DNA from: Paramoeba atlantica
Lineage: Eukaryota; Protista; Discosea
Direction: 5' to 3'
NCBI GenBank assembly: GCA_977017575.1
Contig: CDRNVI010000040.1
Coordinates: 372,001-436,000 of the forward strand
DNA length: 64,000 nucleotides
A program made the position numbers and the translations under genes. Shown piece after piece: positions 1 through 64,000 of this stretch. Each line of letters begins with the position of its first letter. Within the stretch, counting starts at the first letter, position 1. The notes beneath the pieces are model-generated. The model made no database searches. It was not told the DNA's origin and saw only the letters and a list, made by a program, of their open reading frames with translations.

Positions 1-1707
1 ATCGCTAGCGTTTTTGGGTCCAAAATCGCACGTTCTCTTACCACCGTGTCGTGGAGTTTCGAGCAGGATTCTGGCTTGGACAGCGAAGAAATGTCGAAGG
101 TGCCAACATGTATTACCGTTCAAGGGGCTTTAGGGCTTGTTGCCTCAGCGTCCTCAGCTCTACACTATCTTTTCGTCAATGGACGTCCCGTTGACATCCC
201 ACGGATCCACAAAGCGTTGTTGGCGTCTCGTATAGATCCGACTGCATCGACCTTAGCTCGAAAATCACAAACGCTATCGGTTGCCTACATATTGAACATG
301 AACATGGAAGATTCAGGAAGATCTGTTGATTATAATGTAACCCCTGATAAGCGAACGGTCATTCTACACGATGAGGCAGTCCTTGCTGACTTGCTGCACC
401 GACATGCTGCAGCTCATTTTCAGGAACAACGAAGTACTGAAAAGCGCCAATATTCTATGTGCACGCCGACAGTCTCAGCGGTTGGTCAAGAAATCACGAC
501 TCCAATACAGAAGAAGGTAAACAGCAGTCTTGCTTATCGTACTCGAGACTCATCGTCTTCGAATGATAGGACTGGGAAGAAGAATGAATTAGATGTTACG
601 CCTTTATTTACTCCAGGACCGCTAGAATATACACCCACTGTATGGGAAAAATCAAACACGTCTAACTACAATCAAGATCGGACTATGGACAATCAAAATA
701 CAGTTACGCCACCCGTCAATATTATTGACATATCAACGAAAATTGTGGACCACGAACAGGAAGAAGCAAATATTGTAGACCCAGAAATCCGTCTTGATTT
801 TTCGCAATCGAGCTCAGATTCAAATTTGTCTGGAGATGAGAACAGTGCTCCTTTGGAAGAGTATTCGTGGACGGTTAGTACAGCAGAATGTATACTCTTT
901 GCCGACTCAAATGACAGACGCGTGATGCCACGAAACTGGTCAGTGACACCAGAAAATGTTGTCGGTCAAGATGCACCTCGCTTACTCGACCGCACTGACT
1001 TTTTGCGGATGTTCGTTCTTGGGCAATTCAACCTTGGGTTCATTCTTACGTCACTAGATGGGCAACTTTTTATAATCGATCAGCATGCTGCAGATGAGAA
1101 ACACAATTATGAATCTCTCGTTTTGGACGCGAAACGGCAGGTTCGAAAGCAGCGACTTCTTGTTCCCTACGAGCTCAGCAGTGCACTTTCCCCTCGTCAC
1201 ATAGAAATTCGAGAAATATTGCGCCAGTTAGAAAACCATGGTATTGAACTACATTGGAAAGATGTTGAATGCGTTGAAGCAGATGATTATGTTGTTTCAT
1301 CTGCTTGTCAGGTTCTATGTGTACCGACAACCATCGGAATAACATACTCTCTTTATGACGTCGAAGATGTCATCACACAACTGCTTAATACTCCCGAGTC
1401 ATCTCGGCATCAATTCAATTCTACTGAGTTCCTGCCGCAGTCAAAGAGAAATCTTGAGAGCAACAACAATAGCAAAATTAAATCGTCATGCGTAGATACG
1501 GATATAGGCACGGACTCAAATATTTTACTGTCTACTAGGGTTTATGATATGCTTGCTTCGCGCGCGTGCCGCAAGAGCATTATGATTGGCGATCCATTGG
1601 ATTTCTTGACCATGCGTAACGTAGTAAGCAGATTAGGTTCACTACAAAACCCCTGGGAATGCCCCCACGGACGTCCGACTATTAGACGGGTTGCGGTAAC
1701 AAAATAG
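1..1707 (+). CDS. PMS2: MutL-family mismatch-repair endonuclease (PMS2/PMS1-like), 5'-partial
   Basis: The frame is open from base 1. C-terminal endonuclease motifs DQHAADEK, CRKSIMIG and CPHGRPT are present. Confidence 0.9.
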   Translation: MASVFGSKIARSLTTVSWSFEQDSGLDSEEMSKVPTCITVQGALGLVASASSALHYLFVNGRPVDIPRIHKALLASRIDPTASTLARKSQTLSVAYILNMNMEDSGRSVDYNVTPDKRTVILHDEAVLADLLHRHAAAHFQEQRSTEKRQYSMCTPTVSAVGQEITTPIQKKVNSSLAYRTRDSSSSNDRTGKKNELDVTPLFTPGPLEYTPTVWEKSNTSNYNQDRTMDNQNTVTPPVNIIDISTKIVDHEQEEANIVDPEIRLDFSQSSSDSNLSGDENSAPLEEYSWTVSTAECILFADSNDRRVMPRNWSVTPENVVGQDAPRLLDRTDFLRMFVLGQFNLGFILTSLDGQLFIIDQHAADEKHNYESLVLDAKRQVRKQRLLVPYELSSALSPRHIEIREILRQLENHGIELHWKDVECVEADDYVVSSACQVLCVPTTIGITYSLYDVEDVITQLLNTPESSRHQFNSTEFLPQSKRNLESNNNSKIKSSCVDTDIGTDSNILLSTRVYDMLASRACRKSIMIGDPLDFLTMRNVVSRLGSLQNPWECPHGRPTIRRVAVTK

Positions 1708-1927
1708 AGCTGCGTAGAAATTAGAGGATATTCACACGTCCCTTCATTTTTGCTATAAATTGGTATAAAATAAGTTCGCTATAAATTTTACATGTACTTC
1801 AATGAATCTAATAGGTTAATGTACTGATGCGTAATCTAATCGAATTACTTTTCCATGTATACCTATTCGAATTTGCCTATATTACTTAAACTCTTTTAGT
1901 AAATTCGCATCTGCTAACTCAACGCAC

Positions 1928-3304
1928 ATGGTGCTTCGACAAGCCGTAAAGTGGCCACACAAATTTATCGACACAGAAGATGCTTTAAAAGCAGTTACAA
2001 AACTCTTAAAGGGTAGCGCTGCGAGTGGGAATGGGGTTGCTATCGATGTTGAAGCTTTTTGTCAAGAAAAGCACGCGAAACATCTTGGGCAAGTATCCCT
2101 ATTACAGCTCGCAGGAGCCGAGGACCCTACCGTTTATATTGTCGATGTGTTAACGCTCGGGGCCGACAGAGTTGCGCACTACGCGAAAAGAGTGTTATGC
2201 CACCCTAGTATACGGAAATACATGTTTGATTGTCGAAAGGATGTTGAAGCCTTGTCGACACAAATGGGGCTACAGCTTGCGAATGTTCTTGATCTTCAAC
2301 TTTTTCACACGGCTACGGAATGGGGTTCTAAGGGCACCAATCGACGCTCCCACTTGGATTACGTGTTGCGTCACGTCACGGGGCTCACGAGCTCAGACGA
2401 GCTGAAGTCCGTGGAGGCTGCCTTCGAGCTAGGAAAGCGTAAAGTCTGGGACGAGAGGCCGCTACCGGATCACCTCGTGGCCTACGCCGCGAATGATGTC
2501 CGTCACATGCTTGTCCTGACGGACTACCTACTGGAGAAATACCCCAAAATGGTGGACCCTGTCCTGGAGCTTACCCAAAAGTACGTCGACCACTACGCCA
2601 CCGGGATTCTCACCAAATCCGAGGTCGACCCCCAAGCCAACAAAGTCTCCCCCGACTGGCTCACCACGGTGTTCGGGGAACGCGCCCTCTGCGCCCACTG
2701 CGGGAAACCCGGCCACAACTCCTCCAACTGCTTCAACAAGGACAAAGCCATGATGAAGTGCCAGCACTGCGGCAGCCAGGGCCACCTCAGCAGTCGCTGC
2801 TTCAAGCTCCACCCCGACAAGAACAAGTGCGTGTTCTGTGGCCACGCGGGGCATCTCGAGGGGCGGTGCTACCTGCTGCACCCGTGTGAGAAGTGTGGGG
2901 GGAAGCACCCGGAGAAGACCTGCACGGGCGCCGGCCCCCGCGCCCCCACGCTCCCGGAGAAGGTCACCGCGACGGGGTTCGTACGCGCCCCGGACACCGC
3001 CGTCGCCCCGGAGATGACCACCCCGGTGGTGATGCCCGCGGAGGTCCCGGCGCGTGGGGGCCGACGCGTGGGCCCCGCCCCGGGAGGGGAGTCCCCGGGG
3101 CCGAGTACGGCGCCTCGGGGAGGGGCGATGGCCCCACGGGGGGGTGCGGTGGCCCCCGCATGGGGTGGGGACGGGGGACGGGGATGGGGGAGAGGACGCG
3201 GGGGTGGGGGAGGGGGGCCGAGCCCGTCGTCGTGGTCCGGGGGTCGGGGAAGGGGTGGGGGTGGGGGGTTTCATGAGAGTGCGCGGGGGGGAAGGGGGTG
3301 GTAG
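1928..3304 (+). CDS. DEDDy 3'-5' exonuclease (EXD1-like) with CCHC zinc knuckles and RGG tail
   Basis: ExoI AIDVEAF, ExoII FDCRKDVEAL, ExoIII YAANDV. Three CX2CX4HX4C knuckles plus one degenerate knuckle. C-terminal RGG repeats. Confidence 0.8.
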   Translation: MVLRQAVKWPHKFIDTEDALKAVTKLLKGSAASGNGVAIDVEAFCQEKHAKHLGQVSLLQLAGAEDPTVYIVDVLTLGADRVAHYAKRVLCHPSIRKYMFDCRKDVEALSTQMGLQLANVLDLQLFHTATEWGSKGTNRRSHLDYVLRHVTGLTSSDELKSVEAAFELGKRKVWDERPLPDHLVAYAANDVRHMLVLTDYLLEKYPKMVDPVLELTQKYVDHYATGILTKSEVDPQANKVSPDWLTTVFGERALCAHCGKPGHNSSNCFNKDKAMMKCQHCGSQGHLSSRCFKLHPDKNKCVFCGHAGHLEGRCYLLHPCEKCGGKHPEKTCTGAGPRAPTLPEKVTATGFVRAPDTAVAPEMTTPVVMPAEVPARGGRRVGPAPGGESPGPSTAPRGGAMAPRGGAVAPAWGGDGGRGWGRGRGGGGGGPSPSSWSGGRGRGGGGGFHESARGGRGW

Positions 3305-3657
3305 GGGCTCGAGGGTTGTGGGAAGGAAAGTGTAGTGGGTGGAGAAGTTGGTGGGTTTGTGGACTCTGTGTCTACTTTTTACAGTGTTTTCAATGAGAGA
3401 CTTCGTTTCAAATTTGCAAAAAGCTTACGAAGATGTCAGAATTCTTTTTCTAACGTTTTTCTTCAGGTACGAAACACTGCTAACCAGAATTTTCTGATGA
3501 AGTTTCAGAGTAAACTTTTAGAACGTGAATGTGAAAATTGGTGCATAGAGTGACTTAGGAAACTAAAAAAATAACCCTCTATTGTAAATTGCATATCGAA
3601 TATAGAATCCATGAAAAAAAGATTGATCAATTCCTTTCTTTCGGATTTATTTTTTGA

Positions 3658-3990
3658 ATGTCGCTTGATCGGGAGGTTTTGAAGGAAGGCGCTGGGTCTA
3701 CTCCACAGGCAGGAGACACGGTCACCGTTCACTGCACGGGGTACCTGAAGGATACAATGCAAAAGTTTTGGTCCACAAAAGATCCGGGACAGACCAGCTT
3801 TTCTTTTTGCGTTGGCCAAGGCAGAGTGATTCGCGGATGGGACGAAGGCATTCTGCAGATGAAAGTGGGCGAAAGTGCGAGGCTTACTATGAGCTCTGAG
3901 TACGCTTACGGAAGTCGTGGATTTCCTGCCTGGAAGATTCCTCCCAACGCTGCCCTTGTTTTTGACATTGAGCTCTTATCGAAAAAATAA
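3658..3990 (+). CDS. FKBP12: FKBP12-type peptidyl-prolyl isomerase
   Basis: GDTVTVHCTG, KFWST, VIRGWDEG, YAYG and IPPNAALVFDIELL motifs; 110 aa. Confidence 0.95.
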   Translation: MSLDREVLKEGAGSTPQAGDTVTVHCTGYLKDTMQKFWSTKDPGQTSFSFCVGQGRVIRGWDEGILQMKVGESARLTMSSEYAYGSRGFPAWKIPPNAALVFDIELLSKK

Positions 3991-4466
3991 CCTGGTAAAA
4001 CATCTAAAAATTAACTTAACTAGTGGTTAGGTGTATGTAGTTATCTTTATCCGACATGTATATTAAGAAGCATGCTCAATGTGGTATCTTAAGCAAGAAA
4101 AAGATATGAAGGGAATACATAGTCACCTTTTCAGTAACTTCTACTACGGGATTATCCAACTTTCTTTTACTAATTTCATCGATTCGGTACTTCATCATGC
4201 GGATGATTTGTAATAAACGAAAAGATTTCCGTAAAGACTAGTGTAGTACACGTCGAAGTTTCAGAGCATCAACATTTAAGGTACGTACTCGAATGTCCCT
4301 TTTCGAGGGACCATTTTCATCGGTTCGGTAGGGTAATGAATTTTTTCTAAAGTGTTCCTAATTTGTACATACAGATGATGTACAGATGTATATCTACAGC
4401 TACAGATATTAATTGTCATAGGTTTGTTATAGTCGTTCAATTGATTGATACATTTATGCTACATTT

Positions 4467-4961
4467 ATGATTGACACATTGCCATATGCAGAACAAGACA
4501 TTTCCGTAGCCCAAAGACAAAGGGCTCTACGTCTCATTGAAGAAGAAGCCCAGAAAACCTGCTCGTCATACGAATCAATTCCCACTTTTTCTCCAAGCTT
4601 AGAGCGAAATCAACCCCATATTCAACATCTCCTTGCGCAGAAGGATGGTAATTCTGCTATTCCGCTCATGTCACCTGAGGCGCGATATGAAGCTGAGCTA
4701 CAAGCGTATATTCGGTTGCGCCTTTCTCGTATAACGAGGGAGCAGAGCAGTTCTCTTGATAACACAACGCAGACGTTAGGCTTGGTTTTAGAAGATTACG
4801 AAGCTCGTGTCTCTCAAGAGAAAGAAAGAATCCAGCGCATAAACAAAGAACGAAAACTGGAGCACGTAGGAGCAATAAATGAAGTGCAGCTCTTGCACAA
4901 CAAAAAACGCTCTTTATACGAAAAATGCACGAGAATGAGGAATGCTCAACGATTGCTGTAA
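4467..4961 (+). CDS. SPF27: Pre-mRNA splicing factor SPF27/BCAS2-like
   Basis: N-terminal IDTLPY...ALRLIEEE and C-terminal coiled coil INKERKLEH, typical of BCAS2/SPF27. Confidence 0.65.
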   Translation: MIDTLPYAEQDISVAQRQRALRLIEEEAQKTCSSYESIPTFSPSLERNQPHIQHLLAQKDGNSAIPLMSPEARYEAELQAYIRLRLSRITREQSSSLDNTTQTLGLVLEDYEARVSQEKERIQRINKERKLEHVGAINEVQLLHNKKRSLYEKCTRMRNAQRLL

Positions 4962-5191
4962 TTAGCATTTGACCGAAATGTATCGCCTCTTTAAAAGTGC
5001 GTTGTACTATAAAATAGATCTTTAACAGTACTGAAAAACAAATGAATGTGGTAGATACATTCGTTGATTTGAATAGCAGGTGCTTTGACTAGCAGATGAT
5101 TCGACTTTGCTAACTACTTTTCCTTGCTTTGATGAGGTGGGTAAATTATTCTATTAATATTTCTACTCATTCTTGCTTTAATAACTCCAAT

Positions 5192-5560
5192 ATGCATCGC
5201 GCGGCGGCCCTTTACTGCCAAGCACAGGTTTCTGTAAAATTTCACGTTACGGGGGGGCATATGCGAGTTCTAGGTGGTACTTCTGGTCAAAGTCTTATGG
5301 AAATAGCGAAACGTCACAAGATTGATATTGAGGCGGCGTGTGATGGTACGTGCGCATGCTCCACATGCCACGTGTATTTAAAACCAGAGTGGTACGGCAA
5401 GGTTTTGCCTCCTACAGAAGACGAAAAAGACATGCTTGACTTGGCCTTAGAACTTCGCGAAGGCCAGTCAAGATTATCCTGTCAAATTTGTGTAACCCCT
5501 GAACTAAATGGAATCGAAGCAACACTTCCCGAAGAGAAACCACTTAGCCTGGTTACATGA
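5192..5560 (+). CDS. Mitochondrial-type [2Fe-2S] ferredoxin (adrenodoxin family)
   Basis: ACDGTCACSTCHV cluster motif, EKDMLDLA and SRLSCQI. ATG at 5192 is preferred over the upstream alternative start. Confidence 0.92.
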   Translation: MHRAAALYCQAQVSVKFHVTGGHMRVLGGTSGQSLMEIAKRHKIDIEAACDGTCACSTCHVYLKPEWYGKVLPPTEDEKDMLDLALELREGQSRLSCQICVTPELNGIEATLPEEKPLSLVT

Positions 5561-6140
5561 GCAATAAGGTGGTGACGCAAGAACGTTCATTCTGACTCGA
5601 TGGTAAGACAGAACATTTAGCAACAGGGAAACCCCCTATCTTCGTGAAAATGACAGCCCTATCGTACGCGCTGCCTTTTTCCTTTCCATGTCATGCGTGT
5701 TCGAATCCTGTTCTGGATTTTTCTCCGAAAGCGAATTTTGCTGGACCGTTTTTGAGGCTCTTGCTAAGTAGCTCATTCTGTGATCACAAACCAAATACAT
5801 CATAGGGGCACGTGCTACTGGCAAAGCCTTCAACGAGAGGTTCAATTGGAGAGATTCATGGCAATTGTATTTAGACATCTGCAGATAAAATCAATATAAA
5901 GCATAATTCTATGTGAATTAATTAAATACTATTTGATTACATTGTACTACATGTATGCATGTATCAGATGACCAGAAAAATAGCAGGGCTAAAAATTGTC
6001 TCTAAAAAGGTGATAGGATTTAAGGAGGGGGGGAACTATAAAACATTTTATAGAAAAAATGGTACTTATACAGACTCTTAGATACTGTAAATAATACAGT
6101 CCTATGTTATTTTTATTTATTCGCTGTGGAATGTTTACTC

Positions 6141-7484
6141 ATGAAAAACAACCCTGATCGGTCACAGAGTCTGGAACTCGATCGTAGATCAGTTTGCCCT
6201 CTGCATTACACTATTGATCCTCTCACACCTGTTACGAAACCACATCTTTCAGCCCCTGATAACAGTGGTTCTCAATTGCCCTTTTCCTGTCTCACTGACT
6301 ATGAAAACCTCTCAACTAAGATGCTAGAAAAAGAAGAGAATTTTTTTCAAGCTTTACAGGCTGTTCGGGCCGTATATTATGATTCTTTGCAAAAATCTAA
6401 CATTTTACAAGGAGAATTTGTGCATCAAATTTTCGGAAATTATATTGCTATTTATAACTTTGTGGAACAATTATCGCGATCGACTTCATCCACTGCTCTT
6501 CTTGACGCAGTTCTCTCTAGAGATGGCACTCCACTTGAAGAATTCGCTATTCATTTCGCAGTGCACACCCAGCCTCTTTTGCTGCACTGCCCAGAAATCT
6601 TGCAAGACTCTTTTCGACAGTGTCAAGAAATCTCTAGAGAGCAGTCTAGACCACAAATTCGATCCACTACGCCCGCCATTGGTGATCTCTTCTCTCCCGT
6701 AGAACCGCAAGAATGTGGTGGACTTCGCTCAGGTGTTAGCGTATGTGACGCAGAAACCGAACCTTCCATAGCTAGTACGGAGCGGACTTTATCTCGGCTT
6801 ACCGCTCGAAACGCCTCGAGCACTGATAGCTCAACGCCTAGTCCCCGTGTAGACTACCACGCCCTTCTGAGTGCTACGCTGAAAAAGATAACTCCTCATC
6901 CCTTCTTTGATCCTTCCTTACTTCCGATACACTGCTCTCAGTTGTATACGGTACTTGCCCTTGCTGCCACAAGGACATCATGGTACCGATACTGCGCACA
7001 TGCTCTTCGGTATCCTCGCGCCAATGAATTTGATGCGATTACACGAAAGATATCGGTGCAAATCTCATCCCATGTGTCAAGAAGACACGCAGAAAAACTC
7101 GAAAGCCAATTTTCGGGTGATGCCTTGCCACGAAATCAAGCACGGGAATTGTTGTTTGATTGCACAGTCATGATGCTTGCATTTGCTTTTCGTCGAAAAC
7201 GTCATTTATTCTTATGCAATGATGTCCTTGTGATAGGGTCGTTGGAATCTAAAGGAAAATCTAAAGTGCAAAAGGTTTTTGGTATATCTCCAGATTTAAT
7301 CATGGAAGCAAAGCCTGATTCCTACCACAAGCAGCAATACAATGTGTTAACTGTGCAAGAGCATGGTAAATCTTGGACATTGCTCTTCGAATCTGCAGAG
7401 GAACGAGATATGATTTTATCGCTTGTTGATGGTCAGCGTAAAAGAGACAACGCCCGCCCTATCTACCCCCACAAAAATGCATAG
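6141..7484 (+). CDS. DH/PH-like protein (RhoGEF-like helical region plus C-terminal PH domain)
   Basis: RKRHLFLCNDVLVIG and SWTLLFESAEERDMIL resemble the PH domain of DH-PH proteins. N-terminal EKEENFFQAL...FGNY resembles the DH start. Confidence 0.5.
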   Translation: MKNNPDRSQSLELDRRSVCPLHYTIDPLTPVTKPHLSAPDNSGSQLPFSCLTDYENLSTKMLEKEENFFQALQAVRAVYYDSLQKSNILQGEFVHQIFGNYIAIYNFVEQLSRSTSSTALLDAVLSRDGTPLEEFAIHFAVHTQPLLLHCPEILQDSFRQCQEISREQSRPQIRSTTPAIGDLFSPVEPQECGGLRSGVSVCDAETEPSIASTERTLSRLTARNASSTDSSTPSPRVDYHALLSATLKKITPHPFFDPSLLPIHCSQLYTVLALAATRTSWYRYCAHALRYPRANEFDAITRKISVQISSHVSRRHAEKLESQFSGDALPRNQARELLFDCTVMMLAFAFRRKRHLFLCNDVLVIGSLESKGKSKVQKVFGISPDLIMEAKPDSYHKQQYNVLTVQEHGKSWTLLFESAEERDMILSLVDGQRKRDNARPIYPHKNA

Positions 7485-7693
7485 CAACAATATAGCACTA
7501 TAGAGTCAAGCGAGTTCATCTTCGTTTCAACAAAGCACCGTTTTATCTTTACAGTATAATTATTTATTTACACGTATCTGTACCCTACCAGTAGTCAAGC
7601 TAATTCTTTTCCGAAACGAATTGTACGTACACGAAACGAATTGTATAACCTGTCGTAGTTATTGTTGTCTATTGTACATATTCTTGTCCCCGT

Positions 7694-8851
7694 ATGAGCA
7701 TGTCCAACGCTTCAAAACCAGCTGATTATGATACCTGTAATACCGGTGCAAAAGCGTTATTTCAGGCAGGAAAATTTGGCAAAGCCGTCGAAGCATGGAG
7801 CAATTGCATAAAGCTGTTTCCTACGGAATATCTGCTGTATAGTAACCGCAGTGCAGCTTATCTAAAGCTTTCAAATGGGAAACAAGCTCTTGCTGATGCG
7901 GAAAAAGTGACGGTACTGTGTCCGAGCTTTGCGAAAGGATGGCACAGAAAAGGGGCTGCGCTTGAATTTCTTTGTAGGTTCAAAGAATCGGCTGAGTGTT
8001 ATGATAAAGCTCATGCTCTAGATAGTTCATCAGAGACGTACAGAACGGATGCCGAACGAGTCAGAAAAATACTCCGGAACTCATCTACTGCTAAGAAAGA
8101 TGATTTTTACAAGTCTCAACATCAGACAAGAGGGAAGCAGTGTTTCTGTGACGGTGAGTATGAAATGGCTGTGCGTCACTACACAAAAGGCATATCTCTA
8201 GACCCGACAGATCACATGTGGTATAGTAACCGTAGTGCCTGTTTTCTGAAGCTAGAGCAGTATTCGTCTGCCGAGAGCGATGCGAGAAAGTGCATAGAAT
8301 TGTTCCCTCAATATTCGAAGGCACAAGGCAGGCTCGGTTACGCTCTCCTTGGAGTAAAGTTATGGGCCGACGCAGAGAGCGCTTTTCGCACGGGTTTGAA
8401 ACTTGAGAGTGAGGAAACTCCCCTAAAAAATAATTCAGCAAGAATGTCGTATTGCGCAGAAGGACTAGAGAACCTACGACAGCAAAAAGAAGACGAAAAG
8501 ACACAAGAGAACGAAACGCTAGAACAAGAAAAAGTTGAAGCTGAATCTGCGATGCAGAATCCTTCCGATCTTCCGATGGCTACTCCAAACGAAGTGTGTT
8601 CAAAGTGTGGTTTCGTGGGACACACAAAGAAGGATTGTACCACGGCTATGACTGATAGCAGATTGCCATCTCGTCACGCAGTAGGGTATGACTATTGCAA
8701 GTATTGCAATGAGATAGGGCATACAGCCGCCCAATGTGCTCGGCGAATCGTAAACTCTGTGAAGAGGCCCAGGGAGGTACGATGCAGCATTTGTAATGGG
8801 TGGAATCACACAGCTCAAAGCTGTCCAAATAGAGAAGCGTATGGTTGGTAG
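7694..8851 (+). CDS. STI1/HOP-like TPR protein with three C-terminal CCHC zinc knuckles
   Basis: Two TPR clusters (LYSNRSAAYLKL, WYSNRSACFLKL), then CSKCGFVGHTKKDC, CKYCNEIGHTAAQC and CSICNGWNHTAQSC. Confidence 0.8.
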   Translation: MSMSNASKPADYDTCNTGAKALFQAGKFGKAVEAWSNCIKLFPTEYLLYSNRSAAYLKLSNGKQALADAEKVTVLCPSFAKGWHRKGAALEFLCRFKESAECYDKAHALDSSSETYRTDAERVRKILRNSSTAKKDDFYKSQHQTRGKQCFCDGEYEMAVRHYTKGISLDPTDHMWYSNRSACFLKLEQYSSAESDARKCIELFPQYSKAQGRLGYALLGVKLWADAESAFRTGLKLESEETPLKNNSARMSYCAEGLENLRQQKEDEKTQENETLEQEKVEAESAMQNPSDLPMATPNEVCSKCGFVGHTKKDCTTAMTDSRLPSRHAVGYDYCKYCNEIGHTAAQCARRIVNSVKRPREVRCSICNGWNHTAQSCPNREAYGW

Positions 8852-9060
8852 TGTTCTTGTTCTATAGTTGCAATTATTTAAGGAACTGATAGGTATTATT
8901 AGTTCCTGGCGTTTACACTTCATCGGCGTCTCTGTGACTAAAGTTCTTTTGTGTTCGTACCTTTTTTAGTGGTTTTCTAATTTCGTCTCCGAAACACCGC
9001 GTCATGTATCACATTATTTTTTCTACTTGACGAATATTCTATTTTTTTTCAATATGTAGT

Positions 9061-10242
9061 ATGAAGCTCAGAACATGGTACAATGTCGGCATTCGTCACG
9101 AACCACACTCTTTAAACGGCTCGTGTCTTCGCATTCTACCTACTTCACATACCAGGTTTAGTATAACTCATTTTTCTCCCACAAAGCCTACCCACTATTC
9201 CAAGTGCGTGCTGTTTTGGACAAATTCCCGATGTTTTGGGTGGTCTTCCAACTCCTCCACTTCCCGGTACGACATCGACCCCTTTGACACGACCCCAGGA
9301 CCGATACGCGTAGAGGAGTACATTGTCCCTCGCCGTTCTATGCTGGAGCGGTTGGACGACACGTATGATTGGGCTAAGGAATCCCTCTCCCCTGCCCTCC
9401 TCCAGCGCCAGGGTCTGGAATATTTCCACGATTGGGGATATGGATGGGGGTTTGCGTTTATAATATGGGGAGTTGTCATGCGTCTGTTTACGCTTTTTCC
9501 CTCACTCTATGCGAATCGAAATGCGCTGCGTTTGGCGCATATTCAGCCGGAGTTAAACATTATTAACGATCGCATGAGGCGAGCCCGAAAGGACAAGAAG
9601 ATGCCCATAGCTGAAAGAAAGGTTATTATACAAAGCGCAAAACGACAGAGATCGGTTTTGTTTAAAAAGCATAAGTGCAGCCAACGACGCGCCTTTATAC
9701 AAATGTTGACGATTCCCGTAGTCTCTTCTGCTTTTGTTGCCATTCAGAACATGGTATCTTACAATGACGAACTGGAATCCGAAACTTTCTTGTGGCTCAC
9801 AGATCTAACAATGCCAGATACTACTTACGGGGTGCAACTTGCATGTGTTTCAATGTTTATGCTCAATTTCGAGCTTAATCAAGCACTCAACAGAGGGGGG
9901 CGATCCCCATCGCAACTTTTTCTTCTCTGGGGCATGCGCTTGGCTACCTGTGCAATGGTTTACTTCAGCGCGAATCAACCGAGTGCTGTATTTCTCTACT
10001 GGATGGGGATGTCTTTGTGTGGATTTGCACAGCCCATGCTTCTGAGATGGCATCCGTTTCGCACATTTTTCAAATACCCGGATCCTCCAGAGACGGTAAC
10101 GAAGCATAGGAAAAAGGATTGGCTAATGATTTTTCTTGGATATTGGAATCAATCTTTGGTCGATAAACCAGATACACGTCCTCTAAAAACAGTGCACGAC
10201 GTTCAAGTTGTATTCGACAGTGACATTAAGACGAAAAGGTAA
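9061..10242 (+). CDS. OXA1: Oxa1/YidC/Alb3 membrane insertase, mitochondrial
   Basis: GWGFAFIIWGVVMRLFTLFP, coiled-coil hairpin, FLWLTDLTMPD and AVFLYW motifs. Confidence 0.85.
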   Translation: MKLRTWYNVGIRHEPHSLNGSCLRILPTSHTRFSITHFSPTKPTHYSKCVLFWTNSRCFGWSSNSSTSRYDIDPFDTTPGPIRVEEYIVPRRSMLERLDDTYDWAKESLSPALLQRQGLEYFHDWGYGWGFAFIIWGVVMRLFTLFPSLYANRNALRLAHIQPELNIINDRMRRARKDKKMPIAERKVIIQSAKRQRSVLFKKHKCSQRRAFIQMLTIPVVSSAFVAIQNMVSYNDELESETFLWLTDLTMPDTTYGVQLACVSMFMLNFELNQALNRGGRSPSQLFLLWGMRLATCAMVYFSANQPSAVFLYWMGMSLCGFAQPMLLRWHPFRTFFKYPDPPETVTKHRKKDWLMIFLGYWNQSLVDKPDTRPLKTVHDVQVVFDSDIKTKR

Positions 10243-10445
10243 TACTACTAGGTTATTTATTCGTGGTATCGTATTTCTAAAATATACTTGTCACCCTCGA
10301 TTCACATTTCTTTCTTGTTCACACGTTTAACGAATGACGATATTAAGTACACTAACTTAGTCTAGTTTCTTTGAAAAGGTGTACGCACACACATTACGAC
10401 CCATAGAATTGTGCTGAATTGGAGCATTCATAAACCCTATTTTTC

Positions 10446-11360
10446 ATGTCTGACAGTATTCCCCAGAAGGTGCATGAGAATTCGCGCTTGGAAATTCACG
10501 ACTTAAAGAAAATTGTTCAGGGGCTGATTGCCTTGCCCGGGGCGGCTAGTTTTATGCGTCCTTTGGCTAAGTCGAATTTATTAGATAGCAGTTCAGATAT
10601 TAATTTGGGGTCTATTTATCGAAACTTAAGAAAAGAAAGGTACGCTGATGTGAAGGAAGCCCTAAATGATCTTGAACTCGCATTGAATAATTGTTTTCGA
10701 TCCAGTGAAGTTGAAAGCAATGCTCATCAAAAGGCTCGAAAACTATCTGAATGGGTTAAAGCACACTTAGCAGAGTTTTCCTCTGCTGGCACACAACAGC
10801 GTTCTGTCTCACAGGATAACGGAAGACTCTCGGAGGATGCAGTGCGAGTAGAAACGAGTGAAGTAAAAACCTCTGATTGTAACAAAAATTACAGCGCGAT
10901 ACCCTCTGTACTTCCTACTTTTAGTCGTTCAAAAATTCATGAGTGGTACAAAACACACATAGAGGGTTCCGTAGCTGAAACAGGGCGAATGCTGCGTCAC
11001 AGACATACAATTAAAGATCCAATTTCTGAAACGAGACAAACTAGAACGGAAACAAAGAATAATGAAAAGCTACCACTGAGAAAAATGGTTTCCCGTCTTA
11101 AGGAAAGTGACTCAGTGTCTGGAGTTGCCGTAAGTTCGAAACGGCGCAGATACTTGGGTGAACAGATTGCTTTACTTCCGAAAGGTTCCTTGGAGGAAGT
11201 GATAGGCATATTAAAGCTCAATATTGAGAATAGCGTTCATTCAAAAGAAATGATTAGGTTTCAGAAGGATACAAACACATACACAATAAATATGATGCAT
11301 CTACCCGACGAAACTGTGAAGCGGATAGATACGCATCTCAATAGCGGGAAATGTAGCTAA
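10446..11360 (+). CDS. Divergent bromodomain protein with C-terminal ET/NET-like domain
   Basis: FMRP...INLGSIYRNLRKERYADVKEALNDLELALNNC (bromodomain-like). RRYLGEQIALLPKGSLEEVIGIL...INMMHLPDETVKRI (ET-like). Confidence 0.65.
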   Translation: MSDSIPQKVHENSRLEIHDLKKIVQGLIALPGAASFMRPLAKSNLLDSSSDINLGSIYRNLRKERYADVKEALNDLELALNNCFRSSEVESNAHQKARKLSEWVKAHLAEFSSAGTQQRSVSQDNGRLSEDAVRVETSEVKTSDCNKNYSAIPSVLPTFSRSKIHEWYKTHIEGSVAETGRMLRHRHTIKDPISETRQTRTETKNNEKLPLRKMVSRLKESDSVSGVAVSSKRRRYLGEQIALLPKGSLEEVIGILKLNIENSVHSKEMIRFQKDTNTYTINMMHLPDETVKRIDTHLNSGKCS

Positions 11361-12043
11361 TTTTCTCACTCCTGTAAGGGATATCAAGTGTCGGCTCTGA
11401 GTATGTAAAATATTTGTGTCATAAATGTCATGTAGTCTACTCCTCATGTCATGAGGAGTAAAATACCGACTGGGTGATACAGTAGAGTGTTATACAGTAT
11501 ACAGTGTGCTGTGGTAGAATAGTCCAGCTGTGGTAGAATACGCGAACTCGATTCATGTTTGGAACAGTGGCCAGAGGAGACTCACCCAATGGGAACGAAG
11601 ACTCAGCGGAAAGTATGCACCGACAGAGGCATTGCCACTACGAGAGGCAGCCGCAATGCTCAGTTAGTGAGCAGTATAGTCATGGTACCCAGTTCATGCA
11701 GGAGTATCCAGTATACATACTACAGTACATGTATCTTTCAAGGGTATTCAAGAAAGGGGGAAATATTATAGTGTGAATAGCAGTAAATTTTTTTAGTCAT
11801 ATTTTGCTTTTCCTTATTTTCTAATGTGAATGCATATTTCTTTTGGACACGACACGGTGTCTCACTTGATGTTGAATTTTCTAAAATTCCAGGTAGCTCA
11901 CAAAAAAATATGCTTTTTCATCCTTTCTTATGTATCCATTTATGGGGATCGACGAGCATTCGGTCTTAGTAAAGGGTTTGGAAAGTAATAGGTTTCCAAT
12001 GTATTGATTCTCATTCGTTGTTTAGTTGTTTTACACGTTTTTT

Positions 12044-12223
12044 ATGACAAGAGGGGACCAGCGGGACCGCGATCGAGCTCGTCGACTCAAAGAACAAAAT
12101 GACGCAAAGAAAGGTCAGAGATCAGATAACAAATCCTTTTTAAAAGCTAAAGAAACTGACAGTGAAATAATGAGAAGAAAACAAGCCGAGTCTGAAGCGA
12201 GAAAGTCCCAACAAAAAACGTAG
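12044..12223 (+). CDS. SERF/4F5-family small protein
   Basis: MTRGDQRDRDRARRLK N-terminus and EIMRRKQ, matching the SERF family; 59 aa. Confidence 0.85.
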   Translation: MTRGDQRDRDRARRLKEQNDAKKGQRSDNKSFLKAKETDSEIMRRKQAESEARKSQQKT

Positions 12224-12679
12224 TTCAGCTTACGTCCACCACGAAAGTTTTGCTGTAGTTCTGTTCAACGCAATTATGAGGGTACTGTGATGCATACGTG
12301 AATCGAAAGCCCTAGGAACTATTTACTGCACGCATTTAGAATTTTCAACATTTTTTCGGAATGTTTGCTAAGGTATCACGCCACAATGAAAGTTGAACTT
12401 GGGTAATTCAAATTTTCCAAACGTTTTATGACCTACATTTTCTCGAATATTGTATGAGGAGAAATAATGGGCTCATGAAGAAAAGTACTCTTTGGTATTT
12501 TCTGTATATGGTAAGTCACACGTACATCTATAGCAATCTGTAGCTATTTTTCCTACGAGGGCAATGAAATATACATTTTTTTTGCTGTAGAAAGAAGATT
12601 CACTCTCCTACCTATAAAAATAACAATATTTTTTAGAGTCACTTGGTTCTTCTGGCAGCGGTGCAACTCTTCTTTTCGT

Positions 12680-14422
12680 TTGACGCTCCCTAACTCATCC
12701 ACCGTGGGAACAATTCAAAGTTCCGAATCCGTAGCAGGTCGCTACCCGCATACAGGTGCCAATCACACCGCTGCTCAGGTTCACCAAGACTGCATTGAAA
12801 GTTTATTTCAAAATACTTTTTCAAGCGAAAATATATCAGTCAAAATCAACAACGAATTCGAATATTCAACCGTAACTGTTAAGGCAAAGGACACTGAAAC
12901 AGAAAAGAATACTCACGAGCATTCTAGGGGGCGTTTTGAAGATTCTGGGAGGCTATTCAATAGCGCCCTTGAGACTGTACATAAGGCTGACGGAATAACT
13001 TTACTTACACCCCCATTGAAGAACGAGATTGAAGCTCAAGGAGCATCACCTTCATGTTCCGATGAAAACAGTGAGGAGAATTTTTTCCAGCGTTCAGTAT
13101 CGAGAAATGATACTCCTCTGTCTACTAGGAATGATCGGGTTGAGTGTATGTCTGAGACCAAGAGTGCGCTCAGCTCTCCAAAGTCACCCCTAGAGAAAAG
13201 TAATTCTGAAGACCGTGATTTCAACTTTTGTTTGACGCCTCGAAACACTCCTATCAAGAGTGTGGGAGAAAATACTCATGAAAGCTCGATCGAAGGTAAT
13301 CAGATAAACATTACAAGCAGTGGTCAAGTCATTTTAAAGAACTCTGGTGTAGAATCTAGTCCCACAGACTGCAATGGAACGGAGTGCCCCCCTTTCGCAC
13401 TGAATCCAACTGGGTTTCAAAATCTAGGAAACACGTGCTACATGAATGCATCTCTCCAGTGTTTGCTAAGGTGTGGGTCCGTTCTAGAGGCGATTCATGA
13501 AGAGCAATTCACCCCAACCGGGGCGAAATCCCTTACACAGGGATTACTGTCTCGCGAGCTTACCCGCTTACACGAAGCCATACAATCTGCCTCCCAGGGG
13601 AAGGTCGCATCTCCTATGCATTTCAGAAACGTACTTAGTCGTTGGGCCAAGATCTTTGCGAACTACCGACAACATGACGCCCAGGAGTTCCTACGCTACG
13701 TGTTGGACGGATTGCATCAGGAGACCAATCACGTCATCCAACCTCCCCCTGCCCAGGAGTTGGCCGACATCAAGGGTGAGACCGCGCGCGCCCAGGCCAA
13801 TCGATACATACAGTACTACCGTTCCAGAAATGACTCCGTGGTCACGGAACTCTTTGGCGGGTGGCTTCAGCAGTGTCGGGTGTGCAACGCGTGCTCCCAC
13901 GTTAGTCGCACCTTTGCCCCTTTTATGGACTTATCTCTGCCAATTCCTGAGATGAGGGAGAGTGTAGAGCCCGATAGCTTGGTGGATTGCTTGAAAAAAT
14001 TTACCGATCCCGAGAAACTTACGGGTCTGGAACAGGCGTACTGTTCGGAGTGTAAGCAACACACGGATAGTACGTTGGAGTTTCGGCTGTGCCGTGTCCC
14101 GCCTATCTTGATGATTCACTTAAAACGCTTCCGTGATGACTGGAGACACAGCAAAATACAAGATGAGGTGACATTCCCTAAACGAGGATTGGACTTGGAA
14201 CCTTTCTTTGCGTCAGAGAATTACTCACAAGAGTCGACTGTGTACGACTTACGAGGAGTCATCAATCATATTGGATCTACCGGTGGTGGACACTACACCG
14301 CGTTTTGTAGACAAGGTGATTCCTCCGATTGGTACGAATATGATGACGGCAGAGTGCGTCCTTGCCGTGAGCTTGACTATTCAAGTGCCTACGTTTTGTT
14401 CTACGAGAAAACATGGAAATAG
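12680..14422 (+). CDS. Ubiquitin-specific protease (peptidase C19, USP2/USP8-like); start uncertain
   Basis: Cys box GFQNLGNTCYMNASLQCL, QHDAQEF and His box GGGHYTAF. The first in-frame ATG is at 13148, although the frame is open from 12515. Confidence 0.9.
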   Translation: MTLPNSSTVGTIQSSESVAGRYPHTGANHTAAQVHQDCIESLFQNTFSSENISVKINNEFEYSTVTVKAKDTETEKNTHEHSRGRFEDSGRLFNSALETVHKADGITLLTPPLKNEIEAQGASPSCSDENSEENFFQRSVSRNDTPLSTRNDRVECMSETKSALSSPKSPLEKSNSEDRDFNFCLTPRNTPIKSVGENTHESSIEGNQINITSSGQVILKNSGVESSPTDCNGTECPPFALNPTGFQNLGNTCYMNASLQCLLRCGSVLEAIHEEQFTPTGAKSLTQGLLSRELTRLHEAIQSASQGKVASPMHFRNVLSRWAKIFANYRQHDAQEFLRYVLDGLHQETNHVIQPPPAQELADIKGETARAQANRYIQYYRSRNDSVVTELFGGWLQQCRVCNACSHVSRTFAPFMDLSLPIPEMRESVEPDSLVDCLKKFTDPEKLTGLEQAYCSECKQHTDSTLEFRLCRVPPILMIHLKRFRDDWRHSKIQDEVTFPKRGLDLEPFFASENYSQESTVYDLRGVINHIGSTGGGHYTAFCRQGDSSDWYEYDDGRVRPCRELDYSSAYVLFYEKTWK

Positions 14423-14696
14423 ATCTATTCTGTTGTGACTCTATATCACGAGTGGTCTACTATGATTCTATCCATTTTAACTATAGAAAATCACCTAATT
14501 TGTTTGCTCACTTTTCACATCATACTTCGTTTGCCGATATTTGAATTATTGTGCTTTCCATTTTTGTTCCTCATTAATTAGGATCAGGCAGAGGTGATTA
14601 CAGTACAAGCTAAGGCCAGTTAGTCTTTTTTAATCTGGATAGGATCTATCTTCGCTATCATTTTCACAAACATTAATTTGTACGAGAAATCCCCTG

Positions 14697-15065
14697 ATGG
14701 ACTCCTCGGCCTTTCCTACATCTCAAAATTTTGGCACACGTACGAAATGGCAACCGCCAAATATAGGGAACGATCAACTTCACAAAAGCGCAACGTCTCG
14801 AAGTACATCAAATTGGGAAACCCTTTTTTGGTCCAATGGGTGGCACAAGGGCAGCAAAGGTCACGTTTTCTACCATCACAACACGAAAGTACCTCTTATC
14901 CTCTCGGTTGCTTTATCTTTGATTCTTTGGGGATGTCTCATTTGGTTGGTCTGGAATTATCCCATGCAGGGCACAGGCGAAGGGGCGAAAATGTGGGAAG
15001 ATTCCCCGGATGGTATTCGAGGCGGCACGAGGCGATATCCTTGGACTCCGCAAGTGTTTCCCTAA
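14697..15065 (+). CDS. Small single-pass membrane protein of unknown function (possibly mitochondrial complex subunit)
   Basis: 122 aa with one hydrophobic segment (LILSVALSLILWGCLIWLVW). Sits in the + strand gene array with normal spacing. Confidence 0.55.
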   Translation: MDSSAFPTSQNFGTRTKWQPPNIGNDQLHKSATSRSTSNWETLFWSNGWHKGSKGHVFYHHNTKVPLILSVALSLILWGCLIWLVWNYPMQGTGEGAKMWEDSPDGIRGGTRRYPWTPQVFP

Positions 15066-15325
15066 CACTCACATGTTCTATTGGCCAGCATAAAGGTCAA
15101 CATCTTAGGAGTTCGAGGCAGATTTTTGATTCACAATATCACATAGTTCCTCAATCGAACTATCTGAACAATCTCTCTTCTTATTTTTAGAGACCCAAGT
15201 GAATGGTGCCCAAATCAATTTCATCATATAATGAAACATTGCGAAAGAAATGTCATGTAAAAGTGCCTTGGTATGAAGATGTCCCTAAACTTCATATAGA
15301 CTATCTTTCTCTTCCTACTTTTATC

Positions 15326-16417
15326 ATGTCCATACCGGAGGAGGCGGTGGTGTACAAGGACGTTTCTGCGCTCATCGATGAACTCGGCGTGGACGTCGCT
15401 ACCACTAAAATCTTACGCAAACGCCTGGAGCATAAATACAAGCTCACCTTCTCCGCTGAGGACAATGCCATGCTGAAGGAAGTCATCACGAAAAAATTCG
15501 AGGAGCCTGCTTTTCAGCGCGATCTTGTGGAGGCCATGAAACGTTCCGAGCAGGGAGCCGTCCAAGCCGGATCCAAAGTTCGAAAGCCCCGTACCCGACG
15601 CTCCGAGGGGAAGTCGGAGGAGCTCGCGCCGGTGGTGGCCAGCACAGCCCCCACGGGGCCGAAGAAACCGCTGTCCGTGTATTTTCTGTACTCCGCGGAC
15701 GCGCGTGCGAAGTTAAAGGCAGAGAACCCCGGGCTGCGCATCACCGAGATCGCGTCACGCACCGCCGAGATGTGGAGGGCGATCGGAGATGAGGAGAAGG
15801 CACACTACACTGCGAAAGCAGAGGAGGAGAAGAAACGGTATGAGGTGGAGCTGGAAGCATTCAAGCAAGCAGGTGGGGTCGTCCCGAAGCGAGGAGCTAC
15901 AAAAAAGGAGGGTAAGAAGGGTAAACCCCAGATGGCGGAGGAGGATGTGGACAATGATCGTCCTCCACCCCCGAAACGGCCAATGGCGGCGTTTTTTATG
16001 TACCTCGCAGACGTGCGTCAGCAGGTAAAGCAGGACAACCCCCAATTTGGGGTACCGGAACTCTCCAAGGCTGTGGGAGAGATGTGGAAAAATGCTTCCG
16101 AGGAAGTTAAGGCGAAGTACGCCGCCCGGGAGACGCAAGTCAAGGCTGAGTACGCACGTCAAATGGAGGAGTACACCCGCCAGTACGGAACAGTGACTAG
16201 CAAAAAGAGGTCCTCCCGGACCAGTCGTCCTACTGTCAAAAAAGTAGCGGCGAAGAAGCAAGAAAAATCCGCCTCCAGCTCTTCCTCCGACACTTCATCT
16301 TCTGACTCAGAGAGTAGTGCTTCCTCAAGTGATGGGTCATCCGATTCTTCGAACAGCAAAAGCTCGGGAGGGTACAGTTCCGACGAATCAAGCTACAGCG
16401 ACAGCTCTTCTGCGTAG
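15326..16417 (+). CDS. HMG-box protein with DEK-C-like domain and two HMG boxes (kinetoplastid TDP1-like)
   Basis: N-terminal TTKILRKRLE...LKEVI (DEK-C-like). HMG boxes PKKPLSVYFLY and PKRPMAAFFMY. Ser-rich tail. Confidence 0.85.
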   Translation: MSIPEEAVVYKDVSALIDELGVDVATTKILRKRLEHKYKLTFSAEDNAMLKEVITKKFEEPAFQRDLVEAMKRSEQGAVQAGSKVRKPRTRRSEGKSEELAPVVASTAPTGPKKPLSVYFLYSADARAKLKAENPGLRITEIASRTAEMWRAIGDEEKAHYTAKAEEEKKRYEVELEAFKQAGGVVPKRGATKKEGKKGKPQMAEEDVDNDRPPPPKRPMAAFFMYLADVRQQVKQDNPQFGVPELSKAVGEMWKNASEEVKAKYAARETQVKAEYARQMEEYTRQYGTVTSKKRSSRTSRPTVKKVAAKKQEKSASSSSSDTSSSDSESSASSSDGSSDSSNSKSSGGYSSDESSYSDSSSA

Positions 16418-16850
16418 TAAATTTTGAAAGGGGCTTCATTTTGTAAAATTGCCGTTTATGAGTCGCTCCTTTACCTTGTGTTCATATTGCTATTTGTATC
16501 ATTTTTCGCATCCCTCTCTTGAATCCATTTTCCCAGCAGGGCAATGGATTATTCGCGTTTTAGTGTGATCTTGATTTTTTCTCACGTTTTAAAATCAATC
16601 TTTGCGGGTAAAAAAACGGATTAATCTCTCGCTTTTTATTTTCCGAAACACCAAAATATTGTACCAACGCATTCTTTTTTGGCATGGTTCTAAAGCAACA
16701 ATTTTTTTATGTCGGAGAATGTACTCGACTTTATTTTCTTTTCCCTTTCTCGCTGTCGTTTCACTCTCTAATTTAATTATCAGTAGCGTAAAATATAGTT
16801 TTGTATCCATATCTTACCCATCTTAAGTTACCCGTCAGCCGCGAAATTAC

Positions 16851-17570
16851 ATGTCTTTCCAATTGCTCACTTCTATGGACGCTACTCCCACGCGAGCGGG
16901 AAAGGTCAGGGGGTCCATACTGCCTCCAGAACTGCTCCTCATGTCGTTCACTCAACATCTAAAGATGAGGTTAGATTCCTGGAAGGAAACTACTCCTGGT
17001 TGTAACTGGCGAGGTGTCTCCTGTAATGTGGAAGACGAGCAAGTCTACCAAATTCGTTGGACCATGCATTCACTCGAAGGCAACCTTACGTGGGGCTCAC
17101 TTCCTCCTTCTCTGTTTCGCCTGTTTCTAAACGACAATTTGCTCACAGGGGAAATTGATACCTCAGCTCTGCCTGATTCACTCTGCACGCTTTCCTTGTT
17201 TACCAATGCTTTTTCCGAAACTGTTGATTTCACTTCTTTGCCACGAGATTTGGCTTCGACGCGGATGAATGATAACAAACTGCAAGGAAATGTCGACCTC
17301 ACACGTCTTCCCCAGGGTCTCGTTGGGCTCTATCTGTATCGCAACTTTTTTACAGGTCCATTGAATCTAACGGCGTTGCCGTGTTCCTTACAGTACTTGC
17401 GCGCAGGGAATAATTTCTTTACTGGCCAACTCGATCTTTCTCGGCTGCCTGCAGGGCTCATTCAAGCTGACCTTACAGGGAATTGCCTTTCCGATCCTGA
17501 AGGTACAGATCCGATTCCCTACAATGTTTTTGTAGACGGACAAGACTGCGAGAAGCTGAAGCTTTTATGA
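16851..17570 (+). CDS. Leucine-rich repeat protein
   Basis: CNWRGVSC cap followed by about six 24-aa LRRs (LxxNxLTGxxDLxxLPxxL). Confidence 0.85.
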   Translation: MSFQLLTSMDATPTRAGKVRGSILPPELLLMSFTQHLKMRLDSWKETTPGCNWRGVSCNVEDEQVYQIRWTMHSLEGNLTWGSLPPSLFRLFLNDNLLTGEIDTSALPDSLCTLSLFTNAFSETVDFTSLPRDLASTRMNDNKLQGNVDLTRLPQGLVGLYLYRNFFTGPLNLTALPCSLQYLRAGNNFFTGQLDLSRLPAGLIQADLTGNCLSDPEGTDPIPYNVFVDGQDCEKLKLL

Positions 17571-17837
17571 CTTGTTTTCTAAATACCAAAGTTTTGTTTC
17601 GCTATTCATTTTAGCACATGCACAAGTACGTACTAACTTACCATATACTTTTTACAAACACATTTATTTGTATTGAAAAAAAAAGCCTTCCTTTTTTGTA
17701 TCATCTCAACCCCCTCAACACAATCCCCCCACACCACCTCCCCACCCCCTCAACACTCTACACCCCTCACCCTACTCTTCCCACCCCCTACTCCTCTCCT
17801 CCCTTCTCTCCCACCCCTCTCCCTCTCCCTCCCCCCC

Positions 17838-18626
17838 ATGTCCACCCTCGAATGGCTCCGCACCCTCTCCCACCCCGAGAACCTCCCCCACCCCCCCGCC
17901 CCCCTCCCCGCGCCCCCCTCCCGGGACGCCCTGCTCGCCCTCATCCGGCTCGCGGAGCAGGCCGAGCGCTACGAGGACATGCTCACGCTGCTCTCCCGCC
18001 TGGTCACCGCCCCCGGCCCCGACCTCACCGCGGAGGAGCGCAACCTGCTCAGTGTCGGGTACAAGAACCTGATCGGGTCCCGCCGCGCGGCCTGGCGCGT
18101 GGCGCACACCGTGGAGGCCCGGGAGCGGGACCGGGCCTCGGGGAACGCCCCCCACGCCACCGCGTACCGCAAAACGATGGAGCGGGAGATTGCGGAGATT
18201 GCGCGTAGTGTGGTGCGACTGGTGGATACCCACCTGTTGCCGGGGACCACGGACGGGGAGTCGCGGGTGTTTTATTTGAAAATGAAAGGGGACTACCATC
18301 GGTACCACGCGGAGGCGAGTGAGGAGGAGGAGGCGGAGGCTCGACAGGCGGCGCTGGAGGCGTACAAGGCGGCCTCGGAGCTTACGATGGAGATTTTCCC
18401 CGCAACCCACCCGATTGGACTGGGGCTTGCGCTGAACTTCTCAGTGTTTTATTATGAAATTCTGAAGGAGACGCAGAAGGGGCTGACGCTCGCCAAGGAG
18501 GCTTATGAGAAAGCCTTGGATGAGATCGACGCGCTGGATGAGGAGACGTATAAGGAGGCGAGTCTGATTCTGCAGCTCTTAAAGGATAATATCGCGTTAT
18601 GGGTAGAGGACGAGGACGAATCTTAA
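17838..18626 (+). CDS. 14-3-3 protein
   Basis: LAEQAERYEDM, RNLLSVGYKN, KMKGDYHRY, THPIGLGLALNFSVFYYEI and LILQLLKDN. Confidence 0.97.
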   Translation: MSTLEWLRTLSHPENLPHPPAPLPAPPSRDALLALIRLAEQAERYEDMLTLLSRLVTAPGPDLTAEERNLLSVGYKNLIGSRRAAWRVAHTVEARERDRASGNAPHATAYRKTMEREIAEIARSVVRLVDTHLLPGTTDGESRVFYLKMKGDYHRYHAEASEEEEAEARQAALEAYKAASELTMEIFPATHPIGLGLALNFSVFYYEILKETQKGLTLAKEAYEKALDEIDALDEETYKEASLILQLLKDNIALWVEDEDES

Positions 18627-18983
18627 GACAATCCAGTAGGTGTTTAATTGTGGGATTGTATTTATTCCTTTTTTAATAAACGCATGATCAATGCACGAGT
18701 GTTGCTATCTTTTAAAATATAAGAAAAGTAGAGTTCATTGGATGGACTTCCTTTCTGTTTACCTAATTAGAAACTTCCTATATCACTTTCCTAACCGTGT
18801 AGCATTCAATCCATGTATATTCTTTAATTGCACAAAATGATGCCAAATTCATCTCTCGAAACCTTTTTTGGTTGAGCACCGTCAAACCATTCAATTCACC
18901 ATCCCTCTCATCCACATTTTTACACCCCTATTTTTTACACCCTTTTCTCCACTACCCCTCTATATTATATTCCTCCTCTCCCC

Positions 18984-20525
18984 ATGCTACGCCGGGGTAC
19001 CCCCCTATCCTCCTCCCTCGCCTCCCTCCTCCCCCTCTGGCCCACCTCCTGCCTCCTCCCCCCACCCCCCGCCCTCCCCCCTCTCCTCTCCCCCCTCACT
19101 GCCCTCATCGCCTCCAAACTCCCCTCCCGCCCCGAGCCCCTCCTGGCGCGTTCCTTTGCCTTCCTCCAGCTCGGGGACCTCCCATCGGGGCTGGCCGACG
19201 CCTCACGCGCGCTGGAGGTATTGCCCAATCCAAAAAACAACCACCAGGCCGCGGGGCCCATGCGGGAGCTCGGACTCGCGCTGGTCGCACGGGCTCACTA
19301 TCTTACACGAGTAAAAGTGACTTCCGCTACCAACGCTGCAGCCGAGGCCGTGGAGACCACCACGGCCCTGCAGGCCCGGCAGCGCGCGATTGGGAGCCTG
19401 CAGCAGGCGCTGGAGCACAGCCCCCGGGACTGGTCGTTGTCGGTGGCGCTCGGGGAGGAGTGGCTGGAGGGGTCCCCGGTGGCGCATGGGTTGCGCGGCT
19501 CCCCGCGGAGTGCCGCGGAGAGGTTTCAGGTCGCGATCGCGCATCTGAATGCGGAGTTAAGGCAACGGGAGGCGGTGGGGGAGTGTGTGGTGGAGGGGGG
19601 GAGGGAGGAGAGTGCGGCGGGGTTGTTTGTGAGGCAGTGGGTGGCGGAGATGTATGCCTCGGAGAGAAAAGGGGGGAAGTGGGGCTCTCGTGCGGTGCAA
19701 CAGACGGTGGAGCGTCTCCACGGCACGGCCCCCAGTTTGGCGCCGCTGGTGAAGGAGCATGGGTTGGAGGAACTCACCAAGGAGGAGGTGCGGGCGTTGT
19801 TGCCTATTTTTGTGAAGGCCGAGCTTCGGGATTATGATTTTGTGCGCCCGTGTGAAGTAGACACTATATCATACAAACCGTGGGATAGTGTTAAAGCCAA
19901 GGAATTGCAAAATCGGTTTCGCCTTTTCTCAGGAAATATTAGGGGCAACAACGCAGGTGCTTTGAATGCTGTGTATGATGCCATAGATCGTCTTTCCGAA
20001 AAAGATAAAAGCAAACCGTCCGCTGAGGCAGCATCCTACCTTCGGGCTTTGAACGAGGCTCCGACAAGCGCTGATACTCTGGAACACGTCGCATCTCGGC
20101 TTGGCACGCCTTCCCTAAAAGGTTCCCTGACACGCGATAGCAAGTTTTACTCTGTATTGGAGCAAATTGATAAAACGTACAACAGTATTCCTTCCGGTAG
20201 TATCGGCACGACTGATTACTTGCAACGGCAAAAACAAATGGCCCGAGACTTGTTGATGCAACAGAAAGACCGAGCCGAACTTGGTTACGCTGTGGCCTTA
20301 GGACAACAAGGGAGGAATGACGAGGCACTTAAAATCTTAACATCTATTTTAGAGCGTGATGAATTTCTGTCCATGCACAAAGTTTTTCGCGCTCGTGCGA
20401 CAGTTCTTGAAGCTCTTGGAGATATAGAAAGAGCAGATCGTGACTTTCGTGAGCTATTTCGGCTTCATGAAGTTCCTGTGGATATTCCTACTATCGATGA
20501 AAATCGTCTACGTAAAGCTTTCTAA
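18984..20525 (+). CDS. TPR-repeat protein, probably mitochondrial
   Basis: MLRR-type presequence. TPR-like helices (AELGYAVALGQQGRNDEALKIL, RARATVLEALGDIERADRDF). Confidence 0.65.
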   Translation: MLRRGTPLSSSLASLLPLWPTSCLLPPPPALPPLLSPLTALIASKLPSRPEPLLARSFAFLQLGDLPSGLADASRALEVLPNPKNNHQAAGPMRELGLALVARAHYLTRVKVTSATNAAAEAVETTTALQARQRAIGSLQQALEHSPRDWSLSVALGEEWLEGSPVAHGLRGSPRSAAERFQVAIAHLNAELRQREAVGECVVEGGREESAAGLFVRQWVAEMYASERKGGKWGSRAVQQTVERLHGTAPSLAPLVKEHGLEELTKEEVRALLPIFVKAELRDYDFVRPCEVDTISYKPWDSVKAKELQNRFRLFSGNIRGNNAGALNAVYDAIDRLSEKDKSKPSAEAASYLRALNEAPTSADTLEHVASRLGTPSLKGSLTRDSKFYSVLEQIDKTYNSIPSGSIGTTDYLQRQKQMARDLLMQQKDRAELGYAVALGQQGRNDEALKILTSILERDEFLSMHKVFRARATVLEALGDIERADRDFRELFRLHEVPVDIPTIDENRLRKAF

Positions 20526-20906
20526 GTTTGTAATTATTCTATATGCGACATTTTCTATTCCAAGCACAATATAAGTTCCCCTTGTACTACACTCTGATTC
20601 TTTGTTCTCTAACAATGTCGACAAATAATTGGTTGTATTAATCGATGTCATTTATAGCCTAGAGTGCGCTTTTCCTGTTTGGCCCCATAGTTAATAGAGT
20701 TCCTACTCGCAAACATATATTCATTGAACCCTCACTCATTAAATTTATGCGTCATCCGGATTTTTAAAAAGAAACAACTTTTCTTTTTATTTAGTATTTG
20801 TTCCACTTATTATTTGCTCTACTGTGCTTTATTTAACAATTCACGGCTAGTGTTTGGGTTAGACCGTAAGTTTTTCTCAAAAATAATTGAAGTCATATCC
20901 TTTTAA

Positions 20907-23738
20907 ATGGAAGCTCTTCGATACGCGCCGCCTGAATCAACTACTCACGACATCAAGTTGCGGGAATTGCGTGCTCAGTCGAAACTTCAAGGCGCCTCGT
21001 TTTTGTCTCTGATGAATAACATACCTTTTACCCAGGCCCTACAGCGCGCGAAACTTCTAAATGAGTCAATTTCAACCCATGCATCCGCGGAAAAAACATG
21101 GAAAGAAGAATCTCCTTTGCGCGATAATTACCATCTGGAAAGAGCTTGTTCCCAGCTACAGTCTTTTCGGCAAGCGCTACAGCAAGCTCGGCAGGAAAGC
21201 TCGGCAAGCGCTACAGCAAGAACCACGCTTGATACGGTTCCTAAACGTCAGGCACGTACGATCTATAGCTCAGAATATGCTCAGAAATGTGCACGACAGC
21301 TCGTTTTTCGCAACTGTCTACGTCATGCGATCCCTGTATCTGCGAAGAATGCAGCATCTGTTACTGCGAATACAAATAAAATCATTCAGTCAAGTATTCG
21401 CAAACAAGTGGATCGTTTTCAATCGTTTTTCCCCCTCTTAAGGACTCTACCACCTCGTCGAACGGATACGATATCGTCAACGTCCACTCTATCGGCTTTT
21501 CGTTTTGATGTAAATCTGGACTCTACTGGACAAGGCTCTGAGCAGCTACTCTCTAAACATTCTGACGAAGTTTCTTTGCGTAAAGTACAAACGACGCTTC
21601 CACTGTTATCTGAATTCTGCTACTCATCTCAAGAGATTTCCGATGCAGCGACTTCTCTTGACGCCACGTCAACGGATAGAGATTTGAGAATCGCACTAGC
21701 CATTAGTAAAAAACTTAAATCTTCTTGTCCTCAAACATCACTGTCGAGGCTGTGGGATGACTTTTCATACATTTTTGAGCATCAATGTGAAAAGAAAGGG
21801 CTAAACTTTCAACCTGACGAAACCCATCCAACGTCAGAAAGTTTTTCATGGGGGCACTCTGTCTGCGCTTTTCTTTCTCACAAATTTACTCTTCACGTTT
21901 TACATTCGCTGTATGACACTCCTCAAGTTTCCTTAGGGTCAGCATTGGGCGACGCATACACTGCTTCTTCCTTTCATGAAATTATTTTGGAGTACAGCAT
22001 AGCCACCTATAATTCTCGTAACCCGTGGCTTGTAATATTTAATTGCCTGAAATGTCACAGATTTGATGCGGCGGGCATTTTACAGGTACCTTTCGAAGGT
22101 ATTGAATCTGTACTTCGTTTGTTTCATTCGCCTTCAAATTTGAAGACCGAGCAATGGTTTTTCCAAGAGGCGACTGTGTTGAACTCACTCTTGCACATAG
22201 AAAAAGAGGATACGTTTCGGAGTGTTGTTCTCCTGTTGTTGATTCCGCGTGTATTTTTCTCTGTTCGAAGATGGACTTTAAAGGAACTTTCACGTATCAT
22301 TGATGGCTCCTGTAGTTCTGTAGATGAAATCATCTGGTTGTACAACAGGGTGCTTATGGCGATAGGTTTCCAAAAGGAAGCGCCTGCCAGCGAGGATTCG
22401 GCTGCAATTGGAGGTTTGCATTTAATAAAAGAAATCATAGACCAGCGCTTGTGCGCGATTCCTGTTGCATCCGACACGAGGAACGATTTTATTCAACGTG
22501 CAAGACGTCTTTTTTATTTGCTTGACATCTCTCTAGCGCAACAACAACTCGAAGCAGAAGTTCATCCAACAGAAATGTGTTTTCTATCGTTAGTATTGAT
22601 TTTGTCTGGTATGAATCTTCCTGCATCTCGAAGTTCTGCGATTAAATCCCGCGAAATGTTGGTGAAACTTTCTCAAGAACTGTCATTGGTACAGCTATGT
22701 GCACTGGATGCATCTCATTTCTTGCAGAATGAAAATCAAGCTTCCGGGATAAGTTCAGACTTTTCAATGCTGCTCCGTCAGGTAAACTCGGGAATTGTGG
22801 TATTACTCTCAGCTTTGCGTAGCGAAAAGCAACGTAGTTATACATTTGCAAGAATTCTTTCTATCACGGATCTTAGCATAAATAGATGTTCTATTCAGAA
22901 TGAACCCCAGGCGGATATGAAACCAAGGCGCAATACATTGTGGGAACTAGTTCTTGAAACTGTTGTCACCAAGCAAGAAAATGCAATTAAAATTGTTGAC
23001 GGCATTAAAAATGGTGAGACCTCGACTTGGCTAATGGAAGACTTGTGTTCTGTCCTAGAAAAAGGTGCACATATGAAGAATTTTTCACAGTTGGTGATTT
23101 CTCTTTTACAAATTCTGAATACCACTGTTAGTCCAGGATGGACTGCTTCCAATCAAAGACAATTGTCGACCTTTCTGGATTCCGTGCTTGTTGGCGTCCT
23201 TTGTGATGTATCAAGTTCCGCATTTTCCAAAATTGGTTCTGAGTATATACATGCTTCTAATATTCTTACTCTAGCTAACCCATACGCAACTTTACTAAAT
23301 TCGCTGCTGCGCAGGAACGTGGTATGCGCTGTTACTTGTGCTAAAATATTAGCTGATCTTTCTCAGTTATCACAAATTGTCGGAGAGGCAAAGGAATCCA
23401 AATCATTTTTGTGGGCGGCTGATCATTTAAATTACCTGGATCAAATATTCTATGACTTACATTGTTTGGAGTTTATCCCGTACGAAACACAAGATGTCAC
23501 AAGTTGTGCTCGCATATTCATTGCAGACATTTTCGTCTCGGTGCAGCTCTCTGTGGAAGTTGTGTTGCAAAGGTTATTTTATATACTAAGCCGTTTTCTC
23601 CCTAGAACCTCTGAAGATATTTATTTGCACTCCGAAGTGGCTCGCGTTCAACACTCTGTGCAGGTTATATCAGAATGGAGCGCATTGGTAATTCACAACA
23701 GTCCGAATTATCATATTTTCTTGAAACTTGAGGCTTAG
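20907..23738 (+). CDS. Nucleoporin Nup93/Nic96-like
   Basis: 943 aa, helical. PWLVIFNCLKCHRFDAA resembles the Nic96 WALIYYCxRCGxxxxA motif. N-terminal coiled coil. Confidence 0.6.
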   Translation: MEALRYAPPESTTHDIKLRELRAQSKLQGASFLSLMNNIPFTQALQRAKLLNESISTHASAEKTWKEESPLRDNYHLERACSQLQSFRQALQQARQESSASATARTTLDTVPKRQARTIYSSEYAQKCARQLVFRNCLRHAIPVSAKNAASVTANTNKIIQSSIRKQVDRFQSFFPLLRTLPPRRTDTISSTSTLSAFRFDVNLDSTGQGSEQLLSKHSDEVSLRKVQTTLPLLSEFCYSSQEISDAATSLDATSTDRDLRIALAISKKLKSSCPQTSLSRLWDDFSYIFEHQCEKKGLNFQPDETHPTSESFSWGHSVCAFLSHKFTLHVLHSLYDTPQVSLGSALGDAYTASSFHEIILEYSIATYNSRNPWLVIFNCLKCHRFDAAGILQVPFEGIESVLRLFHSPSNLKTEQWFFQEATVLNSLLHIEKEDTFRSVVLLLLIPRVFFSVRRWTLKELSRIIDGSCSSVDEIIWLYNRVLMAIGFQKEAPASEDSAAIGGLHLIKEIIDQRLCAIPVASDTRNDFIQRARRLFYLLDISLAQQQLEAEVHPTEMCFLSLVLILSGMNLPASRSSAIKSREMLVKLSQELSLVQLCALDASHFLQNENQASGISSDFSMLLRQVNSGIVVLLSALRSEKQRSYTFARILSITDLSINRCSIQNEPQADMKPRRNTLWELVLETVVTKQENAIKIVDGIKNGETSTWLMEDLCSVLEKGAHMKNFSQLVISLLQILNTTVSPGWTASNQRQLSTFLDSVLVGVLCDVSSSAFSKIGSEYIHASNILTLANPYATLLNSLLRRNVVCAVTCAKILADLSQLSQIVGEAKESKSFLWAADHLNYLDQIFYDLHCLEFIPYETQDVTSCARIFIADIFVSVQLSVEVVLQRLFYILSRFLPRTSEDIYLHSEVARVQHSVQVISEWSALVIHNSPNYHIFLKLEA

Positions 23739-24167
23739 AATAAGTTTTAAGCTAATTGGATATACGGCACAGAATATCGTTTTTGAACTTTCTCTTTCGA
23801 AACGTGCTTTTTTAAAGCATACATTGTGTTTCGCAGTATACTGAAACTTACATGAATAAAATTTTGTTCGTTACTACACTGTAGATACCCACTAGTAGTT
23901 ATCGTACCTAGTTGTCATATCACTTTGTATCAATTGCATTTATTGGTGTCGGATTCGAGGCATAAATTTGATTAACGGAAAGTTTGTAGCAATTAAGAGA
24001 TTCGATCTAGAGGGTGGTTTTGTTTTCTTTCCGTAGCGAAAATGGCCCTGATACGATATCGCGATAAATGTAGTACATAAACACTACTCAATTTGTTTCT
24101 TATGAGGATGACCCCAGTTTGAGTGCAAATCGTCGCATGAACATTCTGTTTAGGTACGCTTCCTGTA

Positions 24168-25145
24168 ATGAAGGAAAAAGGAATGACCGTTTCTTACGAA
24201 CTCAAAGGAATTCTTTCTGAGCATTGTAAGCGTATCCGCAAATATAAAAAGGCGCTTCGAAAACTACGAATAAAGCAGAAACATCTTGAAGAGAAGTGGA
24301 TTGAACAAGAGACTGAACTAACCTCACTTTTGAACAATACGAACTATGAGTCCGGGCACAAACGTTCTTTTGTGAGTGTGATCATAATCCTTGCTGACAT
24401 CAATCCTGATTCAGAAATATTAGATATTGTCACTAATTCGCAAAACGAATCAGATTCCGAGAAAGAATTATTTGCAAACGAACGTATTTCTGTGTCTTCA
24501 CGGTTTTCTGAAGAAATGAATGTGGGACAAGCAAGTAGGCCCATTTTAGACGAAGTTCCAATAATTTCTTCGCAATCAGATATCCATGAGAAAACTGTGT
24601 TGCACAAAAAGTCTCCAGCCATACTACCACGCACAACGTGGAACGTCGATCGTTCTACATTTCCTGGAAGAGCAAATTTGCTGGATCAGTCAGTTTTCGC
24701 ACCTACAGGAAAACAAAGTTTTTCGAGCCATACAACGAACCAAATAAGTACACCAACGAACCGCCCCGATGTATGTGCAGACATTCCAATCATATCCGTG
24801 TCGTCAAAAAAAGGGCATTGCGCTCAGAGAACCACACAAAACACTTGCCCCAGTGGAGAAAATGCAATGAAAAAATTAGTGAACGAGAAAAGGAGGAATG
24901 TTAGGTATCGGCCTGAGTTATTGCACGATCACCACAAAATGGTGCAACGTACAGAAAGCGTGACGCCTCAAGTTGAAGATTCACATGCGACCCGAATCAG
25001 CGCTGATCCGCATGAGGTCGATCAAACACAGCCTCCAATTCTTGTATCCGAAAGCAAGCAGGTTTTACCTACTGGTAATCCCAATATTCCATGTTCACCT
25101 CCGGAAATGTGGGATCTTCGGTTCTCAGTGCCGGATGTTTCATAG
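24168..25145 (+). CDS. Hypothetical protein, N-terminal coiled coil and disordered remainder
   Basis: 325-aa ATG-started ORF in the + strand array. Confidence 0.6.
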   Translation: MKEKGMTVSYELKGILSEHCKRIRKYKKALRKLRIKQKHLEEKWIEQETELTSLLNNTNYESGHKRSFVSVIIILADINPDSEILDIVTNSQNESDSEKELFANERISVSSRFSEEMNVGQASRPILDEVPIISSQSDIHEKTVLHKKSPAILPRTTWNVDRSTFPGRANLLDQSVFAPTGKQSFSSHTTNQISTPTNRPDVCADIPIISVSSKKGHCAQRTTQNTCPSGENAMKKLVNEKRRNVRYRPELLHDHHKMVQRTESVTPQVEDSHATRISADPHEVDQTQPPILVSESKQVLPTGNPNIPCSPPEMWDLRFSVPDVS

Positions 25146-25915
25146 CACAAAGCATGATCATGTGTTATTTGCAAGCTCCGGCATATCGAATGAGCAATAG
25201 ACCTCTTCCTAGTAATTCGGGGGGCGGTTTTGGTTCATGTAACTTAGAAGCACGCTGAGTAGCAATACATGTATTTACCGAATGTACCGCCTTGAAGATT
25301 GGGTGCCACGTTTTCATGCCACTTACTCAGGACAGAGCAAAAAACGTGGGTCAAAAGGGACTTTTTTCCCCAAAACTTTTAACTTATTCTATTTAATAAC
25401 TCTACCAAAGAAGAAAACGTATGAGCTTTACCTTGGTTCCGGTTCTGAGCCTGGAAAAAGATTTTAAATTCCTTAAACAGTGGATTGGAAGTCCCTAATT
25501 CACATCGCGCGGTACAAGCCTCTATCACCACGTCATCAAAGATTCCCAACTACAAAACGTGATGCGGTCACGTTATTTTACAGCCTATGCATACGTTATT
25601 TTACAGCTGTATTTTTTTACAGCCTATGCAAAGAAAAAAGATAGAGCGGAGTCGTGTGAGCAACAAAAATATGATGTTTAATCACTCGCTTAGGTAATAC
25701 AGAAATTGTGTCTGCGAAACTACCACGAAAAAAAATTATTTCTTGTTTTGGGAGGAAAAAGTCCCTTTTCACCAAAAAAGTCTCTTATAAAAAATCAAAA
25801 AAAGAGAGGTTGGTAGCGATCCCCCGCCGACTCAGACTAAGCGATAGTAATTACTGCGAACCCCCATTTACTTGTCATAGACCAACACCCCCTACTTAAT
25901 TGGGGAGGGGGGGCA

Positions 25916-26050
25916 CTCGATGAATATTCATCGAACGGACAGTGCGTTCGATGAATATTCATCGAACAGGACATCCTGTTCGATGAATGGATTGCAGTAC
26001 GACCCGTTCGATGAATCATTCATCGAACAGGATGTCCTGTTCGATGAATG
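25916..26050. repeat. Left array of the GTTCGATGAAT/ATTCATCGAAC palindromic half-site
   Basis: About 8 half-sites. Perfect 22-bp palindrome at 25946-25967. Confidence 0.95.
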
Positions 26051-26700
26051 AAAACGCAATTTTTTTTTGTAAAAAAAAAGCTCGTTTCGGTCTGCATCAT
26101 GCTCCTGGCTGCTACCTTGATCCGTAAGACAAAAACAAATCCGAAACGTTATCAAAAAGCGGAAGGATTCTTAAAACTATTGCCTCATAAGTTTACAAAG
26201 ATAAAATCATAACTTACAAATACACAAACCTCAGTGCGCGACCCAAAAAATATTGGGTTGGGGGTACGTTCGTTGTACTCAACGAACTGCCGGATTTTCG
26301 TTGAGTACTCAACGAACGGAAATTTACGGTGCAAGTCAAGGACTTTTGCATATGTCAAGGACTTTTGTGGAACACCTAAGAATTTTTTTTGAATTTCATT
26401 TTCCGTGCGTTCAGTATCCTACACTTCACTATATACGTTGACAACGCCTGCGTAGCGAAAACTACGAAATTCAGTGAGCTTCGCAAATTGCTTCCCACTA
26501 ACGACGCACAGGGGAATCCTACGCGGGGTACGGCTCAGGCCCGCTCACGCGGGCCCTCGCCGTTTCGCGGCCGCGCGCACCCCCGCTCACGCGGGGGCCC
26601 CCGCGCGGCCAAAATGGGTACTAAAATTTGTTATCAAGGTAGCTGGGCTTCGCAAATTGCTTCCCACGAATCTAGAGAGAAGCACACGTACAATAATCTT

Positions 26701-26733
26701 TAACGATAAAGATACAGTTTCTGTACCTTGTTG
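26701..26733 (+). other. Genomic spliced-leader (mini-exon)-like sequence not followed by an SL intron
   Basis: TAACGATAAAGATACAGTTTCTGTACCTTGTTG shares TAACG, the 16-mer GATACAGTTTCTGTAC and the terminal TTG with the kinetoplastid SL. It is followed by ATT, not a GT donor. Confidence 0.75.
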
Positions 26734-26756
26734 ATTATTTACTTTTTTTACCTTTC

Positions 26757-27056
26757 ATGGGAGTGTTCACACGCTCCAAAGCAAAAGAATCAGGAGTAGC
26801 TCCTGAGATTTTGCCGCTCCCTCGTGCCCGATGGAAAAAGAAGGCCGTGATGCCAACTCATCCGCCCGCCGTGCTAATATCCACCACCTCCGCATGGAGC
26901 GCGCGGGTCGCCAAAAAATATAATTATGTCCCAGGGCTACGCTCACAGTTGGGCCTTGCTCGCAAAGGGGGGCTTTTGCCTCCAGAAGCGGGCTACGCTC
27001 ACAGTTGGGCCTTGCTCGCAGACGGGGGCCTTGCTTGCACACTTGGGCTTCGCTGA
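26757..27056 (+). CDS. Orphan 99-aa ORF (possible retrocopy or element-encoded fragment) with internal 31-bp repeats
   Basis: ATG 23 nt after the SL-like sequence. GGGCTACGCTCACAGTTGGGCCTTGCTCGCA occurs at 26934-26964 and 26990-27020, with a partial third copy near 27051-27070. Confidence 0.35.
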   Translation: MGVFTRSKAKESGVAPEILPLPRARWKKKAVMPTHPPAVLISTTSAWSARVAKKYNYVPGLRSQLGLARKGGLLPPEAGYAHSWALLADGGLACTLGLR

Positions 27057-27149
27057 CAGTTGGGCCTTGCCTCCAGACATGTAAACGAGATGGTAATGTT
27101 CAAATTCCCCCCAAAAAAATCGAGACGAAAAATTCGTGCAGCAGTGCCC

Positions 27150-27284
27150 GTTGGATGAATGATTCATCGAACACACTGCCCGTTCGATGAATATTCATCG
27201 AACGGGACGCCTGGTCATCGAACGGGACGCCGTTCAATGAATATTCATCGAACGCACCGTGCGTTCGATGAATTTTCATCGAAT
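27150..27284. repeat. Right array of the same palindromic half-site, inverted relative to the left array
   Basis: About 9 half-sites. Perfect 28-bp palindrome at 27179-27206. Confidence 0.95.
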
Positions 27285-27446
27285 GCCCCCCCTGGCCACT
27301 TAATTGTCCCTTTGTCGAAAAAGTAGTAAAAAATGAGTGGATGTTCAGAGTATTTGAACATGTGTTTCTATAAAACGCACAAGATTTGGAAAATTTGAAC
27401 AAAATTTACTAGTTCAACAATTCTAATATGCAAACGTTTATTCTCT

Positions 27447-28061
27447 ATGTTGCGTGAATTCACTTCGTTAGAGAACGAATTCAGAGAGTCTATCAACAAA
27501 CTGCAAAAAGGTATTTGGAATTCAGAAATTTCATTGTCGTCTGTGAAAAACTCTTTCGATGGAATTCAATGCCTGGTCCAGGAAATGGCGGCAAAAATTG
27601 ACCAAGTTCCTCCTCAGTACAGTCATCTAAGACTTCGTTTTGAAAGTTACCTGCGAGAACTAAACACACTCGAACAAGAGTTCAAGAGAAAACGTGTATT
27701 GGATCCAAGCAGCGATTCGCGTACGTTGTCCTTGCTTGGGGAAACAAAAATCATGGTGCATGATACTATTCTAAAACAAAATTCAATTATATCAGAGAGT
27801 GAGCGGCTTATCGCTGACTCGGAGGAAATGGGGGGACAAATTTTACTTAATCTTGCTAAGCAGAAAGAATCTATGCGTAATGCGTCCGATGTAGCCCGAG
27901 ATTCATATCAACAGACAACTAGGGCTCGAAGACTTCTTACGCAGATGGGTAATGCTCTCCGAAATCGGAACGTTCTTATATTGGTGATCATGCTTATTCT
28001 CGTGTTAGTCATACTGATACTGCTTTATCTGAAGGTTTTAAAGCCACTAATACGATCTTAG
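27447..28061 (+). CDS. VTI1: Qb-SNARE, Vti1-like
   Basis: N-terminal helical bundle, SNARE motif SERLIADSEEMGGQILLNLAKQKESM, and C-terminal transmembrane anchor. Confidence 0.75.
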   Translation: MLREFTSLENEFRESINKLQKGIWNSEISLSSVKNSFDGIQCLVQEMAAKIDQVPPQYSHLRLRFESYLRELNTLEQEFKRKRVLDPSSDSRTLSLLGETKIMVHDTILKQNSIISESERLIADSEEMGGQILLNLAKQKESMRNASDVARDSYQQTTRARRLLTQMGNALRNRNVLILVIMLILVLVILILLYLKVLKPLIRS

Positions 28062-28543
28062 CTCTGGTAAAATACACGTGGCATTATCTTGATATACAGG
28101 ATATACAAGGCATTATCTTGATATACTGTATAGGAAGACACCTAATGCCCATATCGTTTGACTTCAAGAGCGTGACCTACGGTATTTAGTTACAAACTTC
28201 CTAAAGAATCGTGACTACCCTTTCAGGATGTGCAATTTCTTCAGAACCCACGAGAGCTGGCATATCTGCTTGTTCGTTTTACGCAGTATATGATAATACT
28301 ACGTGTATTTTCTACACTTTAAAGTTTAAACAAAAGTACATTGATAGTAAATTTTATTTAATTGCATACAAACTGCTTTGGGGAAATACTAGGGTTTTCG
28401 GGAAGTCATGATTTCAGACTTTTGATTGTCTCCGCTTTCGATGAGTTATTTCCCTATTGAATTTACACGAGGATGGCGTTGAAGTGTGAAAATAGTTATT
28501 CATTGATGCATGTCTTAAAATTGAGAACAAAACTTCGCGTTCA

Positions 28544-30274
28544 ATGACAAGCCTCTTACGTCGATTAAACTCTTTAGTACAAGAACGCAAAACAATGGAA
28601 GTGATGGTTGAAATGGAGCAGTGCTTACGTCAGAATAAATCTTTTCTGCAAATCTGTAACGATAAATTTGAGCTACGGGATATCATAGGATTGTTTCTTC
28701 GCGTATGTACAGACCGTAGCGAAACAAATTTAGCCCAACGCGTTTTTCACAGCGCGCATCGTACCCATCAGGAACTGTGCAAAAATCCTAATAGCAATGC
28801 ATGTTTTCCTCTAGTGAGTACAGCGATTTGTAATTTATATCTTACTTCCATTGCGCGTTCAAACGCAGAGCACCTACAATTTGAGGAGCTTCAACTTGTT
28901 AGAAAGATTATGGATGAGAATGGCCTTTTGCCTGATTCACATACTTATCAGGCTCTTATGGAGATACATTACAGAACAGACATTGAAGTGACAGGTCTAT
29001 GGAAGGAAATGAGACGACGTGACGTGTCTCCCACAGCCTATACGCTCCGAAATATCCTTACTCCCATTATCACATCGCATCCCGACCCTACATTTGCTAT
29101 TGACGTTGTCAAAAGCATGACAAAGGTGAATGCTGCGGACTACAAAACCTTGCTGGAGGTTGCGGAAGGTTTAGCAGTCAATGATAATGCTTCCGCAGAC
29201 GAGCTGATGTGGGTATTATTTGAATTGGAACAAGTATGCGTATTGGAGAAAATTTTGTTGCGCGATGTTCTGCACAATTCAACGGTTTTAATGTCGTGCT
29301 TTATAAAGTGTGCACGCAAGGGGGACGTTTGGACGGCAGAACTTCTACTTGCTTTAATGGACCGACATTGTTATCCAAAGAGCCACGATATTCAAGGCCT
29401 TATGGTCTACTGCTATGCGGTTGCCAAACGGTATGCTGCCGCCCTCGACTTAGTCAACGAAATGGGGAATCGTGGCTTGCTAGAACACCATGAAGGGCGA
29501 AGAAAATTTAATATTGATTCCGTTCGCGTGACGATGGACACGCACTATCTTATGATACTCGCCTCCGGTCTAGCGAGTAGTAGTCAGGAAGTCGACAAAG
29601 CGTTTTATCACCTCGAGAAAAAAAGAAACAGAGGAGAGAAGATTGCACTTCAAAGTTTGAATCTCATAGTACAAGCCTGTGCGAAACTTTATGACGAACA
29701 GCGCGCATTGGAGACTGTGGATGCCTTTTCAGGCTTTGAGCATAAACCAAATTTGCAAACTTACTATTTCTTGATTCAATGTTGTGGGGGAAAGAATAGA
29801 GCGCGGCATCAAAAGGCGGTATTTGAGTCAATGCCACAGCACGGCGTCACTCCCACGATTCACATATACAAAATTCTTGTTCGGCAAGCCCTCGCGGCTG
29901 ACAAAATGGATGAAGCACTAGAATATTTAGATTTACTGGGTAATCCAGAATCACCTTCTGACAAGGAGAATCCCCAAGAAGACGAATCGATAATAAATGC
30001 AACATCAGCGAATTCTAAAACTACTTTGCAGAGGAAGGCTAGGCTTGATTTGGACATTGTTCACCAAGTCTTAGAAAAAGCAGCTTCCGTAGGAGATGCG
30101 GAACTTGTAAGTTTTTTAATAGAACGCGCTCACAATGAATGGAAAGTTATTTTGGACTTTGCAAGGTTAAAGCAAATGTGTCAAGGGATGCGACACTTTG
30201 GATGCGATTTAAATCCTATCTTAGATAAAATTGCGCTTCACGAACCTAATCATTTGGTGATACCTCGTTCTTGA
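28544..30274 (+). CDS. Pentatricopeptide-repeat (PPR) protein, probably mitochondrial
   Basis: PPR-like motifs GLLPDSHTYQALM, VSPTAYTL, HKPNLQTYYFLI and GVTPTIHIYKILV. Confidence 0.75.
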   Translation: MTSLLRRLNSLVQERKTMEVMVEMEQCLRQNKSFLQICNDKFELRDIIGLFLRVCTDRSETNLAQRVFHSAHRTHQELCKNPNSNACFPLVSTAICNLYLTSIARSNAEHLQFEELQLVRKIMDENGLLPDSHTYQALMEIHYRTDIEVTGLWKEMRRRDVSPTAYTLRNILTPIITSHPDPTFAIDVVKSMTKVNAADYKTLLEVAEGLAVNDNASADELMWVLFELEQVCVLEKILLRDVLHNSTVLMSCFIKCARKGDVWTAELLLALMDRHCYPKSHDIQGLMVYCYAVAKRYAAALDLVNEMGNRGLLEHHEGRRKFNIDSVRVTMDTHYLMILASGLASSSQEVDKAFYHLEKKRNRGEKIALQSLNLIVQACAKLYDEQRALETVDAFSGFEHKPNLQTYYFLIQCCGGKNRARHQKAVFESMPQHGVTPTIHIYKILVRQALAADKMDEALEYLDLLGNPESPSDKENPQEDESIINATSANSKTTLQRKARLDLDIVHQVLEKAASVGDAELVSFLIERAHNEWKVILDFARLKQMCQGMRHFGCDLNPILDKIALHEPNHLVIPRS

Positions 30275-30715
30275 GAGGGTAAAATCAGTTGTTTTCTAAA
30301 CAACTTTAACACAGCGCTTGGAAATCTTGATTACTTGAAGAAATTTCAATAATCTGCCGAGAATTTCTCTAGAGTGTGATTCAATATTCATTAAATAGTA
30401 TCGCACGTGCTCCATTTTTATCAAATTATTTTCCTATTATTAATAGGTGAATAGTCTGGCGAGTTGAAGGCCATTTTTTTAGAATATCACTCACGATTTT
30501 CAATGTACTCCTTGAAGGCACGGGCAGCGTGTGCCGTTGCCCCATCCTGTTGAAATATACGATTGGGGGGGAAGTACAAGATGTGTCATCTTGTAGAATA
30601 ACCAAATATCTCCACCCTACCCCTATAGCACCCCAAACTTGGCATCTTGGTGCCCAGCGTGCTTTTTGACGCGGGCTGCTTTCTGACCGCGCCTTACCTA
30701 CATTCTATTATCATT

Positions 30716-30788
30716 TGAGGGGCTGCGGGTGGTGAGGTTTTACCCAGGTTTCATCGAGGTTTCGCGACGTTTCACCCGCAGCCCCTCA
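30716..30788. repeat. 16-bp perfect inverted repeat around four AGGTTT-like units
   Basis: TGAGGGGCTGCGGGTG (30716-30731) and CACCCGCAGCCCCTCA (30773-30788). Confidence 0.85.
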
Positions 30789-30884
30789 CCTGTATCTTCG
30801 TGTCTCATCCTCAAAAGAACTTTATCTCCCCTCTTGGGAGCCGATATGATACTTTGGGCATCTTTGAACTTGGAAGGCAATTTT

Positions 30885-31030
30885 TTGATAATTTGTTTCT
30901 GTTTTAAAATGAGCTAAAAGCAGCGGGAACGTACAGATCTCAGAATTTTGAACGAAAAAGTGGTATGGTTCCCTCTCTTGCGAAAAATAAAGGGATCACT
31001 TATTCGTGGGCGCGGGTTTATTAATTTACA
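30885..31030 (+). repeat. Relic of the hAT-associated subterminal repeat family
   Basis: CAGCGGGAACGTACAGATCTCAGAATTTTGAACGAAAAAG (30921-30960) recurs with few mismatches at 47567-47606 and 47199-47234. Confidence 0.75.
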
Positions 31031-31109
31031 TTTATACATGTAGGTGCTAATTTATAGCCGCGTTAGTGCGTCGTTCTTTTTCTTATTTTACATAAAATAG
31101 ATAGTTCAC

Positions 31110-31577
31110 ATGCTTCATTTTACCCGCATTCATTGGAAAAAGCCGGTTTTACGTACCAAATCTGACGGTCTTGTCTCGCAGCAACTAAAACGTCTGCTAA
31201 ATAAGGAGCAATACGTCCCCCACAAAGTATGGGACCCCTTGATTGAATACGAGCCGCGCAGACTTCGTTATTCTCACTGTAATCTGGATTCAACCGGGGC
31301 CGTTGTGCATGACCCACATATTGAGAAAACAACGTTCTTAGTCCCTGACTTGGATTACTACACCATTCCAGTTCCAGACCGATACAAGGACGCTTATTGG
31401 ATCCGAGTGAGAGAAGCTCGCCGCGTCCAGCAAGATCCTTACCATCTAGATGTGCAGAAAAAAATGTGGAATAAGTTAGATCGATCTTCAACTGACTTTC
31501 AGTATTTATCATGCCAGCCGAAATTTCAGTTTTCGGTTCAGCAAATTTTAGATCAGGCTTCCAAGGAACGGAGGTAA
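31110..31577 (+). CDS. Hypothetical basic protein, possibly mitochondrial (mitoribosomal-like)
   Basis: 155 aa with MLHFTR-type presequence; positioned in the + strand array. Confidence 0.6.
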   Translation: MLHFTRIHWKKPVLRTKSDGLVSQQLKRLLNKEQYVPHKVWDPLIEYEPRRLRYSHCNLDSTGAVVHDPHIEKTTFLVPDLDYYTIPVPDRYKDAYWIRVREARRVQQDPYHLDVQKKMWNKLDRSSTDFQYLSCQPKFQFSVQQILDQASKERR

Positions 31578-32032
31578 AGAACAAGGAATGCGTCCGTTTT
31601 AGGTCAGATTTTTTAGCAATTCGCACTTTATACCTACGCATTACCTGCTGCTTCATAGCGTAGTTCGCGCTGCGATCATTACTTGGTAGCGCAGTTGTCC
31701 TCGTACTATCCTCCCCGGTGAAAGTCCGACATGGAAACTAGAAATGTTCCTTTTTGTCATTCAATTGGATTTTCTTAATCATTATTAATCGTAATTTAAG
31801 TTAAATTATTATTAACTACCTTACTAACTGCCACTATGAATTTAACTGCGCGCTTCTTATTCATAAAAGATCATTATTTATTGACTCAATCTATCTCTTG
31901 AGATATTCAGTTCTGTTCTTGAGATATTCTTCATGTCTTGAGATATTTAAGAAATGTTTGCTTTGGAAATTTATCGACAGAGCAGTACGAATCATATTAC
32001 CGTAAAACTTTCCATCAGCTGGATCTGATCTT

Positions 32033-34798
32033 ATGAGCACGAAACCAATTTCAGAAAACAGTGAGGAAGACACAGTTACGCCCAGTGAGGCGGTATCTGT
32101 TCCGACAGGAAACGATCACAACCAAGATACGGACTCCAGTTTTTTGCACCTTGTGAAACTTTATTTTTTGGACGACGTTGGCAATTGGCAGCCGGAAGGA
32201 GTGGGTACACTGACGTTGTCTGAGAATGGTCGACTGCTATCAGTACTCGATGGAGAAGTTGCATTGTTAGAAACCGACGTCACTCCAGATGACTCCTACC
32301 GATCATCAGAAGAAACCATTCTTATGTGGCATGACAGCTCCCTGCAGCGAGAAGTAGCCCTGGCCTTTCAAAGCCGGGCTGCATGTCAGGAAACGCTGAC
32401 TATTCTTGAATGTTTGCAAGTGGAAATAATGAACGAAACTTTGGGGGTGCAAGTTCCCGATTTCAATTCCGAAGAATACCACTCCTCCGATGCCGAAGGG
32501 GTTACGGAGAATTTCTCAGGTGAAGATGGGATTTCAACCTTTTATGATGTCAATAATAAGCTCAAACGAAGTCGAGATGAGCAAAACGATCCTGATTTAG
32601 ATACAGGTGTCGTACAAAGGCGGAACTTTAGTAGCGCTTCGCAAGATGCAGTGGGTGTTCCAAGAGGTATTTTTGTCCCATCAAGGCAGAGAAATTTAAG
32701 TCTACGCGTGTTACAAGGTCCTTTGAAAACTGTTTTGGACTTGTATTTTGACGTACCAGGGGGAGCGAACATTGACGCTGCGCACATCAACCACACCGAG
32801 TTTTCACCGGCAGGAATCTACTTAAAATCAGTGGGTGATCCCGAGAAAAGTTCAGAAGTGTCTTCGCCTTCACTGGAAAATCGTGAGGAAACCTATCCGA
32901 ATCAAAAATCAATGAGTGATGAACAGAAATTTACTGAATTACATTTTTCTCTTCTGGCGTTATACGAACACGATTGTTTATTGCCGCTTCTTGGAAATTA
33001 CCCCATAGTATTAGAAAGCTTTTTGGCATTCTTCCCGTCCGATGCATCGCTTCAAAATTCAGAACAATCAACATTGCTAAAAGATATCGTGCACGTTACG
33101 CGTTTGGTATTATCACAAGTATGCGCTCGACCGAATCATAACATATTTGTTTCACTATTAGGATCCTACGAGGCGATTAGGCGTCTCATTAGAATCCTAG
33201 AGTTTGATTCGGAGATAAATCCTCGAGGAATTACACACGATTCAATAGTCTCGGGCACTATTGATACTATAAAGTCATCTGATATCCCTTGGAGTGAGGA
33301 TCAACTTCGAAAAGTCAAGTACATCTATGCCCTGTCATACCTCAGAGAAAGTGTTGCACCGCGTTTAGTGGAAGACGAAAGTGTATCTGGAGGTGCGCTT
33401 CCTGCTCACTTAAACAAGATGCGACTTGAATGCTACCGGCAAGTTTATCAAGACAAGACACTTATGCGTGCGCTTTGTAAAAAACTTACTCCATTTTCGT
33501 TGGGCGTTTTGTATGAGATTATGTCGCTTATGAAAACAAATTTTTTCCAGCTTGCCGTTCGAGAAGAATATTTTGACACACTTTTGGCGAATCGAATACT
33601 TTATGGAACCACGTATGTTGTTTGTGCTTCCAGCACTCGGCTCCGTGGGGCCGTCAGCGACCTCTGGTACCAATTGGCAGGGTTGCGTACGGAAAAAGTT
33701 CGTGAGTACCTTATAAGTGAGGAAGAGGTGGTTGCGAAGTTCCCACTCCTTCACATGATGTTAGATCGAGTGCTCCGTGAGGGTACAGAACCTATCGCTG
33801 TGCAATGGAGAGAAACATTTTATTTGCTTCTCTCTATATCACCCGGCGCATATTCTACGTATCAGATACCATTTCGGGATATATTTCTCGCAGACTCTCA
33901 CGGATTGTTGAAGAAATTGATGGAGGCTTCGCATGTTGCACATTCGCGTACTCAACTGAGTCTGCTTGCTTTCTGTATTAGAACACACTGGAATTTTATT
34001 GCACAAACTCTCTTTGCATCCAAAACACTTAATGAGATGGAAAATTATGTTGTCAACACAAAACAATCTATGGGTCTGCGGTTGGCGGCTGCGGATGTGT
34101 TGCGTGATACCTTCACAGCTTGTAGTCGAAGTGATGTATCTTCACTGGAAGGCTACCTTATCTCTACTTTGGATCTTCTTGCAGAACGTCGAACAAATAA
34201 TTTACTTCGCACTTCGTTGTTATCTATCTTTACAACCTTGTATCAGAGACGATTTTGGGATACTTTGCTGGCTTTGCGAGACAAAAGCGATGTATTTGCA
34301 CGTATACCTCCGCTGTTGTCACTCACCAGAGACATTGAAGAGCAAAAGAAGGTGTCTCTAAAGTGTGATTCGTTGTCGCCATCAGATTCGGTTATATTGG
34401 ACGATGCGTTTTCACCAGAATTTGACGTGGACGTATGGGAAGAACAGTTTGCAAACCTTCAGGGTGTGGAAACGGAAACATTAGTAGAGCAAGCTCAAGA
34501 CGAATATGATGAAAACATTGAACGCCTCGGATTGGACAAGCCTGAGGATTCCACGGTTACAGATGAAACAATGGATCAAGAAGAAACTCAAGTGGGGTCT
34601 ACGAAAACCTTTCCAAAGACTTCTTTAAAATGTGGATCGCCCGCTCCTCGACTGAATATTTCCGTATTAAGTACCATAGCAAAGCTTTGTAAAAAACGTA
34701 GTTCAAGCACGGTGCCTCAAAGTGAGTCCAACGAGAATGTCGGTGGTTCTGTTGAGCAGGACAACTTTTTTGATTCCTTACAAGGTGAGTCCGATTAG
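32033..34798 (+). CDS. PP4R3: Protein phosphatase 4 regulatory subunit 3 (SMEK/Psy2-like)
   Basis: N-terminal EVH1-like VKLYFLDDVGNWQPEGVG...EETILMW...LAFQSRAACQE, followed by a helical SMK-1-like region (YALSYLRESVAPR). Confidence 0.8.
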   Translation: MSTKPISENSEEDTVTPSEAVSVPTGNDHNQDTDSSFLHLVKLYFLDDVGNWQPEGVGTLTLSENGRLLSVLDGEVALLETDVTPDDSYRSSEETILMWHDSSLQREVALAFQSRAACQETLTILECLQVEIMNETLGVQVPDFNSEEYHSSDAEGVTENFSGEDGISTFYDVNNKLKRSRDEQNDPDLDTGVVQRRNFSSASQDAVGVPRGIFVPSRQRNLSLRVLQGPLKTVLDLYFDVPGGANIDAAHINHTEFSPAGIYLKSVGDPEKSSEVSSPSLENREETYPNQKSMSDEQKFTELHFSLLALYEHDCLLPLLGNYPIVLESFLAFFPSDASLQNSEQSTLLKDIVHVTRLVLSQVCARPNHNIFVSLLGSYEAIRRLIRILEFDSEINPRGITHDSIVSGTIDTIKSSDIPWSEDQLRKVKYIYALSYLRESVAPRLVEDESVSGGALPAHLNKMRLECYRQVYQDKTLMRALCKKLTPFSLGVLYEIMSLMKTNFFQLAVREEYFDTLLANRILYGTTYVVCASSTRLRGAVSDLWYQLAGLRTEKVREYLISEEEVVAKFPLLHMMLDRVLREGTEPIAVQWRETFYLLLSISPGAYSTYQIPFRDIFLADSHGLLKKLMEASHVAHSRTQLSLLAFCIRTHWNFIAQTLFASKTLNEMENYVVNTKQSMGLRLAAADVLRDTFTACSRSDVSSLEGYLISTLDLLAERRTNNLLRTSLLSIFTTLYQRRFWDTLLALRDKSDVFARIPPLLSLTRDIEEQKKVSLKCDSLSPSDSVILDDAFSPEFDVDVWEEQFANLQGVETETLVEQAQDEYDENIERLGLDKPEDSTVTDETMDQEETQVGSTKTFPKTSLKCGSPAPRLNISVLSTIAKLCKKRSSSTVPQSESNENVGGSVEQDNFFDSLQGESD

Positions 34799-35023
34799 AA
34801 TTGCCCACCTTCACAAGATAGTGTAGTTTAACAATTCACTCCGTGCTTTTCGTGCGGCTGCAAAATGTGCACTACTGTATGATTTGTTGACAAGAGACGC
34901 AACTTAACAACTTGAATATTATCGATTTGTTTTCTTGCAGTACTTCTCTTTACTTTTCGACCCACAATTTGTCTTCCTTCATTCACACGATCTCCTCCCC
35001 TACATCTCCACAATGCCGCCCCC

Positions 35024-36550
35024 TTGACACCCCTCATGACCTACGACCTTTCCTCTTCCATCACTCGCCGCGGTTCTCTTCCTCTCTGGGACATCTCCCA
35101 CACAGGTGCTCTGGGAAACACACGAATGCAGGTCCCGGGTGTCGTCATCTCTCACCCGGACTACATGCAGGACATGCTCCGAGAGCTTCACGCGCGCCGT
35201 CCCCTCTCCCCACACGGCGGCTCCTCACCTTGTCTGCTTCAACTCGCCCATGCCGCCTCCCTCCCCGGGGCGGTGCTCCACGCTGTCGGGTTACCTGACA
35301 TGCACACCGGGTATGGCTTTGCCATTGGCAATGCCGTAGCCACCGATTTCGAGGCCAACGGGGTGATCTGCCCCGGAGGGATTGGGTTTGACATCAACTG
35401 CGGGGTCCGGGTGCTGCGGACGAACCTAACGGTCGAGGCGTTCACCCCGGAGACCCGGGAGCGACTCGCTCAGGAGCTGTATAACCGGATATCGGTGGGG
35501 ACCGCTACCCGGGACTTTGTAAAAATTAAGGAAAAAAATGTGGATGAGATTCTGGAGTGTGGGATGGATTGGGCGATTCGGGAGGGGTACGCCTGGGGAG
35601 AGGACGCGGACCGCTGTGAGGAGTTTGGACGGATGAGGTGTGGCGTGGCCGCGGCGGTATCCCACCGCTCTCGACGCCGAGGGGTGCCGCAACTCGGAAC
35701 CCTGGGCTCTGGAAATCATTATCTGGAGGTCCAGGCGGTGGAGGAAATTTACAACCGCTCCGCGGCCTCCTGTTACGGTTTATTCCATGGACAGGTGGTA
35801 GTGATGCTTCACACTGGGTCCCGAGGTCTGGGCCATCAAGTGGCCACAGATGCCCTGGCTGAGATGCCACGTGCGATGGCACGTGAGGGAATTACCGTCC
35901 CCGATCCCCAGCTGGGATGTGCCCCCATAAATTCTCCCGAGGGTAGGCAGTATTACCACGGCATGTGTGCGGCCGCGAACTTTGCTTTTGTGAATCGCAG
36001 CTGCGTGACCCACTGCGTCCGCCACGCTTTTTCCCAGTGCTTCCAGCAAACCCCCGATGAGATGGAACTGGACGTCTTATACGATGTAGCCCATAACGTC
36101 GCCAAGACGGAGGAGCACCCTGTACAGGGACGGCCGCGCACCGTGCTGGTGCATCGTAAAGGTGCTACACGCTCCTTGGGCCCCTTTCACCCATTGGTGC
36201 CAGTGGAGTACCAAAGGGTGGGTCAGCCTGTACTCGTTGGGGGTTCCATGGGCACCTGTTCGTGGATTTTGCACGGCACTACACAAGCCATGGAGCGCTC
36301 CTTGGCCACCACTTGTCACGGCGCAGGCAGAGCACAAAGTCGGTCCCAGTCCCGGAGACAACCGGCGGGGGAGGTTTTACGAGGTCTGCGGGACCAGGGT
36401 ATTGCCCTGCGCTGCGCGAATCCTGAAATGATCTCGGAGGAAGCCCCGGCAGCTTATCGGGATGTGAACCATGTAGTAGACATATGCGAGCAGGCGGAAA
36501 TATCCAGAAAGGTTGCGAAGCTGCGGCCTTTGATTGTCATAAAGGGTTAG
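35024..36550 (+). CDS. RTCB: RtcB RNA ligase (tRNA-splicing/RNA repair)
   Basis: PDMHTGYGFAIG, FDINCG, LGSGNHYLE, HTGSRG, HRKGA and HGAGR catalytic motifs all present. Confidence 0.96.
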   Translation: MTPLMTYDLSSSITRRGSLPLWDISHTGALGNTRMQVPGVVISHPDYMQDMLRELHARRPLSPHGGSSPCLLQLAHAASLPGAVLHAVGLPDMHTGYGFAIGNAVATDFEANGVICPGGIGFDINCGVRVLRTNLTVEAFTPETRERLAQELYNRISVGTATRDFVKIKEKNVDEILECGMDWAIREGYAWGEDADRCEEFGRMRCGVAAAVSHRSRRRGVPQLGTLGSGNHYLEVQAVEEIYNRSAASCYGLFHGQVVVMLHTGSRGLGHQVATDALAEMPRAMAREGITVPDPQLGCAPINSPEGRQYYHGMCAAANFAFVNRSCVTHCVRHAFSQCFQQTPDEMELDVLYDVAHNVAKTEEHPVQGRPRTVLVHRKGATRSLGPFHPLVPVEYQRVGQPVLVGGSMGTCSWILHGTTQAMERSLATTCHGAGRAQSRSQSRRQPAGEVLRGLRDQGIALRCANPEMISEEAPAAYRDVNHVVDICEQAEISRKVAKLRPLIVIKG

Positions 36551-36652
36551 TTTCAATTTGTTTGATTGCTGTTTTTTATAGTGTTAGATACAAACGGCGT
36601 CTATTCATCTTGACCACACACAGTCTCACAATTTTCTTCTAAAAACTCACAA

Positions 36653-37840
36653 ATGTCCTTTGCCGAACTTTTGGCGAACTACAGCGTTCCTCCGGACGTG
36701 ATCGCAGGAAAGGCACCACCTAATATTCGTGCCGCACAGTGTTTTCTCGTGTACGCCAATATTCACCCCACGATGTCCGTCGTAACTTTTCTTAATCGCA
36801 TGAGCGACATCATGAAAACCGCCGCATGCGCCACCACTCATTTGGACCTTAATTTTCTCGGTCTACAAGCCGAGCACCGCAAGGCGTTGGAAAAGCTTCT
36901 CGTCAACTGCCGCTCTCTTCTCTACCTCGACATACGACGCGGCAACGCTGGCCTCCACAACGTCAAAGACCTTGAATGGCTCGAACACATCATCACCCAA
37001 CGCAATCCAAAAATCCAAGCCATCCTCGTCCAACCCCAATCCTTTGGCTCCCGAACCCGCTCCCCCAACGGAAAACTCCTCACCTGGGAACTCACCGACA
37101 CCATGGAAGACGCCACCCTCAAACTTCAACCCCCCTCTTCCCCCCATGATCCAACCTCCTCCTCCTCCTCACCACCCCCCTCTCTTCCCCTGCCCTCCCA
37201 CCCCGGGGCCCCTCCCCCCTCCCACCCCTCCCCCTCCTCCCCCTCTTCCCCCCCTCCCGGCTCCATCCGCGACGCCGTCGCGCTCTTCCACGACCACCGC
37301 CTCGCCCCCGCGGACCTCTTCCGCGACCCCCGCGGCTTCGACCAAACCGTCGAGGCCCTCCGCGCCCGGGGCGAGACCCACCGGGCCGCCCACCTCGCCG
37401 CGGCCTCCAAGCTCATCTACGACGTGCTCCCGCTCTCCGTGGTGCGGTGGAGCGCCGGGCTGCTCGCCCCCGCCGGGCTCCAGGACCACCTGTACGACCC
37501 CGCGGTGCTGGAGAGCGTGCTGAGCCGGACCCACGCCGGGGGGAACCCCGGGGGGGTCCCGGTGCTGCGGCGGGCGCTGGACGTGGCCCGGCGGAACGTC
37601 GGGATCACGCTCCACCGCCACGGGTACACGGAGCGGGACGTGACGCTGGACCTTTCCGGGATTCGACGACGGGTGGAGCACCTGCGAGGGGAGGACCCGC
37701 AGGAGGCGGAGATGCTGGAGGAGGCGATGGAGAGGGCGTTGGAGTGGAAGCCGGAGTTTGGGCCGGGGCTGCGGAGGAGGAGCGTGTCGCGGGAGAGGTC
37801 GCAGGAGAGGAAGTACACGATGGTGCGGAGGAAGCGGTGA
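36653..37840 (+). CDS. Hypothetical protein with RNI-like LRR-type N-terminus and Pro/Ser-rich linker
   Basis: 395-aa ATG-started ORF. THLDLNFLGL...LLYLDIRRGNAGL resembles RNI-type repeats. Confidence 0.6.
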   Translation: MSFAELLANYSVPPDVIAGKAPPNIRAAQCFLVYANIHPTMSVVTFLNRMSDIMKTAACATTHLDLNFLGLQAEHRKALEKLLVNCRSLLYLDIRRGNAGLHNVKDLEWLEHIITQRNPKIQAILVQPQSFGSRTRSPNGKLLTWELTDTMEDATLKLQPPSSPHDPTSSSSSPPPSLPLPSHPGAPPPSHPSPSSPSSPPPGSIRDAVALFHDHRLAPADLFRDPRGFDQTVEALRARGETHRAAHLAAASKLIYDVLPLSVVRWSAGLLAPAGLQDHLYDPAVLESVLSRTHAGGNPGGVPVLRRALDVARRNVGITLHRHGYTERDVTLDLSGIRRRVEHLRGEDPQEAEMLEEAMERALEWKPEFGPGLRRRSVSRERSQERKYTMVRRKR

Positions 37841-38253
37841 GGGGAGCGGGGGGGGTTCTTTGGGGGTGGGATGGGATGGGATGGAGGGGTATCCAATAAG
37901 GAGAAAAAATGTGAAGTTTTGGATGGGCAAACAAAGGAATGTACACCAACATAGTAAAATAATGTGCGTGTGGGTAGAATTATTTATAAAAACCGAGTTC
38001 GTTGCATCACGAAACAAAAGCAAAATTATCCCTCTATCAGTTGCGCTAAGAAACCTCTTGAACTTCGTAAGTTTACCTTTCTATCCGTTTTTAGTAAAAC
38101 CTTTTTACTACAGTACGGTACGACAACACTGCCATGGTAACAAGCTATAGCAGCGATTCGATAGACATGAATGTTTATTTTTTGTCCTACATTCGGATTT
38201 TTATTGAGACGTTGTAGTTTTTTTACTGTAATTTTACTGTAAGTAACAAAAAC

Positions 38254-38856
38254 ATGATTTCTCACCCGTTGCTCTTGCTTGTGCTGGGTGTGGGACCGTT
38301 GGGTTCTATGATCCCTTTTAACGCCCTCTCGGAGAACGCGGTTGAGCCTCTCCGTCCCGAGACTTTTTTTGCTCCCCCTGAAGACCTGTTGGAGCTCTTC
38401 CGTGAGAAACGGTATCACATTGTTCCGGCGCCTGATGCCACCCCGGGTCATCCTCAACTGTTTTACGCACTGGCACCCTACAGTGTAACTGTGTTGCAGA
38501 GTTTCGATTTGGCGGTACGAATTCAGCATCCCACACTCTCCTTGATGCTCTCTAAATCATCGCTTTCCTTTTCGTATCTTGTAGTACATAGTGTACCCTC
38601 CACTCTGTCGTCGAAGAACGAGTTTTGTAATCATTGGAACTTTCGTTTCCGATTGGCCACGTGCTCTGTAGACGAGGCAGGGAGGTATCACCTGTACCAT
38701 GAACTGCGCTTTGTTCAGGACCAGCCCGCAATGAATTTGCTCGTGTTACAGGAGGCTATGAAGTACTTCGAGCGCAGCCTACAACTTTTTACCAAAAAAG
38801 TTGTCGAACAGCCTCATCGGGCAGTGGGCGCATCCGATCATGGATCGGAGTTATAG
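38254..38856 (+). CDS. Hypothetical protein, possible YbjN-like domain
   Basis: 200 aa. EFCNHWNFRFRLATCSVDEAG resembles the YbjN CNxWN motif. Confidence 0.55.
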   Translation: MISHPLLLLVLGVGPLGSMIPFNALSENAVEPLRPETFFAPPEDLLELFREKRYHIVPAPDATPGHPQLFYALAPYSVTVLQSFDLAVRIQHPTLSLMLSKSSLSFSYLVVHSVPSTLSSKNEFCNHWNFRFRLATCSVDEAGRYHLYHELRFVQDQPAMNLLVLQEAMKYFERSLQLFTKKVVEQPHRAVGASDHGSEL

Positions 38857-39116
38857 GATGACATACCACTGAGATGTTCGTATAGTTTGTAGCATGATAG
38901 CTTGTACGCAACACAGCATACAATACTGTGTTGTAGTAGTGCATGTAGTATTGTGATGCATGTAGAATGAAACTTGCTCGATTTTTCTCTTCATCTCACC
39001 TGGTGCTTGGGTGGCTGTTTATGTGAGAAATAAAGTTTTTTAAGGAAGAAGTGAAGTATCTGGGATAGGAGCTGATTTTGTAACTTCTCTAAAAATCTTC
39101 AAATTTTAGTTTCTAC

Positions 39117-42100
39117 ATGTCCTGCCCGGAACTTAAAAAAGTCATTGCCGCAAAGACAGAGCGGGTGAAAGGCATTGATGTCCATCCGACAGAGCCCTGG
39201 GTTATCTGCTCGCTTTATACTGGACAGGTCTGTCTATGGAACTATACGACAAGCTCTCTTATGAAAACTTTCGAAATCTTGGACATTCCGATCCGCGCAG
39301 TGCGTTTCATTGCCGCTCAGAATTGGTTTGTTTGTGGGAGCGATGATGGATGTTGTCGGGTATATAATTACTACACAATGGAACGCATTGCTCAGTTTGA
39401 CGCACATCAAGACTATATCCGTTCCATTGCTGTTCATGCTACACTTCCCCTGGTACTCACTGCAAGCGATGATCACACCGTCAAGCTGTGGGACTTCTCG
39501 CAGGGATGGGCGCATGTACGAACTTATGAAGGACACAGTCACTATGTGATGGCAGTCGTGTGGAATCCTAGGGAAGGTCCAAATTTTGCAACCGCGTCGC
39601 TCGACAATAAGGTGAAATTATGGAACACAACGACTTCTCGCGCTAATTTCAGTTTGGAACATGACAAAGGGGTTAACTGTGTAGCCTTTTATCCTGGTTC
39701 CGACAAGCCCTATCTAGTGAGTGGTACCGATGATGGAACTGTGTTCCTCTGGGATTTCCCCACGCGTAGTAAAATACACGTACTAAAAGGGCACACCAAC
39801 AACGTTTCCTGCGTAGGGTTTCATGCTGATCTTCCCATTGTCGTGTCCGGAAGTGAAGATGAAAGCGTTCGACTGACCAGTCTTGCCAACTATCGTCTAC
39901 AGAACACCCTACAACTTCGTATGGGTCGCGTGTGGGCTGTAGAAATGCATGCCAAAACTGGACTGTTGTGTGTCGGGATGGACCGCGGTATGGTCGCTCT
40001 TGCCCCAGTGACTCAAAATCAGAAACCGCTTGCCATGGATGCGAACGGCAAGGTATTGTACGCTGAAAAGGAATCTATTTACCGAATTGACTTAAAGGCT
40101 ACAAATTGTCAAGGGCAAGATGGGACACCGGTCCCTGTGACAGCAAAAGAACTTTCTACTATTGAAAATACACCGCTTCTGATTACGTACAACTCGAATA
40201 ATCAATTTGCTTGCGTGCAAAGTGAGAAAGCGTATGCCATATACACAACCCTCACTTGGAGGCCGAAAACATTCGGTGCAGGAATTTCTTTCGCATGGGG
40301 TCCAGAACCCGGTACATTCATTGTTTTGGAGACATCATCGCACTTGAAATTCTTCCGCAGTTTTGCTGAATCCGATCTTCTTCGATTTTCTTCTTCGGTC
40401 AAAGCGGTGCACGGGGGAAACAGCTCAGTTTTTTCAGTCAGTGCGGTAGACATCATGACCTTCTACTCATGGGAGAGTTTGCAACCAGTAGGGAGCATTG
40501 CCGTTGCTGAAGAAGTGCAAAACGTCGAATGGAATACCACTGGTTCAATGGTTGCTTTAGCTACGAAGAAATCTATATACATTATGTCGTATGAGTCCAG
40601 TGCACATACAGACAGTGATAAGGCCTCAAAAGATAAAATTGTCTTCGTTTTACAAGATGAAATTTTGAAATATGCTCTTAGTGTGAGATGGGTGCGGAAT
40701 GTTCTCTTAATCCTTAGCTCTGATGGCATATTATATTATCGCGTTGGAGGTTTTACTGGGGAGATTGCACATGTCGCGCAGTTTGCAGGATTGATCGGTT
40801 ACATTACCCGAGAGGAGCGAATCTATGTTTTGAATCCCGAAGGAAGCGTGTCGAGTTTCCAATTTTCAGATGCAGTAGCTCTCTTTATGAGCCTTATTGC
40901 AGCTAAACAAATTGATTCGGCTAGGAATCTCATTAATAAAATACCTAAAACTTGGAGAATACCCGTCGCAAAGTTTTTGGAAAGTCGGGATGAACGAAAT
41001 CTCGCTCTTGCATTAGCAGATGAAAGCACCTTGAAATTTAGACTGGCAATCTCACAACTGGATCTTACTCTTGCGTTTAAAGCAGCTTCTGAAACAAACA
41101 ATATCTCGGATTGGAAGAAGTTGGCGGATTTGGCAATGACTTTGGGCAATTTCGAATTGTCTGAGTCCGCGTTGCTTCAGGCCAAGGACTATGCTGGACT
41201 CTTATTACTTTATCATTCCACCGGAAACTGGAATGGAATTCGCGACCTGCTGGAAGCTACCAAGGCGAACAGGCAATTCAACGTTGCTTTTATGTGCGCT
41301 TTCACGCTTTCCGATGTAGCGTCATGTATAGATATTTTGTTACTTGATTCCATGTTTCCACAAGCCGCAATATTTGCTCGCCGATGTCGCCTTGATCCGG
41401 AGATGCTGTCAAAAATCGTTCAGAAATGGAAAGCAGGGCTCCTCACGACAAATCCAAGCTTGGCGGAGCGAATAGCAGATCCTGTGGAGAATCCTGGGGA
41501 TTTTTCTGATGTAGCCCCGCTCGCACCTTATACGGCAGAACTTATACGGCAGAACTTATCAGAAGAGGTAATTTCAACAGACACGGTAAATCGAGATTCG
41601 TGTTCACCGGAGCCTTCCAACGACGAAGCGATATATTCGGAAAATGGAGAAATAAACGGCATGAAATCAGATGCTTCAAAATCGGGTTTGTCAGGGGAAG
41701 ATAATTTTGAGTTTGAACACACACCAACACGTAAAAACGGAGTTGAGGATATAGTTTTACTAACACCTAATCAGTATGTGGATTCCCCTGTCTATCCCAG
41801 CGCGCCTGCACCTACGCCAGCGTCCCCACCCTCAGTCGCCAGTGAGCAAGGTCTAGAAGAAAAAACAGAGGTACGTGTCGATGATTGTATCCCCTCGTTT
41901 ACAGCTGAATTGGATGAACTGAAGCTTAGAAGTTTTAAAGAGACATTAAACGGAGAGGACTGTATACTAACGCCTAAATCCTCGGCTAAGAATTTGTCTT
42001 TTGGGGAACTTGATGTGTATCCCAGTGCTACAGCTCATACTTCTGAGAACTCGGCCCTTGATTCTCCGGCAGCACAGGATGATATCGTCATGGAGGCAGA

Positions 42101-42173
42101 AAAACAGACAAAAACTTCCGATGTTCTGGATGAATGGTTTGCTGATGAATCAAATTTTCAACCGACAAGGTGA
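39117..42173 (+). CDS. SEC27: Coatomer subunit beta' (Sec27/COPB2)
   Basis: ERVKGIDVHPTEPW, WD40 repeats AHQDYIRSIAVH and GHSHYVM, coatomer WD-associated region WKKLADLA; acidic C-terminal extension. Confidence 0.95.
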   Translation: MSCPELKKVIAAKTERVKGIDVHPTEPWVICSLYTGQVCLWNYTTSSLMKTFEILDIPIRAVRFIAAQNWFVCGSDDGCCRVYNYYTMERIAQFDAHQDYIRSIAVHATLPLVLTASDDHTVKLWDFSQGWAHVRTYEGHSHYVMAVVWNPREGPNFATASLDNKVKLWNTTTSRANFSLEHDKGVNCVAFYPGSDKPYLVSGTDDGTVFLWDFPTRSKIHVLKGHTNNVSCVGFHADLPIVVSGSEDESVRLTSLANYRLQNTLQLRMGRVWAVEMHAKTGLLCVGMDRGMVALAPVTQNQKPLAMDANGKVLYAEKESIYRIDLKATNCQGQDGTPVPVTAKELSTIENTPLLITYNSNNQFACVQSEKAYAIYTTLTWRPKTFGAGISFAWGPEPGTFIVLETSSHLKFFRSFAESDLLRFSSSVKAVHGGNSSVFSVSAVDIMTFYSWESLQPVGSIAVAEEVQNVEWNTTGSMVALATKKSIYIMSYESSAHTDSDKASKDKIVFVLQDEILKYALSVRWVRNVLLILSSDGILYYRVGGFTGEIAHVAQFAGLIGYITREERIYVLNPEGSVSSFQFSDAVALFMSLIAAKQIDSARNLINKIPKTWRIPVAKFLESRDERNLALALADESTLKFRLAISQLDLTLAFKAASETNNISDWKKLADLAMTLGNFELSESALLQAKDYAGLLLLYHSTGNWNGIRDLLEATKANRQFNVAFMCAFTLSDVASCIDILLLDSMFPQAAIFARRCRLDPEMLSKIVQKWKAGLLTTNPSLAERIADPVENPGDFSDVAPLAPYTAELIRQNLSEEVISTDTVNRDSCSPEPSNDEAIYSENGEINGMKSDASKSGLSGEDNFEFEHTPTRKNGVEDIVLLTPNQYVDSPVYPSAPAPTPASPPSVASEQGLEEKTEVRVDDCIPSFTAELDELKLRSFKETLNGEDCILTPKSSAKNLSFGELDVYPSATAHTSENSALDSPAAQDDIVMEAEKQTKTSDVLDEWFADESNFQPTR

Positions 42174-42455
42174 TCAATCATCTAAAAAATCTTGGGTGGT
42201 CTAATTATTATTGAAATAAACTTTCTGCGGAGTTTCCTTATCTTCTTTACCTCGAATTCGACTTGCTTCGTGTAACTGACCTAATCACGTACATGAGTCA
42301 TTGCATATAAATTTAGTTGTTATTAATTTAATTGTTCTGTGATTTATTACTTGATTGAGCGTTCTTGAAAATCCGTTGTTTGCTGTTTTTTTACAAGAAG
42401 CATAGTAATGTTTTGCAATATGTATAGTCGTCGAATGCACGTGTAGAAGAAATGA

Positions 42456-44732
42456 ATGTGTAGAAGAACCAATTGTTCCGCTTTCGGGGAAAGCAAAGCT
42501 ACAGAAAGTCAGTCACTTTCTAACATAAGTTACGCGGTCGTTCATCTCCTAGTTCATCCATTCGTATATCGAGCTTTTCTAATTCGGGATAGAGCAAAAA
42601 GTAACAAAAGAGATGTGTTGTTTTCAACTAAGGCTTTACGAGCCGTGCAATTGTTTTTGGGCCAGCCCAGCGCAGCCATTGGTGAACAACTAAGAGTTGG
42701 ACCGTTCGGAAAGCTTCTTATGCAAAATTTGGTCCTAAGAACTGGGGAAACTTTTGAATTAAAAGTTAATCTTGAAATGCTGACTCTTCGAGCTACTCAA
42801 ATTTTTGGAATTGGTTCTGATATTTCCCAGACAAAAGATTCCAAAGTGGATCGTAATTATTCTATTCAAAACGGAATTATGCTAAATGTGCTGAATTCTC
42901 GCATAGGTGTTGTTCTGAAGGTAAAATCTGAGGAAAAGAAGGCAAAATATGAAAATAATTATACCGAAATGATGCTGTCACCATTTCTCTCTGTCATGTC
43001 AAAGAAGAGCTCAATGGTCTTACACTCATTTGAGGATAACACCGAAAATTCTTACGAAGCTTATGATTTTATAGAGGACAGAAATGGTTGGCGGCTACTT
43101 AAGAAGCTTTTATCAATTTATTCCTTGCAATCTTGCGTACGTGGAATCGTTCTACTCGGTCCTCCTAATGTGGGCAAAACTCTTTGTGCAAGACATATAG
43201 CCGCGGTTCTATCAGCAATGAATGAGAGCGACGTTCAGCAATTAAAGTGGAACAATGGACAACTGGAACTCTCGAAAAATACTTTTCTGTCCGCCAATAA
43301 TGCAGTATACACGTTACACTGTTCAATGCCACTTCTTCTTAGTGATGAACTTGAGAAAACTCACTGTCGCATTGTTAAGCTTTTTTCAACTGCTCAACGG
43401 ATGCGTCCCAGTCTCTTTGTTTTTGATGACACTGAATACTTAACGACACTGAACGTTGGCTCATCAAAAGATGACATTACGTACCCACCTTCTGCGAGGT
43501 TGTTTATGGCTATGCTCAGTAGTTTTTTGGGTGCAGAGGAACAAAGTGTGGTGCATCGAAGTGCTCCGATATCTGTTTTATGGATAGCACGAGATCATCA
43601 CCATGTTCCTCGTTCACTGTGCAGTCCGTACATGTTGTCTTTCTGTATACAATTGGAATCAGGGTCGCTTGCATCCAATTATCGCTTTTTGCAGCATCTT
43701 GGATTTCTTCATGAAGCATCATGGATAGTGGACGAAACTACATTGATAAAAAGCTGTGAGAACACTAAAAGTTCTCTTGTTACCTCGTATACGAATGCAT
43801 GGAATCGAAGTGAGTTGGCACGTCTTCTCAGTTACGATACTGCAACGGACGCAATTCGCTACGCAAGGAATTACGTACCTGCCAATTTGCGACAAATTGC
43901 TCACGCGTGTGTATTAAATAAAGACAATCACATGTCTATAAAATCTCAAGTATACGTAGATTATAGCGGGGCGTGGAGCAGAATTCAGGAGATCATCTTG
44001 TTTCCCCTGAGTCGCACATCAATCCGCAGCGACACAAAGGTAGAAGTACCGAAAGGTGTTTTACTCTACGGTCCATCGGGTGTTGGTAAAACAGCTCTTC
44101 TGTCCTCAGTTGCGGCCACGCTAACTCATCACTTGGAGCACGGAAAGGATGAAGCGTCTTTCGCCCAAAGTCATTTTTTTGCAGTAAATACCATTGTGGT
44201 TGATGCTACGAGTCTTATTTCTAAATACGTTGGAGAGTCTGAGAAAAATTTGCAAAATTTATTTCGCGCTGCAACGGCCCTTAGTCCCTGTGTTCTTCTC
44301 ATAGATCACTTTGAGCGCATAGCATCCAGGCGAGGCACGGGGGGTTCAGAAACAACTGATCGAATGCTTACTACGTTCTTGCTTTCCATGAACGAAGCAG
44401 CTTGCAGCTCTCTCGTTGTAATAGCCGCTACCGATCGTAAAGAAGGCTTGGATCCAGCTGCCCTTCGTGCCGGAAGATTTGATGTTCACATCGAAATATC
44501 TTTTCCGAACCCTAGAGAGAAGTTGAGTATTGCAGAAGGATTATTGAGATATATTCCGTGCGAAATGCTTCAAACCGATCTGCGCGACTTTTTGATCGCC
44601 GCAATGGCGAAAACCAATCTGAAGACTCCTTCTGATATTTCCCACGCGATTCATGACGCATGCTGGAGAGCAATTGAACGAGGATCACACGAGCTGATGC
44701 ACCTAGATTTAGAAATAGCTTTTGCTAGGTAG
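42456..44732 (+). CDS. Double-ring AAA+ ATPase (CDC48/PEX1/PEX6/AFG2-like)
   Basis: Walker A motifs GPPNVGKT and GPSGVGKT, pore loop SKYVGESEKN, SRH LDPAALRAGRFD. Confidence 0.85.
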   Translation: MCRRTNCSAFGESKATESQSLSNISYAVVHLLVHPFVYRAFLIRDRAKSNKRDVLFSTKALRAVQLFLGQPSAAIGEQLRVGPFGKLLMQNLVLRTGETFELKVNLEMLTLRATQIFGIGSDISQTKDSKVDRNYSIQNGIMLNVLNSRIGVVLKVKSEEKKAKYENNYTEMMLSPFLSVMSKKSSMVLHSFEDNTENSYEAYDFIEDRNGWRLLKKLLSIYSLQSCVRGIVLLGPPNVGKTLCARHIAAVLSAMNESDVQQLKWNNGQLELSKNTFLSANNAVYTLHCSMPLLLSDELEKTHCRIVKLFSTAQRMRPSLFVFDDTEYLTTLNVGSSKDDITYPPSARLFMAMLSSFLGAEEQSVVHRSAPISVLWIARDHHHVPRSLCSPYMLSFCIQLESGSLASNYRFLQHLGFLHEASWIVDETTLIKSCENTKSSLVTSYTNAWNRSELARLLSYDTATDAIRYARNYVPANLRQIAHACVLNKDNHMSIKSQVYVDYSGAWSRIQEIILFPLSRTSIRSDTKVEVPKGVLLYGPSGVGKTALLSSVAATLTHHLEHGKDEASFAQSHFFAVNTIVVDATSLISKYVGESEKNLQNLFRAATALSPCVLLIDHFERIASRRGTGGSETTDRMLTTFLLSMNEAACSSLVVIAATDRKEGLDPAALRAGRFDVHIEISFPNPREKLSIAEGLLRYIPCEMLQTDLRDFLIAAMAKTNLKTPSDISHAIHDACWRAIERGSHELMHLDLEIAFAR

Positions 44733-44814
44733 TTGGCATACATCATAACAAAGGCTCAGTACTTCCTTAAGCAATTTGCTTTGAAACTACTGTAGATTCT
44801 ACATTCTTAAGTAA

Positions 44815-45030
44815 TAAACCCTTTTTCACGAAAAGTGACCCTCCATATTTTTTTCGCTGAAGCGTCCGTTTGAGAAATTCTTTGTTGCTGATTTTCCATA
44901 TTTTTGCACAAAGACTTCGCGCATTAAAGAACGGAGCAAAAAGTCTCAAACACGTATAAATGTACAGCACGTATAAATGTAAGTGAGAGCAGGATTTCCA
45001 CTTTTTCACCCCCCTTAAATCTATTTTCTC
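44815..45030 (+). repeat. Diverged relic of the hAT 3'-subterminal sequence
   Basis: AAACCC...CGAAAAGTGACCC...GTCCGTTTGAG...CTTCGCGCATTA...TCTCAAA parallels 46755-46890. Confidence 0.55.
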
Positions 45031-45686
45031 GCGCTCTTGAAGAAGAATCAATTTAAAATCAAGCCGGGGGTCAGCTCCATATTAAGGTTAGTTTAATATT
45101 AAGATTTACTTTTATATCAAGAATGGCATTTTAGTATTCGAATATGATCTCTGGATGGAATGGCCTGGCCTGGGGGCATATCATCCGCCCACATGAAACG
45201 CCACATATAAGAGGTGGGAATCACAAAAGTGCCCTAGATGAGAGTGGTTTCAGGGTTTCATAAAGTTTATTTTACACTCTTTAACTTTGATAACTTTAAT
45301 AATGGAACCCGGCTTCCTTCGTAAGGCCTATTCGACGCCCGTGAAATACCGTATGCCGGATAGATTACCGTATTATGGAAACTACCCCTATAACTTATCC
45401 CAATAACCTTTAATAATAAGAGGGATGCACCTGGCATGAAACAAATTCTTCACGAATCTTTTACTACGCCGAGAAAATGGGGTATTACTGTTCCCTTTTC
45501 TAAGGGGCATTGATCAGGGAAAAGAAACACCCTCAAATTCAGAAAATCACAACTAGAGAACCCATTAGACAAACGCAGAGTTGCGTGTCTTTGTACTGGT
45601 GGCCTTTAATACAGCAAAGTTGTTTTTGGTACATAAGCGCGTAAATTATAGAATATTTTTAAATTTCTATTTAAGATTTTGTACTT

Positions 45687-46397
45687 ATGACGAAGGGCCG
45701 CGGAAAAGATCCAGGTGCTGGAGGCCTTAAAAAACACTTGAACTTAAAGGCTCACAAGGAACGGCAACAGCCCAGTGCTCGCCGCCACCTAGGCACTCTT
45801 GAAAAACATCGAGATTACGCTCAGCGCGCAAAGGTTTATCATTCACGCGAATCAAAGCTAGGCGAATTACGTCAGAAAGCGGCGCAAAGAAATCCTGAAG
45901 AATTTGACTTTGGAATGATTCGAGGTCGAGCGGATCCGATTAGTGGGAAGCACATTACAGACGCAAAAATCCGTCGAGATGGAATTCAGCAACGGACACT
46001 AAACAACAAAGACATTCGATATCTCGAAAATCGTAGAAGTGTGCTTACAGGAGAAATTCGCGAATTAGAGTCACAGCTACCAGAAAGTTCTTTCGACAAA
46101 CGACCGGGAGCTCGTACCATATTCCATTACGGTGATGAGGAAAGCGAGAGCGCTGAGGTCCCGCTAACATCAAAAAAGAGTTGTAAAGCCGTCGAGCACA
46201 TTCTACCTAGAATTACAAATGGCGAGAGAAATGCTTATGAGCGTTTAAACCAATGTCTAGAATTGAAGGGGCGAATTGGCCACGCGCCCCAAAGTATGGA
46301 AGTCGAGCAAAATTTATTGTCCAAAGGCCGTCGCCGTATGGTGCAACTTGAAGGTGGACAGCGAATATTTAAATGGACGCTACAGCGGAGTAGATAA
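45687..46397 (+). CDS. UTP11: U3 snoRNA-associated protein Utp11
   Basis: HKERQQPSARRHLGTLEKHRDYAQRA, KAAQRNPEEFDFGM and FKWTLQRSR. Confidence 0.93.
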   Translation: MTKGRGKDPGAGGLKKHLNLKAHKERQQPSARRHLGTLEKHRDYAQRAKVYHSRESKLGELRQKAAQRNPEEFDFGMIRGRADPISGKHITDAKIRRDGIQQRTLNNKDIRYLENRRSVLTGEIRELESQLPESSFDKRPGARTIFHYGDEESESAEVPLTSKKSCKAVEHILPRITNGERNAYERLNQCLELKGRIGHAPQSMEVEQNLLSKGRRRMVQLEGGQRIFKWTLQRSR

Positions 46398-46734
46398 TGA
46401 GCAGAATTTCTTGCTTCATTATGTCGAATTGAAAGACACTATTTAAGAATAATGCAAGGGCGGTGCAGCTAAATCTGGGGGAGGTCTAAAATTTGTAAAT
46501 GTTGTTCAATTTTAGAAAATAATAGCGCATTCGAGAGCTCTCGCGAATCCCTCTGGTGGAAAGTGCGTCGTTTTCCACACCTTGCATAACGGGGATAAAA
46601 GGCCGAAAAAGTCAACTGCAAGCTTTTTTGCAAAGCCTACCTCAGAATAAGACCCTATGTTGGCGTACCTTTCCAGACGAAGCGCTCTACCACTGGTTTT
46701 GATCTGCTTAATGAATGGTAATGAGCCTTTAAAG

Positions 46735-49700
46735 CAGGGGTCCCTAAAACTTTGTAAACCCCCCACAGCGAAAAGTCACCCCCCTCTAACTTTTCAGCCA
46801 AGTGTCCGTTTGAGCTCATTCTTGTTGCATTTTGATGTTCCCAACATACTTTGCGCATTATAGCATGGAACCAAGGCTCTCAAATGCGTGCATCCGATAG
46901 ATGGATTATCACTTTCTTCACATTTTTCAAGAGACCAATTTCTCACACTTTAACAAAATAAATCTTCTCTTCCCATGAGAAATTCAATTATTTTTGTCCA
47001 TTTTTGCTGATTTTTGTTGCGAACGAGAGATCTCGTTCTCCTAGCAAAGATCTTTGCCGCTATTTTTTAATATTGACCCACTTGTGCCCCCTGGCCGCGG
47101 AGTGTTTGTTTTCTTAAATTAGTGTGGTATGACGATGCAAAAAAATAGATCCTAAAAGCAATTTTCTTTTTCATTTTCTAAAATGATCTAAAAATGGTGG
47201 GAACGTGTAGATCTCAGAATTTTGAACGAGAAAATGATATTTTAACCCCCTTAGGCCCCTTCAAGCAAAAAGTAAAGGAGACAGCTTAAAAACGTTGATT
47301 TATCACCGTTTCAAGAAAGCACCAATCAAATACAAATATTCCACCACGTGACAAATTGAATGTTTGTTATCTGTTTTTGATCATTTTTGTTGCAATCGAG
47401 AGATCTCGATCCCCTAGCGAAGATCTGTGACACCATTTTCATGTTGACCCCCTTCTCCCCCCCTGGTCGAGGAACATGAGATTTTTCGGGTAATATTGGC
47501 ATGACTATGTAAAAACGTCATTAAAAAAATGAGTTTAAATTTCTTATCTGTGAAGAGGTCTAAAAACAGCGGGAACGTGCAGATCTCAAAATTTTGAACG
47601 AAAAAGTTGTGCCGCAACCCCCCTAAGCCTCGTTGTACAAAAAAAAGAGGGGGGTGACTTATTCGCTGTGGGCGGTTTATATATAGTTTATAGTATTTCA
47701 AAAAAAAATTATAGTACTATAAATGACATTTATAGTACTATAAATACTTTAAAGTGTTTGAAAAACTTTATTTATTTTCCTACTCTTCTCCCCCCGTGTA
47801 TAAATGCGGTGATTATGACAAGTACACATTAAGCACTTGCGCTTCTGTCTAGCATGCGTTTGACAATACGTTATAAAAAAAATAGCGCGCAATAAAAAGT
47901 GGAAAGAAATCAAAACATGTAAATATACATACAATGCATATTTAACAATGGGAAAAAACAAGGCGAATGGGAAGAACCGGCGGAAAAAACCCACGTATGT
48001 ATCGTTTAAAAAAGCCCATGATGAATCGTATCTTCCAATCCAATAACATCTTTCGAATTCAACATAAGATCATTCCTGATACGAAACAACGGTGAAATTG
48101 CCATAAATGGATGCGACTACCAGAGAAACCTGCCGCGAATTGGAAGATCGACTTTCTGTGCATTTTATTTCCTTTAATTGATTGTTGCCGTAGCGAACAA
48201 CTCTGGCATTGTAATATGTCGTGCCGTTATGACGTACACAAAATGGGCGATTTGTCAAGGCCATGTGGGCGCACATGTCTCCTGCGTCGTAGAGTGATTC
48301 GATCTGTTCAACTTCGCTTGAGGACATACAATCGTTTAATAAAAGAGAAAAGAACGGGCAGCCAGTATTATCCCCAGTTTCACCGGTTTCGACTTTCGAT
48401 ATACCGATCGTAGGTTTAACCCGACATCGTATGGCTGATTCTGCTTCAACCAAGTCTTGCTTCAGGCGAGCCCGCAGATCACTATGGATAAAAGACGTCG
48501 AACTGAAAACTCGTTCACACGCAGCTTCAGAGGCGGATGCTACAGCAACCTTTTGAGCAGCATGTGCCAGGTGAGGCACTTTGTCCACAACAACAGAGTC
48601 CCCCCAAAATCCGGCGAAAGCACTTTTTCCTTGAGCACTGCGAACCATAGCACGTTCATCCAATAAACAACTATCCAAGAACCAACTATTAAATTCGGAC
48701 CAAATACTACTGTGCGTCACACTTGGCATATCGGAACTGAGCGAGAGAACGAGTGGCACACAAGTCTCACGAAGACGTTTTTTAATCGAAGTAGATATTG
48801 TCCCCCACTTCACTGCAGGCGACAGAACTCCGCAAAGGAAATGCGCGGACGACATCACGCGAATAAGACGATCATTCAAGTGAACTTTGTGACCTTCTTC
48901 TGCTTTGGCTGTGAGAGCTAACCATAGTCGGAGCGCAGCGCTAATAGTACAGTCGTTTCTTTCTAACAGCCGACCCACGACCTGGTACATTTCAAACCGT
49001 TTGACCCACTCCTGCAAGATACTTTTTTGGGTGTAATCATTCCAGTTGGAACATTTTATTGCTTGCTGCACTTCATTTAGCGAGGACCACCACCTAGTGG
49101 GTACTGGAGCTCGAAACGTAAGACAACGAGAAGCTAATTCGAGGATATCATCTTTTTTTTCTAGAGTCAAGACTTGCTCCATTACCAATTGCAATGCGTG
49201 AGCCGCGCATATGCTCCCAATCATGTTGCCTGCTTTCGTAAACTCCCGCACGGCTTTTTTGATCGCAGAACCAGCGTCGGATACGATGTGCACCACAGTA
49301 ACATGCATTTGCTTCAGCTCGGACACTACGGTACCAAGGAGCGCGTTATATGCACTTGCAGTACAGCCATCAACCATTTCTACTACGTTCCATGTAAAAG
49401 CCTGCCCATCGTGCAAAATGCATATGGCAGACGTAGTTCTTCCATGAATCGTACCCGAGTCCATAGCCATGCTAACAAAACTGCCACACACGTGAGCACA
49501 GATTTCCAACCGCAACTTATCCTTCAGATCAATGAGTAAGTTGTTAATCGTACTTTCCCCAGGGACGCAGCGCAGTCCCTTTGTAAGAAGCCACTTAAGG
49601 TTTGGGTCTTGCAAAGCAGCATTGCTAACCCCATGATCGCTTTTCCAAAGGAGGAGTCGCTCAAATTCCTGTAATTGTGGTCTCAGGGTGAAGGCATCCA

Positions 49701-50077
49701 AAGATCCTTGTTCCACACGTTTTTGGCGCTGAGTGCTTTGTAACCACTCCTCAAAATTTAGGTTATGACTTTTTTTCAAGTGCGTGAGTGCCGAAGAGTA
49801 GGAGACATGAATCCCCTTTTCGCAAAAAAAGGTTCTTTTCGCGCCTACTTCGCAGACTTGGCATTCGAAATTGTTCGTATCACCAATTTTAACAAAGTGT
49901 GAAGCAACAAATTCCGCCTGGCTTTCGTCGTTCCGTCGCTTATTTGGCATTTCTGAGAACAAAAAAAATAAGGTTTTATATACAGGTTTTGTACATAAGG
50001 TTTTGTATATAGTATTTAAAAGTTTATAGTACTATAAAAGTACTATAATTAAGTTTTTAAAGTTTTAGGGACCCCTG
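46735..50077 (-). mobile_element. Full-length hAT DNA transposon
   Basis: 19-bp perfect TIR CAGGGGTCCCTAAAACTTT at 46735-46753 and 50059-50077. 8-bp flanks CTTTAAAG (46727-46734) and CTTTTAAG (50078-50085). Encloses an intact transposase. Confidence 0.93.
48070..49950 (-). CDS. hAT transposase (BED zinc finger, DDE catalytic core, dimerisation domain)
   Basis: CQVC...HLKKSH BED finger, MAMDSGT, VSDAGS, CAAH, TRWWSS and SEAACERVFS. ATG at 49950 (ORF track starts at TTG 49962). Confidence 0.92.
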   Translation of the reverse strand: MPNKRRNDESQAEFVASHFVKIGDTNNFECQVCEVGAKRTFFCEKGIHVSYSSALTHLKKSHNLNFEEWLQSTQRQKRVEQGSLDAFTLRPQLQEFERLLLWKSDHGVSNAALQDPNLKWLLTKGLRCVPGESTINNLLIDLKDKLRLEICAHVCGSFVSMAMDSGTIHGRTTSAICILHDGQAFTWNVVEMVDGCTASAYNALLGTVVSELKQMHVTVVHIVSDAGSAIKKAVREFTKAGNMIGSICAAHALQLVMEQVLTLEKKDDILELASRCLTFRAPVPTRWWSSLNEVQQAIKCSNWNDYTQKSILQEWVKRFEMYQVVGRLLERNDCTISAALRLWLALTAKAEEGHKVHLNDRLIRVMSSAHFLCGVLSPAVKWGTISTSIKKRLRETCVPLVLSLSSDMPSVTHSSIWSEFNSWFLDSCLLDERAMVRSAQGKSAFAGFWGDSVVVDKVPHLAHAAQKVAVASASEAACERVFSSTSFIHSDLRARLKQDLVEAESAIRCRVKPTIGISKVETGETGDNTGCPFFSLLLNDCMSSSEVEQIESLYDAGDMCAHMALTNRPFCVRHNGTTYYNARVVRYGNNQLKEIKCTESRSSNSRQVSLVVASIYGNFTVVSYQE

Positions 50078-50989
50078 CTTTTAAGAAACTTCCTGGTGAA
50101 TGCACTCATCTTTCATTCACGGATAATGAAAAAACGTAAAATAACATGCCAAAATTACAAAAATAATGCAACAAAGGCCTTTTTCAAGCTCTTTTTTCGT
50201 ATTTTCGCCTTAAAAAAAAATAAAACTCAAAACGGCTGGAAACGACGTATTTTCCACCACAGGGGTTCGAGGGAGCTCCCGAATGCGCTATTATTTTCTA
50301 AAATTGGCTAAGTTCTACGAATTTTAGACCCCCCCAGATTTAGCTGCATCCCCTGTATACAGTGGTTTCAAGATATCTTTCCCCTCGCGGAATTTTGAGT
50401 TTTTTTATCGATTTTTTTCTCATTTTTGCAGCAGTGGATAGATCTCATTTCCCTGGTGAAGAGCTTTGCTGTCCTTTTTTTGTAGGAACCCCCTGGGTCT
50501 AAAACACGTGGTTTTGTGGGGTCATTTTTATGGAACATATCCATTCTTTTCTCCATTCTTTATGTTTTTTTATGCTTTGTCAAAATATTTTCTCTCGCAT
50601 TATGGCTTGTTTTCATTGTGCTTTCATTGTGTGTAGATCTCGTTCCTCTAGCAAGGCCTTTGCTATTTTCTCTTACTAGTGATCCCCTAGTGCTCTCGTG
50701 AGATAAAAAACTTGATTACAACCACAAATCCCTTATGGAGATCATAAAAAAAGTTTTAAGACCTTAAAAAGATCCTCTCATAAACAAAAGGCTATGAACT
50801 CAATTACAGTGAAGTATTCAAAAAAGGGGGGCCACCGCCAATGCGGCACTATTCTGCCGATCGCAGTGATTTCGTCCATTGGAGGCGTAGTTAATTTCGG
50901 AACCGGCCCCACGCCGCGAAGCGGCACGCTTTTTTTGTGTAAAAAGCTTTTTGTGCTCTGGTGGTTAAATAGCAACGGTTACTAGCGGC

Positions 50990-51500
50990 TACTCTGTAAT
51001 TCTTTTTCAAGAGATATCCATGTGTTCTGGAGGCTATTGTCAGCCAATGCAAAGTTGTATTCCGGAACTTTTACCGCGTATTCATATTCAGCTGTCTCCG
51101 ATTTTGTATTTACGAGGATAATATTGTAAGCACGGCAGAAGCTAAGGAGCCTTTCTCCATTGTCTGTCGTTCTTTCTCCCACTTGTTTTTCGCCCACTGT
51201 AGGTGAATAATGCAGAAAAAAAATTATCTGTGCGTTGAAGTCTCCCAGAATGTACGGATTTTCGTTTTTAGGGCCAAGTTCCATAGCACGATGTAGGTCT
51301 TCTTAGAATGCTTCATTTGATTCGCTGTCAGAAAAATTAGTTGTAGCATTACTTTGTTCAGTTCACTATGCTCAACCAGGGTGGAGTAAGATTCTATAGG
51401 TATCTCGTCTGACCCCGATGCTTTCCCTCTTGAAATCTGATTGTGTGCTACATAGAGTTCCTCATACGTAAAAGTTTCATCACATACAGGGATGAAAATC
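50990..51500 (-). pseudogene. Degenerate non-LTR (LINE) retroelement fragments: APE endonuclease and pre-RT linker
   Basis: EAF*EDLHRAMELGPKNENPYILGDFNA...NGERLLSFCRAYNIILVNT (APE) and FTYEELYVAHNQISRGKASGSDEIPIESY (GKAPGxDG-like). Confidence 0.8.
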
Positions 51501-52496
51501 ACATGGTTGTATGTTTTAGGATAGGCAGCTTCCGAGGGGGTGGGGGGTACCCCACTTAAATGGCCGGGTCAAAAATATGATTTGCGAATTCAAAACCTGT
51601 GACAATGGGTCAAAAATTACCCGTATTCCCAACAAGAGGATGTGTTTCGCTCAATAACAATGCGGCAACGTTTGCGAAACCTGTTCATCGTGTTAGTACA
51701 CTCTTGTTTGCGTTCATATCGTAATCGTTCGACTGTTGTCTCAATGGCCGACACTATACTCAATAGCCAACACTGTAATCCAGCTGTCCATCATCAGTCT
51801 TCTGGCCCCGGGCATAACGGCTCGAGCACTAATGATTTCCAACGAGTAGTAATTGATGTCAGGGAACGGGAAGTCATAAGCCATACCAGGTTCGTCGGGC
51901 CATTTCGCCTCAATCGCGCCAGCCCCATCATCCTTAAGAGAAATCTTTGAGAGTGGGACTCATCAGTTCAATAGGATCACGGGGGTTCGGGCTATCCTGG
52001 CGTCCCATCGGCCAAGTTTTTACAAAATTAGCAAACAATAGTTTTTTTAGCACAAAGTATACAAAAAGTGTATGTTAGATGTCATGCACAAGCAACTGAG
52101 GATTGGCGCCGCGAAGCGGCGGGAATTTTTTCCCACATGGGACTTTTTTCTCCACCGCAATCCTCGTTAACAGCGGATTATTGCCCATTTCTGCCATATT
52201 CTGCCGATCACCACAGACGCGTGCTCCCCCTCCCCTCTTATAATTACTTGTGATTTATAATTTTGTGCACCGAAAATATAATACATACTGAGCCCCCCCA
52301 CTTAATTGTCGTAGTCCCCCCCCCCACTTAACTGTCCTTTTTGGGGAGACTGGCAAGGGGGCGCCGCGAAGCGGCGCCGGTTTTTTTTTGGGGGGGGGGC
52401 TCAATTTTTTCCCTACGAACCTGATACATACAGTATATCAGGGCCCGACGTCAGTTTGTATTTATACAGTAAAAGTCACAATTCTGAGAATCACTA

Positions 52497-52625
52497 AAAA
52501 TGAGAATTGGGCTGTCAACGTGCAACTAGGAAAAATGAGAATGCAATTTTAAAAATGAGAATGCGTCTCTGAATGACCATGTCAACGTGCAACTCCATTT
52601 GAGCACCAAAAATGAGAATGGCCAA
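52497..52625 (+). repeat. Short dispersed direct repeats
   Basis: AAAAATGAGAAT occurs four times and TGTCAACGTGCAACT twice. Confidence 0.8.
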
Positions 52626-53322
52626 AAACGTTCCATATAACTTATGCACTTCTTCTTTATACCTAGCATTACCCCCCCTATCCTAGCGTTGCCTCGTTTG
52701 CCTTCAGTGGAAAGGGTACCGTTGCTGAGACTGGAAAAGAATTCATACGACTTGCAACGGCCCCGGTTCTTGGGTAAAGGGAGCCTTCGAATGATGTACC
52801 TGCTCATCGGCCCACATACGCTCCCGGTTTAACATACTCATTTAACATCCCCCCCCGGTATGTTTCAAATTATAGGTATGTTAAGTAGACTAGTGAAGAA
52901 ATAGAAAAGAAAATCACTTTCACTGTTAGAACCTGTGTCTGTTTTTTTGGGTATCTAAAGATGTGCCGCGCGTCGTGCTAAATGCTAAAATGTATCAAAA
53001 TACATCTAAAAACATAACTCAACTTCAACTGGAAGTGCGGGATAGGAAGCAGGAGGCGCAAGGAAAAAAGCAGAAGTCGGAGCCTTCTGTCTTTTTGACG
53101 CGGCGACGACGACTTCCTCGCGTGGGAAGCTGTAAGGAGTCCTAAGGAACATGTTTTTACTATGCAACCCAGGGTAAAGCGGACGATGGAGATACCAATA
53201 GTGTAGGTGCGGCAGTTTCTCACAGGAAAAACGGTATGCGATAAGAATCAGCTCAAATGAACATTTTACTGAAAAGTTAAGGGGGGGGTGCCTTATTGGT
53301 GCGGAGGGGTTTATAATAGAAG

Positions 53323-53585
53323 AAAAATTTATAAAAGGGGGCTCCGGTGGTCCAAAATTGAAAAACAAAATCAAAAAAATGGGGGGTCCAGGGGGGGGGC
53401 ATACGTCGCGAACTACCGCGCTACCCTCGATTATTGAAAAAAAGTGAACAAAAACAGTGAAAATATAAAGAGGAACACAGTAATATAACAGAAGCAAAAA
53501 TTATAAAAGGGGGCCCCGGTGGTCCAAAACTGAAAGTAAAAATTCAAAAAAATGGGGGTCCAGATGGGGGGGCATACGTCGCGAA
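53323..53585 (+). repeat. ~90-bp imperfect direct duplication
   Basis: TATAAAAGGGGGC(T/C)CCGGTGGTCCAAAA...AAAAAAATGGGGG..CCAG..GGGGGGCATACGTCGCGAA at 53323-53412 and 53496-53585. Confidence 0.85.
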
Positions 53586-54000
53586 ATTTTTTTTCGAATT
53601 TTTTGATTTTCAAAATCGAGCGCAGGGAAGTGGTAGAGTAGGCCGCGGCGATAATTTTCCACCCCCCCCCCTGGGGGTACCCCCCCTGGTACGCGCAGGA
53701 GGGGTCCGACAAGGTCAAAATTTCCGAAATTTTTGGGGTGACCGGAATTAATTTTTTTTTGACCAAAAAGAAAGTAAAAATATCATTTTTCCAAAATCGA
53801 CTCCTAAAACGTATTTTAAAAGTTTTGGACCTCAGCTACCATTCTGCGACGTTTTTATCGAGAGATTCGCCTCCTGCCCCTACTAGTGAGGCATCCAAAA
53901 CGGCCCAAATTCGGGTTGAAATTTCGCAATTTTTGCCGAAAAATCCAGCTTTTTCACCCAAGAAATAGATTATTCATGATCTTTTGGCCATTTTTCTTTT

Positions 54001-54101
54001 TTAGTCTCTTCGTTAAACGCGGTGGTAGTCTTCAACGCGAAGTGCACAGCATGAGTGACTTCTAAGTTGAAAACAACCACCGCGTTTAACGAAGAGACTA
54101 A
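54001..54101. repeat. Long inverted repeat / possible TA-flanked mini-MITE
   Basis: TTAGTCTCTTCGTTAAACGCGGTGGT (54001-54026) is perfectly inverted at 54076-54101 and extends inward with two mismatches. Confidence 0.9.
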
Positions 54102-54192
54102 TTATTACACTGACTATACTTACATATACATGGACATATCCTCGGGTACTGAATAGCACTTTCATTTTTCGGGCTCTATCAGGACGATCTCT

Positions 54193-55503
54193 ATGTATCG
54201 AAGAATATCAGTGAGTCACTTTCGACGTCAAAGCGTAGAGCGGTGTTCGATTCTACAGGATAGCGTGAGAGAAACTGTGTATTACCCGGCATGCGATCCC
54301 CCAAGTTACACACCTCTTACTCCTCTTCAACATTTGTTGGACCCCTCGAAATTCGCATGGTACAATGCCGTACCGGCTTGTTATAAAATTCTTCCTGAGA
54401 TTTCCAATGCAAAAGATGCTTTTATGCACCGTAAATGGGTGCAGTGTGATATCTCCTTGGAGGCCTCGCTGAGAATTATGGAAGGAGTCTTGAACCGTCA
54501 AGGCGTTACTGTGACGGCGCTTTGCCTGGGACGCCTACTTACCGCGATGCATCGGCAGCTACACAACGTTCAACCAGAGAGGTGGATATCATTGTGTTGT
54601 GAAATTTTCGAACGCTTGGAGCTTTTTGACGTGGTAAACAGTGCTGATTTTTTTCAAGCGACACCCTTCCTAAAACCTTTACTTGCGATAGCTCTTTTGG
54701 TACCAGGCGTCGTTTTCTCTTCTTACATGCAAGACTGCATTAAAAAAATATCTTCAAAGCCTGTTGATTATAAAAACGAAGTCGAGAAACCCTTTGAGTT
54801 CTACTTAGCTCTCAATCATCCTCATCAGAATATCAAGAGTACAGTGCTGAAGTTACAAGGACACAACGATGACGCCTCGAAATCGGGAACAGACGGAGCC
54901 GATGCCCTTCTACACATAAATCCGTTGCACGTGTGTGGCGTTTTACTGGAAGAACTAAATGTTAATAACTCAATACGAATGATTTGGCAACCGCAATCTC
55001 TATCGGCAGAGCAGAATATGATTTTGAGATTGCTACATTCTTGGATCCATAGATTGTATACTTCTGCAGAAAAAAACACTTTAAAGTGCACTTCTGGAGA
55101 ATATATTACCATTTGCCTCTCCGTACCAAAGTGTCCCCTTGAAATTCTCCAGCACGCGCTTAAATTATCAAAAGGTATGATGCCCCCTTGCAATTCGAAT
55201 ACAACGTGCTCAGGATCAGGGTTGCGTCATACTGATTCGGATCCGCATGCTCATCTCTTGTTAACATCATTGTGCTTGCGCAGGCTTGCATATCATTATC
55301 AATTTAACTATGTATATCTCACCGGATTATTCACTACTTCGGCTTCGCACCTAGAAAAGTGGGTAGCAAACGTGCCGAATTTATGTACAGAGGAAAGAAA
55401 CAATTTTGTGAATCATGTAGTTAGAAGACATCACATCAGACTACTCGAGGAACTTGGCCAAGAAAAAGAAGCTCAGGCCTTGAAGCGAAAATACAACTTG
55501 TGA
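54193..55503 (+). CDS. Hypothetical helical protein, possibly mitochondrial
   Basis: 436-aa ATG-started ORF with Arg/Ser-rich N-terminus. Confidence 0.65.
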   Translation: MYRRISVSHFRRQSVERCSILQDSVRETVYYPACDPPSYTPLTPLQHLLDPSKFAWYNAVPACYKILPEISNAKDAFMHRKWVQCDISLEASLRIMEGVLNRQGVTVTALCLGRLLTAMHRQLHNVQPERWISLCCEIFERLELFDVVNSADFFQATPFLKPLLAIALLVPGVVFSSYMQDCIKKISSKPVDYKNEVEKPFEFYLALNHPHQNIKSTVLKLQGHNDDASKSGTDGADALLHINPLHVCGVLLEELNVNNSIRMIWQPQSLSAEQNMILRLLHSWIHRLYTSAEKNTLKCTSGEYITICLSVPKCPLEILQHALKLSKGMMPPCNSNTTCSGSGLRHTDSDPHAHLLLTSLCLRRLAYHYQFNYVYLTGLFTTSASHLEKWVANVPNLCTEERNNFVNHVVRRHHIRLLEELGQEKEAQALKRKYNL

Positions 55504-55812
55504 TTTTTTTTACACGAAAATATGGCGGTGGGGGGGTTCAAAATTCGTAAAGCTTGGCCAATTTCGGAAAGTAGCACCGCATTCGAGAGCTCTCACAGAG
55601 TTACGTGTCATCAAGGAATGTGTTTCCAGTGTTTCAATTTTCTTGCATTTTTTAGGCAGAAAAATAAGTTTTTGAAATTTGTAATTTTCTGGAGTTTCAG
55701 CGATATTTCCGGTCAGATTGAACCAATATTGCCGAATTTTTAATATCACATTGTACCCTGCGAAAACAGATATTACGCGAGACCTTTCACCAATATAACA
55801 TGTATGTCATCA

Positions 55813-56786
55813 CTAGCACAGTAGTACATCCTTACAATACACTTGAATATCCTGTAGAATTTGTATCAAAGGAGTCTTTTCATGCACTCGGAGGGAACCA
55901 TTGCACTTTTGGCCTATGGCTCCTAAGCGCATCTCTCGAGTGTCATCTGACCTCCCCAAGCTGCCCCCCTCGCTCACCAAACGTCTCTTAAGCATTGAAT
56001 TGGCTCCCTCAACTGTATTTGTATGCACCCCTTCGTCGGTCACCCACTCGTCTTTGTGTTTAACACTCTCCCATCGGTACTTCCCAGCCAGACCTGTGTT
56101 ATGTGGTGCCCCATCTGTCCAGATCCTCGTGCGGGACCCTCGCGTCATTTCTTCAATTAAAGGGAGCAGGGTAGTACTTTTCTTGTCAGGAACTGGTGTT
56201 ACATAGATATTCTGCAGTTTTCCAACCCGTGTCGTCCTCACACAGTGTTTGAGCTACAGTGGTTCCCGACTGACGCACTCACCGATTTCGGTTAGGCCCA
56301 CCAATTTTTACTTTCGAAAGAAACGTTTCATCGACCTGCATATAGTCAAGTTGTCCTTGCGCGACTTGTCGTCGGTGCTGGTGAGCACAAGAAACAATTT
56401 CATCGAGGCTTTGGCGCAGTTTACACGCTGTGCGCTCAGAAATTTTGCCAAACCATACCTTTGCCCTTCATTGAACGAGCGTAACAGATCAGTGCAAGAA
56501 CTATCTGTACAGGAGAGATTTGAGATTTGGAAGAAAGGAGGGGTGCCTCGAGGGAGTAGCGCGCCCGGCATGTGTGTACGGGGCATACCCAATGCCCGTT
56601 TCGCATGACACATGTGCGTGAATGTCCTCGTTCGCAGCTCACACGTTGGGCAACAAGCTTGTGCAATTTCAGCCACTGAATGCACTGCAGTGCATCCCAC
56701 TTCCCGACTTCGCTTAATGGTAGTCCTGCAGCGCACTCCATATCGTCACAGCCACCGCAGATTAGGTCTTCGCTGGGCTCAGTCAT
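55813..56786 (-). pseudogene. Degenerate Merlin (IS1595/ISXO2-like) transposase
   Basis: N-terminal Zn-ribbon cysteines, MQVDETFLSK (56324-56338, in a frame absent from the ORF track), IWTDG and GVHTNTVEGANSMLKRRL. Two frameshifts and one TGA (56279-56281). Confidence 0.88.
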
Positions 56787-57669
56787 GAAAAAGAGAGCGT
56801 AGTGGTATGAAAAAGAATGTAATCAATATCGGAACTCATAGAAAAACATTATCCTACCTTCACTGATGATTTTTACAAGAATCCAAAGGAAGATGTTTTT
56901 GTTTCGAAAAAAAGTGGCAAAAAAAAAATTGGTTCAATTCCACCATATTTCCTTGTGTGTTTGTCCTCTACTTTTTTCCTTTCCTCCTCGATATGCAACA
57001 CAAACAACAGTAGTCTTACAACAAGGGTGTACAGGTCCTGAGTTGGCTTTGCTATAGCCCTTGCGGGCAGATTACTGGCGGGCGTGATGAGAGTGGGTGG
57101 GCGGGCGTGAATAGCGTAGTTACGGGATTGGCTGGACTGAAAATCGACGCACTCATGAGTAAAAGCGGTATTCGCTCAACAAAAAAGCATCCGCCCAGTA
57201 AGAGAGATTCGGTCGTTTGGGCTCAAAACCGATTCTATTATTGGGAGGTGTACGATAATATTTGCTATCAAATGTGAGAACAATACGCTTTTCACAGCAC
57301 GCAAGCAGTAGATTGATTTCAAGTTGAAATTTTTAACATGTAAAGTTTTGAACAAATGTAATGGAAGTAAATTGTGGGCGCTCATACCCACACTACCCCG
57401 CTGTATGAAGGCTTAGATTAGTCCCAACATTATTTTATAGACCGCCAACATTGTTGATAAAAAATAACTAAGATGCTTGACAAGGATGGATGTCTAGCCG
57501 ATTTACATCGACCTTTTTGGTTTGGATTGGAGGGATGTCTTCGTGTTTTTTTTGGCAAAAAGGCACACACTCTACGAATGCGGTAAGGATTCGCATGCAA
57601 CCATATACAAGAGCGTGTCTTAATTTAAACTTTAAATTTTAAAGCCTACACTGTATTCTCATATCCTTC

Positions 57670-60600
57670 ATGTTGCACTCCCTTGGATGCGCTCGCTTCA
57701 CAAAATCGTATCGGACAGCGAGATCTCTCTTCCTTTATCGGGTATCGTCCCTACATACTAAGCTGCCATCAGCAACAGAGTCCTGTGACAGCAAAAAAGA
57801 AGCATCCATTAATTTGGCCACCGCTTCTGTGAACGCTCCATCTCCACACACTTTTTCAGTGGCCTATCGATGTCTGAAGAGTTGTTTTGCGCAGCATGAC
57901 ACGAAAATATATTTGAGCCTTGAAATTACTTCGTTGAGAAATAAAGTCGCATACAAAGTATATGATGGCGCAAAAAAGGACACAAACCTCCTTAGTGCCG
58001 TGATTCCTTCTAAAGGGTTGTCACACAGGGAATCTGTCGAGCTTGCATATCTTGGTGCGTTACGTTTTCGATTTCCTGAACATTACGCTTCTTTGATAAA
58101 AAGTGTTTCATCGCTTGCTTTAGTTAATATATGGAAACCTGTTATACTCTATTTGCTTCTACGTAAGAGAACCTTCCAAATGTCCTTACGATCTCTGGTT
58201 AGTCGGTTGGCTTTTGTTACTGAGCAGATTCAAAAGAACAAGGAAAGTGATACGTTCACGGTAATTTTAACTCTACACGCCCAGCAGAAGCGCGAATTGA
58301 AGTACACAATGTCTGAATTGAGTTTATGCAAATACCATGTCTACGTAAAAGCATTGGAAATGATTGATTCAGACATTCGCCAAGAATGGGACCGAATCTT
58401 GTGCAGCCTTCTTAATTTTACTAAGCGAGTCTCAACGAAGAATTTCGCTAGAGTGCTGCCTAGAAAAGTTGGATGCTCAGTTGTGCTCAAAACTCAAAAG
58501 CTCAGTAACAGTGATCAATGGACTGCTTCATACCTGGTAAAGTGTTCGAAAAGTGAGCACAAAAGTAAGATTTTAGAATCCGGTGACTTGAAATCGCATC
58601 TGCAAACAAGTGCTTCAAACAAATTTATTGCATGTCTGCAGCTCTTGAAGTTACTTTACTCAGAAATGGGAAACGTCTTTGCCGTTGAAAGGCTAACTGG
58701 ATTGATAGAGAAATGCAACAAACTTATATGCTCTGACTTTGAAACCACAAAAATAATGCTGGAAAAATGTGGTGTCATTTTCAAGGAAGCACAAATTAGC
58801 ATTGCTTTCTGCACTCTCACTTTTTGGAGTTTTATGAAAGGCCGAAACACTCTTTCTCTGTGGATAGGAACAGACTCAAGTAAAACTTTTATGCGCGGCG
58901 CCGCAGAGGTAATACAGCTTCAGTTTAAATCGGAAACATTTTTATCTACACAGGAAGATAACAGTGAACTAAACGCTATTAGCGCATCGAGAAACGACGA
59001 TTCGTGCTTAAAAGGCGATTATGAAGCTCAATCATTTTCAATCCTTAGTCAGTTGAAATCCCAGCTAAAGCATGAAGTTTCTGTGTCATATGATTCCGCT
59101 CTTCCAAGCGGCAGTACGGACGCTCAAAATACTCCCAACATAAATATCCCTCAACGTTGTAAAGTCACTTTGAAGGACATTGATGCCAAAACTTATTACG
59201 AAGTTGAAAGCGAGCATTCCGCCCATCGACTGACACTCACTTTGCTCTCGAAGGCCTATATGAACACAGTTAAATCCCCATCAAATTCGGGCACCAACTT
59301 TTTGTTAACACCATGGATTTTGCCACCAGTGCGTTGCGATAAAACTTTTAAAGTATTGGTAGAAGGTCTAATTTGGCGAATTTATGGTATACGTTTCGAA
59401 ATCGTGGTAAATTTCGCACTGGATAGGCCTGGATATGAAGGTTTCGCCGTCCTGAATGCAGAAAAACATGTGCCTGATAATGCTGCAAAGGCAACGGATC
59501 GCTACATTACGCTAAAATCCACTTCTGCACTTACAGCTACTATGTTAAATCCGCTGCATTGTCTTGCCCGCGAGCACGGACTCAGTCATGAACAGTGCGT
59601 AAACAAAGTATATGCAGCTCTGATTCGAGAACTTCTTCCTGAATTAACCAAGGATGGTTGGTTCTCTGCTATTATTTCAAATTACGATTCTCATAGCTTT
59701 CTGCCTAAGCCGAGTTCATCCTGTATGTTGCAAACATTAAGAGATTCTTTTGCCACATGCTTAGGGGAACCAATTACTGAATTTTATTGTGAATCAGAAA
59801 AGAATGTCAAATTATGTAAAGGGAACGACCAACTTTCGCAGAGCTCCTACCATGGTGCGCTAGCCTCACTATTGCGCCAATATCGTCAACTCTTGAAACA
59901 TCCAGATTTTTCTTCAATGCAGCAACGCATCATCGCCGCAGAAGCAACGTTATTGAAGGGCAACGTAACACGTTTTCATGCGGGTGAACTTTATTTTATG
60001 AAACACGTGGTGAAAAACGAACTTGGAATGGAATTATGGGTCAAACGAAAATATGATACAAGTATTCGCCTGTGGTGCGTTCAAATTACGTTGTTTGGCC
60101 AAAATAATCATAGCCACGAGCTTCCTCCAGTCTACGCGAAAAAACGGCGAATAGCGACCACGTATGCATTGATGGATTTTTGTCGGTCTTGTTTCATGCA
60201 ATGGTTTGAGCGACGTTGCGAAACATTTTTTGATATACGTGGCATACCGTTAAATTTCATTAGATTTCAGAACGCATATGATCCTTCCTCTATTTTACAC
60301 ATTTGGCCCAAGCCGAAAGTTTCCTGTACACTTTCGATTGTATTAGAAATTTTTGCCCGATTTGTGCAGCAATCTGTTTCATTTAAACTTACGCAAGATA
60401 CTGAAGGTGGAGAATATACAGCACAAATTACCGCGATACCGCACACTGATAAAAAGTGCGATTTGCTGACTAATTCAACGACAAACAATTGTTTGCTTCA
60501 TGCGAAGGGCCCAAGTCCGATTAGTTGCTTGATACAACTTTTCGAAAAGGTAGCAGATCCCAATAGTGAGCTCTCAGAACACATGAGGCACGAAATAAGG

Positions 60601-61494
60601 ACGAGACTGCAGATCTCATCAGAATTTTGTAACATAGGGGCTCTTAGACACATGATGCTTTACCATTTCGGATGTGATATCGGTTTAAAAGTGAAATCTA
60701 GTAGGCACTCTGATTCTGTATTGCATATTTATATATGTGGCTCTGATGGATGCTTTGGTTTGGGTCACGAGCGGGGAAATTCACTTGGACAAACCCTGCG
60801 TACTTTAACACTTAGAATGGCAAAGAATCACATGGCTAGGTTTTTCTACATGTTTTCTTCTACTTGTTCCGTTCACTGGCCAAATTATCCGTCTATGGAA
60901 ATTCCATCCTCGGACAGGGTAAATACTTTGCAGCTTATGCGTGAGGCAACCGCTAGTGGATACGGTTATACGCTAAAGGAATCAATCAGTCGTATGAAAG
61001 GAAGCTTTGTCCGTGTAACCCTACGTAGAGAGAATGGTGCAAAAATGTTTTCACATTCGAGTCGTTCTTTGCCAATGAGTCTGATGCACTCATACGGCGC
61101 CCTTCTAAAACGAAACAGGGCGGCAATGAAATGTTTCCAAGATCTTGAAAAAAACCATTGTTATTCGCCAAGTTCTGTGAAAGACAATGATGTCGAGCTT
61201 TTACGATATATCGTACGCTATGAATTAGGACTAGATTTAGACACGGTAAAAAAGACTGATAGTAGTAAAGAATCAAGTCGTCACCGAGTCCTCCTCTTTG
61301 CTCGAAACGAAACCAATAATGAGAAGTTATGTTTGTCAATAAGCTTTCATTCGTTCGACAGCGTTGTGGCTGAAAAAATGGCTGCAATCGCTGCCATTAA
61401 TTTTCACTTTCCTTTCTATTTTTTTAGGCACAAGTTGCGTATTCCTCGCACAGCACATGTATTCGGCCCATTGAATAGCCTGAACAAAAGTTGA
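57670..61494 (+). CDS. Large hypothetical protein, probable mitochondrial presequence, tandem alpha-beta-beta-beta-alpha (dsRBD-like) units
   Basis: 1274-aa ATG-started ORF with recurring ~70-100-aa units ending in amphipathic helices (e.g. YAKKRRIATTYALMDF, VAEKMAAIAAINF). Confidence 0.7.
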   Translation: MLHSLGCARFTKSYRTARSLFLYRVSSLHTKLPSATESCDSKKEASINLATASVNAPSPHTFSVAYRCLKSCFAQHDTKIYLSLEITSLRNKVAYKVYDGAKKDTNLLSAVIPSKGLSHRESVELAYLGALRFRFPEHYASLIKSVSSLALVNIWKPVILYLLLRKRTFQMSLRSLVSRLAFVTEQIQKNKESDTFTVILTLHAQQKRELKYTMSELSLCKYHVYVKALEMIDSDIRQEWDRILCSLLNFTKRVSTKNFARVLPRKVGCSVVLKTQKLSNSDQWTASYLVKCSKSEHKSKILESGDLKSHLQTSASNKFIACLQLLKLLYSEMGNVFAVERLTGLIEKCNKLICSDFETTKIMLEKCGVIFKEAQISIAFCTLTFWSFMKGRNTLSLWIGTDSSKTFMRGAAEVIQLQFKSETFLSTQEDNSELNAISASRNDDSCLKGDYEAQSFSILSQLKSQLKHEVSVSYDSALPSGSTDAQNTPNINIPQRCKVTLKDIDAKTYYEVESEHSAHRLTLTLLSKAYMNTVKSPSNSGTNFLLTPWILPPVRCDKTFKVLVEGLIWRIYGIRFEIVVNFALDRPGYEGFAVLNAEKHVPDNAAKATDRYITLKSTSALTATMLNPLHCLAREHGLSHEQCVNKVYAALIRELLPELTKDGWFSAIISNYDSHSFLPKPSSSCMLQTLRDSFATCLGEPITEFYCESEKNVKLCKGNDQLSQSSYHGALASLLRQYRQLLKHPDFSSMQQRIIAAEATLLKGNVTRFHAGELYFMKHVVKNELGMELWVKRKYDTSIRLWCVQITLFGQNNHSHELPPVYAKKRRIATTYALMDFCRSCFMQWFERRCETFFDIRGIPLNFIRFQNAYDPSSILHIWPKPKVSCTLSIVLEIFARFVQQSVSFKLTQDTEGGEYTAQITAIPHTDKKCDLLTNSTTNNCLLHAKGPSPISCLIQLFEKVADPNSELSEHMRHEIRTRLQISSEFCNIGALRHMMLYHFGCDIGLKVKSSRHSDSVLHIYICGSDGCFGLGHERGNSLGQTLRTLTLRMAKNHMARFFYMFSSTCSVHWPNYPSMEIPSSDRVNTLQLMREATASGYGYTLKESISRMKGSFVRVTLRRENGAKMFSHSSRSLPMSLMHSYGALLKRNRAAMKCFQDLEKNHCYSPSSVKDNDVELLRYIVRYELGLDLDTVKKTDSSKESSRHRVLLFARNETNNEKLCLSISFHSFDSVVAEKMAAIAAINFHFPFYFFRHKLRIPRTAHVFGPLNSLNKS

Positions 61495-61655
61495 ATGATC
61501 ACAATTGTCATTTCAGGCACCCCTACCCTTCACAAAAAATAAAGTTACAGGTAATGTCGGTGTGGTAGCTGCTTCGTAAAAAAGCGGTGGTTGTTGGTAA
61601 ACCGGCTTCGCAAATGGCTTCCCACTAACGGCGTCGCGTATGGCTGAAAATATAA

Positions 61656-61722
61656 CTGCCGGGAGTCGAACCTGTGACCACCTGATTATGAACGGCAGGT
61701 CTTAACAACTGGACTACCTGGG
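61656..61722 (-). pseudogene. Degenerate tRNA-like sequence (Met CAT-like anticodon loop)
   Basis: The reverse strand reads CCCAGGTAGTCCAGTTGTTAAGACCTGCCGTTCATAATCAGGTGGTCACAGGTTCGACTCCCGGCAG: A-box-like D arm, TTCATAA loop, GGTTCGACTCC B box. Acceptor and T stems do not pair properly. Confidence 0.55.
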
Positions 61723-61768
61723 TTCGAGTCCCCGGGACCTACAACCGGGACCTACGTTTTTAGGCACC

Positions 61769-62656
61769 GTGATTTGTGCCCAAATCGAGGATAGAGGGGG
61801 GGCCCCTCTTTTCTCACCCTGCTGGATCCACCCTACCCCGGACACCATAAAGAAGGGAGAGGCAGAGGTTGTAAATGAATTTGAGAAGGTTCTCACTGAC
61901 GTAAGATCTGGGTTATCAGAGCCGAATTCTCCTGCTCTGCTTCTCTTGGACAAGGCACCACAGCACACAAGCACTCTCTCACTTCAAGCATTTAACTGTA
62001 GTACGCTGTACGTTCCCGCTAAAATGACGCACGTCTTTCAACCTTGCGACCATTACATAATAGCGAATATGAAGAAAAATTTTGACCGCACATGGAGAAA
62101 ATGGGTACAGGGTGTGTACGCTGATGCCACGACATCTATTGAAGAATGCACGGCACGCATATTAACTACATCAATCCCAGTTCTAAGAACCTTGAAATAT
62201 CATCAGCTTTCTGTCGCTCTTTCCTCATTAACTCCTTCAACTATACTAAAATCGTTTGGCGTAACAGGTATTTTACGCGCGGTTTATGGCAATACGAATT
62301 ATGAGGTTATTTACGACTCTTTGATTCAGACGCTGTCTGCAGAAGAACTCTCGGAAGCTCAAAAAGTCTCAACTGTTATCGTCGGTGACTCAGAAAATGG
62401 TGATATGAACGAACCCATTAACACATTGGCCACACCGACTGATACAATACATGAAAATGTGGATACAGATCATCGCGGTGAAGCCCTGGATTATGTTCTT
62501 GTAACAAAAATGGGTCGTCCTCCAAAGGAGACGCGAGTTTCTTATCACTCAGCGGAAGAAAGAAAACGTATGCATCGAAGACGACTTCATAAAAAAAGAG
62601 TTGCACATAACAATTATCAGTGGTTCTCACGGCGCCGCATAGATTCGGTAGATTAG
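61769..62656 (+). pseudogene. pogo/Tigger-type DDE_1 transposase, N-terminally truncated
   Basis: LLLLDKAPQH...YVPAKMTHVFQPCDHYIIANMK with 32 residues between the two Asp. The first catalytic Asp and the HTH domains are not seen. Confidence 0.8.
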
Positions 62657-63105
62657 CCAATTAGATTATTAGTGCGTGTAGGAGTAAGTGAAGGAAGAAA
62701 GAAGGACGGAAGAAAGAAAGAAGGAAGAAGTAAATCAACATTCAAAAATATCAATGAAACAAACATTCTTAATATTTTAAAGTACCAAATGACTACCATT
62801 GTGCGTGTATTAATATGATAAAGTATGAAAATAGCGTCAAGTAATTTTAATAGGAAAATATATTTTCTAGTTTCATTGCACGAAAAAATTGGCCCCAATA
62901 AAGTTGGTCCACATAAATATTGGTCCGACTTTTTTTTCGAGCTCGAAGGACCAAATTAAAAAAATATCAAATTTTTTACTCGGCCGGTAGGGCGCTCTAC
63001 GAAGATATTTTTGGGCGGAAACTGATTTCTAAAAAAAATGATTTTTGATATAACCCAAAATGACTAATTAGCTTTAATCATCATTAATTGGTACAGTATT
63101 TTTTA

Positions 63106-64000
63106 ATGACTCACTCAAAACGAAAAAGAGTTCCTCGAATCCGTGTATCCGAGCTTATCTCGGGCACCTCCTCAATAGAGGAAATAGCAACGAGTGAAAT
63201 CCCTCAGAGGGAAGATATGAACGAAGAGGATTCTACTGATTCTGCGTCCGAAGAATGTGAAACATTTGAACATAAGGCTCAACGCGTACATGACATGCTA
63301 CAGAAACAACAGAGGGATGACTTTTCTAGCAACATAGATGAGGACATCATGCGGGATGAAAAGGTGGATATTTTTAGCGTGGTTAATGAAAAAAGTGAAG
63401 CAAAGCCCCTTTCTACTTTGCCGACTCACGTTTTAAGCGCTGACAAAAAAGCTGATACCACAGGAACTATTGAAAATACTAAAAGGCGTATATCTGCTGT
63501 GCTACATGTACTGGCAAACTTCAAGAGCGAAAGATCATTAGAACATCAGCGAAAAGAATACATTGATGTGCTAGTAAAAGATGTTTGTCGACTGTACGAT
63601 TACAACGAGTTTTTGACACGTAAGCTGCTGGAAATTTTGCCACCATCAGAAGTCGTTGAGTTCATCGAGGCCAATGAAAAGGAGAGGCCAGTCACACTAC
63701 GAGTCAATACTTTAAAGTCGCGACGTCGAGAAGTGTCACACGCCCTCGCTCAACGGGGTGTGCACCTTCAAGCCCTGGAAAAATGGACTAATGTGGGGCT
63801 ACAAGTATTCGAGAGCAAAGTTGCAGTCGGGGCAACAGCGGAGTATCTTGCTGGTCATTACATGTTGCAGAGTGCAGTTTCTTTCCTTCCAGTTATCACA
63901 CTGGATCCTCAGCCGAACGAGAAGGTTCTTGACCTTGCAGCAGCTCCCGGTGGAAAGTCGTCCTTTATTGTACAATTAATGGGTGATAGTGGAATGCTGT
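63106..64000 (+). CDS. NOP2: NOP2/NSUN1 rRNA m5C methyltransferase, 3'-partial (missing from the ORF track)
   Basis: Manual translation from ATG 63106: EANEKERPVTLRVNTLK, GATAEYLAGHYMLQ, LDPQPNEKVLDLAAAPGGKS. The frame is open to the window end. Confidence 0.95.
   Translation, partial: MTHSKRKRVPRIRVSELISGTSSIEEIATSEIPQREDMNEEDSTDSASEECETFEHKAQRVHDMLQKQQRDDFSSNIDEDIMRDEKVDIFSVVNEKSEAKPLSTLPTHVLSADKKADTTGTIENTKRRISAVLHVLANFKSERSLEHQRKEYIDVLVKDVCRLYDYNEFLTRKLLEILPPSEVVEFIEANEKERPVTLRVNTLKSRRREVSHALAQRGVHLQALEKWTNVGLQVFESKVAVGATAEYLAGHYMLQSAVSFLPVITLDPQPNEKVLDLAAAPGGKSSFIVQLMGDSGML

Follow-up and report, generated by a model that had tools for sequence, protein, structure and literature searches.

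Non-LTR retrotransposons with a restriction-like endonuclease and spliced-leader (SL) sequence at their 5′ end have been described in trypanosomatids (SLACS, CZAR and CRE1-2) and in C. elegans (NeSL-1). The known ones interrupt the exon of SL RNA genes, and the partial SL they carry is owed to this target site. For SLACS, CZAR and CRE the insertion point lies between nucleotides 11 and 12 of the exon, and the members of this group in trypanosomatids are located in the SL RNA genes and transcribed from the SL promoter. The locus described here resembles them in that a full element homologous to it combines a reverse transcriptase (RT) of the R2 group with an SL at the 5′ end, but differs from them in that its SL is almost complete and goes along with copies that are dispersed among unrelated flanks.

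Genomic SLs of another kind are found in dinoflagellates and Perkinsus, where retrogenes carry relict SLs that are read as proof that processed, trans-spliced mRNA was reverse-transcribed and re-integrated (PMC5585692, PMC2868825, PMC3229502). Our locus shares with these relict SLs a DNA-encoded SL at the exact trans-splice junction, a mature 5′ untranslated region (5′UTR) and the lack of a splice donor. In contrast to them, it belongs to a kinetoplastid-type euglenozoan, appears to derive from the RNA of a retrotransposon rather than of a cellular gene, and is a fragment without a poly(A) tail of its own that has been moved again by a DNA transposon. Two further systems bear on the comparison. 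Non-autonomous cargo elements of the hAT or MITE-like kind resemble the present carrier in their long terminal inverted repeats (TIRs), 8-bp target-site duplications (TSDs), lack of a transposase, patchwork interior, near-identical copies and presence/absence polymorphism. Pr77 of the trypanosomatid ingi/L1Tc retroposons is a short 5′-terminal module common to different retroposon families (PMC1874656, PMC8190864), and is an internal promoter giving unspliced transcripts, whereas the shared 5′ end seen here is the SL itself and is a module only putatively.

We analysed a stretch of 64,000 nucleotides (referred to as the window) and consider it probable, at roughly 0.8, that the SL-bearing fragment within it is the relic of a reverse-transcribed, trans-spliced retrotransposon RNA, carried as passive cargo in a TIR transposon. 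The features to which the text refers are the following, with labels that are ours and, for the retrotransposon parts, putative.

25894–25901, no strand: left 8-bp TSD (ACTTAATT), identical to 27298–27305
25902–27297, plus strand: non-autonomous, hAT-like TIR element of family A, 1,396 bp, with ends GGGGAGGGGGGGCAC... and ...GCCCCCCCTGGCC
26214–26253, plus strand: 5′ fragment of repeat X with collapsed hairpin, matching X units at L004:181–243 and 996–1075
26254–26697, plus strand: segment U, ordinary interior of TIR-element families, present without SL in L008, L009 and L011
26698–26733, plus strand: spliced-leader relic, exactly SL positions 3–38, 36/36 to the L005 exon
26734–26756, plus strand: putative retrotransposon 5′UTR, pyrimidine-rich, 23 nt (ATTATTTACTTTTTTTACCTTTC), aligning with the UTRs after the SL relics at L012(−)8735 and L012(−)2685
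26757–26894, plus strand: putative beginning of ORF1 of a retrotransposon (MGVFTRSKAKESGVAPEILPLPRARWKKK...), cut off at 26894 after 46 codons, with a BLASTP match to the L008/L012 ORF
26895–27100, plus strand: 3′ part of repeat X, with right hairpin arm (TGGAGCGCGCGGGTCGCC), A-run and 55-nt tandem repeats at 26913–27078
27298–27305, no strand: right 8-bp TSD (ACTTAATT), identical to the left copy

A DNA copy of the spliced leader

A first-pass annotation had described an SL-like sequence, followed by a 23-nt pyrimidine-rich spacer and the ATG of a 99-aa ORF, and the window indeed reads this way. Positions 26701–26733 correspond to TAACGATAAAGATACAGTTTCTGTACCTTGTTG and continue into ATTATTTAC, of which the start (ATTATTT) holds no GT donor, as had also been observed. 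The SL match proved longer than these 33 nt, extending over 36 nt from 26698 to 26733 (CTTTAACG...TTG); it occurs a single time in the window and was matched in none of 100 window shuffles, even with 3 mismatches allowed. Moreover, it is identical (36/36) to positions 3–38 of the exon of an SL RNA gene on L005, a public metagenome contig and the sole one found when metagenome contigs were scanned with the 23-nt 3′ part of the SL. The earlier statement that the likeness to a kinetoplastid-type SL goes beyond chance holds over a longer stretch than was claimed. In the L005 gene the exon ends with ...gtagtAACTTTAACGATAAAGATACAGTTTCTGTACCTTGTTG and the next bases are GTATGAGAAGCTTCG, with GTATGAGAAGC directly following the exon and GTATGAG as the intron start, while ATTATTTAC, and not a GT donor, comes after the SL in the window as well as in each of the 8 copies.

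The organism's own SL could be read from X5, a small data set of the same organism labelled 'RNA?'. Within the 5.9 kb examined, the matches of its RNA-type contigs were near-exclusive to the SL: they started at 26696, 26701 or 26707, ended at 26733, 26736 or 26740 (depth 1180–1448), and right after 26733, 26736 or 26740 the contigs diverged into many unrelated sequences. One 884-nt contig carried the SL match at its positions 4–33. Such joining of one leader to unrelated downstream sequences is the pattern expected of a leader common to many mRNAs, and window 26698–26733 is a true DNA copy of the organism's spliced leader. All 22 other ORFs of at least 250 aa in the window are on the plus strand, barring the hAT transposase and one overlapping ORF, and are thus arranged as in polycistronic units of the kinetoplastid type.

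The SL possibly starts 1–2 nt before 26698, where the preceding AAT is common to segment U. A start at 26696, as read from one RNA contig (record 24), was rejected, given that this contig opens with 23 nt (20 nt and then ATC) that exactly reverse-complement the 3′ part of the SL and constitute a snap-back artefact. RNA evidence for the SL is therefore informative only from TTTAACG on.

Retrotransposon homology downstream of the leader

Contig L008 (extended as L012) carries another SL relic on its minus strand, at 8775–8736 (AATACTAACGATAAAG...CCTTGTTG), and behind it come a pyrimidine-rich UTR and an ORF that begins with MGMFTRSRAKDTGVAPVVQPLPTTRRRKK. The nucleotide alignment of the window with this element spans the SL and the UTR and reaches into the ORF, and in BLASTP the start of the window ORF was identical to this ORF at 18 of 29 residues (62%, E 4e-12). 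A second SL-headed element on the same strand of L012 (2725–1604; relic ATCTTTAACG...) has a similar UTR, an ORF1 start reading MVLTRSKAKQ and an LsmAD domain, and the N-terminal motif V[FL]TRSKAK is common to the window ORF and ORF1 at L012:1604–2656(−). Several different SL-headed elements also share the UTR start A(A)TTATTT. Judged by these homologies, 26698–26894 most probably represents the 5′-terminal 197 nt of an SL-headed retrotransposon, comprising SL positions 3–38, the 23-nt UTR and 46 codons.

Past a frameshift and a proline-rich stretch, the L012 ORF runs into an RT (RVT_1 domain), more intact relatives of which (P0023–P0027) show 57–61% identity. When a profile of this RT family was searched against solved structures, R2 retrotransposon proteins came out best (9nl3 and 9dou; E about 1.6e-33, versus 5e-16 for LINE-1 ORF2), an assignment that applies to the relatives only, as the window fragment itself is without RT. 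Matches were given by the profile search alone; phmmer of P0026 against the PDB gave none. By eye, the C-termini of P0026 and P0027 display a CCHC/endonuclease-like motif (CPGC...H...C), as in restriction-like endonuclease elements.

For the window fragment, no full-length retrotransposon came up that would be near enough (>80%) to be its source; the closest one seen is that with 62% identity over 29 aa. The fragment also has neither its own poly(A) tail nor its own TSD and ends at 26894 against repeat X without an A-run, so that its retro-origin is drawn from the homology and the SL junction. Since 5′ truncation is the rule for non-LTR elements and a 3′-truncated fragment is atypical, a later deletion or recombination must be assumed.

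This downstream homology also bears on whether the block could be a degenerate or variant SL RNA gene, in which promoter, exon and an intron with mutated donor were mobilised as a unit. The fold of 26695–26840 beats that of shuffled sequences (z = −3.5), with two hairpins and a stretch (GAUUUUGC) that loosely recalls an Sm site, and a solo copy on L004 has 240 nt upstream of the SL in common with the window. However, what lies downstream is homologous to the UTR and ORF of a retrotransposon and not to an intron (GTATGAGAAGC in L005), L007 has the second hairpin disrupted, the TIR-element interior that lies upstream also exists without SL, and no Rfam match was obtained at the gathering score in the whole window or at E <= 10 in 25800–27400. 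A conventional SL RNA gene with an odd donor, which the first-pass annotation had named among the outcomes that would overturn its reading, is largely contradicted here, and we regard the degenerate variant as extremely unlikely. The sole matches in the Rfam scan were hairpin look-alikes on the TIR palindromes.

The 99-aa ORF

The 99-aa ORF (26757–27056, plus strand, with its stop at 27054–27056) crosses from the retrotransposon-like sequence into repeat X at 26895, beyond which it reads into the unrelated 55-nt repeat; codons 47–99 and the stop are supplied by X. Pfam gave no match to the 99-aa sequence, and phmmer against 1.8 billion cluster representatives returned only its own cluster, P0002–P0004 and P0007, and three other, unrelated repeat proteins. 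P0002–P0004 and P0007 are translations of the same repeats (P0002 and P0004 were traced to this assembly), and the database matches to ORF residues 44–94 are translations of the 55-nt repeat. In L007, a copy of the sister TIR-element family B, the region 26778–26966 shows 15 differences and a 3-nt insertion, and a 1-nt deletion at 26800 breaks the frame of the ORF.

We therefore no longer treat this ORF as an 'orphan', as it had been called: its first 29 codons are homologous to an SL-headed RT element and the remainder is read-through of a repeat. It is probably no gene, and would represent a chance fusion of the start of a retrotransposon ORF1 with an open frame through repeat X. For annotation this carries a warning, as a genomic SL followed by an ATG is no evidence of a gene and the ORF can be a chimera, as seems to be the case here.

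Further SL relics in L012 and L014

Four further SL relics were present in 31 kb of L012 and L014, namely at L012(−)3350, L012(−)2708, L012(+)20316 and L014(+)10188, each of them followed by a UTR and an ORF. At L012(−)3350 and L012(−)2708 the relic abuts the poly(A) of the element before it, and the one at L012(−)3350 heads a retroposon of ~640 nt from SL to poly(A). The relic at L012(+)20316 heads an RT ORF of 1001 aa, while at L014(+)10188 a poly(A) is followed by CTTTAACGAT and the full AACTTTAACG... leader. One contig of the X4 data set likewise has poly(A) immediately before 26695.

All relics preserve the leader intact between about position 7 and position 38, with TTG as its exact end. 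The first 2–6 nt vary (AAC, ATC, TTC, AATAC or TTAACAA) in a region that includes the four cap-4 positions, and misreading or premature stopping of the RT at the cap-4 nucleotides would account for such 5′ variation. The flanks of the SL-headed copies differ as well (segment U, poly(A) or unique sequence), and no site-specific insertion in SL RNA genes was seen. By this comparison of sequences, the window locus appears to fit a genome-wide habit in which SL relics head several retroelements.

These junctions and flanks can be set against a scenario without trans-splicing, in which insertion into an SL RNA gene placed an ancestral R2/CRE-like element under the SL promoter and made the exon part of its RNA. 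The R2-like RT family and the C-terminal motif seen by eye in P0026 and P0027 are as expected of the CRE/SLACS/CZAR group, which provides a precedent by its residence in trypanosomatid SL RNA genes and its transcription from the SL promoter. Against it, the junction falls exactly at the 3′ end of the exon, and hence at the trans-splice junction, whereas SLACS, CZAR and CRE insert within the exon, and what stands before the relics is unrelated flanking sequence or poly(A), not the upstream sequence of an SL gene. We consider such an origin unlikely, and favour that of a trans-spliced retrotransposon RNA copied back into DNA.

The carrier TIR element

That a mobile-like TIR element surrounds the SL was correctly recognized in the first-pass annotation. 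The arms of the element are 72-nt inverted sequences, 89% complementary and made of nested 20-nt palindromes (TTCGATGAATATTCATCGAA), and the element is flanked by perfect 8-bp TSDs. Whole family-A elements, at 97–98% identity, are found in L001, L002, L004 and L010, together with a 5′-truncated one in L003 (L001–L004 are four contigs of one ENA assembly, found via an identical 99-aa ORF, and L010 came from a later search). In four of the family-A copies (window, L001, L002 and L004) the 8-bp TSDs are perfect and differ from each other (ACTTAATT, AAACTTTT, ATCTGATA and GTTAAATG); the L010 copy, in which the SL junction is identical and the two termini are those of family A, has no 8-bp TSD. In X1 and X2, contigs of single-copy depth connect 25893 directly with 27298, with 9 shared letters, and thereby skip 1404 nt, which is exactly the element plus one duplication. 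This empty site in two other samples indicates that the insertion is polymorphic and recent. The depth of the family-A element in X1 amounted to about 9–12 times single-copy, which suggests about as many copies.

The sister family B, with its palindrome (TTCGATGAGTACTCATCGAA) and its inverted-repeat motif at the termini (TAGGGGGGACC), is present in L007 and, as a deletion derivative, in L006; one copy has the 8-bp TSD GATTACAT. In a comparison with the YARNG-type ends expected of hAT elements, family A was seen to end in GGGGAGGGG and GGCCAGGGG, and the inverted-repeat motif of family B to begin with TAGGGGGG, a few nt inside the element ends. Both are unlike the termini (CAGGGGTCCC) of the autonomous hAT found at 46727–50085 of the window (Dimer_Tnp_hAT). 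No transposase ORF is present inside the 1,396-bp element, and no partner transposase with matching termini was identified, the in-window hAT having different TIRs. Beside hAT, other superfamilies with 8–9-bp TSDs may be candidates for the carrier.

The element is intergenic within a plus-strand gene cluster, with an ORF at 24168–25145 on one side and a SNARE-like gene at 27447–28061, 142 nt downstream, on the other. An ARAGORN scan of the window, L004, L005 and L007 found no tRNA.

The patchwork around the leader

Inside the carrier, the SL-bearing fragment is embedded between pieces of other repeats. The 5′ fragment of repeat X departs from other genomic copies of X, which after 26231 run on with GCGGAAGTGGCAGA (loose contig ends). 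Segment U contains a TIR-like palindrome (26267–26318) and holds GCTTCGCAAATTGCTTCCCAC twice (at 26478 and 26647); it occurs without an SL after it at L008:2438–2828, L009:60–453, and L011:1893–2171 and 2512–2639. In L009, ...GTAGAATAAT is followed by TGCATGATT, where the window has CTTTAACG after GTAGAATAAT; this switch exactly at the position of CTTTAACG marks the 5′ end of the SL as a true breakpoint. A unitig within U (26478–26642) reached about 96 times single-copy depth in X2. Repeat X, too, exists without SL, as a homolog of its 3′ part is found at L004:244–380 and X alone at L004:181–380, with about 170 times single-copy depth.

A 'solo' copy of 26460–27078 lies outside any TIR element at L004:429–995, where it occupies the loop of an X-unit hairpin between two TGGAG. 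The idea that SL, the following 161 nt and X make up a complete SINE was rejected, because this solo copy also has 240 nt of U before the SL.

Between families A and B, the region 26451–26777 (the end of U, the SL and the UTR) differs at 4 of 327 positions, compared to ~8% in the flanks. Gene conversion could explain this low divergence, which might also hint at constraint. The latter possibility touches upon the SL mimicry that the first-pass annotation had raised as a candidate undescribed system. In such mimicry the genomic SL, perhaps with the end of U as promoter, would let the TIR element or the retrotransposon family make SL-starting transcripts that are translated without trans-splicing. 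Besides the conservation between the two TIR families, the UTR start common to several SL-headed elements speaks for mimicry, recalling a 5′ module like Pr77 (PMC1874656), and so does the consideration that a cDNA copy loses the original acceptor site, leaving the expression of daughter copies to be explained. Nevertheless, no RNA contig covers 26741–27054 (weak evidence, given the small 'RNA?' set X5), the SL core carries a C>T substitution in copy L001, and the 5′-most 2–3 nt, corresponding to cap-4 positions, differ among relics. Moreover, a T7 run occurs 10 nt past the SL, the upstream sequence also exists without SL and has no significant similarity to another sequence that flanks an SL (p about 0.1), and the ORF after the SL is truncated, frameshifted in L007 and not conserved. 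Taken together, these findings make SL mimicry in the window very unlikely, and do not bear out the proposal of an undescribed system.

Segment U was also considered as an SL-gene promoter, as suspected from a loose end in X4 and X5 in which GCGAAATTGCACTTAGAGGCATGTACACGG runs directly into TAACG; this candidate was rejected, since the local alignment was no better than that of 10% of random windows.

Discussion

We propose that the SL in this window goes back to a retrotransposon mRNA that would have undergone trans-splicing just as the other mRNAs from a polycistronic unit do. The element's own RT would then have copied the mature RNA, leaving the leader in DNA without donor or intron, and one such copy, or its 5′ part, may have landed beside U and X, either within an existing TIR element or in a stretch that only later turned into one. 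A transposase encoded elsewhere would subsequently have cut and pasted the TIR element to roughly 10–20 sites, the SL relic moving along as passive cargo. The order of rearrangements in the patchwork is one that we infer in this scheme, and it was probably trans-splicing, not co-transcription with an SL gene, that gave the RNA its SL. Within the TIR element the relic is presumably non-functional.

This agrees in part with the first-pass annotation, which had offered a reverse-transcribed, trans-spliced RNA captured by the TIR element as one of its readings. The true SL, its exact exon 3′ end, the UTR and the absence of a GT uphold that part, while the source appears to be a retrotransposon and not a cellular gene. 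Only a 197-nt 5′ fragment of it survives. Nor does the locus look like a single oddity, as SL relics also head retroelements in L012 and L014.

In a broader form of the mimicry idea, a DNA-encoded SL with an A(A)TTATTT-type UTR would be a working 5′ module, giving leader-bearing RNA, translatable or competent for retrotransposition, without fresh trans-splicing in several retrotransposon families and in the TIR elements that took it up along with the well-conserved 26451–26777. Although we deem this very unlikely, as with the SL mimicry considered above, such a module, if real, would solve the loss of the acceptor site in cDNA copies.

Searches of the literature that is openly searchable (most subscription journals lie outside it), including searches by leader sequence, found no description of SL relics in Euglenozoa. 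Retrocopies with relict SLs and cargo-carrying hAT-like elements are both of known kinds, and it is SL relics in Euglenozoa that seem undescribed. DNA transposons are not a known feature of well-studied trypanosomatid genomes.

In terms of biology, the relic favoured here would provide a clean and datable example of mature trans-spliced RNA being copied back into DNA in a kinetoplastid-type genome. The SL relics would then have been shuffled by a second class of mobile DNA, which moves by cut-and-paste and is still polymorphic between isolates. Such polymorphic DNA transposons are unusual in a lineage from which DNA transposons are usually regarded as absent. SL relics may furthermore serve as markers for dating retrotransposition and for the behaviour of RT at the 5′ end of its template, at the cap-4 nucleotides.

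SL-like sequences on related contigs

A second SL-like sequence, a 38-mer resembling the spliced leader (SL), was observed on database contig L007 (L007:1720-1838), inside a TIR element of family B, the sister family of the non-autonomous family-A element of 1.4 kb found at window 25902-27297. The 3′ 23 nt of this 38-mer match the SL exactly and its 5′ half is divergent (AACATATGATCTACA...), while after it come GTACATTTTCCC (a GT) and then a perfect 15-bp hairpin (CCGGCAACGGGCATA...TATGCCCGTTGCCGG). Either a chimera or a unit akin to a variant SL RNA could account for this region.

On contig L011, an SL relic (a DNA copy of the SL exon) with a 1-nt insertion lies within L011:3690-3800, with the same 30-nt sequence GTTGTTATTTTGTTACGTTTAAAGTTTTGT on either side. 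ATGAGATCCC comes next, so that the canonical intron start GTATGAGA is re-formed after the repeat. Rearrangement of an SL gene may have produced this locus, or the relic may adjoin its own unspliced acceptor.

SL relics were also seen in retroposon chains (L012:2686-3372, minus strand, and L014:10145-10210), where they stand immediately behind the poly(A) of the previous element. In L014, a 10-nt partial SL duplication (CTTTAACGAT) precedes the full-length leader. The UTR start that follows the leader in these chains, AATTATTT, is common to unrelated ORFs.

Repeats within the TIR element

One repeat of the family-A element, referred to as X, also occurs on another contig:

window 26895-27100 (3′ part) and L004:181-1075: repeat X, unit of ~200 nt

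Its unit carries a perfect 13-bp GC hairpin (GCGACCCGCGCGC-TGGA-GCGCGCGGGTCGC) together with 55-nt sub-repeats, and units stand in tandem in L004. The depth of repeat X is ~170 times that of single-copy sequence, and some genomic copies terminate after 26957 in A-rich tails (loose contig ends).

Part of U, an interior segment of the TIR-element families (window 26254-26697), reached ~96 times single-copy depth in sample X2 (window 26478-26642), exceeding the rest of the TIR element ~4-5-fold. In addition, variants of 26478-26561 were present in contigs as tandem arrays of ~100 nt, joined by C-rich linkers. Elsewhere, window 61604-61760 holds a 29-nt match to a U motif (GGCTTCGCAAATGGCTTCCCACTAACGGCG), adjoined by the tRNA-like arm sequences GGTTCGAGTCCCCGG and GGGAGTCGAACCTGTGACC; ARAGORN called no tRNA in this interval.

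Insertion polymorphism and transposase-related loci

Insertion of the 1.4-kb element (window 25894-27305) is polymorphic between samples, and its empty site was seen in contigs of samples X1 and X2. Perfect 8-bp target-site duplications flank four copies of family A and one of family B. Two transposase-related loci were seen:

window 46727-50085: hAT element with TIRs CAGGGGTCCCTAAAACTTT and a 630-aa ORF (DUF659 and hAT dimerisation domain)
L011:4855-5360, minus strand: ORFs matching DDE_Tnp_IS1595 (Merlin-type) weakly

The ends of the hAT element are unlike those of the 1.4-kb element. The Merlin-type superfamily likewise generates 8-9-bp duplications, and could therefore be what partners the TIR families instead.

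Follow-up and report, generated by a model that had tools for sequence, protein, structure and literature searches.

A hAT transposon with an intact transposase gene and a nested MITE in a kinetoplastid-like nuclear genome

Results

Locus and host chromosome

The window analyzed here, a stretch of 64,000 nucleotides, carries a hAT transposon 340 bases downstream of a Utp11 gene (Table 1). The gene lies in a strand-coherent array that also contains RtcB, beta'-COP, and an AAA ATPase. Of 30 open reading frames of at least 200 amino acids in the window, 25 are on the forward strand, and the other five are the transposase gene, which is antisense to the surrounding array, and four frames that overlap forward-strand ones. 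A spliced-leader-like relic (CAGTTTCTGTACCTTGTTG) was found at 26715-26733. Judged from these sequence features, long same-strand, intron-poor arrays and a leader-like relic, the chromosome is of the kinetoplastid type, as the earlier note on this DNA had proposed. That the contig was mis-assembled or that the element came from a co-assembled organism is extremely improbable and was rejected: the Utp11/RtcB/beta'-COP/AAA ATPase array is on a contig of 1.05 Mb, an allelic contig has the same insertion, and the two MITE families at this locus, one split by the hAT element and one nested in it, are each present on dozens of contigs.

Table 1. Features of the hAT locus in window coordinates
Feature	Position	Strand	Remarks
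Left half of older MITE (~545 bp, inverted arms of ~115 bp)	46459-46726	.	inverted repeat 46459-46573 / 50240-50353
Left 8-bp target duplication copy, CTTTAAAG	46727-46734	.	one T>A change from ancestral CTTTTAAG
hAT transposon	46735-50077		3,343 bp in total; perfect 19-bp inverted ends
Left 19-bp terminal inverted repeat, CAGGGGTCCCTAAAACTTT	46735-46753	+
Nested foreign 921-bp MITE, ends AACCCCCCACAGCG...	46757-47677	.	not part of the hAT element
Two left subterminal 16-bp palindromes, ATTATAGTACTATAAA and TTTATAGTACTATAAA	47708-47744	.	positions shared with the C58 and C56 copies
Transposase gene	48070-49950	-	626 codons plus TGA; ATG at 49950, TGA at 48070-48072; no internal stop
Extra C-terminal domain, aa 544-626	48073-48321	-	modelled helix and small barrel of five strands, additional to the Hermes-like part
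hAT dimerization region	aa 453-503 of transposase
Polypyrimidine tract and AG, candidate spliced-leader acceptor	49953-49973	-	2 nt upstream of ATG
Right subterminal 16-bp palindrome, TTTATAGTACTATAAA	50023-50038	.	position kept in the C58 derivative
Right 19-bp terminal inverted repeat	50059-50077	-	exact reverse complement of left repeat
Right 8-bp target duplication copy, CTTTTAAG	50078-50085	.	ancestral state
Right half of older MITE, split by hAT insertion	50086-50358	.

Ends, nested MITE, and target site

Both perfect 19-bp ends described earlier are present. They begin with CAGGG, which fits YARNG, the consensus for the start of inverted ends in the hAT superfamily. The 19-mer CAGGGGTCCCTAAAACTTT has 17 perfect copies genome-wide, and the genome search that the earlier note had recommended gave 100 matches at up to three mismatches compared with 1 for the reversed control, which rules out chance. 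The subterminal 16-bp palindromes are candidate transposase-binding sites. A 96-nt outer inverted repeat was considered as part of the hAT element and rejected, as it represents the arms of the older MITE.

The element had been called structurally complete, but a MITE of 921 bp, with TA on either side (46755-46756 and 47678-47679), lies within it, 2 bp from the left end. Once this MITE is subtracted, the hAT element proper is 2,420 bp. The MITE is internally duplicated (period 373 bp) and occurs in at least 40 genomic copies of 94-96% identity, of which at least 25 have TA on both flanks. It is missing from the hAT copies on contigs C56 and C58 and from other hAT copies. The nested MITE comes between the left hAT end and its subterminal motifs. 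It may have crippled the window copy in cis and probably weakens its mobility.

The flanking 8-bp duplication agrees at seven of eight positions in the window copy. Uninterrupted paralogues of the older MITE are found on C41, C36, C9, and C4, where the matches to the left and right flanks overlap by exactly 8 bp. These paralogous empty sites read gagc CTTTTAAG aaac and carry CTTTTAAG once only, and thus the 8-bp duplication, reported earlier with one mismatch, is proven. Since the ancestral target was CTTTTAAG, the central TA in the left copy is a post-insertion mutation. A TA-centered target preference was rejected on this ground and on the consensus from 38 non-redundant ends of the hAT clade, S-T-T-n-A-A-A-S. 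The earlier assignment to a Buster/Charlie type with an nnnTAnnn target is not supported. Among the 38 ends, the signal is strongest for T at positions 2-3 and for A at positions 5-7; T occupies position 4 in 34% of them and A occupies position 5 in 53%. T at position 2 (61%) and A at position 7 (66%) could fit the Ac-family target nTnnnnAn, on a background that is itself A+T-rich.

Transposase

The uninterrupted frame of about 626 amino acids and the D-D-E residues, CxxH, and SEAACERVFS block listed by the earlier note were all recovered. The protein contains D164, D225, C248-x2-H251, W287, and SEAACERVFS with E479. Across 29 diverse relatives, no variation is seen at D164, D225, C248, H251, Q254, W287, E479, R480, or F482. 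A C2H2 finger pattern, C30-x2-C33-x23-H57-x4-H62 (aa 30-62), was modelled as a beta-beta-alpha unit, and C33, H57, and H62 are nearly invariant among the same relatives. The putative BED finger is drawn from this residue pattern and the modelled unit; Pfam zf-BED gave no score on the transposase, even at E up to 1. Pfam Dimer_Tnp_hAT (PF05699) scored 22.7 bits (cut-off 21.4) and reached 28.7 and 27.3 bits on two intact paralogues. No Buster-type Pfam model scored; the similarity of the core is to DUF659, with a match below the cut-off.

A four-member family profile matched Hermes (E 8.6e-6) and placed SEAACERLFS opposite SAASERTFS. The AlphaFold model of the transposase (pLDDT 86, pTM 0.79) matched Hermes in Foldseek (E 2e-12), and VIA-align superposed residues 123-515 on Hermes with Z 22 and an rmsd of 4.2 A over 367 residues. 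Integrase cores came next (Z 11) and align only to residues ~157-265 and ~470-515, which are the parts on either side of the insertion that splits the core. The predicted fold is an RNase-H-like core with D164/D225/E479 that is split by an alpha-helical insertion domain. The ends, the duplication, the frame, and the fold match to Hermes all bear out the earlier claim of a real hAT with an intact transposase, and the window element belongs to the hAT superfamily. The extra C-terminal domain, folded alone (pLDDT 67), gave no significant match in the PDB, with weak Sm/SH3/WYL-like rows only. A polypyrimidine-AG layout similar to the candidate acceptor upstream of the ATG is seen in the 33% paralogue L036, while L034 is without it.

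Age of the insertion and mobility of the family

The allelic contig C39 carries the same hAT insertion with 99.9% identity over 6.3 kb including flanks. Just two differences fall within the hAT element, and the transposase protein is identical on both haplotypes. The insertion predates the split of the two assembled haplotypes and is not new. The earlier description of the element as young disagrees with its presence in both haplotigs, with the 7/8 duplication, and with the MITE nested in its left end.

Perfect 8-bp duplications flank same-ended copies on C58, C59, C2/C12, C19/C43, C65, and C56, and at least seven loci of the family, the window copy with its 7/8 match included, have 8-bp duplications. 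In the genome assembly, the window locus holds the only intact transposase gene of its family. The C56 copy is disabled by a stop at codon 94 and by deletions of 4 bp and 3 bp, and dN/dS against this dead copy is 0.69, on few changes.

A 772-bp derivative on C58 has ends identical to those of the window element at 19/19 positions and shares all three of its subterminal palindromes, in unchanged places. It is missing from the allelic contig C10, which has a single target, as read from BLAST coordinates alone: the left flank of the derivative aligns to C10:65925-67424 (100% identity) and the right flank to C10:67417-68904 (95%), with exactly 8 bp shared by the two alignments. This presence/absence pattern argues that the hAT family was active recently. 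Empty-site alleles, which the earlier note proposed to seek in reads, were looked for in the assembly: one is at C10, and haplotig C39 of the window locus is occupied. No empty allele of the C56 copy was found, and the flanks of that copy are single-copy in the assembly; at the C59 locus, the allelic C26 region is rearranged by other repeats and gave no call. The phrase "possibly active" in the earlier note is strengthened by the presence/absence polymorphism of the same-ended derivative.

The window copy might be a fossil whose frame has stayed open by luck, immobile, with a protein that is non-functional or unexpressed, and the derivatives might have been moved by a related hAT or by a copy absent from the assembly. 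Consistent with this are the age of the insertion relative to the haplotype split, the 7/8 duplication, the MITE nested at the left end, the dN/dS of 0.69 on few changes, and the antisense orientation of the gene. By a rough estimate, an intact frame could persist by luck at ~1.5% divergence per copy, and related intact hATs have similar ends, e.g. CAGGGGTCCGAATAACTTT on the 41% paralogue of C37. Yet every catalytic or structural residue invariant in the 29 relatives is retained, neither 19-bp end has a mismatch, and the polymorphic C58 derivative agrees at 19/19 end positions and in the palindromes, whereas related hAT families differ at no fewer than 3 of the 19 end positions. We regard a fossil as unlikely, though deserving of serious attention.

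Much less probable is a domesticated transposase, that is, a gene kept by the host for a cellular function with the inverted ends as relics. An intact frame, a locus fixed in both haplotypes with an identical protein, a possible trans-splice acceptor adjoining the ATG, and an extra C-terminal domain would suit domestication, but the ends are perfect, same-ended derivatives were recently mobile, and the catalytic triad and W287 are kept. Moreover, the gene lies within another transposon in a transposon-filled spacer, antisense to the array.

Relatives and origin

The genome holds many diverged hAT paralogues with 41%, 33%, and lower identity. Its three intact hAT lineages form a clade (SH-aLRT 99) in a tree that otherwise contains only unlabelled relatives. 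In a full HMMER scan of 1.84 billion representatives, no full-length outside protein exceeded 29% identity; the nearest came from the transcriptome of Papus ankaliazontas, likewise a kinetoplastid (26-28%). Among 20 relatives, Papus ankaliazontas and Colponema vietnamica are named. A word-index protein search returned only a 95% fragment, which is a C56-type copy in an ENA assembly, and one environmental protein of 26% identity. The derivatives of the family are "87-91% diverged internally", which indicates long residence.

The earlier note had suggested horizontal transfer, for example from an amoebozoan or animal, and a recent arrival whose donor was an animal, an amoebozoan, or a virus would agree with the absence of hAT reports for kinetoplastids from the searchable literature and with the patchy distribution of relatives, in which a handful of environmental sequences and one Colponema transcript lie further out. 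We consider such an arrival very improbable: the genome's own lineages are deeply diverged yet monophyletic, outside proteins do not exceed 29% identity, the closest of the named relatives derives from a kinetoplastid culture, and the internal divergence of the derivatives speaks for long residence. As far as these comparisons go, the hAT lineage appears to be an old resident that diversified in place and not a recent import.

Discussion

We are fairly confident that the window holds an autonomous-type hAT of 2,420 bp with a later MITE insertion, an old resident of a kinetoplastid-like nuclear genome and the likeliest source of transposase in trans. By analogy with Hermes, the 19-bp ends and the subterminal palindromes would serve as binding sites for the transposase, which would cut the element out via hairpin intermediates formed on the flanking DNA and insert it again through staggered cuts 8 bp apart. 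The window copy entered the older MITE at CTTTTAAG before the haplotypes split, and the second MITE later landed inside the left hAT end, probably weakening the mobility of the copy itself. Because it is the sole intact gene of its family, the window gene most likely supplied the transposase by which short same-ended derivatives were recently mobilized in trans.

More tentatively, the element might belong to an ancient, kinetoplastid-specific hAT clade, shared with Prokinetoplastina or bodonid prey, lost from trypanosomatids, and still active in a free-living kinetoplastid, with a new C-terminal barrel as a targeting domain and expression by spliced leader. This is a possible reading that we rate below even chances. 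If it is true, kinetoplastids would have in this family their first known cut-and-paste system that works, and a start for a transposon tool.

To our knowledge, trypanosomatid genomes are a textbook case of eukaryotes without cut-and-paste transposons. A complete gene, intact ends, proven duplications, and a haplotype-polymorphic sister copy together show that a rich and probably living population of DNA transposons can exist in free-living kinetoplastids, which recasts the absence in the parasites as a loss. The hAT family offers a dated, testable system of enzyme, mini-elements, and candidate binding palindromes, and a native transposase to try for insertional mutagenesis in kinetoplastids.

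Among known systems, Hermes of Musca domestica, a structurally solved hAT of the Ac group, resembles the window element in its split RNase-H-like DDE core with a helical insertion and a C-terminal hAT region, in the position of the catalytic E within an S-x-A-x-x-E-R-x-F-S block, in the CxxH and the TRW(N/W)S tryptophan (TRWNS in Hermes and TRWWS here), and in its 8-bp duplication and short YARNG-type inverted ends. The two proteins share merely 15-18% sequence identity, and the window transposase has an extra C-terminal barrel-like domain of ~85 aa. Hermes carries short subterminal repeats, whereas the window element has subterminal 16-bp palindromes. Its host is, unlike that of Hermes, a trans-splicing protist, and a polypyrimidine-AG tract lies at the ATG of its gene. 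Buster/Charlie hATs are similar in having ends that start with CAGGGG and an 8-bp duplication. Arensburger et al. (2011) reportedly define the Buster group by an nnnTAnnn target, which is absent here: the ancestral target is CTTTTAAG, and the 38 ends favor T at positions 2-3 and A at positions 5-7.

Within kinetoplastids, the mobile elements listed for Bodo saltans are only retroelements and TATE (PMC4728078), and the searchable literature on DNA transposons in kinetoplastids, bodonids, and prokinetoplastids yields nothing past decayed Merlin copies (PMC8101967). The earlier note was thus right to name Merlin as the class II family reported. Like the window element, Merlin represents DDE cut-and-paste sequences in non-trypanosomatid kinetoplastids. 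The copies in Bodo saltans and Perkinsela are without inverted ends or duplications and were judged immobile (PMC8101967), in contrast to the hAT family, which has ends, duplications, an intact gene, and a polymorphic insertion; Merlin also belongs to another, IS1595-like superfamily. The closest full-length counterpart outside the genome is the Papus ankaliazontas transcript PhM_4_TR8466 (EukProt EP00760; P0007), which encodes 628 aa (E 5.6e-29) with a DUF659-like core and a hAT C-terminal region. It differs in being known from a transcript alone and in its low identity, and the culture of Papus ankaliazontas also held kinetoplastid prey (PMC7859406). When this transcript was searched back, its best matches in the genome were precisely the window hAT clade.

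The hAT insertion and its target

The hAT in the window is genuine, encodes an intact transposase and is resident in a kinetoplastid-like genome. Its clade is divergent and has diversified locally. The window is G000:C40:372001-436000 of an assembly of 45.7 Mb in 248 contigs (G000). As an earlier note on this DNA had described, the 19-bp terminal repeats are perfect and the 8-bp target duplication has one mismatch. The earlier note had also proposed searching the genome for this 19-mer. There were 17 perfect copies and 100 matches at ≤3 mismatches, against 1 match for the reversed control, far beyond chance.

The element is bracketed by inverted repeats that are the arms of an older MITE, which the hAT has split. 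Uninterrupted paralogues of this MITE on four contigs are 80-90% identical, and in them the matches to the left and right flanks share exactly 8 bp. Three of these empty paralogous sites carry ...gagc CTTTTAAG aaac... once, and thus the target was CTTTTAAG, of which 8 bp were duplicated. The insertion is proven through these empty sites. The left copy of the duplication later acquired a T>A mutation; since the ancestral target was CTTTTAAG, its central TA is secondary, and the TA-centred target read at this site was not borne out. Dozens of contigs carry a ~140-bp repeat (84-92% identity), often as inverted pairs ~100-250 bp apart. It abuts the split MITE in the window and is another MITE family.

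The flanks of 38 non-redundant ends from the window hAT and its sister families gave the consensus S-T-T-n-A-A-A-S; 61% of these ends have T at position 2 and 66% have A at position 7. Arensburger et al. 2011 are said to give nTnnnnAn as the Ac-type target and nnnTAnnn as the Buster-type target. Judged by target pattern, the observed sites are nearer to the Ac type, and the Buster/Charlie-type preference suggested before did not hold.

Features of the hAT element, its relatives and its surroundings (bare coordinates are window positions)
Feature	Position	Details
Left end	46735-46753	CAGGGGTCCCTAAAACTTT
Right end	50059-50077	exact reverse complement of left end
Left flanking 8-mer	46727-46734	CTTTAAAG
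Right flanking 8-mer	50078-50085	CTTTTAAG
Transposase ORF	ATG 49950 to TGA 48070-48072	minus strand
C-terminal extension	48073-48321	minus strand, aa 544-626
Polypyrimidine tract and AG	49973-49953	minus strand; AG at 49954-49953
Nested element	46757-47677	921 bp
Two 16-bp palindromes	47708-47744	left subterminal region
Third palindrome copy	50023-50038	near right end
Older MITE split by hAT	46459-46726 and 50086-50358	~545 bp, ~115-bp inverted arms
Inverted repeats (its arms)	46459-46573 / 50240-50353	96 nt + 23 nt
Uninterrupted MITE copy	C41:166740-167286	
Uninterrupted MITE copy	C36:68093-68639	
Uninterrupted MITE copy	C9:63119-63640	
Uninterrupted MITE copy	C4:656855-657378	
~140-bp repeat	50356-50499	
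Insert in C56 copy	G000:C56:336462-336591	~128 bp; L003 (C56 locus DNA) 1379-1508
Short same-ended derivative	C58:52544-53315	772 bp, perfect 8-bp duplication CTTTAAAC
Short same-ended derivative	C59	1,900 bp, perfect 8-bp duplication GGTAAAAG
Short same-ended derivative	C2/C12, allelic	perfect 8-bp duplication AAATTAAC
Short same-ended derivative	C19/C43, allelic	perfect 8-bp duplication GTAAAAAC
Short same-ended derivative	C65	907 bp, perfect 8-bp duplication AATATAAC
Intact paralogue	C37:320600-322486	41% identity, ends CAGGGGTCCGAATAACTTT
Intact paralogue	C48/C79	33% identity
Spliced-leader-like sequence	26715-26733	CAGTTTCTGTACCTTGTTG
36-nt inverted repeat	54001-54101	94% complementary, 29-nt loop

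The transposase

The sole long ORF of the element runs for 626 codons without interruption, as had been predicted. The protein scored 22.7 bits with Pfam Dimer_Tnp_hAT (cut-off 21.4), and DUF659 fell under its cut-off; the two intact paralogues scored 28.7 and 27.3 bits with Dimer_Tnp_hAT. When a profile from four sequences was compared with the PDB, Hermes was the sole match (E 8.6e-6). SEAACERLFS aligned with SAASERTFS of Hermes, so that E479 falls at the position of the catalytic glutamate. D164, D225, C248, H251, Q254, W287, E479, R480, and F482 did not vary when 29 diverse relatives were aligned, confirming the D-D-E residues, the CxxH and the SEAACERVFS-type motif that had been noticed.

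An AlphaFold model built on the same alignment (pLDDT 86, pTM 0.79) had only Hermes structures as its best PDB matches (Foldseek E 2e-12), and VIA-align superposed residues 123-515 on Hermes with Z 22 and rmsd 4.2 Å over 367 residues. Retroviral integrase cores came next (Z 11) and aligned only to the two halves of the split RNase-H core, which is the hallmark architecture of hAT transposases. The window protein is a hAT transposase. It shares the split core and the catalytic-glutamate block with Hermes, while beyond the Hermes-like part it adds aa 544-626, modelled as a helix and a five-stranded small barrel. This extension is kept in the 41% paralogue and is clade-specific; it had no significant structural or Pfam match. 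At the N-terminus, C30-x2-C33...H57-x4-H62 resembles a BED finger in residue pattern and in the model, but Pfam zf-BED gave it no score; it is a candidate BED-like finger.

A polypyrimidine tract and AG lie 2 nt ahead of the ATG. The 33% paralogue has a similar layout and the 41% paralogue does not. The arrangement would be consistent with adaptation to spliced-leader trans-splicing.

The nested element and recent movement of the family

The 921-bp segment lying 2 bp inward of the left terminal repeat is foreign and not hAT sequence. At least 40 further copies exist elsewhere (94-96% identity), always with ends AACCCCCCACAGCG... and TA on both flanks, which is a Tc1/mariner-style duplication, and it has an internal duplication with a period of 373 bp. 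This high-copy, non-coding element is probably a Tc1/mariner-type MITE. All other hAT copies examined are without it, and the window hAT minus the MITE is 2,420 bp. The MITE moves the left subterminal region 0.9 kb from the end. That region holds two of three copies of a 16-bp palindrome, and each of the three keeps its position in the C58 and C56 copies. We infer that the palindromes are candidate transposase-binding sites.

What looked like a second copy, on C39, is the window copy's allele. Over 6.3 kb of element and flanks the two are 99.9% identical, and only two differences (47221 and 48041) lie inside the element. Because this allele carries both insertions, the hAT and its nested MITE both predate the haplotype split. 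The element had been called structurally complete and young, a reading not supported by the nested MITE and the age of the insertion: this copy is neither pristine nor newly inserted. The true second full-length locus is on C56. It has a perfect duplication AAAGAAAA, one mismatch in the left end and 5 bp missing from the right end. It has no nested 921-bp MITE, and upstream of the ATG lies a ~128-bp piece of another MITE, matching the inverted arms of a ~750-bp family with dozens of copies. Its gene is dead (a stop at codon 94, 4-bp and 3-bp deletions); dS to the window copy is 0.029 and dN/dS 0.69.

The key result for activity is a polymorphic insertion among the short same-ended derivatives. 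The flanks of the C58 derivative match the allelic contig C10 in two blocks, C10:65925-67424 at 100% and C10:67417-68904 at 95%, which share exactly 8 bp. By these match coordinates C10 would lack the insertion and have its target only once, and thus one family member was inserted at this locus after the haplotypes diverged there. Excision without a footprint could produce the same difference, but is less likely for a hAT than insertion. The window locus is the family's only intact gene in the assembly and hence the most likely provider of the enzyme for this recent movement, though a related hAT family might have cross-mobilised the C58 derivative. The family has moved very recently, although the window copy itself is not newly inserted.

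Relatives and origin

Many further hAT-like genes and fragments in the genome have 26-41% identity to the window transposase. Sister end families, CAGAGGTCCCTAAAACTAT (~20 matches), CAGGGGTCCGAATAACTTT (~17 matches), CAGGGGTCCGAAAAACTTC/T, and CAGGGGTGCCGAAAACTTG, make up a whole radiation of hAT families with a common CAGGGGTCC. Among 1.84 billion representatives, a full HMMER scan turned up just 114 proteins at E ≤1e-3. All matches above 40% identity were fragments, and they appear to be copies from this organism itself: P0001 and P0003 correspond to the broken C56 gene, one on each side of the codon-94 stop, and P0004-P0006 resemble paralogue fragments of this genome.

The best full-length outside proteins in the scan were 24-29% identical. 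The best of these, P0007 (EukProt EP00760_Papus_ankaliazontas_P037417), is a transcript of a 628-aa full-length hAT transposase whose best matches in this genome are exactly the window hAT clade. The Papus ankaliazontas culture also held its kinetoplastid prey Procryptobia sorokini, and transposons go unmentioned in the genome paper (PMC7859406). The transcript could come from this prokinetoplastid or from its prey. Maximum-likelihood analysis joined this genome's three intact lineages in one clade (SH-aLRT 99), nested in a looser group (91) together with the Papus sequence and environmental proteins. With these lineages in one clade and such distant full-length outsiders, recent transfer from an amoebozoan or animal, the donors proposed earlier, has no support. 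The pattern is in keeping with long residence and diversification in place.

Host context and comparison with known transposons

Genes in the window form an intron-poor array on one strand that includes RtcB, beta'-COP, an AAA ATPase, Utp11, and others. The window's genomic spliced-leader-like sequence, of euglenozoan type, has 2 mismatches to the 3' part of the kinetoplastid consensus and is a relic. A 36-nt inverted repeat lies ~90 bp upstream of an ORF starting at 54193.

We found nothing in the searchable literature on hAT elements in kinetoplastids, Bodo, or Diplonema. For Bodo saltans, the genome paper names only ingi, SLACS/CZAR, VIPER, and TATE, and the one for Diplonema notes ORFs resembling TATE, MULE and Helitron elements. 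Merlin, which the earlier note had also named, was described in 2021 as the first DNA transposon of kinetoplastids (PMC8101967). The window hAT family would extend living cut-and-paste transposons to kinetoplastids. While no ends or duplications were found for the Merlin copies, which were judged inactive (PMC8101967), the window hAT has perfect ends, an 8-bp duplication, and an intact gene.
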